Of a DNA stretch of 64,000 nucleotides, positions 1 through 64,000 are shown piece by piece; position 1 is the first letter of the stretch; each line of letters opens with the position of its first letter. Source of the stretch: an uncultured Anaerolineales bacterium (lineage in GTDB: Bacteria; Chloroflexota; Anaerolineae; Anaerolineales; UBA6663); assembly GCA_964608265.1 (NCBI GenBank), contig CAZSNP010000019.1:120-64119 (forward strand), given 5' to 3'. Position numbers and translations under genes: made by a program. The notes under the pieces are model-generated. The model was not told where the DNA came from. It saw only the letters and a list, made by a program, of their open reading frames with translations, and did no database searches.

Positions 1-1
1 G

Positions 2-55
2 CAAGTTCGCTCGGTCATTGTTCAGTACGGATTGGCAGGAGATGACGATGAATGA
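2..55 (+). CDS. possible 3' end of a HicA-like toxin gene, truncated by the window edge
   Basis: Frame 2 is open from the edge to TGA at 53-55 (...QVRSVIVQYGLAGDDDE*) and overlaps the HicB-like start, the usual hicA-hicB layout. Only 17 codons are visible. Confidence 0.3.
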   Translation, partial: QVRSVIVQYGLAGDDDE

Positions 56-266
56 CGATCACAACTACGAGGTTATCCTCTATTGGAGCAAAGATGACGG
101 GGCCTTCATCGCTGAGGCGCCGGAATCGCCAGGCTGTGCGGCGGACGGCAAGACCCGGGCCGAGGCGCTGGCGACCGCGGAAATCATCATTCGAGAATGG
201 ATTGAGACGGCGAGAGAGATCAATCGCCCTATCCCCGTGGCGAAAGGCCGTCTGGTTTTTTCCTGA
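48..266 (+). CDS. HicB-family antitoxin (type II TA)
   Basis: Track ORF 18..266. YEVILYWSKDDGAFIAEAPESPGCAADGKTRAEALATAEIIIREWIE matches the HicB N-terminal domain pattern. AGGAG at 37-41 favours ATG 48; ATG 42 is also possible. Confidence 0.7.
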   Translation: MNDDHNYEVILYWSKDDGAFIAEAPESPGCAADGKTRAEALATAEIIIREWIETAREINRPIPVAKGRLVFS

Positions 267-327
267 GACTGCGCGAACCGGGATTTGGCCGGTCAGTGCA
301 AATTGAAGGCGTCATCCATTTGGAAGG

Positions 328-1851
328 TCAGTCGGTCGCCGTAGAGGTTGCGCTCGAGGCCCGGTGCTCGGCTCGACCGGGATAGCTCCCGGCCCGGCGC
401 AGACCGGAATGCAAAACGGCGGCCGCCACCCGCATCCCGCCCAGCGTCACCCCGGCGGTGGATTGACCGGGGAAGATCGAATCGCCGACAAGCCAGAGGT
501 TGGGCACGCCGGTGGCCGGCCCGCGCACCGCGAACAACGAGGTCTGCGCGAAACCCCCGACCATGCCTTGCGGGCGACGGGTGTAGAACTCGAATGTGGC
601 CGGCGTCCCGGGGAGGCTCAAGCGAACCGCGCTGCGCAATCCGGGCAGCGCCCGCTCGGCGGCGAGCAGCAACCGCTCCGCGTAGTCGGCTTTCCGAGCC
701 TCGTACGCACCCTCGCTCAAGCCTCGCCACGCGGCAATGTTGGTGTGGGTCGAAAGAGTCGCAGCCCGCATCCCCGCCGGCGCGCGGATGGCATCCTTCG
801 CCGCCGACAGTGAGATGAAGACTGAATTGGCCTCGCCCAACGGCCGGGTTGCATCCAACACGATTTGATGATGGTCGGGGATGCCCGCCGGAAGTTGGGC
901 GGCGTCGAGGCCGATGTATAACGTGAACGCGCCCCACGTCGGCGGCCGGCGGCGCACTTCGCGGCGCAGACTCCCCGGGGCCGAGTCGCCCAGGGCCCCG
1001 GCCAGCGCCCACGGCGTGAGGTTGGCGACGAAGGCATCCCCTTCGACGCGCAGGCCTTTGCTCGTCAACGCGGCGACGGCGCGGCCGTTACGGATTTCAA
1101 TCTGCTCCACCGGCTGGCGATACAACACCTCACCGCCGTTGCGCCGGATCCATTCCACTAACGTCCCGGCCAGCGCGCCGATGCCACCGGACACGTGATT
1201 CACCCCGCGCCGAGGCAGGTCGAGCGCAGCGCTGCCGTACAGCGCGTTCGCCGAATCGCTGATCGTCTGCGCGGCGATGAGGAGTTGCGAGTCGAGGAAG
1301 GTTCTGAACAGCGGATCGAGCGCCGACTCGCCCGCGAGTTGGCGCACGCTGCGGAAGAGGTGCGGCGCGGCCCGCAGAGTCGCCGGCCGCAGCGCGCCGG
1401 CCAGCGCCACGAAATCGCGCGCCGACTCGGGCGGCCAGGGGAAATCCCGCGCGGCCAAATCCCAACTCGCGGAGGCGAGCTGCTCCTGGGCACGCCAGAA
1501 TGATTCGGCGTGTGGGAAGGCCGCGCGGCGCTCGTCGCGCCATCGGTCGGCGTTGGCCCATTGAGTGATGGTGCGATCGGGAAGATGCGTGACCCAGGCC
1601 GGGTCAACCGGCTCGACCGGCCAGGTGAGGTCGAGGAGCTCCGCGAGGCGTGCGTGCGGGCCGCCGGCGTTGAACCCACCGGCGAGCGTCGCGCCCGCCT
1701 CGAACCGATAGCCCCGATGATAGAACGTGCCCGCGCAGCCGCCGGGATAGACATGCGCTTCGAGCACCGTCACGCGCTGCCCGGCCTTGAGCAGCAGCGC
1801 GCCGGTCGTCAACCCGCCGATGCCGGCCCCGACGACGATGACGTTCTTCAT
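328..1851 (-). CDS. phytoene desaturase-family FAD oxidoreductase (CrtI/CrtD-like carotenoid desaturase)
   Basis: 507 aa. N-terminal dinucleotide fold MKNVIVVGAGIGGLTTGALL...VLEAH..PGG, with length and pattern of the CrtI family. Last gene of the carH-led minus-strand operon. Confidence 0.85.
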   Translation of the reverse strand: MKNVIVVGAGIGGLTTGALLLKAGQRVTVLEAHVYPGGCAGTFYHRGYRFEAGATLAGGFNAGGPHARLAELLDLTWPVEPVDPAWVTHLPDRTITQWANADRWRDERRAAFPHAESFWRAQEQLASASWDLAARDFPWPPESARDFVALAGALRPATLRAAPHLFRSVRQLAGESALDPLFRTFLDSQLLIAAQTISDSANALYGSAALDLPRRGVNHVSGGIGALAGTLVEWIRRNGGEVLYRQPVEQIEIRNGRAVAALTSKGLRVEGDAFVANLTPWALAGALGDSAPGSLRREVRRRPPTWGAFTLYIGLDAAQLPAGIPDHHQIVLDATRPLGEANSVFISLSAAKDAIRAPAGMRAATLSTHTNIAAWRGLSEGAYEARKADYAERLLLAAERALPGLRSAVRLSLPGTPATFEFYTRRPQGMVGGFAQTSLFAVRGPATGVPNLWLVGDSIFPGQSTAGVTLGGMRVAAAVLHSGLRRAGSYPGRAEHRASSATSTATD

Positions 1852-1860
1852 ACCCGTGGC

Positions 1861-2310
1861 TTACGCCTTCTCCAGCGCCCGCCGCGTGACCCAACTGCGA
1901 TACCAGAACAGGAGCCGCAGCCCCACCGGCGAGAAAAGAAGCCGCGCCAGAAGCCCTGCCAACCCGCGATGATGTTCATACGTGATATGTTCGGTGACGC
2001 GGGTCGTGCCGGCGCTCACGGCCGTGAAACGATGCGTGTGGCGCCAGAAGCGCAGTGGCCCATGCTGCTGCGTATCGGTGAAGCCGCTCGAGGGGTTGAC
2101 GTTCGAGTGCACCGCCACCCACCGAATCGGCAGCGGCCCCATCCACAGGGTGAAGTCGGCCACGGCCCCCTCGCCCATCGGATCCACCCGATGGAGCTGT
2201 ACGATCAACGGCGGCGGCGAGAGCCGTTGCAGGGCGCGCGCGTCACGGTGAAACTCGGCGACGGCGGCCAGCGGCGCGCGCACGGTGAACGAATAGGTGA
2301 ACGTCGTCAC
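1861..2310 (-). CDS. SRPBCC (START/polyketide-cyclase-like) family protein
   Basis: 149-aa ORF with an SRPBCC-like pattern. It is 9 nt from the crtI-like start and 2 nt from the upstream stop. Confidence 0.65.
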   Translation of the reverse strand: MTTFTYSFTVRAPLAAVAEFHRDARALQRLSPPPLIVQLHRVDPMGEGAVADFTLWMGPLPIRWVAVHSNVNPSSGFTDTQQHGPLRFWRHTHRFTAVSAGTTRVTEHITYEHHRGLAGLLARLLFSPVGLRLLFWYRSWVTRRALEKA

Positions 2311-2312
2311 AG

Positions 2313-2867
2313 TTACACCAGGGCAAGTTGCTGGACGGCGGCCAGGATTTCGGCGAAGTCGGGGTGATCGCCCGCGTATTCATCGTAATCGGCGAAGCGC
2401 ACCACGCCCTGCGCATCGATGACGAACACCCCGCCGAGCATGAAGGCGTTACCGGTGTTGCGGCCCTGAGTGACGCCCCGCGCCGCCGTGCGCGCGCTGG
2501 CCAACAGCACCTGCGGCCCCAACAATTGCATGGCATTGCCCGGCTTCAGGCCATACGCTCGATAGGCTTCGAGGGTTTGATTGCACAGGCAAGTGACGCT
2601 CGGCGCGTACTGGCCGCAGTAGCGTTCGGCATGCCTGGGTTCGCCGATGCCGATGGTCGCCAGGCTGAGGCCGGCCGCGCGCAATTCGTCTTTGTGCTGC
2701 TCCAACTGAGCAAGCCAATCGCGACAGTGCATTCAGCCGTAATGCCGCAGAAAACTGAGCAGCACCGGCCCGGAGCGCCACAGGTCGTTGATGGCATAGG
2801 GCTGGCCCTGCCGGTCGAGCACCGTCACCTGCGGCGCCAGATCGCCAACACTCAATCGTTCAGACAT
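2313..2867 (-). CDS. peroxiredoxin-like (AhpC/TSA, PRXL2-type) thioredoxin-fold protein with in-frame UGA at 2733-2735 (candidate selenocysteine, UxxC)
   Basis: Track ORFs 2733..2927 and 2313..2732 share one frame split only by TGA. The junction reads FLRHYG-U-MHCRDW, matching the family motif FLRH(F/Y)G-C-xx-C-R. AAGGAA RBS lies 7 nt before ATG 2867. A SECIS-like stem-loop lies at 2680-2723. Confidence 0.6.
2680..2723 (-). promoter_or_regulatory. SECIS-like two-tier stem-loop downstream of the in-frame UGA
   Basis: mRNA lower stem CGCGAUU/AAUUGCG (one G-U). Upper stem UUGCUC/GAGCAG (one U-G). Apical loop AGUUG. The lower stem begins 9 nt after the UGA and the loop 25 nt after it. Confidence 0.45.
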
Positions 2868-2926
2868 GGTTACATTCCTTTGCACCGCCTCCGCGGCGAG
2901 TTGCCTCGTCGCCCGGCGCGCATACA

Positions 2927-3901
2927 TCAGTTCAGCGCAGCGTGGGTCAAGTCACCCTGCATCATTCGCTCAATGGCGCTGACGATCCCGGTGGGTGGCC
3001 CGTCCAGCGCGAGGTAGCCGTAAGGCTCGAACCAGGCCCGGTTAGCGAAGGCCGGGCCGCCGACCACGACGCGCGGCGGCGGGAACGGAAAACGGGCCAG
3101 GATGGGAGGCAGGGCCGCCAGCGCCTGAGCCGCCTCGGGTCGCGTGGCGGTGAAGAGCAGCACGCGCGGCTGCAGGTGCCCGACGGCCTCATCCAATCGC
3201 TCCAGCTTCAGGTTTGGGCCGAGGTAGACCACCTCCCAGCCCCGCCAGCGCAGCATGACAACCAGCATCAACAATCCAAGCTCGTGATGCTCGCCCGGCG
3301 CGCAGGCGGCGATGATGACGCCCGACCGCGATGGCGCGCCAAATGCCGAGAACATACTCATCAAATGGCGCAAACAGAATTGAGTCGCGAAGTGCTCGGT
3401 GGCCACGGGCACCTCGCCGCGATGCCAACGTTCACCGAGATCAACCAGCGCCGGCCGGATAACGGCCTCAAGGACACGATCAATGGGATAGAGGCTGAAG
3501 GCCAGCCGGAGCGTCTCGGCGGCGGCCGCCTCGTCCAGCGCAAGCCACGCCTCGGCGCACCGCGCGCTCAGGTTTTCGGTGGAGGCCGGTTGCTGCGCGG
3601 CCGCTTCGCGCTTGAGGCTCAGCGCCGGATCGCTGCCACGCTCACGCAGGTTGGCCAGATGCTGAGCGGCCCGGCTGATGCTCATGCCGGCCTCGATCTG
3701 CGACTTCAGCCAGCGCAGGGTGCGAACATCGTATTCCGAGTACAGCCGATAACCCTGCACGCCGCGCTGCGGCGTCGGCAGGCCGTAGCGCCGCTCCCAG
3801 GCTCGCAGCGTCACCGGCAGGATGCCGACCAGATGCGAGACGGCTTTCACGTTGTATTTCGGCGAGAAATCAGGTTGATCGGGCGGTGGCGAAGGTAACA
3901 C
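2927..3901 (-). CDS. MerR-family, cobalamin-binding light-responsive regulator (CarH/LitR type), copy 1
   Basis: MerR HTH YNVKAVSHLVGILPVTLRAWERRYGLP. Wx9EH motif WHRGEVPVATEH. B12-binding ExHxxG EHHELG. GTG start lies 6 nt after a TATACT -10 box. Confidence 0.85.
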   Translation of the reverse strand: MLPSPPPDQPDFSPKYNVKAVSHLVGILPVTLRAWERRYGLPTPQRGVQGYRLYSEYDVRTLRWLKSQIEAGMSISRAAQHLANLRERGSDPALSLKREAAAQQPASTENLSARCAEAWLALDEAAAAETLRLAFSLYPIDRVLEAVIRPALVDLGERWHRGEVPVATEHFATQFCLRHLMSMFSAFGAPSRSGVIIAACAPGEHHELGLLMLVVMLRWRGWEVVYLGPNLKLERLDEAVGHLQPRVLLFTATRPEAAQALAALPPILARFPFPPPRVVVGGPAFANRAWFEPYGYLALDGPPTGIVSAIERMMQGDLTHAALN

Positions 3902-3907
3902 GCCAAC

Positions 3908-3949
3908 AGTATAGCGCCATGTACAAGGATTTGACCACCCGTTGTATAA
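3908..3949 (-). promoter_or_regulatory. carH-1 promoter with operator-like motif
   Basis: On the minus strand: TTATACAAC-GGG-TGGTCA (3932-3949), an 18-nt spacer, then TATACT (3908-3913), then 6 nt to GTG 3901. The TTATACAAC 9-mer recurs at 5003-5011. Confidence 0.4.
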
Positions 3950-3991
3950 GCTTGTTGCCTAAGGAGGATTTGGGGGAACGCGGTCGCGCGG

Positions 3992-4969
3992 CTACGCGCT
4001 CAAAACCTGGCGGACGCGCGCGCACGCTTCGATGAGGTTCTCACCCAGGAAAATTCCGGGCGTGCTTTCGCGCAGGGCCGGCTTGAGGTTGAACACCCGG
4101 CCGCCGTAACCAAACTTAGGTTTGGGCCGCAGGTTGGACAGCCCCTGGTTCACCCGCCGCAGCTCGCGCGCCGCCTGCTCCTGCATGGCGGTGAGGCAAA
4201 TCATGGCCGGGCGCTCCATGCGCGCGTATTCGAGCAGGTCTTCGATGTGCACGTCCTGCCCGAGAAACTCAACCCGGTACCCCTCGCGCCGCAGCAGCAG
4301 GGCCAGCATCAAACTGCTGATGTCGTGCAGTTCAGTCGGCGCGCAACCGATCATGATGCGCGGCGCGTTGCGCAGCATTGGCTGGGCGTGATACAGCGTC
4401 ATCAGCCGCCCGCGCAGATAGTTGCTGGCGAAGTGCTCGGTCGTAATGCGCAACTCGCCGCGCTGCCACGCATCCCCGACCGCCACCAGACAAGGGCCGA
4501 TCACATCGTTGCAGACCGTGCGCAAATCGCAGGTGGCGTAGGCCTCGTTGAGCGCCAGGCCGGCTGCGAGTTCATCGTGTGTGACCAGCGCCCGGTAAAG
4601 CCGCATGGCGTAGGTCGAGGGCGGCGTGGCGCTGGTCGCCGTCAGGGCGACTTTCTGCACTGTCGGGATCGGCGCCGGCCACGAGCCGGTGCGGCGCAGC
4701 TCCGACAGCTCAGTAGCCGCCGTGCTGATCGGCAGGCCGCTATCCACCCGCATCTTCAACCAGCGCAGCACGGCTACATCCCGCTCGGAGTAAAGGCGAT
4801 AGTTGCTCCGCGTGCGATGCGGGGTCAGGAGTTGATAGCGCCGCTCCCAGGCGCGCAGGGTGACGGGGCGGATACCGGTCTCAACGCAGACTGCTTTGAT
4901 GTTGAACCGGGGCGAATCAGACAAGGCTTCAATCGAAGCGGCTGGCGAGTTGGTGGAAAAATCGGCCAT
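3992..4969 (-). CDS. MerR-family, cobalamin-binding light-responsive regulator (CarH/LitR type), copy 2
   Basis: MerR HTH FNIKAVCVETGIRPVTLRAWERRYQLL. Wx9EH WQRGELRITTEH. B12 site ELHDIS (ExHxxS variant). Confidence 0.85.
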   Translation of the reverse strand: MADFSTNSPAASIEALSDSPRFNIKAVCVETGIRPVTLRAWERRYQLLTPHRTRSNYRLYSERDVAVLRWLKMRVDSGLPISTAATELSELRRTGSWPAPIPTVQKVALTATSATPPSTYAMRLYRALVTHDELAAGLALNEAYATCDLRTVCNDVIGPCLVAVGDAWQRGELRITTEHFASNYLRGRLMTLYHAQPMLRNAPRIMIGCAPTELHDISSLMLALLLRREGYRVEFLGQDVHIEDLLEYARMERPAMICLTAMQEQAARELRRVNQGLSNLRPKPKFGYGGRVFNLKPALRESTPGIFLGENLIEACARVRQVLSA

Positions 4970-5001
4970 GCTGGCATCTGCGAGGAGTTTAAGGTGGCGA
5001 G

Positions 5002-5056
5002 ATTATACAACACCTTGACACAATGGTTTTACGGATGTGTGGCAGTCCGCTACAAT
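5002..5056. promoter_or_regulatory. divergent promoter/operator region between carH-2 and the GAF kinase
   Basis: Plus strand: TTATACAAC-ACC-TTGACA (5003-5020), then TTTACG (5028-5033), 17 nt, TACAAT (5051-5056), 10 nt, ATG 5067. The minus strand carries a perfect TATAAT (5002-5007) upstream of carH-2. Confidence 0.4.
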
Positions 5057-5066
5057 CACGTTACCC

Positions 5067-6704
5067 ATGACGCCGCCGACCAGCTTCGAAGCCACCGCCC
5101 TCACCGGCCTGCGCGAAATCGCGCGCGCGCTCTCGGCGGCGTGGGATGTGGACAGCACCCTCGACCTGATCGCCGAGAAGACCGCCCACGTGATGGGGGT
5201 GGACTCGTGCTCGATCTATTTGCTCGACGACGCGCGCGAAAGCCTGTGGCTGCGCGCCTCGACCGGGCTGGCCAAGAAGGCGCTCGGGCGCGGGTCGCTC
5301 AGGATGGGGCAGGGCCTCACCGGCTGGGCCGCGCAACACGGCCAACCGGTCGCCATCCGCGACGCGCAGGCTGATCCGCGTTTTCACTACGTCCCGTGGA
5401 CCGAGGAGCAGATCTTCCGCTCACTGCTGGCCGTGCCGCTCATCAACCGCGAGCGCGTCATCGGCGCGATGAATGTGCAGACCTTCGCGCTCCACGACTT
5501 CACCGGCGACGAAATCGAACTGGTCACCCTCATCAGCGACTTGGCCGCCGGCGCTCTTGATCGGGCCTTGCTGCACGACCGCATGAACCGGCAGATCAGC
5601 GAACTCACCACCGTGGCTCAGGTCAGCCAGACCGTCAACGCGCCGCTGTACCTGGATGAGATGCTGAGCCTGGTGGTGGAGATGGCGGCCAAACAACTGG
5701 GCACAGCGGCCTGCACCCTGCGTCTGCTCGATGAAGGCCAACACGAACTCATCGTGCGGGCGGCGTACAGCACCCTGCCCGGCTTCGCCCGCAAACCCGC
5801 CCTCAAAGCCGACGACGGCATCAGCGGCGCGGTCCTGCATCACCGCAAACCGCTGACAGTCGCCGATGTGCGCGCCGATGAGCGTTACCCCTTCCGCGAG
5901 GCGGCGCGACGCGAGGGACTGGTGTCGCTGGTGAGTGTGCCCCTCATCGTCCGCGACCGGGCCATCGGTGTGCTCAACGCCTACACCACCGAGCCGCGCA
6001 CGTTCAGCGCGGCTGAGATCGCGCTTTTCTCGACCCTGGCCAATCAAACTGCGCTGGCCATCGAGAACGCGCAACTGGCCACCCACGCCGCCGTGGTGCG
6101 CGAGATGCACCATCGGGTGCGGAACAACCTGCAGACCGTGGCGATGCTGCTGCGGATGCAGGCCGGCCAGAGCGCCGCGCTCAGCGCCGCCGAAGTGCTG
6201 CACATCGCCGTCAACCGCATCCAGAGTATCGCCGCCGTGCACGATGTGCTGGCGCACGAAGGCTACCGGCTCGTCAACGTAAAGGATGTCACCGAGCGCA
6301 TCGTGCGGTTGACGTCGCAACACATGATCCAGCCGGGCCTGGCCGTGCGGCTTTCGGTCGAGGGCGAGCCGATGGTGCTGCCGTCGCGCGTGGCCACCTC
6401 GCTGGCGCTCGTCATCAACGAACTGGTGCAGAACGCGCTCGAGCACGCCTTCGTCGGGCGCCAGCGCGGGACGGTCACGATCACGCTCGGCCACAGCCCG
6501 CAGTCGTACGTGATTGAAGTGGCCGACGACGGGGTGGGCCTGCCGGACGAGGCCAGCGCCAGCCTGGGCCTGGAGATCGTGGAGGCCCTGGTCCGCGACG
6601 ACCTGCATGGGCAACTGGAATTCACACGCGGCGAGCCGCAGGGCACCGTCGCCGTCATCCGCCTGCCGCGCAGCGACCTCGCTGCCGGTGAGTACGCCGA
6701 TTGA
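5067..6704 (+). CDS. cytoplasmic GAF-GAF sensor histidine kinase (HisKA_2 type, PdtaS-like)
   Basis: Two GAF-like segments. H-box MHHRVRNNLQTVAMLL. HATPase region LVINELVQNALEH...VADDGVGLP. No TM helix. Start trimmed from track 5037 to ATG 5067. Confidence 0.85.
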   Translation: MTPPTSFEATALTGLREIARALSAAWDVDSTLDLIAEKTAHVMGVDSCSIYLLDDARESLWLRASTGLAKKALGRGSLRMGQGLTGWAAQHGQPVAIRDAQADPRFHYVPWTEEQIFRSLLAVPLINRERVIGAMNVQTFALHDFTGDEIELVTLISDLAAGALDRALLHDRMNRQISELTTVAQVSQTVNAPLYLDEMLSLVVEMAAKQLGTAACTLRLLDEGQHELIVRAAYSTLPGFARKPALKADDGISGAVLHHRKPLTVADVRADERYPFREAARREGLVSLVSVPLIVRDRAIGVLNAYTTEPRTFSAAEIALFSTLANQTALAIENAQLATHAAVVREMHHRVRNNLQTVAMLLRMQAGQSAALSAAEVLHIAVNRIQSIAAVHDVLAHEGYRLVNVKDVTERIVRLTSQHMIQPGLAVRLSVEGEPMVLPSRVATSLALVINELVQNALEHAFVGRQRGTVTITLGHSPQSYVIEVADDGVGLPDEASASLGLEIVEALVRDDLHGQLEFTRGEPQGTVAVIRLPRSDLAAGEYAD

Positions 6705-6709
6705 AGTCA

Positions 6710-7282
6710 ATGATCCGCAAGCTGAGGGTGCTGATCGCCGACGACGAAGCCATCATCCGCCTCGGTCTGAAGACGATGCTGGCCGAGATGGGTCACGAGG
6801 CGCTGCTTGCCGCCAACGGGCGCGAGGCGCTCGACCTGGCCCGCACCGCCAACCCCGACCTCGCCATCCTCGACATCCGCATGCCGCTGACCGATGGCCT
6901 GCAGGCCGCGCGGGCCATCGCCAAGAATCATCCGATGCCGGTGTTGTTGCTCACGGCGTACAGCGAGCAGGATTTGATCGACAAAGCGGCCGGGTTGCCG
7001 ATTCAGGGCTACCTCATCAAGCCGGTGGATGAGGGCGACCTGCGCGCGGCCATCACGCTGGCGGTCGCGCGCCACACCGAGGCGCTGAACGCGGCGCAGA
7101 AGTTGGCCGAGTTGCAGGCGACGCTCGAAACCCGCAAGCTGCTCGACCGGGCCAAGGGCGTGTTGATGGCGCGCGGCCTGACCGAGCCGGAGGCGTACGC
7201 CTGGCTGCAGAAGCAGGCGCGCGACCAGCGGCTGAGCATGAAGGCCGTCGCCGAGGCGGTGCTGGCGGAGGAGAAACGATGA
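6710..7282 (+). CDS. response regulator with ANTAR RNA-binding output domain (PdtaR/AmiR/NasT type)
   Basis: REC domain (RVLIADDE...LAILDIRMP...LLTAY...KP). C-terminal ANTAR (LETRKLLDRAKGVLMARGLTEPEAYAWLQKQARDQRLSMKAVAEAV). TTG 6701, overlapping the kinase stop, is an alternative start. Confidence 0.85.
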   Translation: MIRKLRVLIADDEAIIRLGLKTMLAEMGHEALLAANGREALDLARTANPDLAILDIRMPLTDGLQAARAIAKNHPMPVLLLTAYSEQDLIDKAAGLPIQGYLIKPVDEGDLRAAITLAVARHTEALNAAQKLAELQATLETRKLLDRAKGVLMARGLTEPEAYAWLQKQARDQRLSMKAVAEAVLAEEKR

Positions 7283-7698
7283 TGGACATCGCCTGCGATT
7301 GCCCCGAGTGCCGCGCGATGTGCACGCGCCGCCCGTGCTGGCCGACCCCGGCCGATGCCGAGCGGCTCGTCGCGGCCGGCTTCGGGCGGCGGCTGATGCG
7401 CGAGTGGTGGTTCGATCACTCGCACGAGAAAACTGTCTTCCTCCTCACCCCCGCCCTTGCCGGTCGCGAGGGCGGCGAGTCGCCGGCGCATCCCGCCGGG
7501 CCCTGCACCTTCCTCACCGCCGATGGGTTATGCGAGTTGCACGCCCTCGGCCTCAAGCCGAGCGAGGGCCGGCGGGCGCTGTGCCACAATCGCACACCCG
7601 TTGACCTGCATCAGCGCATCGGGCAGACGTGGAACAACGCCGAGGCATTGGCGCTGGTTCAACGCTGGTTGTCTCAGTCGAAGGCGAGCGCCGCGTGA
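7279..7698 (+). CDS. Cys-cluster protein (YkgJ/UPF0153-like putative Zn/Fe-S protein)
   Basis: 139 aa. CDCPECRAMCTRRPC plus later Cys residues. ATG overlaps the ANTAR regulator stop (ATGA). Confidence 0.55.
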   Translation: MMDIACDCPECRAMCTRRPCWPTPADAERLVAAGFGRRLMREWWFDHSHEKTVFLLTPALAGREGGESPAHPAGPCTFLTADGLCELHALGLKPSEGRRALCHNRTPVDLHQRIGQTWNNAEALALVQRWLSQSKASAA

Positions 7699-7941
7699 AC
7701 GACTCGGCTGCCCGGGCGCTCGCCCGCACAATGGCCGCGTGTTGTTCGGCGGCCAGACCCCGGCCGAGGGTGACGGCGCGCTCCGGCTCAGCGAGCACAT
7801 GCGCGCGATGCTCCCCTGCTTCTCCGAAGCCGATGTGCGCGGCGCGCATCTCAGGTCCGCACCTCCCCACGGCGCGCGGCGAAGTGCGCGGCCTCGAATG
7901 ATCGCCGGCAACTCCGCCAACCAATTCGGGCCATCCCCCCG

Positions 7942-7970
7942 TTGACGCCCCCGCGCCGCGCCGCTATAGT
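7942..7970 (+). promoter_or_regulatory. sigma-70-type promoter of the serB-like/serA unit (leaderless)
   Basis: TTGACG (7942-7947), 17-nt spacer, TATAGT (7965-7970), then 7 nt to ATG 7978. Confidence 0.55.
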
Positions 7971-7977
7971 CGCGCCG

Positions 7978-8844
7978 ATGACGCTCCTTTCCCCCGCGAC
8001 GCCTGTCGCCACCACGGATTGGGCCCCCTGTGACCTGGTCTTCTTCGATTGCGACAGCACCCTGTGCACGATCGAGGGCATTGACGAACTGGCGCGCTGG
8101 TCGGGCCGCGAGGCCGAGGTCGCCGCCCTCACCGACCGGGCGATGAACGGTGAGGTACCGCTGGAGGCGATCTACGGCCAGCGGCTCGAACTCCTCAACC
8201 CCACCCGCGAGCTTATCCAACGCCTCAGCCAGCTCTATCAACATACCGCCCTGCCCGATGCCCGCGCCGTCATCGCCGCGCTGCAACACGCCGGGCGCGA
8301 GGTCTTCATCGTCAGCGGCGGGCTGGCCGAGGGCGTGCGCGAATTCGGCCTTTGGCTCGGCCTGCCCGAAGACCACATCTGCGCGGTCGAGGTGGAATAC
8401 GATCAACTCTCCGGTCAGTGGTGGGAGCCGTGGAAGAACCCCGCCGGCCACAACCGCGCCGAGCGTTACCTCGCCCACGACGGCGGCCCGCTCACCCTCG
8501 GGCAGGGCAAGGCCGACATCATCCGGCGGCTGCGGCGGGATCGGCCCGGGCGCGCGCTGCTGGTCGGCGATGGGATTTCGGATTTGGCCGCCGCGGAAGC
8601 GGTGGATGTCTTCGCGGGCTTTGGCGGCGTGGTGAGCCGGGGCCGCGTGCGCGAAGCCGCGCCGGTCTTCATCCGTTGCGCCGAGCTCGCGCCGGTGCTG
8701 CCCCTCGCCCTGGCGCGCCCCACGGTGTCGCCGGAGTGGCAGACGCTGTTTGCGCGCGGCATTGCCCTGATCCGCGACGGGGCCGTGTCCTTCAGCGATC
8801 CGCGCGCCCAGGCTGGGCTGATACGAGCGTTGGGATTCGGATGA
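7978..8844 (+). CDS. HAD-family phosphoserine phosphatase (SerB-like)
   Basis: HAD motif I FFDCDSTLCTIEGIDELA, typical of SerB-type phosphatases. Directly upstream of serA. Start moved from track TTG 7942 to ATG 7978 because the promoter occupies 7942-7970. Confidence 0.75.
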   Translation: MTLLSPATPVATTDWAPCDLVFFDCDSTLCTIEGIDELARWSGREAEVAALTDRAMNGEVPLEAIYGQRLELLNPTRELIQRLSQLYQHTALPDARAVIAALQHAGREVFIVSGGLAEGVREFGLWLGLPEDHICAVEVEYDQLSGQWWEPWKNPAGHNRAERYLAHDGGPLTLGQGKADIIRRLRRDRPGRALLVGDGISDLAAAEAVDVFAGFGGVVSRGRVREAAPVFIRCAELAPVLPLALARPTVSPEWQTLFARGIALIRDGAVSFSDPRAQAGLIRALGFG

Positions 8845-8889
8845 AGACCGCCGGGACACAATCCGCGTCCGTCCGCGTCCAGATGAACC

Positions 8890-10470
8890 ATGTACCGAAT
8901 CCTCGTCACCGACCCACTCCCCGAAGAAGGCCTCGCAATTCTGCGCGCTGCCGAAGACGCACAGACCGAGGCCAAACGCCTGCAGGGTGAAGACCTGCTC
9001 AACGCCATCGGCGACTACGACGCGCTGATCGTCCGCTCGGGCACGGCCGTTGACCGGCCATTGATGGAGCGCGCGAGCAAACTCAAGATCATCGGGCGCG
9101 CGGGCGTGGCGGTGGACAACATCGACATCGCCGCCGCCACCGAGCGCGGCATCATGGTGATGAATACCCCCGAGCCGGTGAGCGTCTCGGCGGCGGAACA
9201 CACCCTCGGCCTGCTGCTGGCGCTCTGCCGTAACCTGCCCGCCGCGCACAACTCGCTGCGCGAGGGTGAGTGGAACCGGGGGCGCTTCCTCGGCGCGGAG
9301 TTGAAGGGCAAGACCCTCGGCCTCATCGGCCTGGGGCGGGTCGGCAAGCTCGTGGCCGAGCGGGCCCGCGGCTTCGGCATGACGGTGCTAGCCTGCGATC
9401 CGTACCTCGAGGAAGCAGTGGCGCGCGAGGCCGGCGTCACCCTCGTCACGCTCGATGAGGTGTTGGGGCGCGCCGACGTCGTCAGCCTGCATGCCTCACT
9501 CACCGGAGCCAAGCCCAGGCTGCTCGGCGCAACCGAGTTTGGCAGGATGAAAACCGGCGCGCGTTTCCTCAATACCGCGCGCGGCGAACTGGTGGACGAG
9601 TCGGCGCTGTACGAGTCGCTGAAGAGCGGCCACCTGGCCGGGGCCGCGCTCGATGTGTACGCCAAAGAGCCGCCGGGCTACTCACCGCTGTTCGATCTGC
9701 CCAACGTCATCGCCGTGCCGCACCTCGGCGCGAGCACGGTCGAGGCTCAGCGCGAGGTGGCGGTGCAAATCGCGCAGCAAGTGCTCGATGCGTTGCGCGG
9801 TCTGCACTACCACAACGTCGTCAACCTCGCTTTCGTCGCCGGGCCGGATTTCCGCCTGCGCAAGCCCTACCTCCAACTGGCCGAGAAGCTGGGCACGCTG
9901 CAAGGCCAACTGGCGGGCGGCGAGATCAAACGCGTCGAGGTGGAGGTGAAGGGTGAGGGCATGGCCGGCCTCGTCAAACCGATTGCGGTGGCGTTGCTGG
10001 CCGGGCTGATGCGGCGCCTGACGAAGGAGGCGGTGAACTACGTCAACGCCCCGGCGCTGGCCGCCGAGCGCGGCATCGCGATCACGCAAACGCGCGGTAT
10101 GCAGTTGGTGGATTATCCGAACCTGCTCTCGTGCCGGGTGAGTTGGGAGGGCGGGCAGCGGCTCGTCGCGGGCACGCTGTTCGGCGGCAGCGAGGGCCGG
10201 CTCGTGCAGGTGGATGCGGTGCGGATGGATGCCAAACCGGACGGCCACGCGCTGGTGATGCTGAGCCGGGATGTGCCCGGCGTCATCGGCATCGTCGGCA
10301 CGCTGCTGGCGCAATTCGGCGTCAACATCGCCGAGTGGCGGCTGGGCCGCGACGCACCCGGCGGCACGGCGCTGTCGTTCATCAACGTTGACGGCGCCCC
10401 GGCGCAAACGGCGCTCGATGCCATTCGCCGCCTGCCGCAAGTCATCGAGGTGCGGGCAGTGGAGTTGTGA
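8890..10470 (+). CDS. serA: D-3-phosphoglycerate dehydrogenase
   Basis: 526 aa. 2-hydroxyacid dehydrogenase NAD fold (GLIGLGRVG), catalytic region, and a C-terminal ACT domain. Confidence 0.9.
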   Translation: MYRILVTDPLPEEGLAILRAAEDAQTEAKRLQGEDLLNAIGDYDALIVRSGTAVDRPLMERASKLKIIGRAGVAVDNIDIAAATERGIMVMNTPEPVSVSAAEHTLGLLLALCRNLPAAHNSLREGEWNRGRFLGAELKGKTLGLIGLGRVGKLVAERARGFGMTVLACDPYLEEAVAREAGVTLVTLDEVLGRADVVSLHASLTGAKPRLLGATEFGRMKTGARFLNTARGELVDESALYESLKSGHLAGAALDVYAKEPPGYSPLFDLPNVIAVPHLGASTVEAQREVAVQIAQQVLDALRGLHYHNVVNLAFVAGPDFRLRKPYLQLAEKLGTLQGQLAGGEIKRVEVEVKGEGMAGLVKPIAVALLAGLMRRLTKEAVNYVNAPALAAERGIAITQTRGMQLVDYPNLLSCRVSWEGGQRLVAGTLFGGSEGRLVQVDAVRMDAKPDGHALVMLSRDVPGVIGIVGTLLAQFGVNIAEWRLGRDAPGGTALSFINVDGAPAQTALDAIRRLPQVIEVRAVEL

Positions 10471-10491
10471 CCACGCCAGTCAATGGAGCAT

Positions 10492-10743
10492 TTACCAGTC
10501 CTCACGCTCGATGGTTTGGCTCTGCACTCGTTGCAATCCGGGATCGAGACCCGAAGGTTGACCGGCGTAAACCGCGTCAAAGCGTGCGGTGAGTTCGGCA
10601 TCGGCGAATGGCCCGCCGGCTTGTCTACGCGTTGTTCGCTCGACAAGCATTCGGCGTAAAAGTTCGTGAACGGCCACGCCTTCCGATTGGGCCAGAGACT
10701 TTAGTTGCTCCGCCAGTTGATCGGGCAAGGGAAGATTGGTCAT
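10492..10743 (-). CDS. small ribbon-helix-helix (CopG/antitoxin-like) protein
   Basis: MTNLPLPDQLAEQLKSLAQSEGVAVHELLRRMLVE is an RHH-like N-terminus. GGAGG lies just upstream of ATG 10743. No partner toxin gene is adjacent. Confidence 0.5.
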   Translation of the reverse strand: MTNLPLPDQLAEQLKSLAQSEGVAVHELLRRMLVERTTRRQAGGPFADAELTARFDAVYAGQPSGLDPGLQRVQSQTIEREDW

Positions 10744-10776
10744 AAGGCCTCCAAGCATGGCAAATTATACGCCCGC

Positions 10777-12699
10777 TCAATCTCCAGCCAGCGACAGCGC
10801 GACCGGCGCGCCGCGCAGATGCTTCGGCTTCACCTCCGGGCACTCCCACGCCTCGGCGGGCGTTTGTGAGCGCAGCCCGGTGAACCTGGGCAGGATGCCG
10901 CAGGCGAAGCAGCGCTCGCGGCAGTCAATCCGCGTTTGGCCGCGCAGGCTCCAGCGGTAATCCTCGGCCAGGAATTGCTTCTTCACCGCCACGTCAATGT
11001 GATCCCACGGGAAGGTCTCGTCAATCAGGCGCGGGCGGTGTGTGTAGAAGCGCGGGTCGAGGCCGGCAGCCGCGAACGAGTCGAGCCAGGCGCCGAAATT
11101 GAAATGCTCCTGCCAGGCGTCGAACTTCGCGCCGCGCCGGTGCGCCTCCAGCAGCACGCGGCCCAGCCGCCGGTCGCCGCGCGAGAACCACGCTTCCAGT
11201 TGCGTCTCCTGCGGATTGTTCCAATTCAACTTCAACCCCGGCCCGCGCAGCGCGCGCTTGAGCAAATCCTGCTTGGCGATGATTTGATGCACGTCGTCGC
11301 ACGGCACCCACTGAAACGGCGTGTGTGGCTTGGGCACGAAGGTGCTCACCCCGGCGTTGACCTGCACGCGGTTGCCGGCGATCTTGCGCCCCTCGTCGCG
11401 CACCAGTTTGCACAGGTCGGCGATGGCCTGCACGTCCTCGAGCGTCTCGGCCGGGTGGCCGATCATGAAATATAGCTTGATCGTCGTCCAGCCGCGCTCG
11501 AAGACCGCGCGCGCCGTCGTCAACAGTTGCTCGGTGCTCACCGGTTTGTTGATGATCTCGCGCATCCGCTCGGTGGCGGCCTCGGGCGCAAAGGTGAAGC
11601 CGCCGCGTTTGTTGTCCTTCAGCAGCTCCATCAATTGCACCGAAGCCGTTTCGATCCGTAACGACGGCAGCGAGATGCTGAGGTGCTTCCCGGCGAACTT
11701 CTCGCCGACGCGCTTCACCAGTTCGAGCACCTCATCGTAATCTGAGGATGACAGCGACAGCAGCGCGATCTCCTCGAAGCCCGTGTTGCGCAGCCCCTGT
11801 TCGAGCGCGTCCACGATCTGATCCACGCTGCGCTCGCGCACCGGGCGCGTGATCATGCCGGCGTGGCAGAAGCGGCAGCCGCGCGTACAACCGCGCATGA
11901 TCTCGACCGGATAGCGGTTGTGCACGGTGTTGATATACGGGACGATGAGTTTGGTCGGCGGCGGCGGGAGGATGGGGACGATGCGCTTGATGACTTTGGC
12001 CGGAGCCTCGGGGGCCAGCGGCATGACTGCGGCCACGGTGCCGTCGTCGTTGTAGAGCGGCTCGTACAGCGCGGGCACGTACACGCCCCAGATCTTCGCC
12101 AATGCGCGCAGCAGCGCGTCTTTGTCTCCGTCGCCGGCCTTCCACTGCCGCACTGTGGTGATGATGTCGAAGATCACATCCTCACCCTCGCCGATGACGA
12201 AGGCGTCGATGAAGTCGGCCATCGGCTCAGGGTTGTAGGTGCTGTGCCCACCGGCGATGATGAGGGGATGGCGGCGCGGGTCGCGGTCGGCGGCCAGCAG
12301 CGGCAGCCCGGCCAGATCGATGAGATTCAGGACGTTCGAGTACAACTGTTCGTAAGGGATGGAGAGCGCGAAGAGGTCGAACTCGCGCACGGCGTGTTTG
12401 GTTTCGAGCGAGTACAACGGCACGCCGCTGGCCCGCATCGCCGCCTCCATATCGCTCCACGGGCTGTAGGCGCGCTCGGCCAACACGTCGGGCCGCTGGT
12501 TAATCAGCTCGTACAGAATCCCAATGCCGAGGTTGGGTGTGCCGATGTCATAGATGTCGGGAAACGCCAGGCAGACGCGGAAATCAATCGCCGCCCAGTC
12601 TTTGGTGACGGAGTTCAGCTCGCCGCCGGTGTAGCGGCCCGGTTTGGCCACCGTGGGCAGGAGGCGGTCGAGGGCGACCTCAATTTGTTCGGGAGTCAT
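10777..12699 (-). CDS. B12-binding-domain radical SAM protein (TIGR03960-like)
   Basis: 640 aa. Radical SAM Cys motif MRGCTRGCRFC. N-terminal PGRYTGGELN pattern of the TIGR03960 family. Confidence 0.8.
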   Translation of the reverse strand: MTPEQIEVALDRLLPTVAKPGRYTGGELNSVTKDWAAIDFRVCLAFPDIYDIGTPNLGIGILYELINQRPDVLAERAYSPWSDMEAAMRASGVPLYSLETKHAVREFDLFALSIPYEQLYSNVLNLIDLAGLPLLAADRDPRRHPLIIAGGHSTYNPEPMADFIDAFVIGEGEDVIFDIITTVRQWKAGDGDKDALLRALAKIWGVYVPALYEPLYNDDGTVAAVMPLAPEAPAKVIKRIVPILPPPPTKLIVPYINTVHNRYPVEIMRGCTRGCRFCHAGMITRPVRERSVDQIVDALEQGLRNTGFEEIALLSLSSSDYDEVLELVKRVGEKFAGKHLSISLPSLRIETASVQLMELLKDNKRGGFTFAPEAATERMREIINKPVSTEQLLTTARAVFERGWTTIKLYFMIGHPAETLEDVQAIADLCKLVRDEGRKIAGNRVQVNAGVSTFVPKPHTPFQWVPCDDVHQIIAKQDLLKRALRGPGLKLNWNNPQETQLEAWFSRGDRRLGRVLLEAHRRGAKFDAWQEHFNFGAWLDSFAAAGLDPRFYTHRPRLIDETFPWDHIDVAVKKQFLAEDYRWSLRGQTRIDCRERCFACGILPRFTGLRSQTPAEAWECPEVKPKHLRGAPVALSLAGD

Positions 12700-12746
12700 A
12701 CCACATACCTTTTTAGAAGATCGTGGTTGACATTATAACTCGACCC

Positions 12747-13157
12747 TCATGCCGCCAGTTCATAGTCCCAGGTGATGTGCGCCACGCCGCGGATGGTGGC
12801 AGCCACCGCGCAGTATTTCTCCTCGGAGAGGCGGATCGCCTGCTCGACGCCGTGGGGCGTCAGCCCGGCGCCGCGCAGGGCGAAGTGCATGTGGATCTTG
12901 CGAAACGTCCACGGTGGCTCGGGGTCTTGCTCGCCACTGACAGCGATGTTCAGATCGCTGAGCGGCGTGCGCTTCTTGGCCAGAATCTCGACCACATCCA
13001 CCGCCGTACACGCACCCAGCGCGATCAACAGCATATCGGAGGGTTTGCACCCCACTCCGTTGGCCTCATCCTGCGTGCTGAGCACCACCGAGTGTTTGCT
13101 CGAATCGATGGCGACAAACTGTTGGTGCTGAATCCACTTGATGGTTGCGCTGGGCAT
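12747..13157 (-). CDS. OsmC-family peroxiredoxin-like protein
   Basis: OsmC pattern with both Cys (ALGACTAVD and EKYCAVAAT). GGGAG lies 8 nt before ATG 13157. Confidence 0.8.
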   Translation of the reverse strand: MPSATIKWIQHQQFVAIDSSKHSVVLSTQDEANGVGCKPSDMLLIALGACTAVDVVEILAKKRTPLSDLNIAVSGEQDPEPPWTFRKIHMHFALRGAGLTPHGVEQAIRLSEEKYCAVAATIRGVAHITWDYELAA

Positions 13158-13369
13158 AGGCCACACTCCCTGTTTGCTGATTGGAGGCGATTGTAGTCAA
13201 AAGGTCACGGCCCACCCGGATGACATTCGTCCTCACTTTGGCGCCGATTGTTAGGGACGTCTCTCACCCTGGGGCACCCGGTCAGCGGCTTGCCCGCGGC
13301 GGTGCCGATGAGCGAATTGGCTCGGGTCAATCCGCTCATTCGCTTCCCCAATCCGTTGCCCGATGATTG

Positions 13370-13378
13370 TGATAAAAT
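13370..13378 (+). promoter_or_regulatory. extended -10 promoter candidate for tRNA-Glu
   Basis: TGATAAAAT, about 20 nt upstream of the mature tRNA 5' end. Confidence 0.4.
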
Positions 13379-13397
13379 GCGCGCCGTTCAATTGGAC

Positions 13398-13470
13398 GCC
13401 CCTATCGTCTAGTGGACCAGGACGCGGCCCTCTCAAGGCCAAAACTGGGGTTCGAATCCCCATAGGGGCA
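13398..13470 (+). tRNA. tRNA-Glu (anticodon CUC)
   Basis: Cloverleaf by hand. Acceptor GCCCCTA/TAGGGGC. D arm GTCT-AGTGGACCA-GGAC. Anticodon stem CGGCC/GGCCA with loop CTCTCAA. 4-nt variable loop. T arm TGGGG-TTCGAAT-CCCCA. Discriminator A. CCA is not encoded. Confidence 0.9.
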
Positions 13471-13559
13471 CTCGCAACGCGAGCGACAGGTCGCCAGCCA
13501 CTGCGCGGCCTGTTTTCATTTGGCGCGGTAGAATCACCATCGGAGCGAGCTTTCACACA

Positions 13560-14225
13560 ATGAATCGTACTTGGACGATCTTGCTCAGTGGGTTGTTTGG
13601 TTTGCCGGTCGTTGCCGTGATGGCGTTCGTGGTTTTTCAGCCGGTGAAGGTGCTGCCGCGCATGCAGCTTGCGCCCGGCTTTGCCCTCACCGATCAGGAC
13701 GGCCAGGCCCTGACGAGCGAAGACCTGCGCGGCAACATCACGCTGTATTCCTTCACCTATTCGCACTGCCCGGCGGATTGTCCGCCGGCCACGGCGCGGC
13801 TGCTCGAGTTGCAACAACAGTTGGGCCAGCGACCCTCGGGCGGCGTGCCGGTGAAGCTGGTGACGGTGACGGTGGATGCCGAGCGCGACACCCCGCCGGT
13901 GCTGCGCGACTTCGGCGCGCAATTGGGCGCCGATTTCGACGGCTGGGCCTTCGCCACCGGCGACGAGACGCGGCTGCGGCGGGTGGTGGCCAACGGTTTC
14001 GGGTTGTTCTTCGCCCGCCGACCCGATGGCTCGTTCGAACTCGATCAGCGCATGTACCTGGTGGATAGCCTGGGCCTCATCCGCGCGGAATACTCCTTCT
14101 TTGTGCCCACCCTTGAGCGGCTGCTGCGCGATATCCGTCTATTGACCGAGGAAGCCGAGAACAGTCAGGGAATGGCGCGCTACGTGTACGAGGCCGCACA
14201 CCTCTTCGCCTGCTACGCCCCATGA
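13560..14225 (+). CDS. SCO1/SenC-family copper chaperone / thiol-disulfide oxidoreductase
   Basis: N-terminal TM helix. CxxxC motif YSFTYSHCPADCP. Confidence 0.8.
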   Translation: MNRTWTILLSGLFGLPVVAVMAFVVFQPVKVLPRMQLAPGFALTDQDGQALTSEDLRGNITLYSFTYSHCPADCPPATARLLELQQQLGQRPSGGVPVKLVTVTVDAERDTPPVLRDFGAQLGADFDGWAFATGDETRLRRVVANGFGLFFARRPDGSFELDQRMYLVDSLGLIRAEYSFFVPTLERLLRDIRLLTEEAENSQGMARYVYEAAHLFACYAP

Positions 14226-14830
14226 AACGCCTGGCCTTTCTCTCGGCTGGGCTGTTGGCCGGGCTGGGCCTGGCCCTGGCTGCCGTGCTGCTCGGGCCGC
14301 GCCTGTTCGGCGCACCATTCGAACTGCGCGGCATGGCGCTCGACGGCTCCAGGCCTGCGCCCAACTTCGCCTTCACCGAGGCAGCCGGCCGGCGCGTGCA
14401 GCTCAGCGACTTCCGCGACAAAGTCGTGGCCGTGTACTTCGGGTACACCTTCTGCCCGGATGTCTGCCCGACGACGCTGGTCGATCTCAAGCGGGCGGTC
14501 GAGGCGCTCGGCGCGCAGGCCGAGGCGGTGCAGGTGATCTTCATCTCGGTTGACCCGGAACGCGACACCCCGCAGCGCGCGATGGATTACGCCCGCGCCT
14601 TCAACCCCGACTTCATCGGCCTGAGCGGCACACTCGATGAGGTGGCCTCGGCGGCCACAATGTTCGGCGTTTACTTTGAGAAGAAGGCCAGCGCCAGCGC
14701 CGCCGGCTATCTGGTCGATCACACCTCCGTCGTCACCGTCGTCGATCGGGCCGGACGCATCCGGGTGCTCTGGCCGTTCGGATTCAAGAGCGAAGATATG
14801 ACGGCCGACCTTCAGACGTTGCTGCGGTAG
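14222..14830 (+). CDS. SCO1/SenC-family protein, second copy
   Basis: Signal/TM helix. [15 protein letters not shown] motif. ATGA overlap with the upstream copy. Confidence 0.8.
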
Positions 14831-14857
14831 CGCAACCATCCGCGATTCGCAATCTCA

Positions 14858-15796
14858 ATGCTTCCCTTTCGCCTGCAACCTGAGTTCCGTGGACGGGTGT
14901 GGGGCGGGCGACGCCTCCAGCCCGAAGCATCCCATCCCATCGGTGAAGCGTGGATTGTGTACGAACGCAACCTCGTCGCCGAAGGCCCCCATGCAGGCCG
15001 CACCCTGGGCGCGCTGGCCGCCGCCGAGGGCGAACGGCTGCTGGGCAAACGCCCGCTGCGCGCCACCGGGTTGCGTTTTCCATTGCTGATTAAGTTGCTC
15101 GATTGCGAAGACTGGCTCTCGGTGCAGGTTCATCCGAACGATGAACAGGCCGCGCGGCTCGAGGGGCCGGGCCACTTTGGCAAGACCGAGGCCTGGCACC
15201 TCCTGGAGGCCCGGGCCGAAGCGCGTTTGATCGCCGGGCTGCGCGCCGGCACGAGCGCCGCCGACTTTGGCGAGGCGGTGCGCGGCGGCACGCTGGCTGA
15301 GCACGTGCGCTACCTCGACGTCCATGCCGGCGAGACGGTGATGATGCGGGCCGGCACGGTCCACGCGCTCGGGCCGGGCCTGCTGCTGTACGAGATTCAG
15401 CAGACCTCCGACCTCACCTATCGCGTCTTCGACTGGAACCGCCCGGCCAGTGCGGGCCGTGAGTTGCACATCGAGAAGTCACTGGCCGTGACGGATGTAT
15501 CCGCAGTGGGCCGCGCCGAGCCGCTGCCCGAGTTGCGCGACGGCGCAGTGCACACCCTGACCACCTGTGAGTATTTCACCCTCGGCCTGCTTCGCGCCGC
15601 CTCGTTACCGGTCGCGCTCCACACGCGCGGCGAATCATTTCACGCGCTGACGGTGACCGAGGGGAGGGTTCGAGCTGAAGGGGAGGGATGGAGTGAGCCG
15701 CTGAGGAAGTTCGAAACGCTGATCGTGCCGGCGGTCTGCGGCGCGTATCGGGTTGTGCCGCTGGAAGCCAGCCGGGTGCTGAAGGCCAGCGCGTAA
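14858..15796 (+). CDS. class I mannose-6-phosphate isomerase-like (cupin) protein
   Basis: RVWGG...[20 protein letters not shown]...[11 protein letters not shown]...VHALGPG pattern of type I PMI. Confidence 0.75.
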
Positions 15797-15855
15797 CGAG
15801 TCCGCCAAGTCACAGGCAGCGACACAAAGGCGCCTTCTTCGTGCCACCAGGCGCT

Positions 15856-16662
15856 TCAAAGCTGAGACAGGATGATCGGCCCGTGCTCGGTGATGGCGAC
15901 GGTGTGCTCAAACTGCGCCGAGAGCTTGCCGTCCTTCGTCACCACCGTCCAGCCGTCCTTGAGCATCTTCCACTCAGCCACGCCGGCGTTGATCATCGGC
16001 TCGATGGTGAACGTCATGCCGGGGCGCATGCGCGGGCCCTTGTTCTCGGGCCGCACGTGCGGCACCGACGGCGGCTCGTGCAGCGTGCGCCCGATGCCGT
16101 GCCCGCCCCACTCCACCACCACGCTGTAGCCGTTCCCCTCCGCGTAATCCTGAATCGCCGCGCCGATGTCGGCCAGATGGTTGCCCGGTTGCGCCGCCTC
16201 GATGCCCAGCCGCAGGCATTCCTGCGTCACGTCGAGCAGCGCCTGCGCCTCGGCGGAGATTTTTCCCACCGCAAACGTCACGCACGCATCCCCGCAATAG
16301 CCGTTGTACTTCAAGCCGATATCAATCCCGACGATATCGCCCTCGCGCAGCACGCGTTTGTTCGGTAATCCGTGACAGACCTCCTCGTTGACGGAGGCGC
16401 AGATAACGCCGGGGAAGGGCGGGTGACTGGCCGGGTTGCCGCGGTAACCCTTGTACAGCGGCTGCGCGCCCCGGTCGCGGATGAGGGCGGCCACCTTGTC
16501 GTCGATTTCTTTCAAGGTGATGCCGGGGCGGATGGTGTGCTGAATCAGATCGAAGCACTCGGCGACCAACCGGCCCGATTCGCGCATGGCGGCGATATCC
16601 TGCGGGCGCTTGAGGGTGATTTGTTCCTGGCGCGGTTTGGGTTTCAGAAGTTCAAGGATCAC
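15856..16662 (-). CDS. map: type I methionine aminopeptidase
   Basis: 268 aa with the pita-bread fold pattern (ICHG...GDIVGIDIG...GHGIG...EP). GTG start. TATAAT on the minus strand at 16700-16705. Confidence 0.9.
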   Translation of the reverse strand: MILELLKPKPRQEQITLKRPQDIAAMRESGRLVAECFDLIQHTIRPGITLKEIDDKVAALIRDRGAQPLYKGYRGNPASHPPFPGVICASVNEEVCHGLPNKRVLREGDIVGIDIGLKYNGYCGDACVTFAVGKISAEAQALLDVTQECLRLGIEAAQPGNHLADIGAAIQDYAEGNGYSVVVEWGGHGIGRTLHEPPSVPHVRPENKGPRMRPGMTFTIEPMINAGVAEWKMLKDGWTVVTKDGKLSAQFEHTVAITEHGPIILSQL

Positions 16663-16713
16663 GCGGTGACTTTCAAGAGATGAATTGATGACCGCGCGAA
16701 TTATAGCGTGAAG

Positions 16714-18558
16714 TCAGGTCGCGGGCCGGACGCGCCAGATTTCGAAACGCTCGTCGTCGAAGCCTTTGAGCGTGGTCTCGCCGGGTGAGGCGACCAGGCC
16801 GCTGGCCGGGTCGGCCAGCAACGCCGCCACTTCGGGGTCGTGTCGCACCGAGGTCGAGAGCACCACATCTTCACCGGTCGAAAGCTCAACCAGCCGCGAG
16901 GCCGCGTTGACGGTGGAGCCGAAGTAGTCGAACCGGTCGTTGAGGTTGACGGCGATGCACGGCCCGTAGTGGATGCCGACCTTGAGCATCAGCGGGCGCA
17001 TGGCGCGCGGCGGCGCGGCCAGCGTGCGTTGCGCGCGCATAATCGCCCGCAGCGCAAAGACCGGGTGGCGGAAGACCGCCATCACCGCGTCACCAATGTT
17101 CTTGACGATGGCGCCGTTTTCAGCCGCAATGGCCTGCTTGAGCACATCGAAGTGATTCATCACCAGCCCAAAGGCGGGCGCGTCGCCGATCTCACGATAC
17201 ATCTTCGTCGAGCCGCGCAGGTCGGTGAACAGAATCGTCATGCTGCCGACCGACACCTGCTCGCCGGGCCGGATGGCCTCGTTGGCGAACAGGTCGCGAA
17301 AGGCCTGCATGGCCGTCACGTCGGCGGCGAGCACGGCCTGATCGCCCCATTGCGTGCGTTCGAGGATGAGCAGATGCGGGCGCTCGGCGGCATTGAGCAG
17401 GTGCAGCGTGGGGCGCGGCAGCAGGCTGTGCTCTACGGCGGGCAGCGCGCCGCTGCCCACCCGCAGCACCAGCTCCGGCCGGCCCCCGTCGTGCGCGGCT
17501 ACGGTTTGCAGACCGGCCAGCTCCAGCGCGCGGAAGCGATAGCGGCCCGGCTCGAGCGCGGGCGCGAGGGTGCGTTGCTCGCCGGGCCTGAGCAATTGCT
17601 GCACGACGATGTGCGGCGTGACCTGCGGCCCGGCCACGCAGAACTCGCTCGCCACCACCGGGCGGATGGCGGGGTTTGGGTGAAACGTCAACTCCACCGA
17701 GTGCTCGAGGTTGGCGGTGAAATCAACATTGCACGTATCGCAGTGCACGACGGTTTTGCTGCTGACCTGTTGCAGCGAATCGGCGGTGAGGCGCGCGTTG
17801 CGGCAATGCGGGCAGAGCAGATCCCACTCGAAGTCGAGCAGGCCGGCGCGCGTGGCCCACAGACACAGCTCGAGGACATCACGTCGGGGCTCGCCCCACC
17901 GATCCGCCAGTTTGTAGGGGCGCAGCCGGGCGACGGTGCCGTCATCGGCGGTCTGAATCACATGCAGCAACCGATCGACATTCTCGAACTTCTGCCCGAG
18001 CTGGAGGAGCTGATCGCGCGAGGCCAGCAGCCGTTCGCGCCCGCCCGGGGCCAGCTCGGCGGCCACGCCGAGGTCGAGCCGCGTGCCGCCGCGCGCGGCG
18101 GCGGCGTCGTAGCGGCGGATGGCGCGATCCATCGCCCGCCGCGTCAAGACTCCGATTTGAACCGGGATGGCGAGCAGGCCCAGCGGACTGCTGGGCGTGG
18201 CCCAGGTCCTGTAATCGAGGTGCGTGCCGCCGCCGGCGCGCGGCGCGAGGTCAACGGTGAAGCGCAGTTCCTTGAGTGGGTTGAGGAGGGAGGGGGCGAA
18301 GCGGCGCTGCACACCGTAGCGCACCGGCCGCACCCACTCGAACGGGCTCTCGTCGTATTCGAGCGGCACGCCGTACATCCGCACCTGCAAACGGCGGTTG
18401 GCGTTTTCGAGCCGCTGCCCGGCCGGCAATTGATTGCGCACCACGCTCAGCCCGCTGTCGGCGTTCACGCGGTCGGTGTCGGCGATGAAGGGCCAGAAGG
18501 CCTCGGGCTCCGACTTCAAATCCCATTGCCAGTGGAAGTAAAAAGTGCGCATGGGCAA
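16714..18558 (-). CDS. class III adenylate/guanylate cyclase with N-terminal SRPBCC-like and Zn-ribbon-containing domains
   Basis: C-terminal cyclase core ILFTDLRGSTKMY...NIGDAVMAVF...GIHYGP. Central CPHC...CDTC pair. Confidence 0.8.
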   Translation of the reverse strand: MPMRTFYFHWQWDLKSEPEAFWPFIADTDRVNADSGLSVVRNQLPAGQRLENANRRLQVRMYGVPLEYDESPFEWVRPVRYGVQRRFAPSLLNPLKELRFTVDLAPRAGGGTHLDYRTWATPSSPLGLLAIPVQIGVLTRRAMDRAIRRYDAAAARGGTRLDLGVAAELAPGGRERLLASRDQLLQLGQKFENVDRLLHVIQTADDGTVARLRPYKLADRWGEPRRDVLELCLWATRAGLLDFEWDLLCPHCRNARLTADSLQQVSSKTVVHCDTCNVDFTANLEHSVELTFHPNPAIRPVVASEFCVAGPQVTPHIVVQQLLRPGEQRTLAPALEPGRYRFRALELAGLQTVAAHDGGRPELVLRVGSGALPAVEHSLLPRPTLHLLNAAERPHLLILERTQWGDQAVLAADVTAMQAFRDLFANEAIRPGEQVSVGSMTILFTDLRGSTKMYREIGDAPAFGLVMNHFDVLKQAIAAENGAIVKNIGDAVMAVFRHPVFALRAIMRAQRTLAAPPRAMRPLMLKVGIHYGPCIAVNLNDRFDYFGSTVNAASRLVELSTGEDVVLSTSVRHDPEVAALLADPASGLVASPGETTLKGFDDERFEIWRVRPAT

Positions 18559-18628
18559 GTGGCAGGTCGCCGGTGGCGGTCGTGGTGAGTATAAACACGC
18601 CCCGCGCTCTACGGAATACGTGACCGCG

Positions 18629-21301
18629 TTAGGGTTGCATTTCGGCCAGGTGATGGACGAAGGCAGCGAACAGCCACGCGCCCCACGGGTTGGCGGCGAA
18701 CGTCACCGGCTGGCTGCCGAGGCCGCCCTCGAAGCGCAGGGTGGTGACGAGCAAATGGCCGCTGCCCAGCGCGACCTCGACGGCGTAAGCCGACCACGTG
18801 AGTTGGCGGGCGTCGAAGCGTCGCCACGCGGCCCTCACCTCTTGGTCCCCTCTCCCAGGCGAAGAGAGGGAGAGGTGCTGCGCGAGTTGGGCTGGGTCAA
18901 CGGCGAAGTCGGTGGCGATGCTGAAGAAGCGCAGGTCGGCGTGGCCGGGGTGCGGCACGGCCTCCCATATCGGATGCGGCTCGAAGACATGGATAGCCTC
19001 GCGCCAGAAGGGCACGGAGACGGTGAAACGCGTGTCGGGCTGCACGAGCGACAGCAGCGCTCGCGCGCCATCGCGCACGCGCTCGAGCAGCGCCGCGGTC
19101 AGTTCGCCGGCGACGACGACGGCGCGCGGCGGCGCGTTGGCCGCATCCGTGAACTGCGCCGTGCCATCAACGGCCTCGAAGCGGTGGCGATAGAGCAGCG
19201 GCGGTTCGACGGCGAGCGCGGCGGGCAGCCTCGGTTTCGGCAGCGCCCATAGCGGCCATTGGTTGCGGACGTTGGCGACGCCCCGGTGGTGAGTCTCTAC
19301 GGCAACGCGCAACGTGAGTTCTATCGGCCCCTCGGCGCTCGGCGTCACAAACTCAATCGCGCCGAGTTCGGTCACCGCGCCGCCGGGCAGGTTCGCTGCC
19401 GGCAGCCGGCCCGCCGCAATCACCGCCCCGCGCGCCGCGCTGACCGACCAGGCCATTTCCCCGCTTCCCACTTCACCGCCCCCGTTCGACACCAACACGC
19501 GCAGCGCCACGCGCTCGCCCTGCCACCAGGTGTACGGGTCGCGCGGGCTGGGCCGGTCGCCGCCCTGCCAGCGCCGGCGTCGCTCGCGATCAATGCACAC
19601 CACGGCGTCGGCGTTGAAGCGCAGCCATTCGCCGGGATCGAACTTGAGTTGCAGCGCATCATCCACCACGCCGCTGGTCGCAATCGGTGTGTCACGCCAG
19701 CCGGTGACGACGTAGCCGCCGGTCGCGTTGTGCCGCCGCACCAGTTCGAGGATGTGTTTGCGGATGGCGGTGGCCTGTTTGCGCGCAATGGCCGTCAGCG
19801 CGCGGCCCCCGTCGGTGATGCCGGCTGCGGCGAGTCGCTGCCGATGCTCGCGCAGCGGGAGGTGATCGGGATGTTCAGTCGTGCCGGTGTTCAGCCACCA
19901 CGTGTCGGGCGCCAACGCCTCGAAGTCGCGGAGCGTGTCGGCGTCGCAGAACTCGCCGTACAGCCACGGCTGCGCTGCGCGATACGAACGCTGAAAGTGC
20001 TGGCTGAGCGGCTCGAAGAAATGCGGATCGGTGTAGAAGTGATAGTCGCGGAAGTCGCTCAGCGGCATCTCCACACCGCCGTACGCTTCGGCGGAGCCGC
20101 TGTTGTCGCAGATCAATACGTCCGGCAGCCACGCGCGCGCCAGGGCGTGCAGCGCGCGCAGAAAGTCGGCGTCGGCCTGGGCGTTGAGTTCGCAGCCGAG
20201 GCTGAGGATGGCCAGGCTGGGATGAGGGTGGACGCGGCGGAAGATGGCCTCGTACTCGCGCAAAGCCTGCGTTTTGAAGCCGGGCGTGACGCGCGGCAAC
20301 CACAGCGGCATCTCCAGCCACAGCGGCATACCCAGTTCATCGGCCGCGTCGAAGAAGGTTTCATCCGGCACGTACAAACAGAGCTTCCACAAATTGAAGC
20401 CGAGCGCGCGCGCCCTGGCGAAGTTCTCGCGGATCATTTCGCGTGTGAAGGCCGGCGCAACGGACTCAGGGTTCCACCCCCAATCGAGCACGCCGCGAAA
20501 GTGGAAGGGCCGGTCGTTGAAGAGCGTGGTTGCACCCTCGGCGCGCACCGAGCGAAAGCCGAGGCGACGCGTGGCCGTGGCCACGGCGCGGTCGCCGGCA
20601 AAGGCGGTGAGCGTGACCGGGACGACTCGCCCGCCTTCAGCGCCCGGCGCCCAACGGGGCACAGCGGCGAGGACGAGATCAAAGCTGAAGCGACCGCCGC
20701 TCACCTTCCCCTCGATCACGGTGTCGCCCGCCACGGCGAGGGTGAGGTGCGTGAGGGAGTCGGCGCCGGTCACAGCGCCGGAGACGCGCAACCTGCCATC
20801 GGCCTCGGCCCGCCAGCGCAAATCGGTGAACGCATGCACGTCGAAGGCGCGCAGCCGCAGCGAGCCCCACACGCCGCCGAAGGTGTTGGCGACATCGGGC
20901 AGGAAACCGGCCAATGTTTCGCGGACGGGGAAACGCCCGCCCGGTTTCCACACTTCGAGCTCGATCTCGTTGCGGCCCGGATGCACCCGCGCGGTGAGGT
21001 CGAGCTGAAACGGTGACCATAGCCCGACATGCTCGCCGGCGGGCTGGCCGTTGATGAAGACGGTCGCGTGATAGCTGATGGCGTCGGCTTCGAGGCAGAT
21101 GCGGCGGCCCGGCCAATGGGTGGGGAGCGTGAAGGTGCGGCGATAGCGGGCGGGGCCGGCGGTGCTCTTGTCGCCGAGGTGCGCCTCCCATGCCGAGGGG
21201 ACGATGAGGGGGATGGGCGCCGCCGCGCCGAGCCGAAACTCCCACTCGCCGTCGAGGCTGAGCGACTCGGCCAGCGCGTTGTGCCGGAAGGTCTGGCTCA
21301 C
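18629..21301 (-). CDS. glycoside hydrolase family 2-like protein
   Basis: SLDGEWEFRLG...YHATVFINGQPAGEHVGLWSPFQLDLT matches the GH2 N-terminal sugar-binding domain. Start trimmed to GTG 21301 (GTGA overlap with the GNAT stop). The first 117 track codons are an Arg-rich shadow. Confidence 0.7.
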   Translation of the reverse strand: MSQTFRHNALAESLSLDGEWEFRLGAAAPIPLIVPSAWEAHLGDKSTAGPARYRRTFTLPTHWPGRRICLEADAISYHATVFINGQPAGEHVGLWSPFQLDLTARVHPGRNEIELEVWKPGGRFPVRETLAGFLPDVANTFGGVWGSLRLRAFDVHAFTDLRWRAEADGRLRVSGAVTGADSLTHLTLAVAGDTVIEGKVSGGRFSFDLVLAAVPRWAPGAEGGRVVPVTLTAFAGDRAVATATRRLGFRSVRAEGATTLFNDRPFHFRGVLDWGWNPESVAPAFTREMIRENFARARALGFNLWKLCLYVPDETFFDAADELGMPLWLEMPLWLPRVTPGFKTQALREYEAIFRRVHPHPSLAILSLGCELNAQADADFLRALHALARAWLPDVLICDNSGSAEAYGGVEMPLSDFRDYHFYTDPHFFEPLSQHFQRSYRAAQPWLYGEFCDADTLRDFEALAPDTWWLNTGTTEHPDHLPLREHRQRLAAAGITDGGRALTAIARKQATAIRKHILELVRRHNATGGYVVTGWRDTPIATSGVVDDALQLKFDPGEWLRFNADAVVCIDRERRRRWQGGDRPSPRDPYTWWQGERVALRVLVSNGGGEVGSGEMAWSVSAARGAVIAAGRLPAANLPGGAVTELGAIEFVTPSAEGPIELTLRVAVETHHRGVANVRNQWPLWALPKPRLPAALAVEPPLLYRHRFEAVDGTAQFTDAANAPPRAVVVAGELTAALLERVRDGARALLSLVQPDTRFTVSVPFWREAIHVFEPHPIWEAVPHPGHADLRFFSIATDFAVDPAQLAQHLSLSSPGRGDQEVRAAWRRFDARQLTWSAYAVEVALGSGHLLVTTLRFEGGLGSQPVTFAANPWGAWLFAAFVHHLAEMQP

Positions 21302-21837
21302 TGTTTCGGTCGTTGGAGTTCGATCATCACATCCCACGCACCGGCGTTGAACTTTCGCTCCACTTTGAAGCCGCTGTGTTGGATGAAGCGCAGGATGGCT
21401 TCGTTGTTGACGTGGATGGTGGCGGTGAAGCGGCGCACGCCGTGCGCGAGCGCATACTCGACGAGACGGGACACCAGCACCTTGCCCAGCCCGCGTCGTT
21501 GATAGCCGTCCTCGACCACCACCGCAGCCTCGCCGGCGGTGGGGTTGTCCGCCTCGGTCAGGCCGTAGCGCGCCACGGCAATGATGGCCTCGTCGGCGTC
21601 GGCCCCGACGGTGGCGGCGATGGCGACTCGGGTCACGCCGTCCACATTGCATAGCCAGCGCGCCTCTTCATCGCTGATGGTGGTGCGGTATTCGAGCAGG
21701 CGATAAAAGATGCTTTCCGGCGACAAGCGGTAGAAGAAGGCTTTGATACGCTCGGTGTCGTCGGGGCGCAAAAACCGCAGCCGCACGGGTGTGCCATCGC
21801 GCAGCGAAACGGTGGCCGGTGGAAAATGCGTGTGCAT
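21298..21837 (-). CDS. GNAT-family N-acetyltransferase
   Basis: 179 aa from ATG 21837. Acetyl-CoA motif QRRGLGKVLV. The upstream part of the track ORF is shadow sequence. Confidence 0.8.
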   Translation of the reverse strand: MHTHFPPATVSLRDGTPVRLRFLRPDDTERIKAFFYRLSPESIFYRLLEYRTTISDEEARWLCNVDGVTRVAIAATVGADADEAIIAVARYGLTEADNPTAGEAAVVVEDGYQRRGLGKVLVSRLVEYALAHGVRRFTATIHVNNEAILRFIQHSGFKVERKFNAGAWDVMIELQRPKQ

Positions 21838-21990
21838 TGCGGCGATTATAGCCTCACCGCCAGTCACTTTCCCATGCGCCCCCAGCGTCCGGGCATAGCA
21901 ATTTCTCCATTCTGCATGACTTTTATCACTACCCGCCTCGGCCCCGTCCGCGCACACTTGGGCCGTAACCATGATCTGACGGAGGTGGCT

Positions 21991-22890
21991 ATGTTTCGCA
22001 ACATCCTTGTTCCGCTGGATGGCTCGGCGCTGTCGGAACGCGCCCTGGCCCCGGCGCTGAAAATCGCCGAACTCGAGGGCAGCCGGGTGACGTTGCTGCG
22101 CACGCCGGTAGTTGATATCGCCGTGCTGCCGTCGGTGGAAGTTTTCGGAAACTACAGCCTGCGCGGCCTGGACGAGGCGACGAGCCGCGCGCGCCGCGAC
22201 GCGCGGGAATATCTCGAGACTCTGCGCAAGTCTCAGGGCACGACCGGCCTCGAACTGCGGCCGGAGGTGCAGGATGGCGACCCGGCTGAGGCCATCCTCA
22301 CCGCCGCGCAGGAGAAGCACGCCGACCTGATCGCGATGTCGACACACGGCTACTCGGGCGTCACCCGCTGGATCATGGGCAGCGTCACCGAGCGCGTGTT
22401 GGCGCACGCTCCCTGCCCGGTGCTCGTCCTCCGCTCGGAGAAGCCGTTCTCGCATCTGCTCATCACCCTCGACGGCTCGGCCCTGTCTGAGAAGGCGTTA
22501 GCCCCGGCCTTTGAGATCGCCTCGGCCTACAACATCCCCGTGACGCTGTTGCGCGTCATCAACCCGGTGCCGGCGTGGCATGTCGCCGAGCTGAACGAGG
22601 TCGAGCAAGGGCTTGGCTATCGGTTGCACGAGGAGCTGGAGGCAGAGGCCGCGAACTATCTGCGCCAGCAACTGGCGGCGTACCGGTATCCGCAACTCCG
22701 GGTCGAGGTGGCGGTGCGCGCCGGCCCGCCGGCCGCCACCATCCTCGATTACGCGCAGACGCACGGCGTGGATGTGGTGGCGATGGCGACCCACGGGCGC
22801 ACCGGCACGCAGAAGTGGCTGTACGGCAGCGTCACCGAGAAGGTGCTGCGGCAAAGCCACGACTTCGCGATGCTGGTGGTGCGGGCGTAG
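21991..22890 (+). CDS. tandem-domain universal stress protein
   Basis: Two USP domains (ILVPLDGS... and LLITLDGS..., each ending G.SG..R...GSV). GGAGGTGG RBS before ATG 21991. Confidence 0.85.
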   Translation: MFRNILVPLDGSALSERALAPALKIAELEGSRVTLLRTPVVDIAVLPSVEVFGNYSLRGLDEATSRARRDAREYLETLRKSQGTTGLELRPEVQDGDPAEAILTAAQEKHADLIAMSTHGYSGVTRWIMGSVTERVLAHAPCPVLVLRSEKPFSHLLITLDGSALSEKALAPAFEIASAYNIPVTLLRVINPVPAWHVAELNEVEQGLGYRLHEELEAEAANYLRQQLAAYRYPQLRVEVAVRAGPPAATILDYAQTHGVDVVAMATHGRTGTQKWLYGSVTEKVLRQSHDFAMLVVRA

Positions 22891-23158
22891 CAGCCGCGCT
22901 ACTTTCGATTGGCGACCTAGATCAGGGCGACCTTGAGATAGGGAGCATTGCCCGCCGCAACCAGAAAATCCATCGCGGGTTCATGCTCGAGGCGAACGAT
23001 GCGCGCCGGGTGTGCGGATAACCCGGCGCGCAATTGTTTGCGGAAAGCGGCCAGCGGCATCTCGGCGGCGTTGGCGCAAGCGGCGGCGCGATTGAGCAGT
23101 CGAAACGAGTCGGCGTCGAGGTGGCGTCACTCACGCGCCGGAGTGTATGCGCAATTCG

Positions 23159-24451
23159 TCAGCGCGCGCCAAGTTGATCCAGCGTAGCCTGCGCCAGCGG
23201 AGCGTGCAGCAAATCAAAATACGGGTTGATGGTGAGCGCCTCGGTTAGCAAAGCATGCGCCCGGCCCGTATTGCCGAGGGCGTACTGAATCAGGCCGGCG
23301 TGATAGAACAACAGCGCATCGCGTGTGCCCAGCTGCATGGCCTGCTCCATCGCAGAGGCGGCCTCCTCAAAGCGTTCGTTTTTGTAGAGCGCCCAGGCCA
23401 GCGTATCGTAGCCGAAGACATCCTGGCGGGCCTCGATCTCAGCCTGCGCCAATTGCAGCGCCCTGTCCACGTCGCGGTCGTGATTGGCATAGAACAGCGC
23501 CTGCTGCCGGTTGTAGAGCACGGCGTTGGCTTCGTCGAGCCGAGCGATGGTGCTGACGATATCGTATTGCGCTTGCGCCGCTTTCACGTCGCCCAGGCGG
23601 GTGTACACATCGCCGAGGGCCGCCAAGTATTCGGGCTGTGGGATGATGGCGATGGCTTTCTCATACTGCGCGCGCGCCTCATCGAAGCGACCTTGCGCCG
23701 CCCACACTTTGCCGAGGCCGGCATAGCCCAGGGCATAGCGGTCGAAGACTTCCACCGCGGATTGATAGCGCGCCCTGGCTTCGTCCAATCGGCCGGATTT
23801 GAAGTACAACTCGCCCACCTGATAGTCATACCAGGCCAGGTTTACGCGGTCGTCACCGTTCTGCCAGGCAAGCTCGGCGGCCTGCTGCATCAGGGCCAGC
23901 GCCTCGTCGCGCTCACCCTGCAGGTCGGCCCACAGGGCGCGCCGGCTGAGGTTGGGCGGTGTCTCATCCGCCAGCGCGGCGTAAGCGGCCTCGGCCTCGG
24001 CGTAATTGCCGAGGCTGAGGTGGGCATCGCCCACGATGGCCAGCGCTTGCGGCGCGGTGCGGGGCTGATCGGCCAGAGGTTGCGCCAGCGCCAGCGCGCC
24101 CTCGAAGTCATGGGTCGCAACAAGCGTACCGGCCAATGCGAGCGTGGCGTCGGCGTTGCCGGGCACCAGTTGCAGCGAGCGGCGCAGGGCTTCTTCCGCG
24201 CGGGCATAATCGCCATAGTTGCCGCTCTCGCGAGCCTGCCGCGCATACGCTTGCCCAAGCAGCGCGTATTCCAGGGCGCTGGGCCTGGCCTGCAACCTCT
24301 GGTTCAAAAACGCCACCGTCGTCGCAGCCGGCGGCACATCCGGCGGCGTCGGGCGCGGGGCCGGCCGGCTTTGCCAATACACCAGCCCGTAAGAGAGCAC
24401 GATCAACACACCGATTCCCAACAAAACCTTGGCGGCAGTTTTCGTTTGCAT
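23159..24451 (-). CDS. membrane-anchored tetratricopeptide-repeat protein
   Basis: N-terminal TM helix, then repeated 34-aa A..Y..A/G..G..eeA TPR units along the whole protein. Confidence 0.8.
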   Translation of the reverse strand: MQTKTAAKVLLGIGVLIVLSYGLVYWQSRPAPRPTPPDVPPAATTVAFLNQRLQARPSALEYALLGQAYARQARESGNYGDYARAEEALRRSLQLVPGNADATLALAGTLVATHDFEGALALAQPLADQPRTAPQALAIVGDAHLSLGNYAEAEAAYAALADETPPNLSRRALWADLQGERDEALALMQQAAELAWQNGDDRVNLAWYDYQVGELYFKSGRLDEARARYQSAVEVFDRYALGYAGLGKVWAAQGRFDEARAQYEKAIAIIPQPEYLAALGDVYTRLGDVKAAQAQYDIVSTIARLDEANAVLYNRQQALFYANHDRDVDRALQLAQAEIEARQDVFGYDTLAWALYKNERFEEAASAMEQAMQLGTRDALLFYHAGLIQYALGNTGRAHALLTEALTINPYFDLLHAPLAQATLDQLGAR

Positions 24452-24552
24452 ACGTTTGCCTCAGGCAACACCAACCTCGATCGAAGACCTGACAGGGCGC
24501 GCGAGTCCTGTCAGGTCTCGTGAGTCTTCAACTCACGGCTGCCGGGTCACCT

Positions 24553-25644
24553 TTAGTGATTCGGCACGCCCAGGTAGGGGAAGGCGCTCAGGAACGTCGA
24601 GTCATTCGCGACGCAGTCCGTGGTGATGAGGCCCTCGGTGATCAGCCCGAGTTCGGCATCGATCACATCGTCCGCCAGGTTGCGCCCGTTGAGGAAGCCG
24701 GTCTCTTGCGAGAGGTCGGCCGTCAACAAATCGGGCAGCAGGATGTCGGCGATGGCCTGGATGGTCGCAGCGTCGTCACCCGGGTTGGGATCGGTCGCGT
24801 CATTCAGGCTGTAGAGCAGCGTCAGCGAGTTGACGATTTCGGCGCGCCACCTGGCCTGGTCGTTCTTCGGCGCGGTGAAGTTGAACTGATCCTCGAGGTT
24901 GCCCTCAGCCGTCGAGCCGGCCTCGAACGGGTTCGGCGGGATGAAGACGGTGAGGATGGCCGGGCGGCCCATGCGGTCGACGGTCTTGCCCGCCGCCTGC
25001 GTGCGGCCCCACAGCCCGACTTTGTTGTTCCCATCCAGCCACCAGGTCGGGATCTCGACCACGATGGCCGAGGTGTTGAGGCCGAGGAAGAAATCGGTGC
25101 CGAAGCCGGGCTGGCAGAATTGAGCCCCGGCGTTGAAAGCGGCCAGGTCGAAGAAGAACGGATCATCGCGCAGGCCGGCGAAGACTTTCGCGCCCTCGCC
25201 CGTGCCGCGGCCATCAATCACCTCGTCGGTCCAGCCGCGCGCGATGAGGTGGTTCGACCCCATCCCGGCCCAGCGCACGGTCACCCTCTGCTTGCCGCTG
25301 GCATTCGGCTCCGAGAAGCGAGCGGAGATGACGACTTCGGAGCGCACATCGCCGCCGAGGTCGAGGTTGAATTCGTACACTGCATCCGAGCGAAAGGTCG
25401 TGCCGCTGATGGCGCCCGCGGCCGGGTTTACGGTCATCACCATCACCGTGCGGCCGAGGTCCTGGTGACCGGGCGCGCCGGGGTGGAAGAGGTATACGTC
25501 GTTGATGTCCACCCGGCCGTCCTTCTTGGCGGTCGGCGCATCGAGGTGGTCGGCGGCCTGGCTGCGCAGCGGCGCGAGGCCAAAGGTTGCCGCCAACACC
25601 GCGGTTGCCAGCGTCAAACTGGCGAACAGCTTAGTCTTTGACAT
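24553..25644 (-). CDS. secreted DUF4331-family protein
   Basis: Signal peptide, then ADHLDAP...DINDVYLFHPG, and a C-terminal FPYLGVPNH pattern characteristic of DUF4331. Confidence 0.75.
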   Translation of the reverse strand: MSKTKLFASLTLATAVLAATFGLAPLRSQAADHLDAPTAKKDGRVDINDVYLFHPGAPGHQDLGRTVMVMTVNPAAGAISGTTFRSDAVYEFNLDLGGDVRSEVVISARFSEPNASGKQRVTVRWAGMGSNHLIARGWTDEVIDGRGTGEGAKVFAGLRDDPFFFDLAAFNAGAQFCQPGFGTDFFLGLNTSAIVVEIPTWWLDGNNKVGLWGRTQAAGKTVDRMGRPAILTVFIPPNPFEAGSTAEGNLEDQFNFTAPKNDQARWRAEIVNSLTLLYSLNDATDPNPGDDAATIQAIADILLPDLLTADLSQETGFLNGRNLADDVIDAELGLITEGLITTDCVANDSTFLSAFPYLGVPNH

Positions 25645-25995
25645 TGGGAATCATCCTTTCAGGAACTCTGGGTCATCAAACAAAGTGTCGTTGAGGTCGC
25701 AGGTCGGACTGACTGTGGGTAGCACCTCCTTTGATCACCAAACGCGCCATCGCCCGGCCGGGGCGATGGGCCTGGATTCGCGGATCCCACCAGTGCACTG
25801 TGAACACCGGGCTGGTTTGGAGTGGTTGCTTTCCAGTTCACTCAGTGTTCAATTCTCTTTACGCCAGGGTTGTGGGGCCACATCTTTTTCGCGACGAACC
25901 GGCCAAAAGAGAATCAAGGCGGCGCAACGTGCGTAGCGGGCCGCGCGCCGTGGTTGGCGTGGAGTTGCCGGCCGCCGGCGGGCCGCCGGCCTGAA

Positions 25996-26034
25996 TCAAA
26001 AAGACCCCGAAGGTCCCTGCGACCTTCGGGGTCT
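25996..26034 (-). terminator. rho-independent terminator of the sigma/anti-sigma operon
   Basis: Minus strand AGACCCCGAAGGTC-GCAGG-GACCTTCGGGGTCT followed by TTTTTG. 14-bp perfect stem. Confidence 0.85.
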
Positions 26035-26057
26035 CACTGACGTGAGAGGGTGTTGGG

Positions 26058-26900
26058 CTATGAAATCTGCCCGAGCATAACGGGCGTGGTGGTGGGGGTG
26101 AGGCTGCCGCCCTCCGGCTCGACGGTGATGCCCATGGCGTTGTAGTCCGTCGGCGGCCCGCTGCTCGTCACCCGCACCACCGCGCGGCCCCGAGCATCCA
26201 CGGTGAAGGTCTCCGCGCCGATGGGCGTCTCACCCTTGATCCACCAGAATTGATAGACCTTGCCCGGCTCCAGTTGCGGCAGGCCCGACAGGACGAGGAT
26301 GGTGGTGTTGTCGTTCGGGTCGTTGATGAGTTGGCCATAGGCCACCGACTGCGCGGCGGTGCTGGCGATGGATTTGGCCAGCGCGCCCGGCGAGACAAGA
26401 TGGGCGATGACGTCGTTTTGAGTCTGAAGTTCGCCGCGGAGCACGGCGGCCTCCTGCTTCAAAGCCTCGACCTGGGCAGCCAGCGCGGCCTGTGTGGCGT
26501 CTTGCATCTGAAGCCGGGCCACTTCGGCGTTGAGCGAAAACCCCCACGCGCCGGCCACAATCGCCAGCGCCAGCGCACCCAGCGCCAGCGCCGGTGCGAA
26601 GCGGCGCTGGATTGAGACGAGCCATTGGCCGAGGTTGAATCCGGCGCGTTCCGGCTGCGGGGCGCGGCTCTCGGCCTCAGCCCGGACGCGATTCATCAGG
26701 TTGCGCTTGAGCGACGCCGGCGGCTGCACGGGCGTGACGGCGGCCGGCAACACAGCCGCGGCGGCCATCATCTCGCGCAGCCGCGAGGCTGCCTGCGGAT
26801 CGCGGGCCACATAGGCATCAACGTCGGCGCGTTCGGCGTCGGTCAGGGTGCCGAGGGCGTAATACGGCAGCAGGTCTTCAAGTCGCTCATCCATACTCAT
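26058..26900 (-). CDS. anti-sigma factor (RskA-like, single-pass membrane)
   Basis: N-terminal LLPYYALGTLTDAERADVDAY anti-sigma motif, a central TM helix, and a C-terminal RskA-like domain. ATGA overlap with the sigma gene. Confidence 0.8.
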   Translation of the reverse strand: MSMDERLEDLLPYYALGTLTDAERADVDAYVARDPQAASRLREMMAAAAVLPAAVTPVQPPASLKRNLMNRVRAEAESRAPQPERAGFNLGQWLVSIQRRFAPALALGALALAIVAGAWGFSLNAEVARLQMQDATQAALAAQVEALKQEAAVLRGELQTQNDVIAHLVSPGALAKSIASTAAQSVAYGQLINDPNDNTTILVLSGLPQLEPGKVYQFWWIKGETPIGAETFTVDARGRAVVRVTSSGPPTDYNAMGITVEPEGGSLTPTTTPVMLGQIS

Positions 26901-27475
26901 TCACCAACCACCACGGCGTGCAATACCTCGCGCAGCTTGAGCAGACCCAGCCGCACCCGAGTGTGCACGGTTCCCAACGGTTCTCCGGTTCGCTCGGCAA
27001 TCTCCCGCCGCGTCAACCCACCGAAATACGACAGCTCGATCACCACCCGCTGCGTCTCGGGCAAGCTCGCCAATGCGCGCCGCACCGCATGATGGTCGAG
27101 GCTGGCGCTGGTGGCATCCGCGACACTGGCGGATGGGTCGGGCACGTCATCCATCCGCTGAGCGTCGGCCTCCGTCTCGGTCGGCTCTGGCCGCACCTTG
27201 CGCCGGCGCAATGCGTCAATAGACAGATTGCGCGCGATGCCGAACATCCAGCCGGCGAAGGCGCCGCGGTGCGCCTCATAGGTGGTCGCGTTGCGCCACA
27301 CGCGCCAAAACGTCTCCTGCACCACCTCTTCGGCTGTGGCTCGCTGGCCGGTGATCTTCAGCGCCAGGCCCAATACCGTCGAGGCATACCGGTCATATAA
27401 CACCTCAAACGCGCCGGCGTCGCCACGGGCTGCTCGGGCGATGAGGATTTCGTCGCTCAAGTCGTTGTGGGTCAT
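26897..27475 (-). CDS. ECF-type sigma-70 family sigma factor
   Basis: 192 aa from ATG 27475. Region 2 (FEVLYDRY...VQETFWRVW) and region 4 (LPETQRVVIELSYFGGLTRREIAERTGEPLGTVHTRV). Confidence 0.85.
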   Translation of the reverse strand: MTHNDLSDEILIARAARGDAGAFEVLYDRYASTVLGLALKITGQRATAEEVVQETFWRVWRNATTYEAHRGAFAGWMFGIARNLSIDALRRRKVRPEPTETEADAQRMDDVPDPSASVADATSASLDHHAVRRALASLPETQRVVIELSYFGGLTRREIAERTGEPLGTVHTRVRLGLLKLREVLHAVVVGE

Positions 27476-27539
27476 GAATCGGCCCGCTCTGGTGCACCGG
27501 CCTTTTTCTGATATACGGGCCGAGGTCGGACTTGCATTA

Positions 27540-28487
27540 CTACTGCCCCAACTCCAATGTCCCCCACGTCGTCGGATCGGACAGCCGGCGCGTGTTGACG
27601 GAAGATACCATGCTCTGCTGATCGGCGGCGCCGGGCGAATCGTTATCGGAGGCCGATAACGCAAAGCCAAACCGCTGCCCGCCGGCTGGCCGCAGGCCAA
27701 ACATCGCCCACGGAATCTGCGCCTCGCAGGTGTACCCCAGCGCCGTCTGTTGCGACGCCACCACCACGTTCACCGGAACACCGGCGGCAGCGCGCGGAAA
27801 CCACAGCCAGGCCTCCGCCCCGTCGCCGCTGTTGGTGCCCGGCGAGAGGCCGAGTTGAAAATCATCGCCGTTCAGCGAAGCGCCGCTGAAATCTCCGGCC
27901 AGGTCGGCATCGAACAACATCTCGACGCTGTCGCCGCGAAACAGCGCTTCGCCGCGCTGTGTCTGCACAAAGGCATCGTCGGTGACAATGGCGGCCAGGT
28001 ATAGATTGGCCTCATCCCACGCCAGCGCGAACTGCACATTCAAGTCGGCGGTGCCGGCCCAGTTCTCGGGGCGAAAGACGGCGCTCTCCGCCCGATACGG
28101 CCAGTCCGACCAATCGGACAACAACCCATCCACCACCGGCGCGTTGCGGCGTTGAGCGATGATGAGGGCGCCATTCGAGCGCGCCGGAGGTGTGAAGGAA
28201 GGGAGCGGTGTGGGCGGGAGCGCGGTCGTGGCCGCCGGGATGGGCGTAGCCGCGGGTGGCGCGGTGACGCCCGCGCTCTGCGTGGCGGTCGCAACCGAGA
28301 TCACGCCGGTGGACAAGCCGCCCGGATTGAGCGTCAGCGCCACGCTCGTGCCGACGGCGTTGGCGGTGGCGGCGCTATCCGGCGGGGCGGAGGTGCGCAG
28401 CGCGAACAACAACCCCAGCACGCCAATGGCGACGACGATGAGGACGATCAGCGCCAGCACCACGACGGCCAGTCTATTCGCCGCCAT
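27540..28487 (-). CDS. membrane-anchored protein with CBM9/DOMON-like carbohydrate-binding domain
   Basis: TM helix, an Ala/Thr/Pro linker, then DGLLSDW...FALAWDEANLYLAAIVTDD...GDSVEMLFD. Confidence 0.6.
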   Translation of the reverse strand: MAANRLAVVVLALIVLIVVAIGVLGLLFALRTSAPPDSAATANAVGTSVALTLNPGGLSTGVISVATATQSAGVTAPPAATPIPAATTALPPTPLPSFTPPARSNGALIIAQRRNAPVVDGLLSDWSDWPYRAESAVFRPENWAGTADLNVQFALAWDEANLYLAAIVTDDAFVQTQRGEALFRGDSVEMLFDADLAGDFSGASLNGDDFQLGLSPGTNSGDGAEAWLWFPRAAAGVPVNVVVASQQTALGYTCEAQIPWAMFGLRPAGGQRFGFALSASDNDSPGAADQQSMVSSVNTRRLSDPTTWGTLELGQ

Positions 28488-28902
28488 CGCCAGACTCGGG
28501 CGCGGAGGGTTGCTCCACGCGCTCGACCTCGCCGTGATAGTTCAGCACGATGCGAAAGCCCATCATCCCCATGAAGGCGCGCGCCTGCTCGGGCAGCCCC
28601 TGGGCGATGAGGTGATCGAACTGGGCGTCGAGGTTGTTCAGCGACGAATCAATCGCCGCCTTGGTGAACAGGTCTTCCTGCCCCATCATCTTCATCACGC
28701 CTTCGCTCACCGCGTCGCGGTTTTCGGTGATCTGCCCGCCGAGGTGGCGGAGCACCTGCCGGTCCACGGCCTCGGCATCGATGTGAAACCTGAAGCCGTT
28801 ATCCTCGACGACGTATTGCGCCGCGCCGCCGACCAGCGTCACGTTGACCGCCCGGCCGTCCGGGTCGGAGACCAGACCTTCGAAAAGTGCGCGGGTGCTC
28901 AT
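28474..28902 (-). CDS. hypothetical cytoplasmic protein
   Basis: 142 aa from ATG 28902 (TAATG overlap with the LD-transpeptidase stop). Good codon bias. No family recognised. Confidence 0.6.
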   Translation of the reverse strand: MSTRALFEGLVSDPDGRAVNVTLVGGAAQYVVEDNGFRFHIDAEAVDRQVLRHLGGQITENRDAVSEGVMKMMGQEDLFTKAAIDSSLNNLDAQFDHLIAQGLPEQARAFMGMMGFRIVLNYHGEVERVEQPSAPESGDGGE

Positions 28903-29915
28903 TAGGTGATGAGGACGGGCGTGCCCTTGGCGTCCACAAACTGCTTGTCCGCCGGCACCGTCGGCAGCGTCCAGCGATAGACCCAGTGCGCGACATCGCT
29001 GGGCACGTTGACGCAACCGTGGCTGCGCGGCCGGCCGAAATCGTTGTGCCAGTATGTGCCGTGGATGGCCGTGCCCCACCAGTGAAAGTACGTGACCCAC
29101 GGCACTCCGGGCAGATCGAAGAAATCCGCCGCGGCCCCGTCGTCACCGGCCATGTGGCGCGAGGCCCGTTTGCTGATCACCGTCCACTCGCCGCGCGGCG
29201 TGCCGTACACGGTCTCGCCGTTTTCTTTGCGCAGCGGTATCCCGGTGGAGCACTTCGACTCCAGCATGAGCGTGCTGCCCTGATAGCATTTCAACGTCTG
29301 CGCTTCGAGGCTGATCTCGATGCGTTTATCGGTGACGGCGGGGGAAAGCGGCTCGAATGCCTCGGGCGGGACGCGGCGCAGGTGCTCGCCGGGCACCCAA
29401 TGATAGGTGCGCGTGCGGTCGCCGAGGATGCCATACCAGATCTTCCCGTCATCATCGAGCGCCGTCTTCATCACCCAATGGGTGGTGCCGTGATAAAACT
29501 TGTAATCGCCGCGGAAGCCCGGCCCCGGCGCGACGCGGCTCTGCGTCACCGGCACGCTCACCTCGGCCACGAAACCGTCCCTGGGCAGATGGCGCGTCGG
29601 CGTCTGTAATTCGTAGCGCACCAACTGCACGGGCGCGGAGTGCACGAAGCCGCGCCGCACCCGCCACCAGCGTTTGTTGATGGCGTGCGGGTCTTCGGCC
29701 TCCGCCTCGCCATAGATATTGAAGACCGTATCCGCGCCGAGGAAGTTGAGGGTTTTGGATTTGAAGTTGGGCCGCTCGTAAATGTACAATCCCAGCACTG
29801 CCCGGCCCAGCGCCAGCACCTCGCGCGGGGCTTCGGCGGGCGGCAACGGCGGCAGGAACAATCCGCCCGCGGCCAAACCCAGGGTTCTCAGGAAGTCACG
29901 TCGTGATAACGGCAT
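28902..29915 (-). CDS. L,D-transpeptidase (YkuD family), Tat-exported
   Basis: Tat motif MPLSRRDFLRTLG. Catalytic motif HGTYWHNDFGRPRSHGCVNV. Extended -10 TGGTATAAT (29925-29933, minus strand) lies 9 nt before the ATG. Confidence 0.85.
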   Translation of the reverse strand: MPLSRRDFLRTLGLAAGGLFLPPLPPAEAPREVLALGRAVLGLYIYERPNFKSKTLNFLGADTVFNIYGEAEAEDPHAINKRWWRVRRGFVHSAPVQLVRYELQTPTRHLPRDGFVAEVSVPVTQSRVAPGPGFRGDYKFYHGTTHWVMKTALDDDGKIWYGILGDRTRTYHWVPGEHLRRVPPEAFEPLSPAVTDKRIEISLEAQTLKCYQGSTLMLESKCSTGIPLRKENGETVYGTPRGEWTVISKRASRHMAGDDGAAADFFDLPGVPWVTYFHWWGTAIHGTYWHNDFGRPRSHGCVNVPSDVAHWVYRWTLPTVPADKQFVDAKGTPVLIT

Positions 29916-31125
29916 GCTGAGACGATTATACCAACGGCTTTTTCTCGCGCTATCCCTTCTCATCTCCGCTCAATCTTCACCGGCGGCAGCTCAGTCGGGC
30001 GACTACGGCGATTGGCGCCTCCCCCTGCCGGCCGGCGAGTGGACGATTTCGCGCGGGCCGTGCGGCGCGGAGACGCCGTACGATCATCCGTGTGGTTACT
30101 ACGAGGATGATTGCGCCCTCGATCTGGTGCCCCGCGATGGCGGCGATATCACCGGCACGCCGGTGCTCGCGGCGCACGCTGGCGTCATCGCCTACGTTGG
30201 CCGGCGCAGCGATGCCGGCATCGGCGTCATGGTCGAGCACGCCGATGGCCGGGTGAGCGCGGTCTTCCACCTTTCGCGCGCGGGGGTGATGGTGGGGCAA
30301 GCGGTGCAACGCGGCGACCTGCTCGGCGAGGCGGGCGGCACCGGCACCAGCCGCCCGCACCTCCACTTTCATGTGCAGAAGAACATCGTTGAACGGGAGT
30401 GTCTGTGGCCGGGCGGTATTGACGGGCAGGATTTTCGAGGCGCGCTGGTCGTCTCGCGCAACCTGTCGGCGGCGCAACTCAACCTGCGGCTGGCGCAGCG
30501 CCAGCTCGATGCCCGGCCGCCGCTCGTGGTCTCGCGCCAACTCGAGTCGGTGCCGCTGCCGATATCGATTCCGCCGGAGGCGGTGGTGCAGGTCCCGGTT
30601 GTGCTCACCGGGGCGCTCAGCCAGACGACCATCCTGCGCAGTTCTGCCGTGTGGGGGCCAAACCATCGCTCCGTCGCGAGCACCGTCCTCACGCGCACGG
30701 CCGACGGGCCGCTGTTTCGCATCCCGGTGCAAGCCAACACGCTGCGAAGGTGGGCCTTGCACAGTGACCCGGCGCTGGCAAACGAAGTATTCCACTTCAC
30801 GTTTGAGGTCGGTGCACTGCGTTCAACCGAGATTCCGGTGGGCATCGTCCTCCAGAATCCGGAGTTCGTCAGCCCGACGAGCTACAGCGCGTGGGGCTCG
30901 GCGCCGCAATTGTGCTGGCGCCTCGGCGGCGCGGTGAAGCAGCCGGTGCGCTTTCGCGTGCGCGTGGTCGGCCCGCAGCCGGCGGATAGCGGCTGGCAAG
31001 CGGCGACGTGCTGGCAGCCGCCTCAACTTCGGAAAGGGACGTACTTCTGGAAGGTCTTTGTCCGCGACGGTGATGGCTTTGTCAACCGCACCCATCAGCG
31101 CCCGCAGGCCTTCGTAATTCGGTGA
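29914..31125 (+). CDS. secreted M23-family metallopeptidase
   Basis: Signal peptide MLRRLYQRLFLALSLLISAQS. M23 motifs HADGRVSAVFHLS and SRPHLHFHVQ. Confidence 0.8.
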   Translation: MLRRLYQRLFLALSLLISAQSSPAAAQSGDYGDWRLPLPAGEWTISRGPCGAETPYDHPCGYYEDDCALDLVPRDGGDITGTPVLAAHAGVIAYVGRRSDAGIGVMVEHADGRVSAVFHLSRAGVMVGQAVQRGDLLGEAGGTGTSRPHLHFHVQKNIVERECLWPGGIDGQDFRGALVVSRNLSAAQLNLRLAQRQLDARPPLVVSRQLESVPLPISIPPEAVVQVPVVLTGALSQTTILRSSAVWGPNHRSVASTVLTRTADGPLFRIPVQANTLRRWALHSDPALANEVFHFTFEVGALRSTEIPVGIVLQNPEFVSPTSYSAWGSAPQLCWRLGGAVKQPVRFRVRVVGPQPADSGWQAATCWQPPQLRKGTYFWKVFVRDGDGFVNRTHQRPQAFVIR

Positions 31126-31196
31126 GCCGGGGAGGGAAGAGGTCGAGTGAGCGAACCCCGCGCCGGCGCTGGCCGCTCGTTTGCGCTCGACTTCAT

Positions 31197-31225
31197 TTGC
31201 CATTTGCACTTCGGTGAAGTACACT
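31197..31225 (+). promoter_or_regulatory. recA promoter with overlapping palindromic operator candidate
   Basis: TTGCCA (31197-31202), 17 nt, TACACT (31220-31225). An imperfect palindrome TGCACTTC-GGT-GAAGTACA (31205-31223) spans the spacer and the -10 box. Confidence 0.5.
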
Positions 31226-31252
31226 CGCGCCACTCAAGTATCGGAGAAATTC

Positions 31253-32284
31253 ATGGCAAGCGGCAAAGACAAAGCGCTTGATGCAGCCCTCAGCCAGATC
31301 AAAAAGCAGTATGGCGAAGGCGCGGTGATGCGGCTCGGCGAAGCCACCCACCTCGCCGTCGAGGCCATCCCCACCGGCTCGCTGTCGCTCGACCTCGCCC
31401 TCGGCATCGGCGGCATCCCCCGCGGGCGTGTCACCGAAATCTACGGCCCCGAGTCGTCGGGCAAGACGACGATCTGCCAGCACGTGGTGGCCGAGGCGCA
31501 GAGGCGCGGCGATGTGTGCGCCTATATCGACATGGAGCACGCCCTCGACCCCGGCTACGCCGAGAAGTGCGGGGTGGATGTCGACAACCTCTACATCGCC
31601 CAACCCGACACGGGCGAGCAGGCGCTCGAGATCGCCCAGACCCTCGTGCGCTCCGGCGCGGTCGGCGTGGTGGTGGTGGACTCGGTCGCCGCGCTCGTCC
31701 CCCGCTCCGAACTCGAAGGCGACATGGGCGACGCGACGATGGGTGTGCAGGCCCGGCTGATGTCGCAAGCCCTGCGCAAACTCTCCGGCGCGATCAAACA
31801 GACCAATACGGCCATGATCTTCACCAATCAATTGCGGATGAAGATCGGCGTGATGTTCGGCAACCCGGAGACGACGACCGGGGGCAACGCGCTCAAGTTC
31901 TACGCCAGCGTGCGGCTGGATGTGCGCCGCATCCAGGCCCTCAAGGACGGCGAGCACGTCGTCGGCAGCCGCACCCGCGTGCGCGTGACCAAGAACAAGG
32001 TCGCCCCGCCTTTCCGCGAGGCTGAGTTTGATATAATGCATGCCGAAGGGATTTCCAAGATCGGTGACTTGATTGATCTGGGAACCAAATTGGAAGTCAT
32101 CACCAAACGCGGCGCGTTCTTCTCTTTCAACGACACCCGTTTGGGCCAGGGCCGGGAGAACGTGAAGAAATTCCTCACCGACCGCCCGGAGATGGCCGAG
32201 ATAATCGAGGCCACCATCCGCCGGCAGATGGGCGAGGCCAGGGTTGACCTCGGCGCCGGCGCCGAGGCCGAAGACGACGAGTAA
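31253..32284 (+). CDS. recA: recombinase RecA
   Basis: Canonical RecA sequence with Walker [19 protein letters not shown]. Start trimmed to ATG 31253. Confidence 0.97.
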
Positions 32285-32622
32285 CAATTCCGAGCCGCGC
32301 GCTCCGCACGTGCGCCGGCCACTGACCGAAATCAATCTTTACCGAGATCAGTTGACGTTGGATTTCCGATGGCGCCCTGTGCGCGCGATCGTGTGGAATG
32401 AAATTGGAATGCAGAAGCGGCGACGTGTGAGGTGGTGGTTGTGGCAAAGACCGAATCGCTCGGCTGACTTCTGCCGTCCCGACGCCGCCGGCGCCTGAGT
32501 TTCGCCCGCGGCCGCGTCGCGCGGCGTTCCAATCGCAACTGAGACGGAAGAGACGGCTGTGGCCCGCGTCGGTGGATGGCGCGCGTCACAGCTTTTTTGT
32601 TCGCGCTGCGCGAGGCTTTGCA

Positions 32623-33246
32623 ATGAAGGTAACGGCCCTCCGAGTTCAAGCCCGGAACAAGAACCGGGTCAATGTCTACCTGGACGGCAGGTTCGCCTTC
32701 GGGCTGGCGAAACTCGAGGCCGCCCGGCTGCGGATCGGGCAGGAGTTGGATGAGGCGGCGGTCGCCCGGCTGCAAACCGCCGACAGCCGCGAACAGATTC
32801 ACGAGCGGGCGCTGCGCCTCATCGCCCGACGCGCGCGCTCCGAGTCTGAAGTGCGCGAGAACCTGAAGAAGCACGGTGTCGCGGAACCGTTGATCGACGC
32901 CGAGATCGCCCGGCTGCGCGAGACCGGGCTGTTGAACGATGAGACGTTTGCCAAGTTGTGGGTGGAGAACCGCGCCGCATTTCGACCGCGCAGTCAACGC
33001 GCCCTGCAGGTCGAACTCAAGCGCAAAGGGGTGCCGCCCGCCGCGATGAGGGCCGCGCTGGCCGAGACGAACGATGCAGACGCCGCCTACCGGCTGGCCA
33101 CCCAGCGCGCTCGCCGCCTCACCGCCCTGCCCCGCGACGAGTTCCGCCGCAAGCTGGCGGGCTTCCTCGCCCGGCGCGGGTTCGACTACGACACCGTCGG
33201 GCCGCTGGTGGAACGGGCGTGGCAGGAATTGCATACGGACGACTGA
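32623..33246 (+). CDS. recX: RecA regulator RecX
   Basis: RecX-like helical repeats (RALRLIARRARSESEVRENLKK...). Lies downstream of recA. Confidence 0.8.
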   Translation: MKVTALRVQARNKNRVNVYLDGRFAFGLAKLEAARLRIGQELDEAAVARLQTADSREQIHERALRLIARRARSESEVRENLKKHGVAEPLIDAEIARLRETGLLNDETFAKLWVENRAAFRPRSQRALQVELKRKGVPPAAMRAALAETNDADAAYRLATQRARRLTALPRDEFRRKLAGFLARRGFDYDTVGPLVERAWQELHTDD

Positions 33247-33275
33247 AAACCCCGGCGCGCTAAGCGAGAGAGACC

Positions 33276-34847
33276 ATGATTACGGGCAGCGGATTTGAAA
33301 TCCTGATCGAAGTTCTGGTGTTTTTGTTGGTCGGGCTGGGCATCGGTTTTTGGTTTGGGCAGCGACAGCAGAAGCTGAAGACTCAAGTGCGCGAGCAAGA
33401 GGTGGAGCAGAAGGCCCGCGAACTCGAGCAGCGCTCCGCCAGCCTCACACAACAGGTCGAGACGCAGTCCAGAGAGATCGTGATCAAGGCCAAGGATGAG
33501 GCCATCCGCATCAAGAACGAGGCCGAGGCGGAATCGGTGCGCCGGCTGGGCGAGTTGAACAAGGAAGACCAGCGGCTTGCCCGCCGCCGCGAAGACCTCG
33601 ACCGCAAAGTCGAGCAGCACGATCAGCGGCGTTCGCAACTCGACAAGCGCCAGGCCCAGCTCGACAAACGCGAGGCCGACCTCAACAAGCTGCAGGAAAA
33701 ACGCAGCGAGGAACTTCAGCGCGTGGCGGCGATGTCGCAGGACGAGGCCCGCAGCATCCTCATCGCCGAGGTCGAAAAGACGGCGCGCGGCGACATGGCC
33801 CGCACTATCCGCCAGATCGAAGAGGAGGCCCGGGCCGAGGGCGACCGGCGCGCGCGCGGCATCATCTCCACCGCCATCCAGCGCCTCGCCTCCGAGCACG
33901 TCTCCGAGATCACGGTCTCGGTGGTGCCGCTGCCCGCCGACGAGATGAAGGGCCGCATCATCGGCCGCAACGGGCGCAACATCCGCACCTTCGAACAGGC
34001 CGCCGGGGTGGATGTGATTGTGGACGACACGCCCGAGGCCGTCACCGTCTCCTCCTTCGACCCCATTCGCCGTGAGGTCGCCAAGCGCGCGCTGGCCAAG
34101 CTCGTCGTGGATGGCCGCATCCATCCGGCCCACATCGAGAAGCTGGTGCACGACGCCCAGAAGGAAGTCGAGGGCGTAATCAAGGAGGCCGGTGAGCAGG
34201 CGGCGTTCGAGGCCGGTGTGCCCGGCCTGCATCCCGAAATCCTGCGCCTGCTGGGGCGGCTGAAGTTCCGCACCTCGTACGGCCAGAATCAGCACGGGCA
34301 TGCGATCGAGACCGCGCTGCTGGCGGGGGCCATCGCCGCTGAACTCGGCGCGGACGTGGGGCTGGCGAAGGCCGGCGGCCTGCTGCACGACATCGGCAAG
34401 GCGCTCGATCACGAGGTCGAAGGCACGCACGCCGCCATCGGCGCGGAATACGCCAAACGCTACGGCGTCAACGCCAAGGTCGTCAACGCGATCGCGTCGC
34501 ACCACCACGAGGTCGAGCAGCAGTCGGTCGAGGCCATCATCGTCGAGGCCGCCGACGCCATCTCCGGCGCGCGGCCCGGCGCGCGGCGCGAGTCGCTCGA
34601 GCAGTACATCAAACGCATCAAAGGGCTGGAGGAGATCGCCAACTCCTTCACCGGCGTGCAGCAGAGCTTTGCGCTGCAGGCGGGCCGCGAGGTCCGCATC
34701 ATCGTCAACCCCGACCGCATTGATGACCTGGCCGCGCTGCAGATGAGCCGCGAGATCGCCAGGAAGATCGAGGAGACGATGACATACCCCGGCCAGATCC
34801 GCGTCACCGTCATCCGCGAGACGCGGGCGACCGAGTTCGCCAAGTAA
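33276..34847 (+). CDS. rny: ribonuclease Y
   Basis: N-terminal TM helix, a long coiled coil, a KH domain ([15 protein letters not shown]) and an HD domain (LLHDIGKA...). Confidence 0.95.
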
Positions 34848-34885
34848 CCTCACCGCAGACCGCGCGCGGTAGATCCACGGAAAGC

Positions 34886-34916
34886 ACGGAGCGGCAACGA
34901 CAGCCGCTCCGTTTTG
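34886..34916 (+). terminator. rho-independent terminator after rny
   Basis: ACGGAGCGGC-AACGACA-GCCGCTCCGT followed by TTTTG. Confidence 0.8.
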
Positions 34917-35001
34917 ATTCCGAATCAGGCGCGAGATCATCCCCGCCGCACATTGGCGGAGCGTGTAGCCCGGCGGCTGCGTTGGAGTAGAATTTCCCGC
35001 G

Positions 35002-37593
35002 ATGGAGCTATTGGAACGCGAAGGGCCGTTGCGGGAGCTGGAGGCGGCGCTGGCCGAGGCCGCGAACGGCGCGGGCCGCGTGGCGCTGGTCAGCGGCGAG
35101 GCCGGCATCGGCAAGACGGCGCTCATCGAACGCTTCGCGCGCGAGCACCGGACGGATGTGCGCGTGCTGTGGGGTGCGTGCGACGCGCTCTTCACCCCGC
35201 GCCCGCTTGGCCCGCTGTACGACATCGCCGCCCAAACCGGCGGGGCACTGGCCGCCGCGCTCGAGGCGGACGCCAACCGCAACACTATCTTCTCCGCCGT
35301 GCTGGCCGAACTGAATCGCCAGCCGACGCTCGTCGTCTTCGAGGACGTGCATTGGGCGGACGAGGCCACGCTCGATCTGTTGCGCTTCCTTGGCCGGCGC
35401 ATCGCCCGCACCCGCGCGCTGCTCGTGCTGACGTATCGCGACGACGAGCTTGGCCCGCGCCACCCGCTGCGCACCGTGTTGGGGGATTTGACCGCGCCGG
35501 AGGTGGTGCGCCGCATCGCGCTCGCGCCACTGAGCGAGGCCGCCGCGCGCGCCCTCGTCGGCGAGCGGCGACTGGATGTGGCCGCGCTCCACCGCCAGAC
35601 CGGCGGCAATCCATTTTTCATCTCGGAAGTTCTGGAATCCGGTGGGGGCGGCATTCCGGCCACCGTGCGCGACGCGGTGCTGGCGCGCGCGGGCCGGCTT
35701 TCGGAGTCGGCGCAGGCGGTGTTGCGGGCTGCCGCCGTCATCGGCCCGCGCATCGAGCCGTGGCTGCTGGCGCACCTCACCGGGGCCGAGGCCGAGGCCG
35801 GCGAGGAATGTCTGTCGAGCGGCATGCTGATCGTGCACGGCGAGGCGCTGGCCTTTCGCCACGAACTGGCGTGGCAGACCGTGCTCGAAACCATTTCGCC
35901 GCCGCAGAAGCTCTCGCTGCACCGCATGGCCCTCGATGCGCTCAGGGCGCTGCCCGCCACGCGCCACGACCTTTCGCGCCTGGCCCACCACGCCGAGGCC
36001 GCCGGTGATGCCGAGGCCACATTGGAATACGCCCCCGCCGCCGCGCGCAGAGCCGCCGCGGCCGGCGCGCATCGCGAAGCCAAGACGCTGTACGAGTTGG
36101 CCCTGCGCAACGCCGCCCTGCTTCCCGCCGAAGCGCACGCCGAACTGCTCGATGCGTACGCCGAGGAGTGCAACTCGGTTGATCAGCGCGCCGAGGGGTT
36201 GGCGGCGCGGCAGAAAGCCCTGCATCTGTGGCGCGAGTTGGGGCGACCACTGCGGGCCGGTGAGACCCTCGCGCACACGGCCATCCTGTACAACGGGTTG
36301 GGCAATACGACAGCCGCCGAGAAGGCCTGTGACGAGGCCGTCGCACTGCTCGAGGCGCAGCCGCCGGGCCGGGCGCTGGCCTATGCGTATCGAATCCGCG
36401 CCGGGCTGCTCATGCTCAATCAGCGGAACGCCGAGGCCATCGAGTGGGGCGAACGCGCCATCGCCCTGGCCAGCGAATTTGGCGACGCCGACCTGGTGCT
36501 GGCGACCCAGGTGCCGATGAGCTCGGCGTGGCTGCAATTGGATTATGAGCGCGGGCGACAAATGTTGACCAGCGTCATCCGTCAGGCGCGCGAAACCGGT
36601 CGCATCGTGGTGGCCGCGAATGCTTACGCCAACCTGAGTTCGGCGTCGAGCGAGCTATATCGCTTCGATGTGGCCGAGCAGGTCGCGCGCGAGGGATTGA
36701 GTTACTCGGCCGAGCATGGGCACGATCGTTTCCGGCTGTACATGCTGGCCTGGCAGGCGATGACGCACCTGCGGCTTGGCCGGTGGGATGAGGCGATTGA
36801 CGCCGCCAGCCTCGTGCTGCAACCGCCGGGCGTCTCGGCCACCAGCCGGGTCACCGCGCTGGCCGCGCTCGGCTACGTGCGTGTGCGGCGCGGCGACTCC
36901 ATTGCGCCGATTGTGCTGGACGAGGCGCTGGAGTTGTTGCGCGATATGGGCAGCCTGCACCGCGTGGCGCTGGTGCGCGGCGCGCGGGCCGAGGCCGCCT
37001 GGCTGGCTGGCGACCGCGCGCGGACCATCGAGGAAGCGCGGGCCGCATTCGACCTCGCCCTGAGCGCGCGCCACCCGTGGTTCGCCGGCGAGATGGCGTA
37101 CTGGCTGTGGCGCGCGGGTGAAGACGTCGTGGCAGAGCAGTGGATGGCGAAGCCCTACGCGCTGCACATCACCGGCGACTGGCGCGGCGCGGCAGAGGAA
37201 TGGCGGCGGCTGGGCTGCCCGTATGAAGAGGCCCGTGCGCTTGCAGAGGGTGACGCTGAAGCGCAGACCGCCGCGCTCGCCATCTTCGAGAAATTGAGCG
37301 CGCGGCCCGCCGCCGAGGCGCTGCGCGAAAAGATGCGGTCCGCCGGGCTAAAGACGCCGCGTGGCCCTCGCCCCGCCACCCGCGAGAATCCCTTCGGCCT
37401 CACCGCCCGCCAGCTCGATATCCTCGCCCTGCTCGCCGCGGGCCTCACTAACGCCGAGATCGCCGCGCGGCTGCACCTCTCCCCCAAGACCGTAGACCAT
37501 CATGTAAGCGCGGTGCTCGCCAAGCTCGAGGTGGCCTCGCGCGAGGCCGCCGCTGACGTGGCCCGGCAACATCAGCTGTTCCCAAAATCCTGA
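35002..37593 (+). CDS. large ATP-binding LuxR-family regulator (LAL/MalT-like)
   Basis: Walker A GEAGIGKT, central TPR-like helical repeats, and a C-terminal LuxR HTH (LTARQLDILALLAAGLTNAEIAARLHLSPKTVDHHVSAVLAKL). TAGAAT lies 8 nt before the ATG. Confidence 0.85.
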   Translation: MELLEREGPLRELEAALAEAANGAGRVALVSGEAGIGKTALIERFAREHRTDVRVLWGACDALFTPRPLGPLYDIAAQTGGALAAALEADANRNTIFSAVLAELNRQPTLVVFEDVHWADEATLDLLRFLGRRIARTRALLVLTYRDDELGPRHPLRTVLGDLTAPEVVRRIALAPLSEAAARALVGERRLDVAALHRQTGGNPFFISEVLESGGGGIPATVRDAVLARAGRLSESAQAVLRAAAVIGPRIEPWLLAHLTGAEAEAGEECLSSGMLIVHGEALAFRHELAWQTVLETISPPQKLSLHRMALDALRALPATRHDLSRLAHHAEAAGDAEATLEYAPAAARRAAAAGAHREAKTLYELALRNAALLPAEAHAELLDAYAEECNSVDQRAEGLAARQKALHLWRELGRPLRAGETLAHTAILYNGLGNTTAAEKACDEAVALLEAQPPGRALAYAYRIRAGLLMLNQRNAEAIEWGERAIALASEFGDADLVLATQVPMSSAWLQLDYERGRQMLTSVIRQARETGRIVVAANAYANLSSASSELYRFDVAEQVAREGLSYSAEHGHDRFRLYMLAWQAMTHLRLGRWDEAIDAASLVLQPPGVSATSRVTALAALGYVRVRRGDSIAPIVLDEALELLRDMGSLHRVALVRGARAEAAWLAGDRARTIEEARAAFDLALSARHPWFAGEMAYWLWRAGEDVVAEQWMAKPYALHITGDWRGAAEEWRRLGCPYEEARALAEGDAEAQTAALAIFEKLSARPAAEALREKMRSAGLKTPRGPRPATRENPFGLTARQLDILALLAAGLTNAEIAARLHLSPKTVDHHVSAVLAKLEVASREAAADVARQHQLFPKS

Positions 37594-37651
37594 TCCCCGT
37601 GAAATCCGCGCCGGCTTGCGCTGATCCCTGACCGCAAAATCCCCCGGCCTC

Positions 37652-37688
37652 TTCCCAATATAGGGAACCGACATCCCCAATATAGGGT
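37652..37688 (+). promoter_or_regulatory. two identical hexaloop mini-hairpins (antiterminator-type leader element)
   Basis: Hairpin 1: TTCCC-AATATA-GGGAA (37652-37667). Hairpin 2: CCC-AATATA-GGG (37676-37687). The 3' arm of hairpin 2 shares G86-G87 with the terminator stem. Confidence 0.5.
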
Positions 37689-37720
37689 GCGCCTCCCGAT
37701 GCGGCGGCGCACCACTTTTT
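37686..37720 (+). terminator. intrinsic terminator immediately upstream of the globin RBS
   Basis: GGTGCGCC (37686-37693) pairs with GGCGCACC (37706-37713), with a 12-nt loop, followed by ACTTTTTG. About 35 nt before ATG 37755. Confidence 0.65.
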
Positions 37721-37754
37721 GTATCCTGTCAACACCACAGGAAAGGAAAGCCGA

Positions 37755-38162
37755 ATGAACACCGACACCATCACACTGATCCGCCGGAGCTGGGCCAAAG
37801 TCGTCCCCATCGCCCCGCAGGCGGCGGCGCTGTTCTATCAAAACCTGTTCGCTGCTGATCCGGCGTTGCGCCCGCTCTTCAAGAGCGATATGACCGAGCA
37901 GGGCCACAAGCTGACGCAGATGCTCGGCGCGGCGGTGAGCAAGCTGGACGATTTGGAGGCGCTCCTGCCCGTGCTGCAAGCGCTGGCCCGCCGCCACGTC
38001 GGTTACGGCGTGCAGGCCGAGCATTACGCCACCGTCGGCGCGGCGCTGCTCAAGACTCTCGAGCAGGGCCTGGGCGACGACTTCACCCCGCCGGTGCGCG
38101 AGGCCTGGGCGGCGGTTTACGGCCTCGTCGCCGACGTGATGATTCAGGCCTCGCACAACTAA
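37755..38162 (+). CDS. single-domain globin (flavohaemoglobin/Vgb-like 3-on-3 globin)
   Basis: ITLIRRSWAKV...AALFYQNLFAADPALRPLF...LARRHVGYGVQAEHYATVGAALLKTL aligns by eye with FHb-type globin domains. AGGAAAGGAAAG RBS. Confidence 0.8.
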   Translation: MNTDTITLIRRSWAKVVPIAPQAAALFYQNLFAADPALRPLFKSDMTEQGHKLTQMLGAAVSKLDDLEALLPVLQALARRHVGYGVQAEHYATVGAALLKTLEQGLGDDFTPPVREAWAAVYGLVADVMIQASHN

Positions 38163-38208
38163 CCCTCGAGTGCGACTCACCGTACGCTCTCATCCCATGG
38201 AGTTTCCG

Positions 38209-38379
38209 ATGTCCCTTTCAAATATCGTCGAGATCGGTCTGAGCCTGTTGACCCTTGGGGCAGCATTGGGCCTGTGGTTGTACGCCGCCCGCCATAGCGA
38301 GCCGCGCGATGTGATGTTGGTGATCGGCAGCACGCTCGCGCCTTCGGGCCGTCGCACCCGGCGCGAGCGGGAGTATTGA
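38209..38379 (+). CDS. small single-pass membrane protein
   Basis: 56 aa. GGAG lies 6 nt before the ATG. TM helix [22 protein letters not shown]. The stop is 1 nt before the next gene. Confidence 0.4.
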
Positions 38380-38380
38380 G

Positions 38381-40300
38381 ATGCAGCGCCTGCTCGCCAA
38401 CGCCCTCGTTCGCCTCAGCCTCGCCGCCGCGCTGCTCGCCGGCGTGGCGTGGGCGGTGACACCCGTCCCGACCGCCCGCGCCGCCACCATCACCGTCACG
38501 ACCACGCAGGACGAGAACAACAACGACGGCGACTGTTCGCTGCGCGAGGCCATCCTCGCGGCCGAAGCCGACACGGCGGTGGATGCCTGTACGGCGGGCA
38601 GCGGCGCAGACACGATTGCCCTGGCGAGCAACGCGACTTACGCGCTGACGCTCAGCGTGGCCGCGGCCGATGTCGGCGCTACCGGCCTGCCGACGATCAC
38701 CGGCGCCGTCATCCTCCGGGGCAACGGCTCGACCATCCGGCGCGACAGCGCCGCCGCCTTCCGCATCTTGCGCATCGCCAGCGGCGGCAGCCTGACTCTC
38801 GACGAAGTCACGATCCGGGACGGCCTGGCCGAGAACACCAGCAGCAGTGGCCGGGGCGGCGGCATTTACAACCAGGGCACGTTGACGCTGACCAACAACA
38901 GCGCTGTCCGAGGCAACAGTATCGTGATCAATGGCAACAGCGCCAGCCCCCAGGCCGGCTACGGTGGCGGAGTCTACAACTTAGGGACAGTCACCATCAC
39001 CGCGAGCACCGTTGCCAATAACACCATTAACGTCACCAACACCGGCACAGGCGCCGCCCTCGGCTTCGGCGGTGGCCTCCACCATTCTGGTCCCAGCCTG
39101 ACTATCACCGAGGGCGTCGTCGGCAACAACAGCGTGACGACCCTCGCCACCGGCGGCGGCGCAAACAACTCAGGCGGTGGCGGCCTCTACGCCGCAGGTT
39201 CGACGGTGACGACTATTACGGACAGTGCGATCCGCAACAACCAAGCCAGCGCGCCAAGCGGCGGCAGCGGCGGCGGCCTCTTTTTGGTGAGCGCCACCCT
39301 CAATCTAATCAGTAGCACTGTCAACGACAACACGGTCAGCGGTAGCAACGCGGCGTCTGGGGCCACGGCTGGGGGAGGGATGACTCTCAATGTGAGCACC
39401 ACCGCCACAATCGTCAACAGCACCATCAGCGGCAATAGCGCGACCGGCTCGTTCAGCAACTTGGGCGGGGGGATCAACAACGGCGGCGCTTTGGAGATCA
39501 TCCAGAGCACGATCTCCGATAACACTGCGGGGAGCGGCGGCGGATTGCGTGACTCGAGCGGCGGCACGGCGACCCTCCTCGGCACGATCATCGCCGGCAA
39601 TCTGGCCGGCGGCTCGCTCACCGGCGCCACTGCTGACTGTGATTTTGGCTCTGGCCTCAACACCAGCAACAACAACCTCACCGGAATCGGGACCGGTTGT
39701 ACGCTGACCGGGACGGGCAACCGCACCGTCGCGCCGGCCTCGGTCACCACCACGGTGCTCGGCCCCTTGGGCGACAATGGCGGCCCGACCCGCACTCACG
39801 CGCTCAGGCTCGCCACGGGCAACCCGGCGGTTGATGCTGCCGACAACGCGATCTGTGCGGCGGCGGTGGTTGGCAACGTGGACCAACGCGGCGAGGCCCG
39901 GCCCTTCGATGGCGACGGCAACGGCGCGGCCACGTGCGACATCGGTGCGTATGAATTGCGCACGACCTTGCCGACCGCGACGCCGACCGCAACGACCCCG
40001 CCCTTCGTGCCGACCAACACGCCGTCGGCCACGGCCTCGCCGACGCGCACCAGCACGCCGACCCTCACGCCAACCGCGACGCCCACGCGCAACTGTACGC
40101 CCTCGGCGGATAACCCACCCTGCACGGCCACGCCGACCGGCACGCTCTCCGCGACGCCCACCGCGACGGCGACCCACACGGCCACGCGCACACCCACCGC
40201 TACCCCGTCGCCGACGGGCACGTTCATCATCCCGCCGCCCACCGTGCCGCCCGCCGCCTGTTCCACTCACTGCGTGTATCTGCCCATCATCCTTCGCTAA
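38381..40300 (+). CDS. secreted right-handed beta-helix protein (choice-of-anchor-Q-like N-terminal motif) with Thr/Pro linker and YLPIILR C-terminus
   Basis: Signal peptide. [21 protein letters not shown] motif. Many GGG(I/L)(Y/H)N beta-helix turns. A TP-rich linker. Terminal ...[13 protein letters not shown]. Confidence 0.8.
39950..40260 (+). repeat. Thr/Pro/Ala-rich low-complexity coding repeat (linker)
   Basis: [11 protein letters not shown]...[11 protein letters not shown]...[21 protein letters not shown], with ACGCC/ACCCC-rich DNA. Confidence 0.8.
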
Positions 40301-40347
40301 TCGGTTCGTTGCCGACAACAACCCGACCCACTCACCTGGAGTTCACC

Positions 40348-41016
40348 ATGTTGCGCAATCCTTTCGACCAGATTGAAGACCCGACCCAAAAGAAGCTGCT
40401 GCAATTCCGCGTCGTCCTGGCCGGGGCCATCATCGGCGGCGTGCTGTTGTGCAGCCTCCTCATCCTGGGCGGCCTGGCGCTGCAGGGCGCAACGCAGGCG
40501 CCGACAAAAGCCACCCAACAAGCGTCGTTCGACTCGGTGAAGCCGCTCAAGGAATTGTGCGCGGGTGGGGCCGGCAATGCTGCCGCGGCCGGCTACGCGC
40601 CCGGCAGCGGCCCGCACCGCCTGGTCGTGTTTCGCTCCAACATCGCCGGCTCGACCGACCTTTCCGCTTTCTACATCCGCACCGAGGACTATCCCGAAGC
40701 CTGGCGCGCCGCCGTGGTCGAGGAGGCCGCGCTGGTGGCGTGCGTCAGCGCCAACTCGTACATCGTCGAGGAATGCGCCTACACGCTGGAGGGCAATCAG
40801 GCCGCGACCTTGCAGCGCGTCCAGCTCGCCGCCACGATCAATCTGTACGCGGCGCGCACCGGCGCGCTGGTCGGCCAGACCGAGTTGATCGGTGCGACGC
40901 CGCGCGCCTGCCAGGATACGGAGCAATTCAGCGGGGGCCTGCTCACCGCCACGGTCACCGGCGAGGCCGTGCCGCCGGAGGCCATTGCGGAGTGGCTGAG
41001 CGAGTTCGTGCAGTAA
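40348..41016 (+). CDS. single-pass membrane protein with extracytoplasmic Cys-containing domain
   Basis: GGAG RBS. TM helix VVLAGAIIGGVLLCSLLILGGLAL. No family recognised. Confidence 0.65.
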   Translation: MLRNPFDQIEDPTQKKLLQFRVVLAGAIIGGVLLCSLLILGGLALQGATQAPTKATQQASFDSVKPLKELCAGGAGNAAAAGYAPGSGPHRLVVFRSNIAGSTDLSAFYIRTEDYPEAWRAAVVEEAALVACVSANSYIVEECAYTLEGNQAATLQRVQLAATINLYAARTGALVGQTELIGATPRACQDTEQFSGGLLTATVTGEAVPPEAIAEWLSEFVQ

Positions 41017-41058
41017 CGGCTGAGGTTCGTCAGCCGATCGTTGAAAAGGAGATTCACA

Positions 41059-42399
41059 ATGGCAAAAGTTACCTGGGAAATCACCGGCCGTATCCTGCTG
41101 GAAGAGAATGAGGTCAATGGCAGCGGCCAGACCATGACCCGTTCGCTGTCGAACGTCGAGGTCGAAGTCAGCGGCTCCAATTTCGGTGCGTACGACTCGT
41201 GGGGGACGGTGCGCACGAACTCGGACGGCTACTTTACCCTGCGCAAGGAGAAGGATCAGAGCAAGCGCAAGATCAAGGTCAAAGTCCGCTTCGCCGACAG
41301 CGAACTGGAGATCAACACCGGCGCACTGGCCAACGTCACTGACTTCATCAGCCCGGCCATCGAGGTCTTCGAGCACGCCAACGAGGTCGAAGGCCCAAAC
41401 ATTAACATCGGCACGCGCGCCTTCAAGGCCGGGGCGAGCGGCGAGCTGGGCGACCGCGACAACCGCCGCCGCGCCATCGCCTGGTACGTGTGCAAGAAGC
41501 TGATCAATACCTTTCAGGACAAAGACCCCTACTTCGACTTCAAGGGCAAGGTTAAGGTCATCTACCCCGCCAATGTGGTCAGCGGCCTGTGTTACGCCAA
41601 CGGCGTGACGCGCTCGGTTTACATGCACACAACCTCCAGCAAAGACTTGTGGGATGTGCAGGTGCTGATCCACGAGTTCATGCACCTGTGGAACTACGAC
41701 CACAATCACGGCACGGCCAACTGGCTTGGCGCGCTGTTCTGCCCGCCCGACCTGAGCACCCACAGCCAGGCCGAGCGCCGGCCCATCGCCTTTCATGAAG
41801 GCTTTGCCGAATATGCAGGCTGGGCGTTGTTGCACGAGATGTGGGGCGACGAGCCTGACAGCACCCGCACGCGGCCTCTGCCCTACACCCGTTACGCTTT
41901 CGTCCACGATCTGCACCTGGATACGGTGGATGAAGTCGAGCAAAACGATATCGGCGTCTACCGTGCATTGTGCCTGCTCACCAGCCGCGCCCTCTACGCC
42001 CGTCGCTTCGGCACGAAAAACACCCGGCTGGACTCCGATCCTCACCCGCAGAAAGTGGAAACCGCCGGCCTCGACTGCCCGCAGAATCCAAAGCTGACGA
42101 TCTGGGACGTGTTGAAGGTCTTTCAGGCCAACCCATCGAAGGGCTATTCCACCGAGTGGCAGGTGGGCAGCAACGACTACGGCGTGCGCCGCTTCTTCGA
42201 GCGCGCTGCCGACGTGCTCGACGCGCTGGACGAGTCGACGAAAGACCTGATGCTCAGCCTGATTGACCCGAACAGCACCGAGGAGCCGCAGTCGCGCTGT
42301 GAAAAAGTCACCCGGCCCGAGATCGCCGGATCGAAGCCGATCGGAAGCGGGCAAATCGCAGCGGCGGCGCAGTCGGCGCTGAACAAGCCACGACCATGA
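41059..42399 (+). CDS. HExxH protein, putative gluzincin-type metallopeptidase with N-terminal beta-sandwich
   Basis: AAGGAG lies 7 nt before ATG 41059. LIHEFMHLWNYDH plus a downstream FHEGFAEYAG (HExxH...E arrangement). No signal peptide. Visibly lower G+C than neighbours. Confidence 0.6.
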   Translation: MAKVTWEITGRILLEENEVNGSGQTMTRSLSNVEVEVSGSNFGAYDSWGTVRTNSDGYFTLRKEKDQSKRKIKVKVRFADSELEINTGALANVTDFISPAIEVFEHANEVEGPNINIGTRAFKAGASGELGDRDNRRRAIAWYVCKKLINTFQDKDPYFDFKGKVKVIYPANVVSGLCYANGVTRSVYMHTTSSKDLWDVQVLIHEFMHLWNYDHNHGTANWLGALFCPPDLSTHSQAERRPIAFHEGFAEYAGWALLHEMWGDEPDSTRTRPLPYTRYAFVHDLHLDTVDEVEQNDIGVYRALCLLTSRALYARRFGTKNTRLDSDPHPQKVETAGLDCPQNPKLTIWDVLKVFQANPSKGYSTEWQVGSNDYGVRRFFERAADVLDALDESTKDLMLSLIDPNSTEEPQSRCEKVTRPEIAGSKPIGSGQIAAAAQSALNKPRP

Positions 42400-44021
42400 A
42401 TACACGACTTTCTACGCTCTGGCGCGTCCTGGTCGTGTTCAGCCTGGCCGTGCTCAGCGCGCAACCGCGGCCCGCCTCCGCCGCGACGGTCGTGCGCAAA
42501 CTCAGCGGCGTCATGCCGGCCCCGGGCGATGTTGTGTTCGGGCTGCGCGGCCCGGCCATCAGCCCGGATGGGCAACACGTGGTGTACGTGGCCGATGCGG
42601 TCACCGACGGCGCCGAAGAATTGTGGGTCGCGCCCATCACCGGCGCGACGCCGCCGCTGCGCCTGAGCGGCCTGCTGCCCGCCGGCGCACGCGTCGAGCA
42701 GTTCCGGATCGCGCCCAACAGCCAGCGCGTGGTGTACACCGCCGCGCAGGATAGTGCCGGGGTCGTAGAGCTGTACAGCGTGCCCGTGACCGGCGGCGCC
42801 ATCACCAAGCTCAACCCGCCGCTGGTGGCGAACGGGGATGTGGAGCGCTTCGAAATCAGCCCGGACGGCAACTGGGTCGTGTACCTGGCGGATCAGATCA
42901 CCGACAACCGCGCCGAGTTGTTCTCCGTGCCCATCGCCGGCGGCGCGGCCGTCAAACTCAACGGCGCGCTGGCAGTCGGCGGCAATATCTACGAGTACCT
43001 CATCAGCCCGGACAGCCAGCGGGTGCTCTACCGGGCCGATCAGGCCGCGAACAGTCGTTTCGAGTTGTTCAGCGTGCCCATCGCCGGCGGCGGTTTCACC
43101 CGGCTCAACAACGTGCTTCCGATCGGCGGGGCGGTCATCTCGACGCTGACCATCACACCGGACAGCAGCCAGGTGGTGTACCTGGCCACGGCCACCATTT
43201 CCACAGTCGTGGAACTGTATAGCAGCTCGATCATCACTTCGACGCAGGTCAAGCTCAACTCGCCGCTGGTCGCGGGGCGAGAGGTCTCGAACGCCCGCCT
43301 CAGCCCGGATGGCAGCCGAGTCGTGTATGTGGCCGATCAGGCCGCCGACGACATGTTCGAGATGTACAGCGTGCCGGTCGGCGGCGGCGCGGTCGTCAAG
43401 CTCAACGGCGCGCTGGTGGCGGGGGGCGATGTGTTCCCCAACGACTTCGTCATCAGCCCGGACAGCAGCCGGGTGGTGTACATCGCCGATCAACAAACGG
43501 ATGAAATGTACGAGCTTTACAGCGTGCCCCTCAGTGGCGGCGCGGCCGTCAAGCTCAACGCGCCGCTGGCCCCCGGCCGCGACGTGGATGCCTTCGGCAC
43601 GCTCATCACCCCGGACGGCCTGCACGTCGTCTTCCGCGCCGACCAGGACACGGACGAGGTCTTCGACCTCTACCGTGTGCCCCTCGCCGGCGGCGCCAAC
43701 CTCAGGCTGAACGGGACGCTGACCGCCGGCGGGTATGTATCCCAGTTCCTCCCCACGCCGGACAGCAGCCGGCTGGTATACGCCGCCTTTCAGAACTCGG
43801 TGGATGTGCTGGAGGTCTTCAGCGTTCCGCTGGCAGGCGGCCCGGTCACGCCAGTCAGCGGCCCGCTGGTGAATGGCGGCTCGGTGATCAGCGACTTCCT
43901 CATCAGCCCCAGCGGCCAGCGGGTCGTGTACGTCGCCGACGGAGAGGTGAATGAAGTCAATGAGCTGTACGCCAGCGCCGAGGAAGCCGTCCGGCTATAC
44001 CTGCCGTTGATCATCCGCTGA
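42396..44021 (+). CDS. secreted beta-propeller repeat protein (TolB/PD40-like blades) ending in YLPLIIR
   Basis: Signal peptide. 9-10 repeats of about 49 aa (ELYSVP..GG...KLN......V..F.ISPD...VVY.AD). Terminal ...EEAVRLYLPLIIR*. ATGA overlap with the upstream gene. Confidence 0.8.
   Translation: MNTRLSTLWRVLVVFSLAVLSAQPRPASAATVVRKLSGVMPAPGDVVFGLRGPAISPDGQHVVYVADAVTDGAEELWVAPITGATPPLRLSGLLPAGARVEQFRIAPNSQRVVYTAAQDSAGVVELYSVPVTGGAITKLNPPLVANGDVERFEISPDGNWVVYLADQITDNRAELFSVPIAGGAAVKLNGALAVGGNIYEYLISPDSQRVLYRADQAANSRFELFSVPIAGGGFTRLNNVLPIGGAVISTLTITPDSSQVVYLATATISTVVELYSSSIITSTQVKLNSPLVAGREVSNARLSPDGSRVVYVADQAADDMFEMYSVPVGGGAVVKLNGALVAGGDVFPNDFVISPDSSRVVYIADQQTDEMYELYSVPLSGGAAVKLNAPLAPGRDVDAFGTLITPDGLHVVFRADQDTDEVFDLYRVPLAGGANLRLNGTLTAGGYVSQFLPTPDSSRLVYAAFQNSVDVLEVFSVPLAGGPVTPVSGPLVNGGSVISDFLISPSGQRVVYVADGEVNEVNELYASAEEAVRLYLPLIIR
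42570..43990 (+). repeat. tandem coding repeats of about 147-150 bp (propeller blades)
   Basis: Repeat units are visible in the translated sequence. DNA identity between units is only partial. Confidence 0.8.
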
Positions 44022-44038
44022 GACCGGAGACCAGGATC

Positions 44039-44311
44039 ATGCCGCGTTACCTAGTCGAGCAAACCTTTGCCGAGCAGTTGAACGTCCCGGCCAACGAGGC
44101 CGGCGCGCAATGGATACAGACCATCCTCGGCAACGACGCGCTCGACGGGGTGACGTGGCTTCACTCCTACGTCTCCGCTGACCGTCGGCGCATGTACTGC
44201 GTCTGCGATGCGCCCTCGCCGGAGGCCGTGCGTCGCGCTGCCCACCGGAACAGCCTGCCGGTGGACCGCATCACCGAGGTGCGCGTGCTCGATCCGTACT
44301 TCCTTCGCTGA
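44039..44311 (+). CDS. DUF4242-family small protein
   Basis: MPRYLVEQTF...WLHSYVSADRRRMYCVCDAPSPEAVRRAA pattern of DUF4242. Confidence 0.7.
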   Translation: MPRYLVEQTFAEQLNVPANEAGAQWIQTILGNDALDGVTWLHSYVSADRRRMYCVCDAPSPEAVRRAAHRNSLPVDRITEVRVLDPYFLR

Positions 44312-44360
44312 GCGATGCGACAAGAATTCGTTTAGCATTCCGGCGCACAACGAAGTGCTC

Positions 44361-44774
44361 ATGCTTGCCACCTCATCGCCCGCCCCCAAAGTCTGGCCCT
44401 GGTTGTTGACCGGGCTGCTCGCTCTGGCGTTGAGCGCCATCGCCCTCCTCAACATCAAAGTCGTCGCCGACGGTTATCTCAGCCACGCCGTCAACGTGCA
44501 ACTGAAGATCGCACGTTACAAGTGGCAGAGCGGCAACGTGAACGCGGCGACGCAGGTGCTATGGCGCACCCTCCCCAACGCCGTCGAGGCGGGGTGGCGT
44601 TGGCAGGTGGCGCGGGGTTACTTCCTGCTCGCGCGCAGTCACGCGCAACTTGCCAACCCGCTGCGCGCGACGGAGCTCTGTCAGGCCGGGCTGGCCACGC
44701 TGGGCTATGGCCGTTATGATCACACGCGCAACGGCACGAGCACGGCGGCGCGCCAGTGCGACGACTTCAAGTGA
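44361..44774 (+). CDS. hypothetical membrane-anchored protein
   Basis: 137 aa from ATG 44361. TM helix WPWLLTGLLALALSAIALL. Confidence 0.5.
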   Translation: MLATSSPAPKVWPWLLTGLLALALSAIALLNIKVVADGYLSHAVNVQLKIARYKWQSGNVNAATQVLWRTLPNAVEAGWRWQVARGYFLLARSHAQLANPLRATELCQAGLATLGYGRYDHTRNGTSTAARQCDDFK

Positions 44775-44826
44775 ACGAGTCGGCACGGCCAGGGAGATAG
44801 AGACTGGTCAACCCCTCAAAACAATA

Positions 44827-44848
44827 CCGGGTCGGTTTCGCGACCCGG
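44827..44848. terminator. hairpin between convergent genes (bidirectional terminator candidate)
   Basis: CCGGGTCG-GTTTCG-CGACCCGG. T-rich flanks on both strands (TATTGTTTTG on the minus strand). Confidence 0.6.
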
Positions 44849-44881
44849 TGTGCCTTCCCCGTTTTCCCTCTGTTCCCGTCC

Positions 44882-46363
44882 TTACCCCCCGCCCGCCGGG
44901 CCGCCCAGGCCACCCTCGGTCAGCTTGCGCAGGTCGCCGAGCACGGCATCCACATCCGCGAGGCTGATGGCCGCGCCGGTGTCTTTGTGCTTGAGATCAC
45001 CTTTGGCGATGCGTTCCGCGGCAGCTTCGCGGATGGTGATATTGCGCTTCATCGCGTCCTTCACCAGCTCGCCCGCGACCATGTAGCCGGTCAGCGGGTT
45101 GAGGGCCGTCGCCACAATCGCATTCTTGCCCAGCCAGCCCTCGGCCTTCTCGCGTTGCGCCGTCACACCCATGACACAGAACTTCGTAAACGCGCTCACC
45201 GCGCCGATCATCACCTGCATCGCCTCAAACAGGTTGTGGGCGATGATGGGCATCATCACGTTGAGTTCGAGCTGCCCGGCCTGCGCCGCCAGCGCCACGG
45301 TATGGTCGCAGCCCTGCACATGAAACATCGCCTGGTTCAACATCTCGGCCAGCACCGGGTTGACCTTGCCGGGCATGATCGAGGAGCCGGGCTGCACGGC
45401 GGGCAGGCGAATCTCATCCAGGCCGGTGGTCGGGCCGGAGGACAGCAGGCGGAAGTCGTTGGCGATGCGCGTCAGCGTGATCGCCGTCGTGCGGAGCGAG
45501 GCGGAGAAGTCGGCCGCATCGGCCAGGCTCTGCATCGACTCGAAGAGGTTGTCGGAGGTGTACAACTTGATGCCCGTCAACTCCTCGAGGCGCTTCACCA
45601 TGCGGGCGTGATACTCGGGATGGGCGTTGAGGCCGGTGCCGGTGGCCGTGCCGCCGATGCCGAGCCGCCGCAGTCCATCCGCCGCGCGAGCCACGCGTTC
45701 GCGGTCGCGCCGCACCGCCTTCGCGTACGCGCCGAACTCCTGACCGAGGCGCACCGGCACCGCATCCTGCAAATGCGTGCGGCCCGACTTGACGATGTCG
45801 TCGAACTCGGCCGCCTTCTTCTCCAGCTCGACGGCCAGCGTGTCGAGCGTGTGCAGTAACTCATCGAGCCGCCACAGCGCGCCGAGGCGGATGGCGGTGG
45901 GGATGGTGTCGTTGGTGGACTGGGCCATGTTGACGTGATCGTTCGGCCCGGCGATGTATTTGCCGCGCGTGCCGCCCAGCAACTCCGTGGCGCGGTTGGC
46001 GATGACCTCGTTGGTGTTCATGTTGTGGCTGGTGCCCGCGCCGGCCTGAAACGGGTCGACCACAAAGTGCCCGTCCCACTTGCCGTCGATCACTTCCTGC
46101 GCCGCCTGCACAATGGCCTCGACCAGTTGCGGCGCCGTGTATTTCTTGCCGTCCACCTCGCGGCCGGCGAACAGGCCCAACTCAGCGTTGACCTCGGCAG
46201 CGGCGCGCTTGAGGGTGGCCATGCTCCAGATGAAGGCCCGCCACGGGCGCAGGCCCGACACCGGGAAGTTGAGCACGGCGCGCTGAGTCTGTACGCCGTA
46301 GAGCGCGTCGGCGGGGACTTGAATTTCGCCGAGCGAGTCTTTTTCAGTGCGGAAGTTTGTCAT
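44882..46363 (-). CDS. class II fumarase/aspartase family lyase, aspartate ammonia-lyase-like
   Basis: Signature GSSIMPGKVNPV (Val after VNP as in AspA). QAGQLELNVMMP. Gly-rich C-terminal tail GGLGGPAGGG. Confidence 0.85.
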   Translation of the reverse strand: MTNFRTEKDSLGEIQVPADALYGVQTQRAVLNFPVSGLRPWRAFIWSMATLKRAAAEVNAELGLFAGREVDGKKYTAPQLVEAIVQAAQEVIDGKWDGHFVVDPFQAGAGTSHNMNTNEVIANRATELLGGTRGKYIAGPNDHVNMAQSTNDTIPTAIRLGALWRLDELLHTLDTLAVELEKKAAEFDDIVKSGRTHLQDAVPVRLGQEFGAYAKAVRRDRERVARAADGLRRLGIGGTATGTGLNAHPEYHARMVKRLEELTGIKLYTSDNLFESMQSLADAADFSASLRTTAITLTRIANDFRLLSSGPTTGLDEIRLPAVQPGSSIMPGKVNPVLAEMLNQAMFHVQGCDHTVALAAQAGQLELNVMMPIIAHNLFEAMQVMIGAVSAFTKFCVMGVTAQREKAEGWLGKNAIVATALNPLTGYMVAGELVKDAMKRNITIREAAAERIAKGDLKHKDTGAAISLADVDAVLGDLRKLTEGGLGGPAGGG

Positions 46364-46461
46364 GGGCGACCTCCCGGGCAAGGAATGAAAACAGGGAAAC
46401 GGTGGAAACAGACGTTGCCCTCATATCCCCGTTGCCATCATTTCCCGCTGTCATAAGGCAT

Positions 46462-46491
46462 GAAAAGGAGGAAGCCTGATGGACTTCCTCC
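46462..46491 (-). terminator. rho-independent terminator after the ferredoxin gene
   Basis: Minus strand GGAGGAAG-TCCATCAGG-CTTCCTCC followed by TTTTCA. Confidence 0.7.
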
Positions 46492-46514
46492 CGAAGTGAC
46501 CGCCGGGGCCGGGG

Positions 46515-46928
46515 CTACTTTGCTCCGTAGCCCGGGCCGCCTTGATAGAAATCGTAATTGGGCTGAATATCGGCCCGCAGATCCACGACCTCACCGCCCG
46601 CGAGTGTCAGGGTTGTTTCGAGCACGACCGGCCCGGTCTTGCTCTCACCCTCGTAATGCTCGGTGGCGCGTTCGGCAAAATTCGGGTCGCGCGGGGCGTT
46701 GAGCCGCTGGCCGGCCTTGGCCTCATGCGCGCCGGGCACCTCATCCTCGGGGAAGATGGCCTCGTACGGGCACTCGGGCACGCAGGCGCCACAGTCAATG
46801 CACGTCGCCGGATCAATATACATCCACGGCCACTCGTTCTCGGGCTTGCCGGGCACAATGCACTCCACCGGGCACACCTCGATACAACCGCCGTCGCGCA
46901 GGCACAAGCTGGTGATGATATGAGTCAT
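46515..46928 (-). CDS. 4Fe-4S ferredoxin-family protein with C-terminal extension
   Basis: CIEVCP and CIDCGACVPECP cluster motifs. Confidence 0.85.
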   Translation of the reverse strand: MTHIITSLCLRDGGCIEVCPVECIVPGKPENEWPWMYIDPATCIDCGACVPECPYEAIFPEDEVPGAHEAKAGQRLNAPRDPNFAERATEHYEGESKTGPVVLETTLTLAGGEVVDLRADIQPNYDFYQGGPGYGAK

Positions 46929-46962
46929 GGTTATCTCCGAAGATGGGTGGTGGGGTCAGGCG

Positions 46963-47577
46963 CTATTTGGTCGCCGCGGCATAAATTTCGGCGACGGCTT
47001 TCCAATTGACGACATTCCACCAGGCCTTGAGGTAGTCGGGCCGGCGGTTTTGATACTTGAGGTAGTAAGCGTGCTCCCACACATCGCAGCCCATGATGGG
47101 CGTGATGCCCTCCATCATGGGATTGTCCTGGTTGGCGGTCGAGGTGATGGCTAGCCTGCCGTCCTTGCCGAGCACCAGCCAGGCCCAACCGCTGCCGAAG
47201 CGCCCTACCCCGGCCGCCTCGAACTTCGCTTTGAATTCATCGAAGGAGCCAAAGGCGGCCCTGATGGCGTCGCCCAGCGCGCCGGTCGGCTCACCGCCCG
47301 CGTTCGGGGCCATCACATTCCAGAACAGCGTGTGATTGACGTGGCCGCCGCCGTTGTTGCGCACCACCGTGCGGATGCCCTCGGGCACGGCGTTGAGGTC
47401 TTTGATGAGCGCTTCCGCCGATTTGCCCTGCAGTTCGGGCGCGCTTTCGAGGGCTTTGTTGAGGTTGGTCACGTACGCATTGTGATGCTTGCCGTGGTGA
47501 ATCTGCATCGTTTGAGTATCGATGTGCGGCTCTAAGGCATCATGCGCATAAGGCAAAGCGGGCAGTTCGTGTGCCAT
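46963..47577 (-). CDS. Fe/Mn superoxide dismutase
   Basis: [32 protein letters not shown]... and DVWEHAYYL motifs. Confidence 0.95.
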
Positions 47578-47614
47578 TGAGGTCTCCCGTGGAGTCAGGA
47601 CTGAGGTTGACGCG

Positions 47615-47643
47615 ATTGTATGCTTGGCATATGCCTTTGTCAA
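47615..47643 (-). promoter_or_regulatory. SOD promoter with palindrome in the spacer
   Basis: Minus strand TTGACA (47638-47643), 17 nt, TACAAT (47615-47620). The perfect palindrome GGCATATGCC (47626-47635) sits in the spacer. Confidence 0.6.
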
Positions 47644-47880
47644 GCAAAATGGCCCTGGTGTGCATCGCATTTGGCTATCGTCACCATGCGGTCACGGTGC
47701 CGAGACCCGCGCGCCGTGGACGCCATCGTGTGCACGCACGAGTTGTCAGGCAAAGGCCGGCGCGGCCTTCGAGACCGCGCCAGTCTGCCCACCGGCCGAC
47801 AACCCTGGCGTGCACACGCCATCGCAATTTCGTCGTCAGCTAAGGTACAATCCCGCCACCCCAGTTTCCTGAGGAGCAGT

Positions 47881-48921
47881 ATGCGAATCGTCGTGGACGC
47901 CATGGGGAGTGATCACTTCCCCCGGCCGGATGTCGAAGGCGCGGTGATGGCCGCCCGCGAATACGGCACCGAGATCATCCTGACGGGGGATGAAGCGCGC
48001 CTCAAGCCGTTGCTGGCCGAGTACGATGCCGCCGGTCTGCCCATCACTGTCAGGCACGCGCCCGAACAATTGACGATGGAAGACAAGGGCATGGCGCTCG
48101 TCCTCAAGGCGAAACGCAAAACAACGCAGAACTCGATGGCGATCGGCATGGACGACGTCATCGCCGGGCGCGCCGACGCCTTTGTGACGATGGGCAACAC
48201 CGGCGCCGCCTCGGTCACCGCCTACTTTCGCATGGGCACCATCGCCGGGGTAGATCGGCCCGCGCTGGCCGCCCCCTTCCCCACCCGGGGCGGCATCTGT
48301 ATCGTCCTCGACGTGGGCGCCAATCCCGACTGCAAGCCGGAGAACCTGTTGCAATTTGCGATCATGGGCAGCATTTACGCCGAGCGGGTGCGCGGCACCG
48401 CCCGCCCGCGCGTCGGCCTGGTCTCGAACGGCGAGGAGGCGGGCAAGGGCAATCAACTCATCAAGGACGCCTATCCCCTGCTCAAGAACTCGGGCCTGAA
48501 CTTCGTCGGCAACATCGAGGGCAAAGAACTGCTGGGCGGCGAAGTGGAGGTGGCCGTGCTCGACGGCTTCACCGGCAACGTGCTGCTGAAATCGTCCGAG
48601 GCGGTGGCGAAGTTGATTCTGGAAACGGTACGCGAGCGGATTCAGACCGGGCCGTTGACGGCCAAACTCGGCGGCATGCTCGTGCGGCCCACGTTGCGCG
48701 GTGTGCGCAAGCTGCTCGACCCGAGCGAGGAAGGCGCCGCCCCGCTGCTCGGCATCAACGGGCTGGTCTTCATCGGGCATGGCCGCTCGGATGCGCTGGC
48801 GGTGAAGAACGCCGTCCGCGTCGCCCGCCAGGCCGCCGAGGCGCGCGTCATCGACGGCATCCGCACGGAGATCGCCCGCACGCTGACCGCGGCCCCCACT
48901 CCCCAAAAGGTGCCCGCGTGA
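47881..48921 (+). CDS. plsX: phosphate acyltransferase PlsX
   Basis: MRIVVDAMGSDH... canonical PlsX. GAGGAG RBS. TACAAT at 47846-47851. Confidence 0.95.
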   Translation: MRIVVDAMGSDHFPRPDVEGAVMAAREYGTEIILTGDEARLKPLLAEYDAAGLPITVRHAPEQLTMEDKGMALVLKAKRKTTQNSMAIGMDDVIAGRADAFVTMGNTGAASVTAYFRMGTIAGVDRPALAAPFPTRGGICIVLDVGANPDCKPENLLQFAIMGSIYAERVRGTARPRVGLVSNGEEAGKGNQLIKDAYPLLKNSGLNFVGNIEGKELLGGEVEVAVLDGFTGNVLLKSSEAVAKLILETVRERIQTGPLTAKLGGMLVRPTLRGVRKLLDPSEEGAAPLLGINGLVFIGHGRSDALAVKNAVRVARQAAEARVIDGIRTEIARTLTAAPTPQKVPA

Positions 48922-50192
48922 GTACAGCAGCCCATCTCAACGGGGGTGAACGCGCGCGCGTCGTCATCACCGGCCTGGGCGCGATCACCCCGCTCGGCCT
49001 GACGCGCGAGGAGACGTGGCAGGGTTTCCTCGCCGGGCGCTCGGGCATCACCCGCATCACCCAGTTCGATGCCGCTGAGCTGCCGTGCCAGATCGCGGGC
49101 GAGGTCAAAGGCTTTGAGCCACGCAGATATTTGGATGTGAAGGATGCGCGGCGCATGGCCCGCTGCTCGCAGATGGCGGTGGCTACCGCCCAGGAGGCCG
49201 TGACCGATGCCGGCTTCGGCGGCGGCTTCCCCGACCCCGAACGGGTGGGCACGCTGCTCGGGACGGCCATCGGCGGGGTGGATAAGACGGACGAGGGCAT
49301 CGCGACGTTGCGCACGTCAGGCCATTCACGCGTCAGCCCGTTCTCGGTGCCCGAGTCGGTGCCCAACATGCCGGCCCATCACGTCAGCAAAGCGCTGCGC
49401 GCGCTTGGCCCGCTCAACACGGTGGTGACGGCCTGCGCCAGCGGCACCCAGGCCGTCGGCGAGGCGGCCGAGGTGATCCGGCGCGGCCTGGCCGATGTTG
49501 TCCTGACCGGCGGCGTCGAGGCCTCCATCTCCGATATCACCATCGGCGGGTTCAGCGCCATGCGGGCGATGCCGACCAGTTTCAACGACCGGCCGGAGAA
49601 AGCCTCGCGCCCGTTCGATAAGGACCGCGAGGGCTTCATCTTCTCGGAGGGCTGTGCGATTCTGGTGGTCGAGGAACTGAGCCACGCGCTGGCGCGCGGC
49701 GCACACATCTACGCCGAGGTGCTCGGTTACGCTTCGTCTTCGGATGCCTATCACGTCGCCGCCCCCGATCCCACACATGCCGGCGCCATCCGCGCCATGC
49801 GCTGGGCCTTGCGTTACGCCGGTGTCACCGCCGACGAGGTGGACTACATCAACGCGCACGGCAGCTCGACGCCGATCAACGACCCCGGTGAAACCGCCGC
49901 CATCAAGCATGTCTTTGGCGAGCGGGCGTACAACATCCCGATCAGCTCGACCAAAAGCATGATCGGCCACCCGATGGGCGCGGCCGGCGCGATCGAGGGG
50001 ATGGCCTGCGCGCTTAGCCTGCACACCGGCATGCTGCACCCGACAATCAATTACGAAACGCCCGACCCGGCCTGTGACCTCGATTACGTGCCCAACACGG
50101 CGCGGCCGGCCACACTCCGCACCACGCTGTCCAACTCGTTTGGCCTGGGCGGTCAGAATGCGTGTCTTGTTTTGAGGAAGTTTGAATCCTAG
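48918..50192 (+). CDS. fabF: beta-ketoacyl-ACP synthase II
   Basis: Active-site ACASG, HGSSTP and GH..GAAG motifs. Overlaps the plsX stop. Confidence 0.95.
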   Translation: MSTAAHLNGGERARVVITGLGAITPLGLTREETWQGFLAGRSGITRITQFDAAELPCQIAGEVKGFEPRRYLDVKDARRMARCSQMAVATAQEAVTDAGFGGGFPDPERVGTLLGTAIGGVDKTDEGIATLRTSGHSRVSPFSVPESVPNMPAHHVSKALRALGPLNTVVTACASGTQAVGEAAEVIRRGLADVVLTGGVEASISDITIGGFSAMRAMPTSFNDRPEKASRPFDKDREGFIFSEGCAILVVEELSHALARGAHIYAEVLGYASSSDAYHVAAPDPTHAGAIRAMRWALRYAGVTADEVDYINAHGSSTPINDPGETAAIKHVFGERAYNIPISSTKSMIGHPMGAAGAIEGMACALSLHTGMLHPTINYETPDPACDLDYVPNTARPATLRTTLSNSFGLGGQNACLVLRKFES

Positions 50193-50317
50193 TTCAGTGT
50201 GTCAACGATCACGGGCCACGTGTCACGTGTGCGCTCTCAGTGGCAACGCGCTGGCCAGGCGGAGAATACGTGACACCTGATACTTGATCCTTGACACTTG
50301 TCACCCGTCACCTTCAA

Positions 50318-51040
50318 ATGCGCATCGTCACCGACACCAAACTCGTCAATCGCAACGTCACCATCGCGCGCTATGCGTCGCTGGGCGGCATCGGCCTGAT
50401 CATCGCCGCGTTGTTCATCAACCTGTACGCCATCTCCCGACCGATGGAGGAGCAGCCACAGTTATTGATCTATGTTGTGGGCGCGTTCGTCCTCGGCTAT
50501 TTGCTCAGCAACCTGGGCGGGTCGCTCAACTTTCGCTGGGGCCGCCGCCCCGATCGCGGGCTGAGTGATGCGCTGCGCGGCCTCGATGACCGGCATACGC
50601 TGTACAACCACCGGCTCGGGGCCAATCATGTCCTGGTCGCGCCCAACGGGGTGTTTGTCTTTGTGCCGAAGTATCAGGGCGGGCCGGTGGTCTTCGAGGC
50701 CGGCAAGTGGAAGAACCCCGGCGAACGGCGCGGGCTGTTCAGCTTTTTCGCGCCGCGCGATATCCTCGGCAACCCCGCCGCCGAGGCGACCGGCGAGGCC
50801 GAGGCGTTCAAATCCTTCCTCAAGAAGCAGACCCCCGAGGCCGAGGTCGACCCGAAACCCATCGTCGTCTTCATGAACTCGCGCGCCGAGGTGCAGGCCA
50901 GGGATGCGCCGGTGACGGCGCTGCATGTGAAGCAGCTCAAGGATTACGTCCGGCGCCAGACCAGGGGCGCCACCCTGCCCGCCTCGGCCCTGGCCGCTAT
51001 CGAGGAGAAGCTCGGCATCGCCGAACCTCAACCGGGCTAA
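50318..51040 (+). CDS. membrane protein with NERD-like (nuclease-related) domain
   Basis: Two N-terminal TM helices, then ALRGLDDRHTLYNHRLGANHVLVAPNGVFVFVPK...NPAAE...PIVVFMN, a NERD pattern. Confidence 0.6.
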   Translation: MRIVTDTKLVNRNVTIARYASLGGIGLIIAALFINLYAISRPMEEQPQLLIYVVGAFVLGYLLSNLGGSLNFRWGRRPDRGLSDALRGLDDRHTLYNHRLGANHVLVAPNGVFVFVPKYQGGPVVFEAGKWKNPGERRGLFSFFAPRDILGNPAAEATGEAEAFKSFLKKQTPEAEVDPKPIVVFMNSRAEVQARDAPVTALHVKQLKDYVRRQTRGATLPASALAAIEEKLGIAEPQPG

Positions 51041-51045
51041 CCGGT

Positions 51046-51071
51046 GAGGAGGTGACATCCACGTCACCTTC
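51046..51071 (+). promoter_or_regulatory. SD-sequestering hairpin in front of the methyltransferase gene
   Basis: GGAGGTGAC (51048-51056), loop ATCCAC, GTCACCTTC (51063-71). 9 bp including one G-U. ATG at 51076. Confidence 0.5.
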
Positions 51072-51075
51072 GCCA

Positions 51076-51801
51076 ATGGAACCGAGTGAATACGACAACA
51101 TCGCCCGGCTGGAGGCCGCCCACTGGTGGTACGCCGGGATGCGGGCGATCGCGCGGTCGGTGCTGAGCGGGTTGCGCCTGCCGCCGCACGCGCGCGTGCT
51201 GGATGCGGGCTGCGGCGTGGGCGGTGGATTGCGGTGGCTGCGCGACTTCGGCGCGCCGCTTGGGGTGGATGTGCACCCGCGCGCCGTGGCCTATGCGGCC
51301 CGCGTCGCGCCGCAAGTGGCCCGCGCCTCCGTCGCCGCCCTTCCCTTTCCGCTTCACTCGTTCGATCTGGTCACTTCCTTTGAAGTGCTCTATCACCTGG
51401 CGGTGCGCGACGATGTGGCCGCGCTGCGCGAGTGCGCGCGGGTGTTGCGGCCCGGCGGCTGGCTATTGCTGCGGGTGCCCGCCCACGATTGGCTGCGCGG
51501 CGCGCATGACCGGCAGGTGCATACGCGCCATCGTTACGCAAAGAATGAATTGAGGCAGAAACTCGAACGGGCCGGTTTGCGCCCCGCGCGGCTGACGTAT
51601 TGCGGCGCGCTGCTCTTGCCTGCGGCGATGTTGCGCCGGCTGACGCAACGGGCTGACGCCGCGCACACCGACGTCACCCTGCCGCCGCCGTTCGTGAACC
51701 GCGCGCTCACCGCGCTGCTTTCGGCGGAGGCCCGCTGGCTGAAATCGGCGGAGGCGCCGTTTGGGCTGAGCGTTCTGGCGCTGGCGCAGAAGCCGGGTTA
51801 G
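51076..51801 (+). CDS. class I SAM-dependent methyltransferase
   Basis: HWWYAGMR... N-terminus. SAM motif VLDAGCGVGGG. LRPGGWLLL. Confidence 0.8.
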   Translation: MEPSEYDNIARLEAAHWWYAGMRAIARSVLSGLRLPPHARVLDAGCGVGGGLRWLRDFGAPLGVDVHPRAVAYAARVAPQVARASVAALPFPLHSFDLVTSFEVLYHLAVRDDVAALRECARVLRPGGWLLLRVPAHDWLRGAHDRQVHTRHRYAKNELRQKLERAGLRPARLTYCGALLLPAAMLRRLTQRADAAHTDVTLPPPFVNRALTALLSAEARWLKSAEAPFGLSVLALAQKPG

Positions 51802-51892
51802 GCGTCGCTGGCCGGTGAGGTGCAGGCCGAACAGGCGCTCTTACGGTATCGCGCGCCGGCCCGGTCTTCAGTGAGATACCGCTACCGCCCGC

Positions 51893-51919
51893 CGGGACAA
51901 TAGCCGGCATCCCGTTTTT
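51893..51919 (+). terminator. weak terminator candidate after the methyltransferase
   Basis: CGGGA-12 nt-TCCCG followed by TTTTT. Confidence 0.4.
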
Positions 51920-51943
51920 CGATTTGCAATCGCCCGACAACGA

Positions 51944-51975
51944 AACGGCGGAAGGACTCGCCTCCTTCCGCCGTT
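51944..51975. terminator. 13-bp perfect hairpin between convergent genes
   Basis: AACGGCGGAAGGA-CTCGCC-TCCTTCCGCCGTT. No clean T tract on either side. Confidence 0.5.
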
Positions 51976-51999
51976 CGATCTCAGTCTGCAGTCATCGCC

Positions 52000-53622
52000 T
52001 CATCGGCCGCCCGTCACCAGCCGCAACTGATCGCAGGCCGGGCAATTGTTGTCGGGCCGCACGATCGAGTAGCCGCCCATCGGGTCGTCATCGTAGCGGC
52101 GGAAATCCACGTTCCACACGATCATGATCCGCACCAGCCCGCTGTTCCTGGCCAGGTTGGCCGCCTCGCCCAGCCACTGCGCCTGATTGGCCAGCGTCAC
52201 ATTGCCGGCCCAGGCGAAGCTCCCGGGCAGCGGGCCGAAGCCCTCAGGGGTGAGGTAGCCCAGTTCGGTGAAACATAGCTTGCGCGCGCCGCCGAAGGCG
52301 TTGTAGTACAGGCTGACCATGCCCTGATAGTAGCGCGAGTAGTAATTGTCGCGCGGGTCGCCGCTGTTGCGCGTGGGGCTGATGATGCCCTCGTTGTAGT
52401 GCACGCCGATGCAATCCGCGTAACTGGCCGCGCCGGCCGCGGCCATGCCGCGCACGTACCGGTCGTCGTTCCACACGCGGTCGAGGCCAAACGCCCCCTC
52501 CGCCCCTGTGGGCGAGGGCGCGCCCGTAATGACGAGGGTGTTGCGATTGGCGGCCTTGATCCTGGTGTACGCGCGCCGCAGCAGGTCGGTGTACGACGAG
52601 GGGTTGATCTGTCCCGTCGGCCACTCGCGGTCGATGTTCATCTCGTTCCACACCTCAATCGCATCCGCGCCGAGGGCGGCCACGCCGCCGACAAAGTCGG
52701 CATACGCGTCGTAGTTCGCGCCGTCACGGATATCGCCGGGGTGGCCGACGATGCCGATCAAAATCTTGAAGCCCTTGTTGTGCGCATCGGTGATCATGCC
52801 GGCGGCGTCATTTGGCGCCATGCCCGGCGACCAGCGCAATTGCTTCTTCACCCAGTACATCCCGGCGAACTTCATCTTGTCGGGAAAGGCGAAGCTATCG
52901 ACGTGCCCGCCCAACTCGAAGCTGCCGCCCGAGACCGGGGGCGGCGGCGGTGGAGGCGTGGTGCCGGTGGGCGCCGGCGTCGGCTGAGGGGCCGGGCCGC
53001 TGCCGGGCAGATTGATCTGCTGCCCGACGAAGATGAGGTTGGGGTTGATGCCCGGGTTGACGGCGACGATCGCCTGCACCGTCGTGCCGAAGCGCGCCGC
53101 GATGCGGCCCAACGTGTCCCCACGTTGCACGACATACACGCCCCCGCCGCCGGGTGGGGCCGTGGGCTGCGGGGTGGGTTGTGGGCCGGGGGTGGGCTGC
53201 GGCGCGGGGCTGCTGCCACCGGGGATGATGAGGGTCTGTCCGACGAAGATGAGTGTGTTGTTGCCTAACCCATTGGCAGCCTGAATCGCCGCCACGGTCG
53301 TGCCGAAGCGGGCGGCGATCTTCGCCAGCCAATCCCCCCGCTGCACGACGTAGGTTTGTTGGCCGCCTCCCCCTCCGGGTGTGGGTTGTGGCGCGGGCGA
53401 GCCTCCACCGGTGGGGATGACGAGCCGCTGCCCAACAAAAATCAGGTTGGGGTTGACGCCCGGATTGGCGGCGACGATGGCCTGCACCGAGACGCCGAAG
53501 CGGGCGGCGATGCGGCTCAACGTGTCACCACGCTGCACGATGTACACCTCGTCGGCGTATGCCGGGCCAGCGGCTGAGAACACCAAGGCCACGATGGCAA
53601 TGAGCATTACGAGCCTTCGCAT
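52000..53622 (-). CDS. secreted triple-LysM protein with clan-A (GH5-like) glycoside hydrolase domain
   Basis: Signal peptide. Three LysM modules (Y.VQRGD.L..IAARFG..V.AI...N). TIM-barrel motifs EVWNEMN and FTELGY. AAGGAGAA RBS. Confidence 0.8.
   Translation of the reverse strand: MRRLVMLIAIVALVFSAAGPAYADEVYIVQRGDTLSRIAARFGVSVQAIVAANPGVNPNLIFVGQRLVIPTGGGSPAPQPTPGGGGGQQTYVVQRGDWLAKIAARFGTTVAAIQAANGLGNNTLIFVGQTLIIPGGSSPAPQPTPGPQPTPQPTAPPGGGGVYVVQRGDTLGRIAARFGTTVQAIVAVNPGINPNLIFVGQQINLPGSGPAPQPTPAPTGTTPPPPPPPVSGGSFELGGHVDSFAFPDKMKFAGMYWVKKQLRWSPGMAPNDAAGMITDAHNKGFKILIGIVGHPGDIRDGANYDAYADFVGGVAALGADAIEVWNEMNIDREWPTGQINPSSYTDLLRRAYTRIKAANRNTLVITGAPSPTGAEGAFGLDRVWNDDRYVRGMAAAGAASYADCIGVHYNEGIISPTRNSGDPRDNYYSRYYQGMVSLYYNAFGGARKLCFTELGYLTPEGFGPLPGSFAWAGNVTLANQAQWLGEAANLARNSGLVRIMIVWNVDFRRYDDDPMGGYSIVRPDNNCPACDQLRLVTGGR
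52983..53544 (-). repeat. three LysM-module coding repeats separated by Pro/Gly linkers
   Basis: Seen in translation. Confidence 0.85.
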
Positions 53623-53785
53623 ATTCGGTTTTCTCCTTACTCGAGAAGCGCGGTCATATTTGGCACAGAGACTGTGCAAGTTTTGCGCCGGATAGACTAT
53701 AGCATTCCGGCCCCGGCCGCACAAGCCAGCGGCTAACCGGACGCCGGATTCTGTCGGCGGGTTCCTGGCCGGGTCGGGTACGTGC

Positions 53786-53960
53786 GTAACTAACGTGAGG
53801 TCGGGATAACACAGAATAAATCAAGCACCCTAAGCGGAGCGGCGCTCCTTCGACTGCGGCCCGCCAAGAGCAGGCGGGCCTCCGCTCAGGATGCGCCGTA
53901 GCTTCTCCGCAAGCCGCGTAGTCGAAGGGCGCGGCCTTATCCCGAACTGACGTTAACTAC
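53786..53960. other. 175-nt structured palindromic element (ncRNA, cis-regulatory RNA or MITE-like repeat; unresolved)
   Basis: Arms 53786-53809 and 53937-53960 pair at 20 of 24 positions. The interior holds a 7-8-bp hairpin GGCCCGCC/GGCGGGCC, P1 AGCGGAG/CTCCGCT, and pseudoknot candidate CGGCGC/GCGCCG. Confidence 0.5.
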
Positions 53961-54035
53961 AGATCCCGGTGCAGTTGCGCGGAAGGGTGCCCCGAGGCAA
54001 GCGACGCCCCGCCTCCGTCCCCAACGATCTCCGCG

Positions 54036-54065
54036 TTGCCACGCCGCTGGCCAGTGTGGTACGCT
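54036..54065 (+). promoter_or_regulatory. promoter candidate for the CBS gene
   Basis: TTGCCA, 18 nt, TACGCT. AAGGAAG RBS before ATG 54103. Confidence 0.35.
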
Positions 54066-54102
54066 AACGGTCAGCCCATCACCCCCGCCTCAAGGAAGAC
54101 GA

Positions 54103-55509
54103 ATGTCCGACAGCCTGCCCGCAGAACCGCAAATCTACTCCAGCATCATTGACGTCATCGGCAACACCCCGCTTGTCCGGCTCAACTCGGTCACGCGCGG
54201 CCTGCAATGCACGCTGGTCGCCAAAGTGGAGTTCCTCAACCCGGGCGGCTCGGTGAAGGACCGCATCGGCCTCAACATCATCGAGGCCGCCGAGCGCGAG
54301 GGGCGGCTCAAGCCGGGCGGCACGGTCGTCGAAGCCACCTCGGGCAATACCGGCGTTGGGCTGGCGATTGTGTGCGCGATCAAAGGCTACAAGTCCGTCT
54401 TCGTCATGCCGGACAAAATGAGTCAGGAGAAAATCCGGCTATTGCGCGCCTTCGGCTCGAAGGTCATCATCACCCCCACGGCGGTGGCCGCCGACGACCC
54501 GCGCAGCTACACCGAGGTCGCCAAACGCACGGTGGCCGAAACGCCCAACAGCATCCTCGCCAACCAGTATCACAATCCCGAGAACCCGCGCAGCCACGTG
54601 CTCACCACCGGCCCGGAGGTCTGGCGGGGGACGGCGGGCCGCGTCACCGATGTCGTCATCGGCATGGGCACCGGCGGCACCATCACCGGCGTCGGGCGCT
54701 ATCTCAAAGAGAAGAACCCCAAAATTCGGATCGTCGGCGTTGACCCGTACGGCTCGATCCTGTACGAGGCTCACAAGCTGGGCCGCGTGCCCGACAACCC
54801 GCAGCCGCGCACTTACAAAATGGAGGGCATCGGCGAGGACTTCATGCCGCAGGCCCTCGACCTGTCGGTGGTGGATGAGGTGCTGCAAGTCGGCGATAAA
54901 GAGACGTTCCTGATGACGCGCCGGCTCGTGCGTGAGGAGGGGCTGTTCGCGGGCGGGTCGTGCGGCGCGGCGGTGGCCGGCGCCCTGCGCTACTGCCGCA
55001 ACCTCGGGCCGGAAAGGCTGGTGGTGGTGATTCTGCCGGACAGCGGCTCGCGCTACCTGAGCAAGATCTTCGACGACGATTGGATGCGCGAGAACGGCTT
55101 CCTCGAGTCGGCCTGGGCCGGCGCCATCGCCGCCGATGTGCTGGCGACGAAGAAGATTCGCGACGTCATCACCGCCGCGCCGAACGAGTCGGTGAATGCG
55201 GTGGTGGCGAAGATGAAGGAGCACGACATCTCCCAGGTGCCGATCGTCTCGCCGGCCGGTGCGCTGTGCGGCATGGCCACCGAGGTCGAGCTGCTCAACC
55301 ACCTGGTGCTCGATTCCCATCGGCACAGCGCCGACGAGCCGATCTCAGATTTGATGCGGACGGACGTGGCCACCATCGGCCCCGGCGCCTCGCTCGAAAG
55401 CCTGATGAGCGTCTTCGTCAACCGCAACGCCGCCGTGGTGCTCGACGGCGGGCGTGTGGTCGGCATTTTGACCAAGATCGACATCCTCGATTATCTGGCG
55501 TCGCACTAG
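54103..55509 (+). CDS. cystathionine beta-synthase / CysK-family PLP enzyme with C-terminal CBS-domain pair
   Basis: PLP-lysine motif NPGGSVKDR. Loop SGNTG. Two C-terminal CBS domains. Confidence 0.85.
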   Translation: MSDSLPAEPQIYSSIIDVIGNTPLVRLNSVTRGLQCTLVAKVEFLNPGGSVKDRIGLNIIEAAEREGRLKPGGTVVEATSGNTGVGLAIVCAIKGYKSVFVMPDKMSQEKIRLLRAFGSKVIITPTAVAADDPRSYTEVAKRTVAETPNSILANQYHNPENPRSHVLTTGPEVWRGTAGRVTDVVIGMGTGGTITGVGRYLKEKNPKIRIVGVDPYGSILYEAHKLGRVPDNPQPRTYKMEGIGEDFMPQALDLSVVDEVLQVGDKETFLMTRRLVREEGLFAGGSCGAAVAGALRYCRNLGPERLVVVILPDSGSRYLSKIFDDDWMRENGFLESAWAGAIAADVLATKKIRDVITAAPNESVNAVVAKMKEHDISQVPIVSPAGALCGMATEVELLNHLVLDSHRHSADEPISDLMRTDVATIGPGASLESLMSVFVNRNAAVVLDGGRVVGILTKIDILDYLASH

Positions 55510-55579
55510 CTCCGCGTGTCATGGGTCAGGTGACAAGTGTCACGTCACTTGGCGCCCGGCCCCTGGCACGTCATACTCG

Positions 55580-56416
55580 ATGACCGCCACCCTCCCCACC
55601 CTCCGCATCATCCCGGTCGCCAACATCATCGAGCACGAGTACAACGACGCGCAGCGCACCGGCCCGCTGCTCAAGCGCCTCGAGGCCGAGGGCATCCTCA
55701 AAAACCCGCCCATCGTCACCCCGCTCGACGGCAGGCCCGAACACTACGTCGTGCTCGACGGGGCGAACCGCTGCACGGCGCTGCACGAACTCGGCTACCC
55801 GCACATCCTGGCGCAGGTCGTGCCATACCACCCGCCGCCGGTCACCCTCACCACCTGGCATCACGCCATCACGCATATGAATTTGAACCGCTTCATCAAT
55901 GCCATGGAGCGCCTGCCGACCAGCGAGGTGCATTCGGTGGATTTGCTCGACGCGCGCGCCGGGCTGGCGCGGCGTGATTTCGTCGCCTACGTGCAGTTGA
56001 GCAACGGCGCGGTCGCCGCCGTCCGCAGCGCCACGCCCAGGCTGCACGACCAGAATCGCGCCCTCAACGAACTGGTGGACACGTACAAAACGAACGGCAA
56101 GCTCAACCGCGTCACCGCCGATGAACTCGACGAGGTCCGCGCCGTCTATCCGGATGTGATTGCCCTCGTCATCTTCCCCAACTACGAGCCGGCCGAGGTG
56201 CTGGCGCTGGCGCGCGATGGCGAGTTGCTGCCGCCCGGGCTGACGCGGCATCTTGTCCAGGGCCGCGTGCTGCGCACCAACTTCCCGCTCGGCGAGTTGA
56301 AGTCCGCCGACCCGCTCGAGGACAAGAACGAACGCCTGCAGGAGTGGTTGCAGCGCAAATTCGAGCAGCGCGATGTGCGCTACTACGGCGAGGCGACTTA
56401 CTTGTTTGATGAATGA
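55580..56416 (+). CDS. ParB/sulfiredoxin-fold protein (free-serine-kinase-like architecture)
   Basis: LRIIPVANIIEHE...ILKNPPIV...YVVLDGANRCTALHELG is a ParBc-type N-domain (DGxxR reads DGANR). Confidence 0.55.
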   Translation: MTATLPTLRIIPVANIIEHEYNDAQRTGPLLKRLEAEGILKNPPIVTPLDGRPEHYVVLDGANRCTALHELGYPHILAQVVPYHPPPVTLTTWHHAITHMNLNRFINAMERLPTSEVHSVDLLDARAGLARRDFVAYVQLSNGAVAAVRSATPRLHDQNRALNELVDTYKTNGKLNRVTADELDEVRAVYPDVIALVIFPNYEPAEVLALARDGELLPPGLTRHLVQGRVLRTNFPLGELKSADPLEDKNERLQEWLQRKFEQRDVRYYGEATYLFDE

Positions 56417-57306
56417 ACTTTAACCCCACCCCGGCCCTCCCCATCGCTGTCGTTGCGACGGGAGGGGCCGGGAGGGGGTTGCATCGGAGACCCACCTTGA
56501 TCCCTCAACTGCGCGGCGCAAACGCCATCCTCACCGGCGGGTCACAGGGCCTCGGCCCGCTCATCGCGCGCGAGCTGGCGCTGGCCGGGGTCAACCTCGC
56601 GCTGGCCGCCCGCTCCGCCGACAAGCTCAGGGCCGTGGCCGATGAGGTCGCGCAACTCGGCGTGGCCGTCGTCGCCATCCCGGCCGACCTCACCCGCGAG
56701 GCCGACCGCCGGCAACTCATCCACCGCGCCGAAGATGTGCTCGGGCCGATTGATGGGCTGATCAACAACGCCGGCCTCGAACCCATCGGGCGTTTTACGA
56801 ACAAGACCGCCGCTGAGATCGAGCAGACCGTGACCACCAACCTCACCGCGCCGGCCCTGCTGACGCGGGCCGTGCTGCCCGGCATGATCGAGAGGCGGCG
56901 CGGGCACATCGTCAATATGGCCTCGCTGGCGGGCAAGCTCGGCGTGCCGTACAACGCCATTTACGGTGGGACGAAGGCGGCGCTGTTCGCGTGGAGCGAT
57001 GCGTTGCGGATCGAACTGGAGGGCAGCGGCGTGAGCGTTACGGTGATCGCGCCGGGCTTCGTCACGGATACGGGCATGTACTCGCGCCACTACGCCAAAC
57101 CGCCGGCCCTGCTCGGCGAGAGCCGGCCCGCCGATGTGGTGGCCGGGGTGATGCGGGCGCTGCAACACGGCGACCATGAGGTCGTCGTCAACCCGCGCCC
57201 GTTCGCGCCGATGCACGCGCTGTACGCGCTCGCTCCGGGTTTTCTCGTCGGCGCGATGAAGCGCCTCGGCATCATGGACTTCCTCAAGAAGACATACGAC
57301 GTGTGA
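56413..57306 (+). CDS. short-chain dehydrogenase/reductase (SDR)
   Basis: TGGSQGLG Rossmann motif. NNAG. Catalytic YGGTK. ATGA overlap with the upstream gene. Confidence 0.85.
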   Translation: MNFNPTPALPIAVVATGGAGRGLHRRPTLIPQLRGANAILTGGSQGLGPLIARELALAGVNLALAARSADKLRAVADEVAQLGVAVVAIPADLTREADRRQLIHRAEDVLGPIDGLINNAGLEPIGRFTNKTAAEIEQTVTTNLTAPALLTRAVLPGMIERRRGHIVNMASLAGKLGVPYNAIYGGTKAALFAWSDALRIELEGSGVSVTVIAPGFVTDTGMYSRHYAKPPALLGESRPADVVAGVMRALQHGDHEVVVNPRPFAPMHALYALAPGFLVGAMKRLGIMDFLKKTYDV

Positions 57307-59270
57307 GTATGACGAAGAAGATTTACCTCGACGACATCCCACTCGATGAGGCGTGGGCGCGGCTGATTGCGGCACTCGAGGCTGCCGGTCGCTGGGGGCC
57401 GCTCGAGGCCGAGTCGGTTCCGCTCGAAGGCGCGCTGGGCCGCGTCACCGCCGGGCCGGTCTTCGCCAAACTCAGCGCCCCACACTATCACGCCGCGGCG
57501 ATGGATGGCTACGCCGTGCGCGCCGCCGACACCGCCGCGGCCTCCGACAATCACCCCCTCCACCTCGCGCTTGACGCGCAAGCGAAGTACGTGGACACCG
57601 GCGACCCGATGCCCGGCTGGGCGGATGCGGTGGTACCGATTGAAAACGCTCAGTTATTAGTTACTGGCAACCACCAATCACCCATAACCCAGACTCCCGA
57701 CGCCATTGAGATTCGAAATTCGGTCGCCCCGCGCCAGCACGTGCGCCTGATGGGCGAGGATATGGTGGCGACGGATTTAGTGCTTCCGGCCAACCACACG
57801 CTGCGGCCCGTTGACCTCGGCGCGCTGGCGGGCTGCGGGCACACCGGGGTGAAGGTGTACCGCCGGCCGCGCGTCGCCGTCATCCCCACCGGGACGGAAC
57901 TGGTCCCGCCGGGCGGCGCCGTCGCGCCCGGAGGCATCATCGAATACAACTCACTCGTGCTCGCAGCGCAGGTCGAGGGATGGGGCGGCGTGGCCACGCG
58001 CTACCCCATCGTGCCGGATGACTTCGAACGCATCAGGGCCATCGTCGCCGAGGCCGCCCGCACGCACGACCTGGTGCTGCTCAATGCCGGTTCATCCGCG
58101 GGGTCGGAGGACTTCAGCGCGCAGGTCGTCGAGTCGCTCGGCACGTTGCTCGTGCATGGCGTCGCGGTGCGGCCCGGGCATCCCGTCATTATTGGCACAA
58201 TTACCAATAACCACTTACCAGTTCCCGTAATTGGTGTTCCGGGCTATCCCGTCAGCGCCGCCCTTACCGGCGAGATATTCGTCGAGCCGTTGCTCGCGAG
58301 GTGGCGCGGTCAATCGCCCGCACAGCCGCCGACGCTGACGGCCACCCTCACCCGCAAAGTCCTCTCGCCGATGGGCGACGACGAACTCGTGCGCGTCACG
58401 GTCGGCCGAGTGGGCGAGCGCGTCGTCGCCACGCCGCTCTCGCGCGGGGCCGGCGTCATCACCTCGCTCGTGCGCGCAGATGGCATCGTCAAGATCCCGC
58501 GCCACAGCGAAGGGCTGAACGCCGGCGACACGGTGACAGTGCATCTCTATCGCTCACCGGAGGCGATTGCGCGCACGCTGGTGCATATCGGTTCGCACGA
58601 CCTCACGCTCGATCTGCTGGCGCAGTTCCTGGCCGAGCGCGGCAGCGGACTCTCTTCGGCGAACGTGGGCAGCCAGGGGGGGCTGGCGGCGCTGCGGCGC
58701 GGCGAATGCCATTTCGCCGGCAGCCACCTGCTCGACCCGGCCACCGGCGAGTACAACCTCACGGATGTGAAGCGTTACCTGCCCGACGCGCCGGCGGCCC
58801 TGGTCACGCTGGTGGGCCGCGAGCAGGGGTTGATCGTGCGGCGCGGCAACCCGAAGAACATCTACACCCTGGCCGACCTGTATCGCGACGACGTGCGCTT
58901 CGTCAATCGCCAGCGCGGCGCGGGCACACGCGTGCTGCTCGATTTTGAGATCGGCAAGCTGGCCTTCAAGACCAGGGGGATCAAGGGCTACGACTTCGAG
59001 GAGTACACACACCTCGCAGTCGCAGCCGCGGTGGCCTCCGGCGCGGCGGATTGCGGGCTGGGCATCGCGGCGGCGGCGCGCGCGCTCGACCTCGACTTCG
59101 TGCCGCTGTTCAAGGAGCGCTACGACCTCGTCATCCCGCGCGAGCATTACGAGTCCCCGTTGCTCCGCCCGCTGCTCGATGTGCTGGCCGATCCGCGCTT
59201 CAAGGCCGAGGTGCAGAAGCTGCCCGGGTACGATGTGAGGCACATGGGAGAGGTGGTGCGGGTGGCGTAG
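57303..59270 (+). CDS. moeA: molybdopterin molybdenumtransferase MoeA fused to a periplasmic-binding-protein-like domain
   Basis: MoeA N-terminal and MPT-binding domains (AAMDGYAVRA...GEDM...RPGHPV..G...GVPGYPVSA) plus a C-terminal PBP-like domain of about 250 aa. GTG 57303 overlaps the SDR stop; ATG 57309 is an alternative start. Confidence 0.85.
   Translation: MSMTKKIYLDDIPLDEAWARLIAALEAAGRWGPLEAESVPLEGALGRVTAGPVFAKLSAPHYHAAAMDGYAVRAADTAAASDNHPLHLALDAQAKYVDTGDPMPGWADAVVPIENAQLLVTGNHQSPITQTPDAIEIRNSVAPRQHVRLMGEDMVATDLVLPANHTLRPVDLGALAGCGHTGVKVYRRPRVAVIPTGTELVPPGGAVAPGGIIEYNSLVLAAQVEGWGGVATRYPIVPDDFERIRAIVAEAARTHDLVLLNAGSSAGSEDFSAQVVESLGTLLVHGVAVRPGHPVIIGTITNNHLPVPVIGVPGYPVSAALTGEIFVEPLLARWRGQSPAQPPTLTATLTRKVLSPMGDDELVRVTVGRVGERVVATPLSRGAGVITSLVRADGIVKIPRHSEGLNAGDTVTVHLYRSPEAIARTLVHIGSHDLTLDLLAQFLAERGSGLSSANVGSQGGLAALRRGECHFAGSHLLDPATGEYNLTDVKRYLPDAPAALVTLVGREQGLIVRRGNPKNIYTLADLYRDDVRFVNRQRGAGTRVLLDFEIGKLAFKTRGIKGYDFEEYTHLAVAAAVASGAADCGLGIAAAARALDLDFVPLFKERYDLVIPREHYESPLLRPLLDVLADPRFKAEVQKLPGYDVRHMGEVVRVA
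57637..57722 (+). repeat. AT-rich, heptamer-periodic patch inside moeA (patch 1)
   Basis: CAACCAC CAATCAC CCATAAC CCAGACT. Rare codons TTA, GTT, ACT, CAA, TCA, ATA in a GC-rich gene. Confidence 0.6.
58186..58238 (+). repeat. AT-rich, heptamer-periodic patch inside moeA (patch 2)
   Basis: ATTACCA ATAACCA CTTACCA GTTCCCG, with ATTGG/CCAAT inverted copies. It encodes the conserved IIGTITNNHLPVPVIGVPG segment. Confidence 0.6.
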
Positions 59271-59398
59271 CGCGTGGCCGGCTTGCACGAAGCGTGCCGC
59301 ACCTGCCAGTCACTTCAGACACGCCATCCAATCCTATCAACCCGGTCCGATTTTGTTCCGTATACTGCCTGCCATCGGTATGGTGAACGGAGGCAGCG

Positions 59399-59686
59399 AT
59401 GGGCAAATTCAATCCGCGAATCACATTGGCCTGGAAGCGCGCGCATGGCCTGGCAGGCATCGTCGCTCCCGTAAGCCGCCGGCGGTGGCGGGCGGAGAGC
59501 GGCGGGAGGCTCCTCACCTCCCGCGACAGCGGCCAAAGCTGGGAAGTGGCGGCCCACTTCGGCCCGCAGCACGAGATCGAAGAAATCTGGGAGCAGGGTG
59601 CCGAGACCTATGTGCGCCTCAAGCTCCGCACCTACACCTACGTGCTCAAATCGAGCGATGGGCGCGAGTGGCATCGCGCCTTCTGA
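59399..59686 (+). CDS. mini protein with two BNR/Asp-box-like motifs (paralog 1)
   Basis: 95 aa. GGAGG lies 6 nt before the ATG. Contains SRDSGQSW and SSDGREW. Confidence 0.65.
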   Translation: MGKFNPRITLAWKRAHGLAGIVAPVSRRRWRAESGGRLLTSRDSGQSWEVAAHFGPQHEIEEIWEQGAETYVRLKLRTYTYVLKSSDGREWHRAF

Positions 59687-59779
59687 GCGCAACGGTTGGC
59701 GTTCGCCATCAGACGCAATCCATCGCGTGGGCGCGGTGCTTGTTATAGTGAGCGCATCACATCGCTGGTTGAGGAATTC

Positions 59780-60082
59780 ATGCTCCGCCGCTCGCTCTTC
59801 CCCCACTGGCCCGCCTTGAATGTGGCTCGGCTGTTGCCGTTTCGCAAGCCCGCGCCGTCGTCGCAGATCAATGCCAGCCGGCGTTTTCAGTTCACGCCGG
59901 CCGGGCAACTGATGCACTCCCCCGATGGCGGCCGCACCTGGATCGAGGCCCTGGCCATCGAGCCCGGCTACCACACCCTGAAGTTGTGGCAACGCGGCGC
60001 GGAGACCCATCTGCGGCTCGACTACGCCGACCGTTCGGTCGAATGGCTTTCGACCAACGGCAGCGAGTGGCGCACCGAATAG
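59780..60082 (+). CDS. mini protein with two BNR/Asp-box-like motifs (paralog 2)
   Basis: 100 aa from ATG 59780 (GAGGAA RBS). Contains SPDGGRTW and STNGSEW. Shares QRGAETHLRL / EQGAETYVRL with paralog 1. Confidence 0.6.
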   Translation: MLRRSLFPHWPALNVARLLPFRKPAPSSQINASRRFQFTPAGQLMHSPDGGRTWIEALAIEPGYHTLKLWQRGAETHLRLDYADRSVEWLSTNGSEWRTE

Positions 60083-60108
60083 CGACGATGGCTCGTCGCC
60101 CCTCAGAA

Positions 60109-60132
60109 AGCCCGCCGCGCGCGGGCTTTTTG
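60109..60132 (+). terminator. rho-independent terminator after the mini-protein pair
   Basis: AGCCCGC-CGCGC-GCGGGCT followed by TTTTTG. Confidence 0.85.
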
Positions 60133-60185
60133 ATTCCTCGCGTACAATCCGGGACGATCCGGGCGCATCCGCTTGCGGGAAGAAA

Positions 60186-60542
60186 ATGAACTGGCAACGC
60201 ACCCTCCCCGTTCTCACCTCCATCGCCATCCTCCTCGTCGTGGCCGTGCTGCGCGACCGTTCGCGCACGCTGGCGGCGCTGCTGGCCACCATGCCCATCA
60301 ACATCCCGCTGGCGCTGTGGGTGATCTCGAGCGGGAGCGACAACGATCCGCAGGTGCTGAGCGACACCATCCGCTCGATGTTCATCGGCCTGCTGCCGGG
60401 CTTTGTGTGGTTGGGGGTGGTGCTCTGGCTGACGCGCGCCGGCTGGGCGATTCTGCCGGCGATGGGCGCCGGTTACGCCGTGTGGGCGGTGGTGATTGCG
60501 GGGCTGTTCGCGCTGGGGATACTGACGTGGCCGAAAGCGTAA
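60186..60542 (+). CDS. small polytopic membrane protein
   Basis: 118 aa with 4 predicted TM helices. TACAAT at 60143-60148. Confidence 0.65.
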   Translation: MNWQRTLPVLTSIAILLVVAVLRDRSRTLAALLATMPINIPLALWVISSGSDNDPQVLSDTIRSMFIGLLPGFVWLGVVLWLTRAGWAILPAMGAGYAVWAVVIAGLFALGILTWPKA

Positions 60543-60623
60543 AGCGCAAAACGTGAAACGTGATGTCGGGTTGGCGCCGGCCCGGCATGTAGCCCGGGAC
60601 TTGATCCCGCCAGCATCCGCGAT

Positions 60624-61454
60624 TCACGTCTCACGATTCACCACGCTCCCCAGGAACTCCTTGACGACCCCGATGTACTCTTCGAAGTGATCGTTGCGCG
60701 GGTTGTGGCCGGTGTTCTTGATTTGAACGTAGCGCAGGCGGGGTGAGAGCCGCAGCGCCTCCTCGGCCTGGGGCACGGTCACGATGCCGTCGCGGCCCTC
60801 GCCCGCCTCACCGATGATGAGGAGCCACGGGCAAAGGAAGGCCGCCGCCAGTTGCCGCCACGGCGTGAAGTCCCACGTCGGCAAATCGAGCAACCGCATA
60901 TCCATTTGCTGATACGCATCGATCCGCAGGTTGAGCGTCTCGTCGCTCCAGCCCGGCTGTTGTAATTTGTACTCGGCCAGCGCCAGCGAGCGCGGCTTGC
61001 CGGGGATGGATCGCACCCACGCGAACCACTCGGTCCAGGTGGAGCGGACGCGGTCACGGGCATCGGCCGCCTCGTACCACGGCGGGTCTTCGAGGATGAC
61101 CGCCCGCGCCAGGTCGGGCCGCCGAGCTGAGGCGACGGCCACCGTCTGCGCGCCCATCGAGTGCCCCATCAACACGGGCCGGTGCAGACCCAGTTGCTCG
61201 ACCAGACCGAGCAGCGCGCCCACCCGCTCCGCCTCGCCATAGCGCTCGCCCAGCCGATCCGAACGGCCGTGACCCTGCGCGTCGTAAGCGATGACATCGA
61301 AGTCGGCGTCGAGGGCGCGCATGGTCGCGGCCCAGCACAGGCCGCTGTTCGTCCAGCCATGGTTGAGCACGAGCGGTGGTTTGTCGCCGCCGGTGCGGAA
61401 GTAATGCAGGCGCACGCCGTTGACGTGGACGTCTTCTTCGAGCCAGGATGTCAT
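60624..61454 (-). CDS. alpha/beta hydrolase
   Basis: HGWTNSG oxyanion region and nucleophile elbow GHSMG. Confidence 0.85.
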   Translation of the reverse strand: MTSWLEEDVHVNGVRLHYFRTGGDKPPLVLNHGWTNSGLCWAATMRALDADFDVIAYDAQGHGRSDRLGERYGEAERVGALLGLVEQLGLHRPVLMGHSMGAQTVAVASARRPDLARAVILEDPPWYEAADARDRVRSTWTEWFAWVRSIPGKPRSLALAEYKLQQPGWSDETLNLRIDAYQQMDMRLLDLPTWDFTPWRQLAAAFLCPWLLIIGEAGEGRDGIVTVPQAEEALRLSPRLRYVQIKNTGHNPRNDHFEEYIGVVKEFLGSVVNRET

Positions 61455-61535
61455 AGGCGGAGGCGGCGGACGATGGGCGATGGACGAAGGCAGGCGCCTG
61501 TGCTTTCGTCTACCGTTTTGCGTTCTTCGTCAGCA

Positions 61536-62732
61536 TCACAGGTGTTGTTGCAGCCACTCAATCGCCGGGCCGGCGATGTGCGGGGCGTTGGGCAGCGCGA
61601 CTTCGTGATCGGCGCCGACGATGGGGTGCACGGTGACGGGCGCGGTGAGGCGGCGCGCGATCTCGTAGGTGGCGGTGAAGTCGCAGATATGGTCGCGCGT
61701 GCCGTGCATGATGAGCACCGGGCACCGGACTTTGTGCAGCACGTCGTAGAGCGCAAACGGTTTGGCCCTGGCAAGCGTGTCGCGGTAGCCTTTGGCCCCG
61801 ACCACCCACGCAAAGCTCTGCCGGATTCCATACACGGCCCTGGCGATGCCGATGCCGATATCGAACGGCGAGGCGTAGGCCACGCACGCCTTCACGCGCG
61901 GGCTGGCGGCAGCGGTCCGGAGCGAGAAGAATCCGCCCAGGCTGCCGCCCATCACGCCGAGCCGGTCGGCATCTACCTCGGGCCGCGCGGCCAGCGCCTC
62001 GAGCGCGGCGGACGGCACCTGCTCATCGTCGGCCTGGATGCGCGGGCCGTCGAAGTTCTCACCGTGCGCGGGCATATCAATCGTCAGCGTCGCGTACCCG
62101 GCCTTGCGGAAGAGCGCGACCGTGACGTCGTAATCGTCCTTATCGCCGGCCAGTGGGTGGATGACGAGCAGCGCCGGGACACGGCCCTCGGCGGGGTGTG
62201 GAAGGTGGAAGAGGCCGTGCGTGACGCCGCGCGCGTGGGGGATAGCGATGCGCTCGACGCGGTCACCTTTGATCTCGCGCAGCCGTTGATACAGCCGGCG
62301 CTGCACCGGCACGATGCGGCGGCGGTCGGGCAACGGCGTGTAAATGTAGAAGCCGTCGCCGCTGTACGCCAACCCCAGCATCGTCAGCGCGGTGTGGATG
62401 GACTCGATGGCGGCGTCGCGGTCGCCGCGCGCCAGCGCCGCCTCGACCGCGCGCAGATGCGGCACGGCCAGGTCTTCCCAGATCGGCCGCCACATGTTCA
62501 GCGTCCGCATCCGCCGGGCGATGACCTTTGTCAGCGCCGGGTCGAGGCCGAGGTTGGTGAGGATGGAGCGCGTCTGCGCGGTATCGAGGTAGAGAAAGCC
62601 GAGGCCAAGCCGCAGCCCCAGCTCCGCGATGGAGCGCGGCGGCCCGGAGACCATCGCCCCGCCCTGAGTCGTCACCGGCCCGGTCAGCCGCAACGAGCGC
62701 AAGTAGTCGGGGAAGGTGGTGGTGTTCAGCAT
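61536..62732 (-). CDS. alpha/beta hydrolase (dienelactone hydrolase/S9-like)
   Basis: Nucleophile elbow GGSLGG. C-terminal GTRDH and ADH catalytic-residue context. Confidence 0.8.
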   Translation of the reverse strand: MLNTTTFPDYLRSLRLTGPVTTQGGAMVSGPPRSIAELGLRLGLGFLYLDTAQTRSILTNLGLDPALTKVIARRMRTLNMWRPIWEDLAVPHLRAVEAALARGDRDAAIESIHTALTMLGLAYSGDGFYIYTPLPDRRRIVPVQRRLYQRLREIKGDRVERIAIPHARGVTHGLFHLPHPAEGRVPALLVIHPLAGDKDDYDVTVALFRKAGYATLTIDMPAHGENFDGPRIQADDEQVPSAALEALAARPEVDADRLGVMGGSLGGFFSLRTAAASPRVKACVAYASPFDIGIGIARAVYGIRQSFAWVVGAKGYRDTLARAKPFALYDVLHKVRCPVLIMHGTRDHICDFTATYEIARRLTAPVTVHPIVGADHEVALPNAPHIAGPAIEWLQQHL

Positions 62733-62743
62733 TCGGCGTTATC

Positions 62744-62794
62744 GGTGAGGGGTGATGGGTTACGCCACTGTACCTCGACCAATCACCAATCACC
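62744..62794 (-). repeat. heptamer-repeat inverted pair forming an intergenic hairpin
   Basis: GGTGAGGGGTGATGGGT (62744-62760) pairs with ACCAATCACCAATCACC (62778-62794) at 14 of 17 positions. The right arm is (CCAATCA)x2 followed by CCAATTA. Confidence 0.6.
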
Positions 62795-62803
62795 AATTAC
62801 CTT

Positions 62804-63124
62804 TTAGTACCTCGGCACGCCCGGGTCCACTTCGCGTGACCAGGCCTCGATGCCGCCGCGCAGGTTGAGGACATTGGTAAAGCCGTTGGCCTTGAGATAA
62901 AGAGCCACCTGCGTGCTCCGCACCCCGGTGTGGCAGTGCAGCACGATCTCGGCCTGCGGATCGAGTTCCGCCATCCACTCCGGCGTCTGGCCCATCGGCT
63001 TGAGCACCGCGCCGGGGATGCGGGCGATGGCCCACTCGCGCGGCTCGCGCACATCAACGAGCAACGGCGGGTTGGGGCCTTGCAGTCTCTCGGCAAGTTG
63101 TTTGGCGGAGAGTTCGGGGATCAT
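62804..63124 (-). CDS. single-domain rhodanese (sulfurtransferase)
   Basis: 106 aa with active-site loop CHTGVRS. Confidence 0.85.
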   Translation of the reverse strand: MIPELSAKQLAERLQGPNPPLLVDVREPREWAIARIPGAVLKPMGQTPEWMAELDPQAEIVLHCHTGVRSTQVALYLKANGFTNVLNLRGGIEAWSREVDPGVPRY

Positions 63125-63148
63125 GGAAGCGAGGGCAACCTTTCCCTG

Positions 63149-63982
63149 TCACGTGAGCGGTATGGGCGTGATGACGAGCACAAACAGAATCAGCGCGCCG
63201 ATGGCGAGCACGCGCCGGGCCGGGTCGAGTTCGGTGATCTGGTCGAGCGGCTCGGCGTGCGTGCGCCCGAGGAAGAAGATCAGCGCCGCCCACAGCCACC
63301 AGCCGTTCCAAAAGAAGCCCAGCCCGACGAGGACGGCGATGATGACGGGCACCAGCCGCGTGGCCCGTCGCCCGAGCAGGACGTAGAGCGCGTGGCCGCC
63401 GTCGAGCTGGCCGGCCGGGATCAAGTTCAGGCCAGTGACGAGCAGACCCGCCCACCCCGCCCAGGCCACTTGATTGAGAAAGACATCCGTGCCGCCGTTG
63501 GGGAACGGGAAGCCGAGCATGTAAAACCGCAGCATGTACAGCCAGCCCGGCAAATCGCCGTAACCGATGGGTTCGGGCAACCAGCGCCCATAGACTATGA
63601 ATTTCGCCAGCACGTAAAGGATCGAGTTGCCCTCCAGCCCGCTGAGCTGGTCGTAGGGGATTTGTTGCAGCGGCGCGGAGGTGTACAGGCCATAGAGCAA
63701 GATCGGCACGGCGACGACGAAACCGGCCAGCGGCCCGGCGATGCCGACATCGAGCAGCGCCCGGCGATTGGTGGGCGGGGCCTTGAGTTGGATGAAGGCG
63801 CCGAACGTCCCGAACAATCCGAAAGGAAACGGGATGAAGTAGGGGAGGGTCACGGCGACGCGGTGATAGCGCGCCATCAAGTAATGGCCAAACTCATGGG
63901 CCAGTAGAATCGCGAGCAGGCTGACTGCAAACGGCCAGCCCGCCATCATCACGCGCAGCCAGTCGAGGGCCGTTTCTGGCAC
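63149..63982 (-). CDS. M50-family site-2 protease-like membrane metalloprotease
   Basis: HEFGH within the first TM region. Polytopic. The start is close to the window edge, so the N-terminus is uncertain. Confidence 0.75.
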   Translation of the reverse strand: MPETALDWLRVMMAGWPFAVSLLAILLAHEFGHYLMARYHRVAVTLPYFIPFPFGLFGTFGAFIQLKAPPTNRRALLDVGIAGPLAGFVVAVPILLYGLYTSAPLQQIPYDQLSGLEGNSILYVLAKFIVYGRWLPEPIGYGDLPGWLYMLRFYMLGFPFPNGGTDVFLNQVAWAGWAGLLVTGLNLIPAGQLDGGHALYVLLGRRATRLVPVIIAVLVGLGFFWNGWWLWAALIFFLGRTHAEPLDQITELDPARRVLAIGALILFVLVITPIPLT

Positions 63983-64000
63983 CGGCCCGTCGTAGCCGTA

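Follow-up and report, generated by a model that had tools for sequence, protein, structure and literature searches.

Bacterial thioredoxin-fold proteins with selenocysteine (Sec) in place of the first cysteine of a CxxC motif have been described repeatedly, and the closest of them are the Prx-like and Trx-like UxxC selenoproteins (the 'Prx-like thiol:disulfide oxidoreductase' and GOS 'Prx-like 1-3'; PMC13188914, PMC9312934, PMC2398784). These match PF00578, have a bacterial-type SECIS hairpin in the coding sequence just past the UGA, have abundant Cys homologues and are known by predicted function. The protein reported here shares these properties and differs in that its best match is to PF13911 / NF040769, not PF00578, the catalogued examples being compared by description. 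The Prx-like selenoprotein catalogues (PMC13188914, PMC9312934, PMC2398784) make no mention of a CarH/carotenoid operon setting. An AhpC/TSA selenoprotein of an Olavius symbiont (pfam13911 / cd02970; PMC9312934, PMC13188914) belongs to the same AhpC-TSA_2 / PRX_like2 family and also has Sec first in its redox motif, but that form is UxxS, without a resolving Cys, and comes from Desulfobacterota, whereas the present form is UxxC with an invariant Cys48 and comes from Chloroflexota. SelL, found in aquatic eukaryotes and in marine bacteria, shares with NF040769 a Prx-like fold whose redox motif is equivalently placed; SelL proper is UxxU and forms a diselenide (PMC2398784), while the protein studied here has Sec at the first position only. 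Among eukaryotic Cys enzymes, PRXL2B / FAM213B (9us9) aligns its LRRFG-C-VV-C-R with LRHYG-U-MH-C-R of the present protein at roughly 25-30% identity, the likeness to prostaglandin F synthase being one of sequence only. The enzyme type is already known from the Prx-like selenoproteins, to which the gene described below adds a genuine UxxC member.

The gene lies in a 64 kb stretch of DNA from an uncultured Anaerolineales bacterium, referred to here as the window. Minus-strand open reading frames 2927..2736 and 2732..2313 form a single frame whose sole internal stop is a TGA at 2735..2733, and the junction across this codon reads ...PVLLSFLRHYG-*-MHCRDWLAQLEQH.... Re-translation thus returned both the arrangement given in the original prediction, a frame from 2927 to 2313 (minus strand) split by one internal stop, and its junction sequence. 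The upstream limit of 2927 was replaced, since an AAGGA Shine-Dalgarno-like motif, read directly from the sequence (2875..2879, minus strand), is located 7 nt upstream of an ATG at 2867 and the N-termini of orthologues align from that codon; 2867 is likely the true start. As delimited by translation, the NF040769 and PF13911 matches and the orthologue N-termini, the complete selenoprotein gene would occupy 2313..2867 (minus strand) and comprise 184 codons and a TAA stop. Codon 45 is the in-frame UGA (2733..2735, minus strand), read as Sec from the presence of TGA at the aligned codon in relatives. A TGT codon at 2724..2726 (minus strand) specifies Cys48, the predicted resolving cysteine, which is invariant in all Sec and Cys forms and aligns with the second Cys of the PRXL2B CxxC, so that the active site by translation is Sec45-Met-His-Cys48 (UxxC). 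Third-position GC content is 0.75 and 0.79 in the two halves of the frame versus an overall GC content of 0.66 for the window, in keeping with the gene-like codon bias originally noted on both sides of the stop.

We put the probability at about 90% that a single gene at 2867..2313 (minus strand) encodes a 184-residue oxidoreductase of the AhpC-TSA_2 / PRXL2 / 'SelL-related' type with Sec in place of the first active-site Cys. Elsewhere in the window TGA is an ordinary stop codon, terminating about half of the 61 gene-like open reading frames, which indicates that the genetic code has not been reassigned. When the window was scanned for further gene pairs joined by an in-frame TGA, only ordinary neighbouring genes came up.

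With U replaced by C, the read-through product scored 134 bits against NCBIfam NF040769 'SelL-related redox protein' (cutoff 120) and 51.1 bits against PF13911, AhpC-TSA_2 (cutoff 27, E = 2e-13); PF00578 also matched, the best family match being PF13911 / NF040769. The closest solved structure by sequence was PRXL2B (prostamide/PGF synthase; PDB 9us9, E = 8.6e-7), with its CxxC aligned on the UxxC, which bears out the PRXL2-type assignment made originally. A thioredoxin fold can be inferred from these HMM and PDB sequence matches. Assignment to the typical peroxiredoxins (1-Cys, 2-Cys or BCP) was rejected, as the PxxxT/SxxC motif is absent and the residues before the Sec, L-S-F-L-R-H-Y-G, include neither Pro nor Thr where the motif requires them; scores to the NCBIfam peroxidase equivalogs were far under their cutoffs. 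Selenoprotein L proper, with its UxxU diselenide, was also rejected, the motif here being U-M-H-C with an invariant Cys codon in second position.

Comparison with relatives bears directly on the identity of the residue at codon 45. Of 40 Chloroflexota genome loci, 31 have TGA at exactly the aligned codon and 8 have TGC or TGT, the latter codons also occurring at this position in two tandem paralogues. A second metagenomic lineage (L007) shows TGA there too, as do three distant loci of the subfamily (L051-L053). No codon other than TGA or TGC/TGT was seen at this position among the relatives compared, and TGG and CGA never occurred in the 40 genomes. The redox motif FLRH(F/Y)G-U/C-x-x-C-R was present in all 42 sequences; the Cys forms share the FLRHFG-[U/C]-x-x-C-R motif and, as uninterrupted homologues, align without a gap. 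Within the close clade, dN/dS was ~0.24 upstream of the UGA (40 codons) and ~0.15 downstream (60 codons) at a dS of ~1, and the TGA has persisted across lineages between which synonymous sites are saturated. By this comparison, both flanks of the UGA are under purifying selection. The orthologue alignment proposed as a check thus recovered homologues with UGA and with Cys, conserved on both sides, and the relaxed constraint downstream of the stop that would have spoken for decay was not seen. In a neighbour-joining tree without support values, the Cys forms make up a clade that branches within the Sec forms and has lost the hairpin.

A SECIS-like hairpin is predicted at 2696..2715 (minus strand) from the RNAalifold consensus, covariation, its occurrence in Sec forms only and synonymous constraint. 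It consists of a 5' stem UUGCUC (2713-2708), an apical loop AGUUG (2707-2703) and a 3' stem GAGCAG (2702-2697), with a possible extra closing pair G2715-C2696 across a bulged C2714; the loop begins 25 nt after the UGA in the window. A hairpin of 6-7 bp with an AGUUG loop 25 nt past the UGA is present in all 32 Sec sequences. Across these sequences the stem is paired in 96% of cells and compensatory changes occur at three of seven pairs (21 cells: UA to GU, GC or AU; GC to AU; UA to CG); in 500 shuffles, the observed percentage paired, number of cells changed on both sides and covariation score were never matched, and slid controls gave 27-50% pairing. The hairpin is absent from the ten Cys sequences (34% paired), for which folding energies range from 0 to -4 kcal/mol versus -4.8 to -17.5 kcal/mol in Sec forms. 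Codon identity at the four hairpin residues Ala-Gln-Leu-Glu was 0.81, 1.0, 0.65 and 1.0, against 0.2-0.73 at other codons conserved in amino acid (0.2-0.6 once the Gly and Phe codons immediately before the UGA are set aside). For the Ala in the hairpin, 27 of 30 sequences use GCU, other Ala codons being mostly GCC or GCG. Read from these alignments, there is strong constraint on synonymous sites that is confined to the hairpin codons.

Taken singly, the window sequence folds no better than chance (minimum free energy -15.8 versus -17.5 +/- 2.7 kcal/mol for shuffles, z = 0.61), and no Rfam family matched the hairpin, a search of 2500-2950 with an E-value threshold giving noise only; the significance of the hairpin therefore derives from the comparison with relatives. 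The hairpin originally described was larger. Its upper stem stands as conserved, covarying and restricted to Sec forms, while the lower stem CGCGAUU/AAUUGCG, which can form in this sequence, is paired in 46% of cells in orthologues, no better than in shuffled or slid controls, and was dropped from the element as not conserved. A small second, upstream hairpin returned by RNAalifold at alignment columns 11-22 was not adopted because it showed no compensatory changes. G and U in the apical loop and the distance from UGA to loop are features of bacterial SECIS elements. Like the E. coli fdhF-type SECIS, the present hairpin is located immediately 3' of the UGA inside the reading frame, exposes G and U in its apical loop and may have a bulge under the upper stem. 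The two are unrelated in sequence, and the loop G-U is at +30/+31, counted from the U of the UGA, versus +23/+24 (G23/U24) in fdhF, which is nearer to the UGA; +30/+31 is still inside the spacing range of bacterial SECIS predictors. Binding of SelB to the hairpin is putative.

Most likely, the bacterial Sec pathway recodes the UGA at 2735..2733: SelB with GTP and Sec-tRNASec would bind the mRNA hairpin at 2715..2696 and deliver Sec in competition with RF2. Judged by its family, the enzyme would cycle between a selenolate/thiol and a selenenylsulfide (Se-S) state, and may act as a thiol-dependent reductase or a peroxidase-like enzyme. Genes for the decoding machinery were sought in the window and in related loci. 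Neither the 64 kb window nor ~300 kb of related loci yielded a selA, selB, selD or tRNA-Sec gene: ARAGORN and Rfam gave no tRNA-Sec in the window and 43 loci, Pfam gave no SelA, SelB or SelD among 40 window open reading frames (12.7 to 64 kb), and precomputed Pfam matches of the identical contig L001 gave none in the first 12.7 kb. A tblastn search with approximate E. coli SelA, SelB and SelD queries returned one match, a GTPase in L022, which NCBIfam identifies as release factor 3 and which was rejected as SelB. Anaerolineales single-cell genomes and Anaerolinea thermophila are reported to encode the Sec-specific elongation factor SelB, and some Anaerolineales carry Sec-type formate dehydrogenases (PMC4959059); tRNASec and selenoproteins are on record for the Chloroflexi (PMC5389517, PMC1794560, PMC13326102).

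That Sec machinery was not found in the window or related loci, and that the hairpin is short and has no match to a curated RNA family, would suit read-through independent of SelB, with the hairpin stimulating near-cognate decoding of the UGA (e.g. as Trp, Cys or Arg) to give a full-length, selenium-free protein. This is very unlikely, given that the UGA coincides precisely with the catalytic first Cys of CxxC, a site at which function requires Sec or Cys, and that the codon is TGA or TGY only across the 40 genomes, never TGG or CGA. The G/U apical loop and the spacing from UGA to loop also fit a bacterial SECIS, and SelB is documented within the Anaerolineales (PMC4959059).

Still less probable is the synthesis of two polypeptides of 44 and 139 residues by termination and re-initiation at an overlapping UGA-AUG, followed by their assembly into a split thioredoxin fold. 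An AUG does stand directly after the UGA in the window and in nine relatives, an arrangement typical of translational coupling, and gene callers annotate the locus in this way; in 22 of the 32 Sec sequences, however, the next codon is AUA, AUU, AUC, CUG, GUA, GUG, CCC or CCG, most of which, CCC and CCG included, are unable to start translation. Such a split would in addition remove the catalytic residue and leave the hairpin without a role, and the continuous Cys homologues can be aligned with no gap. A recent nonsense mutation producing a pseudogene, or a sequencing or assembly error, has only the stop codon itself in its favour and is refuted by the present data: the identical sequence was found in eight independent assemblies, which excludes sequencing error, the TGA is kept across synonymous-saturated lineages and flanked on either side by sequence with a dN/dS far below 1, and synteny is conserved. 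The tests made at sequence level, namely the Sec/Cys pairing, the selection on two sides of the UGA and the covarying hairpin found only with UGA, favour Sec, as the original prediction of a UxxC selenoprotein candidate had it.

The gene is part of a co-oriented run on the minus strand. Immediately upstream is a CarH-type regulator, paralogue A (MerR HTH and B12-binding domains; 2927..3901), assigned from Pfam matches on the identical L001 gene and from synteny in L007, L012-L015, L021 and L047. It is preceded by a second CarH-type regulator, paralogue B (MerR and B12-binding domains; 3992..4969), assigned likewise from Pfam on L001 and synteny. Downstream, the GTG start of an SRPBCC / Polyketide_cyc2-like gene (1861..2310, minus strand; weak Pfam match on the L001 gene) follows 2 nt past the selenoprotein stop, and, apart from L001 (the sequence of the window itself), ten related loci have this gene as the downstream neighbour. 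The run ends with a CrtI-like phytoene desaturase gene (Amino_oxidase / NAD_binding_8; 328..1851, minus strand). Within the closest clade (about 12 loci) the order two CarH genes, selenoprotein, SRPBCC and CrtI-like is preserved; the more remote Sec forms occur in other contexts and do not adjoin CarH. The CarH-led carotenoid operon named in the original prediction is thus real and syntenic within the closest clade, but the linkage does not extend to the distant Sec forms.

Such a tight run suggests light-induced co-expression with carotenoid synthesis under control of B12 and CarH, and a role against photo-oxidative damage, the proposed CarH control being derived from gene order and synteny. 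A fuller scenario is offered tentatively and is on balance doubtful: a CarH/B12-controlled selenoenzyme, co-induced with carotenoids against photo-oxidative damage (e.g. lipid or carotenoid peroxides) and possibly acting with the SRPBCC lipid-binding protein, in which Sec would be ancestral in Anaerolineae and one clade would have changed to Cys with loss of the SECIS.

As originally anticipated, annotation pipelines split the gene. All 28 close database homologues are C-terminal pieces of 138-143 residues that begin immediately downstream of the UGA; among these 28, the four NCBI records that bear a name are labelled as 'AhpC/TSA family' or 'redoxin domain-containing' protein. Of the 150 best family representatives, the majority likewise appear truncated at the Sec site. 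This is a recurring annotation error, as a result of which public entries lack both the catalytic residue and the 44 residues that precede it.

Knowledge of Sec decoding, and of the kinds of protein that use Sec, is unchanged by this gene. Correction of the records gives back a redox enzyme and marks these Anaerolineae as selenium users. The nested, hairpin-free Cys clade offers a clean natural comparison of Sec with Cys, and the conserved gene order ties the selenoprotein to a light-responsive carotenoid module. If the CarH-controlled reading is true, these organisms would provide a natural system for asking what benefit selenium brings under light stress.

A single minus-strand frame runs from 2927 to 2313 with TGA at 2735..2733 as its sole internal stop, and the junction across this stop reads ...GPVLLSFLRHYG-*-MHCRDWLAQLEQH..., both as described in the original prediction, as was the gene-like codon bias of the two halves (GC3 of 0.75 and 0.79; window GC 66%). 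The start codon is probably the ATG at 2867 rather than at 2927, since AAGGA lies 7 nt 5' of it and the N-termini of orthologues (M-x-K-R-L-x-V-G-D...) align from it; the product from this start has 184 residues, with UGA as codon 45 and Cys as codon 48. In ORF tracks the N-terminal piece is drawn too long, to 2927, from an in-frame ATG (2927-2925) that would add 20 residues not conserved in orthologues. The stop codon of CarH-like gene A (TGA 2929-2927, minus strand) overlaps this ATG.

The expectation that annotation pipelines would split the gene was borne out: in all 28 close homologues from a collection of 5.8 billion proteins, gene callers start at the codon directly 3' of the UGA, giving proteins of 138–143 aa that begin M(H/F)CR(D/E)WLAQLE. 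Among 1.84 billion cluster representatives, a profile search found 2103 relatives; 32 of the best 150 were full-length CxxC proteins, and of the other ~110 most were N-terminally truncated at or just past the UGA site. For codon comparison, 40 loci were obtained from one scan of species-representative genomes; 39 carry record titles of Chloroflexota lineages (Anaerolineales, Ardenticatenaceae, Promineifilaceae, Aggregatilineales and others) and one, L036, is titled "Bacteroidetes bacterium". When the DNA was read, the codon following FLRH(F/Y)G was TGA (Sec form) in 31 genomes and TGC or TGT (Cys form) in eight, one locus was truncated, and no other codon occurred at this position among the 40. 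The orthologue alignment proposed as a check thus placed UGA or Cys at the same codon in Chloroflexota relatives, with both flanks conserved.

RNAalifold, applied to an alignment of 32 different Sec-form sequences covering the UGA to +66, gave a consensus hairpin at columns 23-28 and 34-39, its 5-nt loop being AGUUG or AGUUA. In the window it occupies 2715..2696 (minus strand; stems 2713-2708 and 2702-2697, loop 2707-2703), and its loop begins 25 nt past the UGA. The upper stem, AGUUG loop and spacing originally described are conserved, but the proposed lower stem CGCGAUU/AAUUGCG is peculiar to the window sequence, being 46% paired in orthologues and no better than controls. Over seven pairs, one of them a G21-C40 pair that may close the stem across a bulge, 96% of cells were paired in Sec forms, with compensatory changes in 21 cells at three pairs; among 500 column shuffles, none matched the observed percentage paired, the both-sides-changed cells or the covariation score, and a control with the 3' partner slid gave 27–50% paired. 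Ten Cys forms were 34% paired at these columns, and their folding energies were 0 to -4 kcal/mol versus -4.8 to -17.5 kcal/mol for Sec forms. The hairpin codons, Ala-Gln-Leu-Glu, are nearly frozen synonymously (codon identity 0.81, 1.0, 0.65 and 1.0); other amino-acid-conserved codons range from 0.2 to 0.73 and exceed 0.6 only for the Gly and Phe just 5' of the UGA. Of 30 sequences, 27 use GCU for the hairpin Ala, and elsewhere Ala is mostly GCC or GCG. Taken singly, the window hairpin folded no better than shuffles (z = 0.61), and an Rfam search of the region matched no family. Three loci from much more distant subfamilies, looked up individually (L051:5863-6405, L053:126-716 and, at a contig start, L052:1-405; motifs FVRHFG-U-MFCREQ and WLRHYG-U-VFCRQH), all have TGA at the aligned codon and, at roughly the same spacing from it, a hairpin with AGUU or GGU as its loop, and because they share both features the Sec form appears to reach well beyond the close clade. 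Their contigs come from unrelated metagenomes.

A bacterial selenoprotein gene is conventionally recognized by the pairing of Sec with Cys among homologues at a redox-active position, conservation to either side of the UGA, and a covarying intragenic hairpin confined to the UGA form. Because these three features occur together here, SelB/SECIS-dependent insertion of selenocysteine at codon 45 is the best explanation of the sequence data, and the resulting UxxC active site would cycle via a selenenylsulfide. Read-through of the UGA independently of SelB is very improbable, as it leaves unexplained why only TGA or TGY occupies the catalytic position. Production of two polypeptides from a split gene by UGA-AUG coupling fails because the codon after the UGA is not AUG in 22 of the 32 Sec sequences (AUA, AUU, AUC, CUG, GUA, GUG, CCC or CCG instead), and the catalytic residue would be lost. 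A pseudogene or a sequencing error is refuted by several observations: eight independently assembled contigs share identical sequence, which rules out error; TGA recurs in the 31 genomes; and, at a synonymous divergence of ~1 substitution per site in the close clade, dN/dS is ~0.24 in the 40 codons before the UGA and ~0.15 in the 60 codons after it, so both halves are translated and constrained and the pseudogene reading is excluded. Of the window's 61 gene-like ORFs, roughly half terminate in TGA; UGA is therefore not reassigned in the source organism.

Genes for selA, selB, selD and tRNA-Sec were not found within the 64-kb window and ~300 kb of related loci. The sole GTPase match, a weak SelB candidate in the related locus L022, proved to be release factor 3; this prfC gene (L022:1434-3041, minus strand) lies directly 3' of the Sec-form gene, in the opposite orientation, an adjacency that is probably coincidental. 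The literature supports the Sec trait in the Anaerolineales/Chloroflexi lineage: a Sec-specific elongation factor was reported in Anaerolineales single-cell genomes and Anaerolinea thermophila, some of those Anaerolineales having Sec-type formate dehydrogenases (PMC4959059), tRNASec was described for Chloroflexi (PMC5389517), selenoproteins of Chloroflexi were catalogued (PMC1794560), and 46–49 selenoprotein genes were listed for some Chloroflexota (PMC13326102).

When the stop was replaced by C, the read-through product scored 134 bits against NCBIfam NF040769, "SelL-related redox protein" (curated cutoff 120), and matched Pfam AhpC-TSA_2 (E = 2e-13), AhpC-TSA and Redoxin. Since its scores against peroxidase equivalogs in NCBIfam fell far under cutoffs and the PxxxTxxC peroxidatic motif was not found in it, the protein is classed by sequence as a Prx-like oxidoreductase of the CxxC type rather than a classical peroxiredoxin. 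The earlier PRXL2-type assignment was correct: the best solved-structure match by sequence was PRXL2B, prostamide/prostaglandin F synthase (9us9, E = 8.6e-7), whose CxxC motif, LRRFG-C-VV-C-R, aligns with LRHYG-U-MH-C-R.

In a neighbor-joining tree (no support values), the eight-genome Cys clade (L036, L038, L039, L040, L042, L044, L049 and L050; match ~3001; motif FLRHFG-C-IHCR(H/N)RLAELE) is nested among Sec forms beside the Sec-bearing L035 and L043, which suggests one Sec-to-Cys replacement along with loss of the hairpin. Most of its records are titled Aggregatilineales, and the hairpin is absent. Two genomes carry both forms in tandem, the Cys copy (MRHFG-C-IFCREWL) directly upstream of the Sec copy (FLRH(F/Y)G-U-MFCREWL), next to CarH, SRPBCC and CrtI genes (L046:998-1994; L047:2406-3399). 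The hairpin is confined to the Sec copy, where it takes a shifted register with a G+C-rich stem of 7–8 bp and AGUU still at the apex.

The selenoprotein gene sits within a tight co-oriented run on the minus strand: CarH-like B (4969-3992) is followed after 90 nt by CarH-like A (3901-2927), after 59 nt by the selenoprotein gene (2867-2313), after 2 nt by an SRPBCC gene (2310-1861) and after 9 nt by a CrtI-like desaturase gene (1851-328), which ends the run. The tandem CarH-type paralogues (2927-4969; MerR plus B12-binding) are ~39% identical, and a GAF-GAF-HisKA_2 kinase and a Response_reg-ANTAR regulator (5037-7282, plus strand) diverge from them, a layout kept in L007 and several relatives (e.g. 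L011, L015 and L016). The proposed CarH-led carotenoid operon holds for the window and the closest clade, where the run order is kept (L007, L011-L017, L021, L046 and L047), but more distant Sec forms lie in other neighbourhoods. Some distant loci have light-themed neighbours (a CrtI fragment and photolyase in L028, CarH in L027 and, upstream of the Cys form in L036, TspO, a TspO/MBR protein), and others have neighbours without a light theme. Several other redox or oxidative-stress genes of the window, encoding an OsmC-like protein (12747-13166), two adjacent SCO1/SenC thioredoxin-fold proteins (13560-14830), a double Usp protein (21826-22890), a globin (37719-38162), and a ferredoxin and Fe/Mn superoxide dismutase (46515-47670), contain no in-frame TGA; the window's sole tRNA is tRNA-Glu(CUC) (13398-13471, plus strand).

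The UxxC selenoprotein finding is correct and is not one that specialists would find surprising. Among predicted bacterial selenoproteins, UxxC proteins of the Prx-like and Trx-like kinds rank with the commonest (PMC2398784; PMC9312934; PMC13188914), an AhpC-TSA_2 (pfam13911/cd02970) selenoprotein with UxxS has been catalogued (PMC9312934; PMC13188914), and an NCBI model, NF040769, exists for the protein's own family. The combination of CarH, carotenoid and selenoprotein, searched in full text, matched only two trace-element bioinformatics surveys. The correct reading is useful for annotation and the operon context is modestly interesting; for the closest clade, a role in photo-oxidative stress may reasonably be inferred.

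Follow-up and report, generated by a model that had tools for sequence, protein, structure and literature searches.

An ultrashort YLP-box tail shared by two exported proteins of an Anaerolineales gene cluster is a candidate surface-retention motif of Chloroflexota

Results

A five-gene cluster encodes two exported proteins with a common tail

Why should two exported proteins that are otherwise dissimilar, encoded in the same gene cluster of an uncultured Anaerolineales bacterium, end in nearly the same eight residues? The window, i.e., the whole 64,000-nucleotide stretch of DNA that was analyzed, contains at 38197-44021 five genes that run in the same direction on the forward strand, as read from open reading frame (ORF) translation, with gaps of 1, 47 and 42 bp followed by a 4-bp overlap. 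The co-directional, tightly spaced arrangement described in the first-pass annotation is therefore present, but its first gene begins at 38197 and not at 38209, according to public gene calls on near-identical contigs. This gene (38197..38379) encodes a single-pass membrane peptide of 60 aa that matches no Pfam or NCBIfam family. It is followed by a secreted beta-helix protein of 639 aa (38381..40300), a single-pass membrane protein of 222 aa with a C-terminal domain of ~160 aa (40348..41016), an HExxH protein of 446 aa without a signal peptide (41059..42399) and a secreted PD40-type beta-propeller protein of 541 aa (42396..44021; PD40, 1.5e-21). On the same strand, 5' of the cluster, lies a gene for a protein combining an AAA_16 (STAND-type ATPase) domain with a GerE/LuxR transcription regulator domain (35002..37593; Pfam AAA_16 2.3e-21, GerE 3.4e-17), which from its context is a possible regulator. 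The simplest reading of the five genes is an island of exported proteins under common regulation, with the tag on two of them.

The beta-helix protein ends in VYLPIILR (40274..40297), followed at once by a TAA stop codon, and the C-terminus of the propeller, ...EEAVRLYLPLIIR, closes with LYLPLIIR (43995..44018), followed at once by TGA, confirming the shared tail. When all six frames of the window were scanned with the pattern LP[LIVM][LIVM][LIVMA][RK], these were the only two sites, both abutting a stop. BLASTP of the beta-helix protein against the propeller gave nothing significant and the best local match was the eight-residue tail itself, in agreement with the earlier claim that the two proteins resemble each other nowhere else. 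In simulated windows of the same first-order base composition the expected number of YLP[LIVM]3R matches was 0.007 per window, with none before a stop, which together with differing codon usage rules out an origin by chance or composition. The beta-helix tail is encoded by TAT CTG CCC ATC ATC CTT CGC and the propeller tail by TAC CTG CCG TTG ATC ATC CGC; since the two tails use different codons, conservation acts at the protein level, and the synonymous and conservative variation among tails rules out a DNA-level repeat or terminator. We conclude that the motif is real and selected as protein.

Both tagged proteins have N-termini that look, in translation, like signal peptides with Ala-x-Ala sites. 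The beta-helix protein scores 38.9 bits against TIGR04214 (CSLREA_Nterm) and 58 bits against NF041518 (choice-of-anchor Q), each with a cutoff of 25 bits, which bears out the proposed likeness to the choice-of-anchor class; a Pro/Thr-rich linker of ~105 residues (39959..40273) then leads from the choice-of-anchor Q domain to the tail. The AlphaFold model of the propeller (pLDDT 91.9) places a helix at residues 7-21 before the fold, consistent with a signal peptide, and leaves the tail (residues 533-541) without secondary structure, at a pLDDT below 50. The possibility that the tail is the last strand of a fold, for example one closing the propeller, is ruled out by these model features, and the linker before the beta-helix tail and the occurrence of the tail on many unrelated architectures also speak against it. 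The tail is thus predicted to lie outside the folded domain. The closest named homologues of both proteins come from Ardenticatenaceae, Promineifilum, Anaerolineae and Herpetosiphonaceae, and orthologues of the beta-helix protein, like those of the propeller, keep the C-terminal tail.

The tail belongs to a catalogued but putative class

The first-pass annotation regarded the tail as a possibly undescribed signal, but it is not undescribed. Two curated models in NCBIfam release 20.0, NF050076 ("sort_motif_YLP") and NF053834 ("ultrashort_CTERM"), already cover it and each carry the description "YLP-box putative sorting motif", so that a sorting role has been proposed in the library itself, although there too the class is only putative. 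Independently collected tails were matched in 86 of 100 cases by NF050076 and in 81 of 100 by NF053834. Both models describe the same motif as the window tails and align with the final 8-10 residues of the propeller, whose tail in isolation exceeded the cutoff of 15 on NF050076, at 15.9-17.2 bits, and that of 10 on NF053834, at 12.6-14.4 bits. The full-length propeller reached 12.3 bits on NF050076, under the cutoff, and the beta-helix tail (CVYLPIILR) matched neither model even at E<=10. Being under the cutoff at full length, both window proteins would probably be missed by automated annotation. The two tails are new members of the known, putative YLP-box class, and since NCBIfam had already flagged this class, the window adds two members to it and is not a discovery of the motif. 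A literature search on the YLP-box and on Chloroflexota sorting found no relevant paper or enzyme and no experiment on sorting, cleavage or anchoring by the box; Chloroflexi do not appear in the myxosortase preprint.

The YLP-box recurs on exported proteins of Chloroflexota

Genomes were scanned with a codon-restricted DNA pattern comprising the tail and a stop codon, which returned at least 120 loci. Among the matches listed, 111 of 120, from ~104 assemblies, carry a Chloroflexota label and include Anaerolineae, Caldilineaceae, Ardenticatenia/Promineifilaceae, Thermoflexales, Chloroflexia and Limnocylindria, and most of the matches outside Chloroflexota are ORFs of 3-37 aa, as expected of chance matches. 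Cultured strains are among the carriers, for example Thermanaerothrix daxensis GNS-1. Judged by these matches, the YLP-box appears confined almost wholly to Chloroflexota. Several assemblies among the matches listed contain at least 2-4 copies in this codon-restricted scan, and the number of copies per genome is probably high. The core consensus of 198 distinct tails, [VIL]-Y-L-P-[LVI]-[VI]-[LVMI]-R, has position frequencies that both VYLPIILR and LYLPLIIR fit, and extends class-wide to [Y/H]-R-[V/I/L]-Y-L-P-[L/V]-[V/I]-[L/V/M/I]-R followed by 0-5 residues, often with Asn first.

A metagenome scan with the pattern free of a stop codon gave 122 matches, 84 of which (~70%) lie within five residues of a stop, with extensions of 0, 1, 2, 3, 4 and 5 residues in 19, 8, 32, 15, 9 and 1 matches, respectively. 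A minority of boxes are internal, at junctions between two domains. In two homologue sets assembled without regard to the tail, the strict motif was terminal in 23 and internal in 0 propeller homologues, and terminal in 19 and internal in 2 CSLREA homologues. A position at the extreme C-terminus, as first proposed, is therefore true of both window tails but not required in the class.

The tail is not restricted to two proteins but recurs on hundreds of unrelated proteins with signal peptides. With a heuristic call in place of SignalP, signal-peptide-like N-termini were found in 91 of 110 complete tail-bearing ORFs versus 327 of 1818 control ORFs (18%). The tail-bearing proteins are long and have typical surface-protein domains, and 74 sampled members matched 72 Pfam families, including PKD, Beta_helix, DUF11, FG-GAP, LRR, Calx-beta, BNR and Peptidase_S8. 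A Pro/Thr/Ser-rich stretch, defined as at least half of the 25 residues upstream of the tail, precedes ~9% of the collected tails. From its sequence contexts, the YLP-box appears to mark Sec-exported, surface-type Chloroflexota proteins of many unrelated extracellular architectures.

The C-termini of homologues, sorted by sequence pattern, are informative in this respect. Among 120 propeller homologues, 29 carry a YLP-box-like tail, 9 a PEP-CTERM-like tail, 11 a CxxCDGFExGD tail and 4 a Cys-rich tail, and the T9SS C-terminal domain PF18962 is present in at least two more. The CSLREA homologues comprise 26 with YLP-like tails, 1 with a PEP-CTERM-like tail and 5 with a transmembrane helix and basic tail. 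These patterns indicate that established sorting signals replace the YLP-box at the same position in homologues from other phyla.

Neighboring genes do not encode general machinery

The membrane protein and the HExxH protein of the cluster had been put forward as candidates for the cognate machinery, a suggestion that the wider set of loci does not uphold. Searches by tblastn with the 60-aa peptide, the 222-aa protein and the HExxH protein found no homologue in the 120 genome-scan loci, and all-against-all clustering of 4256 ORFs from 240 collected YLP loci placed no relative of the 222-aa or HExxH protein beside a YLP gene. All three were rejected as general machinery on the grounds of their absence from other YLP loci. 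The only recurrent neighbors at the 240 loci are regulators, ABC ATPases, ClpB and one secreted-protein family, with no protease, multi-pass membrane enzyme or other candidate reader or receptor among them, and no sortase, exosortase, rhomboid or CPBP-type gene was found among these recurrent neighbors or the scanned window proteins.

Neither the 222-aa protein nor the HExxH protein matches Pfam or NCBIfam. The former has relatives in 362 representative clusters at E<=1e-3, and its C-terminal domain, which from the single N-terminal transmembrane segment we assume to be outside the cell, also ends transmembrane pentapeptide-repeat proteins. In the HExxH protein the motif reads HEFMH, itself invariant in homologues, and H205, E206, H209 and H215 are invariant in 52 homologues. 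Foldseek searches with its AlphaFold model (pLDDT 89.8) matched the M4 peptidases ProA, vibriolysin and LasB only distantly, at a TM score of ~0.5, 10-15% identity and E values of 1e-3 to 1e-4, as well as transthyretin-like proteins. The model therefore resembles an N-terminal transthyretin-like sandwich joined to a thermolysin-like (M4-like) putative zinc-peptidase domain.

Discussion

The recurrence of the YLP-box on signal-peptide proteins, its place where homologues carry sorting signals, its unstructured state in the model and its NCBIfam label all agree with the behavior of a sorting or retention tag. Of the original idea of a compact sorting, anchoring or cleavage tag, this behavior has held, but not the undescribed status, the strict C-terminal position or the role of the cluster genes as machinery. 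We consider it probable that the YLP-box is an ultrashort, near-C-terminal linear motif that acts as a surface-retention tag of Chloroflexota exported proteins and is read by a factor encoded elsewhere. The protein would first be exported by Sec and lose its signal peptide, leaving the hydrophobic heptad flanked by arginines exposed. A dedicated factor, encoded at another place in the genome, would then read the box and keep the protein at the cell surface, either by cleaving and transferring it at the box in a sortase-like manner or by docking the box non-covalently in a groove. The data fit both options, and we lean slightly toward enzymatic recognition. More tentatively, since we would give it less than even credence, the box may be the substrate tag of a Chloroflexota-specific sorting system that dispenses with a transmembrane anchor and uses a dedicated extracytoplasmic enzyme or receptor as its reader.

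Characterized sorting substrates combine a signature motif, a transmembrane helix and a cytoplasmic basic cluster, which hold the substrate at the membrane (PMC11980579). We compared the YLP-box with five tripartite signals, namely LPXTG/sortase, PEP-CTERM/exosortase, PGF-CTERM/archaeosortase, GlyGly-CTERM/rhombosortase and MYXO-CTERM/myxosortase. Like these, it occurs on signal-peptide proteins with surface domains, probably has many copies per genome, is lineage-restricted and interchangeable in homologues, and sometimes follows a Pro/Thr-rich linker, as in the beta-helix protein of the window. Unlike them, it consists of ~7 hydrophobic residues and a single Arg and is too short for a membrane-spanning helix. 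No such helix follows the motif, there being three hydrophobic residues after the Pro in the window tails and an extension of 0-5 residues class-wide, and no C-terminal basic cluster accompanies its lone Arg. Two observations sit uneasily with a sortase-like or strictly C-terminal signal: lacking the helix and basic cluster, the box has no obvious way to hold a substrate, and a minority of boxes lie between domains.

Other C-terminal signals differ in other ways. The T9SS C-terminal domain PF18962 is a folded unit of ~80 residues read by a secretion machine of diderm bacteria; to our knowledge, Chloroflexota are generally regarded as being without a classical outer membrane. PF18962 and the YLP-box share the C-terminal position in some propeller homologues, although the latter is an unstructured tail of eight residues. 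Two short C-terminal tags that need no transmembrane segment to be read, the eukaryotic CAAX box and the terminal Lys through which L,D-transpeptidases join Braun lipoprotein to peptidoglycan, show that very few residues at the C-terminus can be enough to direct modification or attachment. Unlike these two, the YLP-box has neither a Cys nor a terminal Lys and tolerates trailing residues.

The strongest alternative is that the Arg-flanked heptad binds a conserved surface receptor, S-layer or sheath component without cleavage, by strand addition or groove insertion, with attachment lasting for the time that the tail remains in place. The 0-5 trailing residues and occasional internal boxes are more easily reconciled with a linear binding motif than with a C-terminal signal that is cut, no transmembrane helix presents the box to a membrane enzyme, and the tail is predicted to be flexible and exposed. 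However, neither a receptor nor a conserved neighbor emerged at the 240 loci, and eight residues would offer limited affinity. As a self-sufficient explanation we find it doubtful; it is also a sub-variant of the retention-tag reading, from which sequence cannot separate it.

A second alternative keeps the activity within the cluster: the HExxH protein would cleave or mature the YLP tails of its neighbors, possibly with the 222-aa membrane protein as partner. The predicted zinc-peptidase-like fold with its invariant HExxH and third His is suited to such a role, the HExxH gene overlaps the propeller gene by 4 bp, and in two related contigs (L252 and L254) it is once more next to beta-helix and propeller genes with a YLP-box. 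Because this linkage persists in both contigs, a lineage-specific functional tie to the YLP-box genes is possible, but the linkage may also be synteny retained between close relatives. The HExxH protein carries neither a signal peptide nor a transmembrane segment and so probably resides in a different compartment from the exported tails. Its absence from the 120 genome-scan loci and from the clustered loci also counts against local processing, as does the size of its family, only about 100 clusters among 5.8 billion proteins versus a motif found in at least about 100 Chloroflexota species. Moreover, homologues with 61-81% identity occur on Acidobacteria-labelled contigs without YLP neighbors. 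Altogether, local processing seems very unlikely.

It is more improbable still that the box has no part in sorting and serves as a degron for unexported precursors, a brake on the last Sec step or a matrix assembly strand. A very hydrophobic short segment with arginines on its flanks might act in these ways, the recurrent neighbors at the 240 loci include no candidate machinery, and the internal copies at domain junctions could be assembly or cleavage points. Against this, genuine sorting signals occupy the corresponding site in homologues elsewhere, the range of cargo matches that of sorted surface proteins, and no data point specifically to degradation or self-assembly. Passive anchoring at the membrane interface was set aside on general energetic grounds.

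If the YLP-box is indeed a tag of a dedicated sorting system, a tail of eight residues would attach surface proteins, probably dozens in each cell, to the envelope, by a mechanistically new class of system beside those of sortase, exosortase, rhombosortase and myxosortase. With this length and no segment that crosses the membrane, the tag would be shorter than any known surface-sorting signal of prokaryotes and would need a new type of reader. The range within Chloroflexota, the position rules, the cargo spectrum, the internal copies and the exclusion of neighbors as reader are descriptive additions to the class, useful for designing a search for the reader.

Two minor observations concern genes around the tagged proteins. 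The window encodes, at 28902-29963, a YkuD L,D-transpeptidase, a common housekeeping enzyme. Large regulators of the STAND/BTAD type lie near YLP-box genes in 10 other loci and also adjoin homologues of the HExxH protein.

Two Exported Proteins of One Gene Cluster Share a C-Terminal Tail

The ORF listing of the window confirmed the cluster proposed in the first-pass annotation, with five co-directional genes encoding a small membrane peptide (38197/38209-38379), a 639-aa beta-helix protein (38381-40300), a single-pass membrane protein of 222 aa (40348-41016), an HExxH protein of 446 aa (41059-42399) and a 541-aa PD40-type beta-propeller protein (42396-44021). Gaps of 1, 47 and 42 bp separate the first four genes, and the last two overlap by 4 bp. 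Near-identical contigs found in four metagenomes from JGI and in two Logan assemblies of sequencing runs agree in gene content and gene calls. In the 639-aa protein, the signal peptide is followed by the CSLREA N-terminal motif (TIGR04214, 38.9 bits) and the choice-of-anchor Q domain (NF041518, 58 bits); a Pro/Thr-rich linker of ~105 residues then leads to the tail VYLPIILR directly before the stop codon. The two scores bear out the earlier noted resemblance of its N-terminal region to the choice-of-anchor class. The propeller likewise carries a signal peptide, and its last residues before the stop are LYLPLIIR.

As had been claimed, the tail is the only notable similarity between the two exported proteins, being the sole aligned segment of note in a BLASTP comparison. 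A six-frame scan of the 64 kb for LP[LIVM][LIVM][LIVMA][RK] returned two sites only, each directly before a stop, while simulated windows gave 0.007 matches per window and none before a stop. Together with the BLASTP result and the different codons used for the tail in the two genes, these scans rule out a chance origin of the shared tail.

The Tail Is Covered by Existing Family Models

The tail had been put forward as a possible undescribed signal. A search of the isolated tails against NCBIfam release 20.0, with a permissive threshold, showed that two curated models already exist for it. NF050076 ('sort_motif_YLP') spans 11 positions and has a cutoff of 15 bits; for NF053834 ('ultrashort_CTERM') these values are 10 positions and 10 bits. 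The description of each reads 'YLP-box putative sorting motif-containing protein'. The isolated propeller tail scored above both cutoffs (15.9-17.2 bits on NF050076 and 12.6-14.4 bits on NF053834), the full-length propeller reached 12.3 bits on NF050076 (cutoff 15), and the beta-helix tail matched neither model. Among 100 collected tails, 86 matched NF050076 and 81 matched NF053834. Both window tails are very probably members of the YLP-box class, which is already known to curators as a putative sorting motif. The finding is a correct rediscovery of a catalogued, putative motif; our literature search found no paper mentioning it.

Distribution and Cargo of the YLP-Box

To follow the tail through homologues, we used propeller and beta-helix sets in whose selection it had played no part. 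Among the best 120 propeller homologues, 29 end in a YLP-like tail, and the same position is occupied by PEP-CTERM-like (9), CxxCDGFExGD (11) or Cys-rich (4) endings as judged by sequence pattern; at least two further propeller homologues carry a T9SS domain according to Pfam annotation. In the beta-helix family, 26 members end in a YLP-like tail, 1 in a PEP-CTERM-like signal and 5 in a transmembrane helix with a basic tail. In both sets together, the strict motif is terminal in 42 cases and internal in 2.

Two of the alternative propeller endings can be written as patterns of their own. C[LV][LF]CDGFExGDxxRW closes 11 proteins (including homologues P0019, P0021, P0060, P0069, P0076, P0094, P0106 and P0116) and C-x-P-[IV]-...-[IV]-x-[IV][IV]-C-[LFI] closes four (P0005, P0063, P0064 and P0118), both occupying the place where sorting signals occur.

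A genome scan covering one genome per species in 185,579 species, with the tail and a stop codon as its DNA pattern, yielded at least 120 loci. Among the matches listed, 111 of 120 loci are labelled Chloroflexota (~104 assemblies), spanning Anaerolineae, Caldilineaceae, Ardenticatenia/Promineifilaceae, Thermoflexales, Limnocylindria and Chloroflexia, the last with Roseiflexus, Chloroflexaceae, Herpetosiphonaceae and Viridilinea. Cultured strains such as Thermanaerothrix daxensis GNS-1 are among the listed loci, as are MAGs labelled Anaerolinea, Roseiflexus and Herpetosiphonaceae. Because the pattern favoured GC-rich codons, nothing can be read from the lack of low-GC classes, Dehalococcoidia among them. 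The ORFs closed by the tail in these listed matches are mostly long (up to ~2600 aa) with signal-peptide-like starts. Listed matches outside Chloroflexota, mainly ORFs of 3-37 aa, read as chance. Two alphaproteobacterial contigs (L089 and L096) encode related 34-37 aa peptides, ...AVFAVAGTLGVLYLPLVMR and ...LTVTATIGLLYLPLILR, which end in the tail's heptad; they probably form a small membrane peptide family with no relation to the YLP tails that matched the pattern by chance.

By a heuristic test, signal-peptide-like N-termini are present in 91 of 110 complete tail-bearing ORFs; among control ORFs taken from these loci, 327 of 1818 have them. A random choice of 74 tail-bearing proteins matched 72 Pfam families of the kinds usual in surface proteins, among them PKD, Beta_helix, DUF11, CarboxypepD_reg, FG-GAP, LRR, Calx-beta, BNR and Peptidase_S8. 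In the AlphaFold model of the window propeller (pLDDT 91.9), residues 533-541 fall below 50 and lack secondary structure, which makes the box an autonomous flexible appendage.

A recurrent gene pair was also seen in Chloroflexota-type loci, where a large secreted protein lies directly beside a ~95-aa secreted YLP-box protein (L020, L045, L064, L078, L122, L135, L157, L172, L186, L192, L195, L205, L207, L215 and L230). The large family (31 ORFs in 25 loci) has a common N-terminal '...AFTYQGQL...' region and no YLP-box; its small partner follows the pattern GGYxLxW...GGGYSLxGTxGQPDAG...YTLxGGFWGG plus the YLP-box tail.

Position of the Box

In order to test position without bias, we scanned metagenomes with the same pattern minus the stop codon, obtaining 122 matches. 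A stop follows within five residues of the motif in 84 of them, and ~20 lie in unrelated cytoplasmic or membrane families, e.g., an acyltransferase-like NHLAVMDSFYLPLVVRRR segment. Counted over distinct tails, the extension after the box Arg is 0 (19 tails), 1 (8), 2 (32), 3 (15), 4 (9) or 5 residues (1), with Asn the commonest first residue. Upstream, Tyr/His is preferred at -3 and Arg at -2, so the core is a hydrophobic heptad with flanking arginines.

A few metagenome-scan matches are genuine internal boxes between two extracellular modules (L228, L144, L164, L169, L216 and L221). Further internal boxes occur in loci L150, L030, L066 and L091 and in proteins P0306 and P0344. All these copies fall exactly at such junctions, and N-Y-P-P or a Pro/Thr linker often comes next; P0344 consists of two CSLREA units in tandem with the box retained between the halves. 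An internal box at a module junction could be a processing site or merely a retained linker. On the minus strand of L130, an open frame of 1226 codons has the motif at residue 1168, followed by ~50 residues with a transmembrane helix and RR (...VYLPLVMRNSSGG...YPLWLAILLLGGMGLYLRRTGNL), i.e., a classical anchor-like tail after the box.

How the Putative Tag Might Be Read

Characterised prokaryotic C-terminal sorting signals are all tripartite, combining a motif with a transmembrane helix and a basic cluster (PMC11980579), whereas the YLP-box has neither helix nor basic cluster, so its reading step must differ from that of sortase-type enzymes acting on membrane-held substrates. A tag that sorts or retains Sec-exported surface proteins is consistent with the facts, and we lean towards the class being a true tag of this kind. 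The box would be recognised by a dedicated reader whose gene lies elsewhere in the genome, either an enzyme acting at it or a receptor docking it. Recognition as a linear motif is favoured because trailing residues and internal copies are tolerated, and the outcome could be covalent or non-covalent.

The first-pass annotation had named the membrane protein and/or the HExxH protein as candidate machinery. In tblastn searches, the small peptide, the membrane protein and the HExxH protein had no homologue in the 120 genome-scan YLP loci listed, and when 4256 ORFs from the 240 collected loci were clustered, neither a protease nor a multi-pass membrane enzyme recurred beside YLP genes, so none of the three is the tag's general reader. 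The sorting-tag reading stays plausible, shorn of its novelty by the NCBIfam models and of its proposed machinery by these searches.

H205, E206, H209 and H215 are invariant in the HExxH protein, which lacks a signal peptide and is confidently modelled (pLDDT 89.8) as an N-terminal transthyretin-like sandwich followed by a catalytic-looking domain with a distant likeness to ProA, vibriolysin and LasB, peptidases of the thermolysin family. The HExxH family comprises only 103 clusters in a set of 5.8 billion proteins, and members at 61-81% identity occur on Vicinamibacterales- and Pyrinomonadaceae-labelled contigs, where the neighbours lack YLP tails. In two related metagenome contigs (L252 and L254) the gene again adjoins beta-helix and propeller genes with a YLP-box, making a local functional tie, or mere retained synteny, possible. 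That the local HExxH protein processes the tag is very unlikely in our judgement. The 81% identical relative lies on a contig labelled Vicinamibacterales, Acidobacteria (L247; GCA_036274155.1, DASUGH010000094.1), and the Pyrinomonadaceae proteins are 61% identical, which points to either horizontal transfer or mis-binning of the contig.

The family of the 222-aa membrane protein comprises 362 representative clusters, and the protein's C-terminal domain (~160 aa), for which there is no Pfam model, also ends transmembrane pentapeptide-repeat proteins. Eight larger proteins with this domain were scanned (P0387, P0388, P0391, P0395, P0409, P0458, P0463 and P0501), seven of which have long pentapeptide-repeat regions.

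Elsewhere in the window, a YkuD-family L,D-transpeptidase with a twin-arginine-like RRDF motif at its N-terminus (28902-29963, minus strand) and a truncated M50 site-2 protease (63149-64000, minus strand) are envelope enzymes of common families. A large regulator of the STAND type lies at 35002-37593 in the window; regulators of this type (AAA_16, NB-ARC or BTAD with GerE or TPR) recur beside YLP-box genes in 10 other loci, e.g., L069, L183, L232, L223, L040 and L189, and are also found beside HExxH homologues (L251 and L252).
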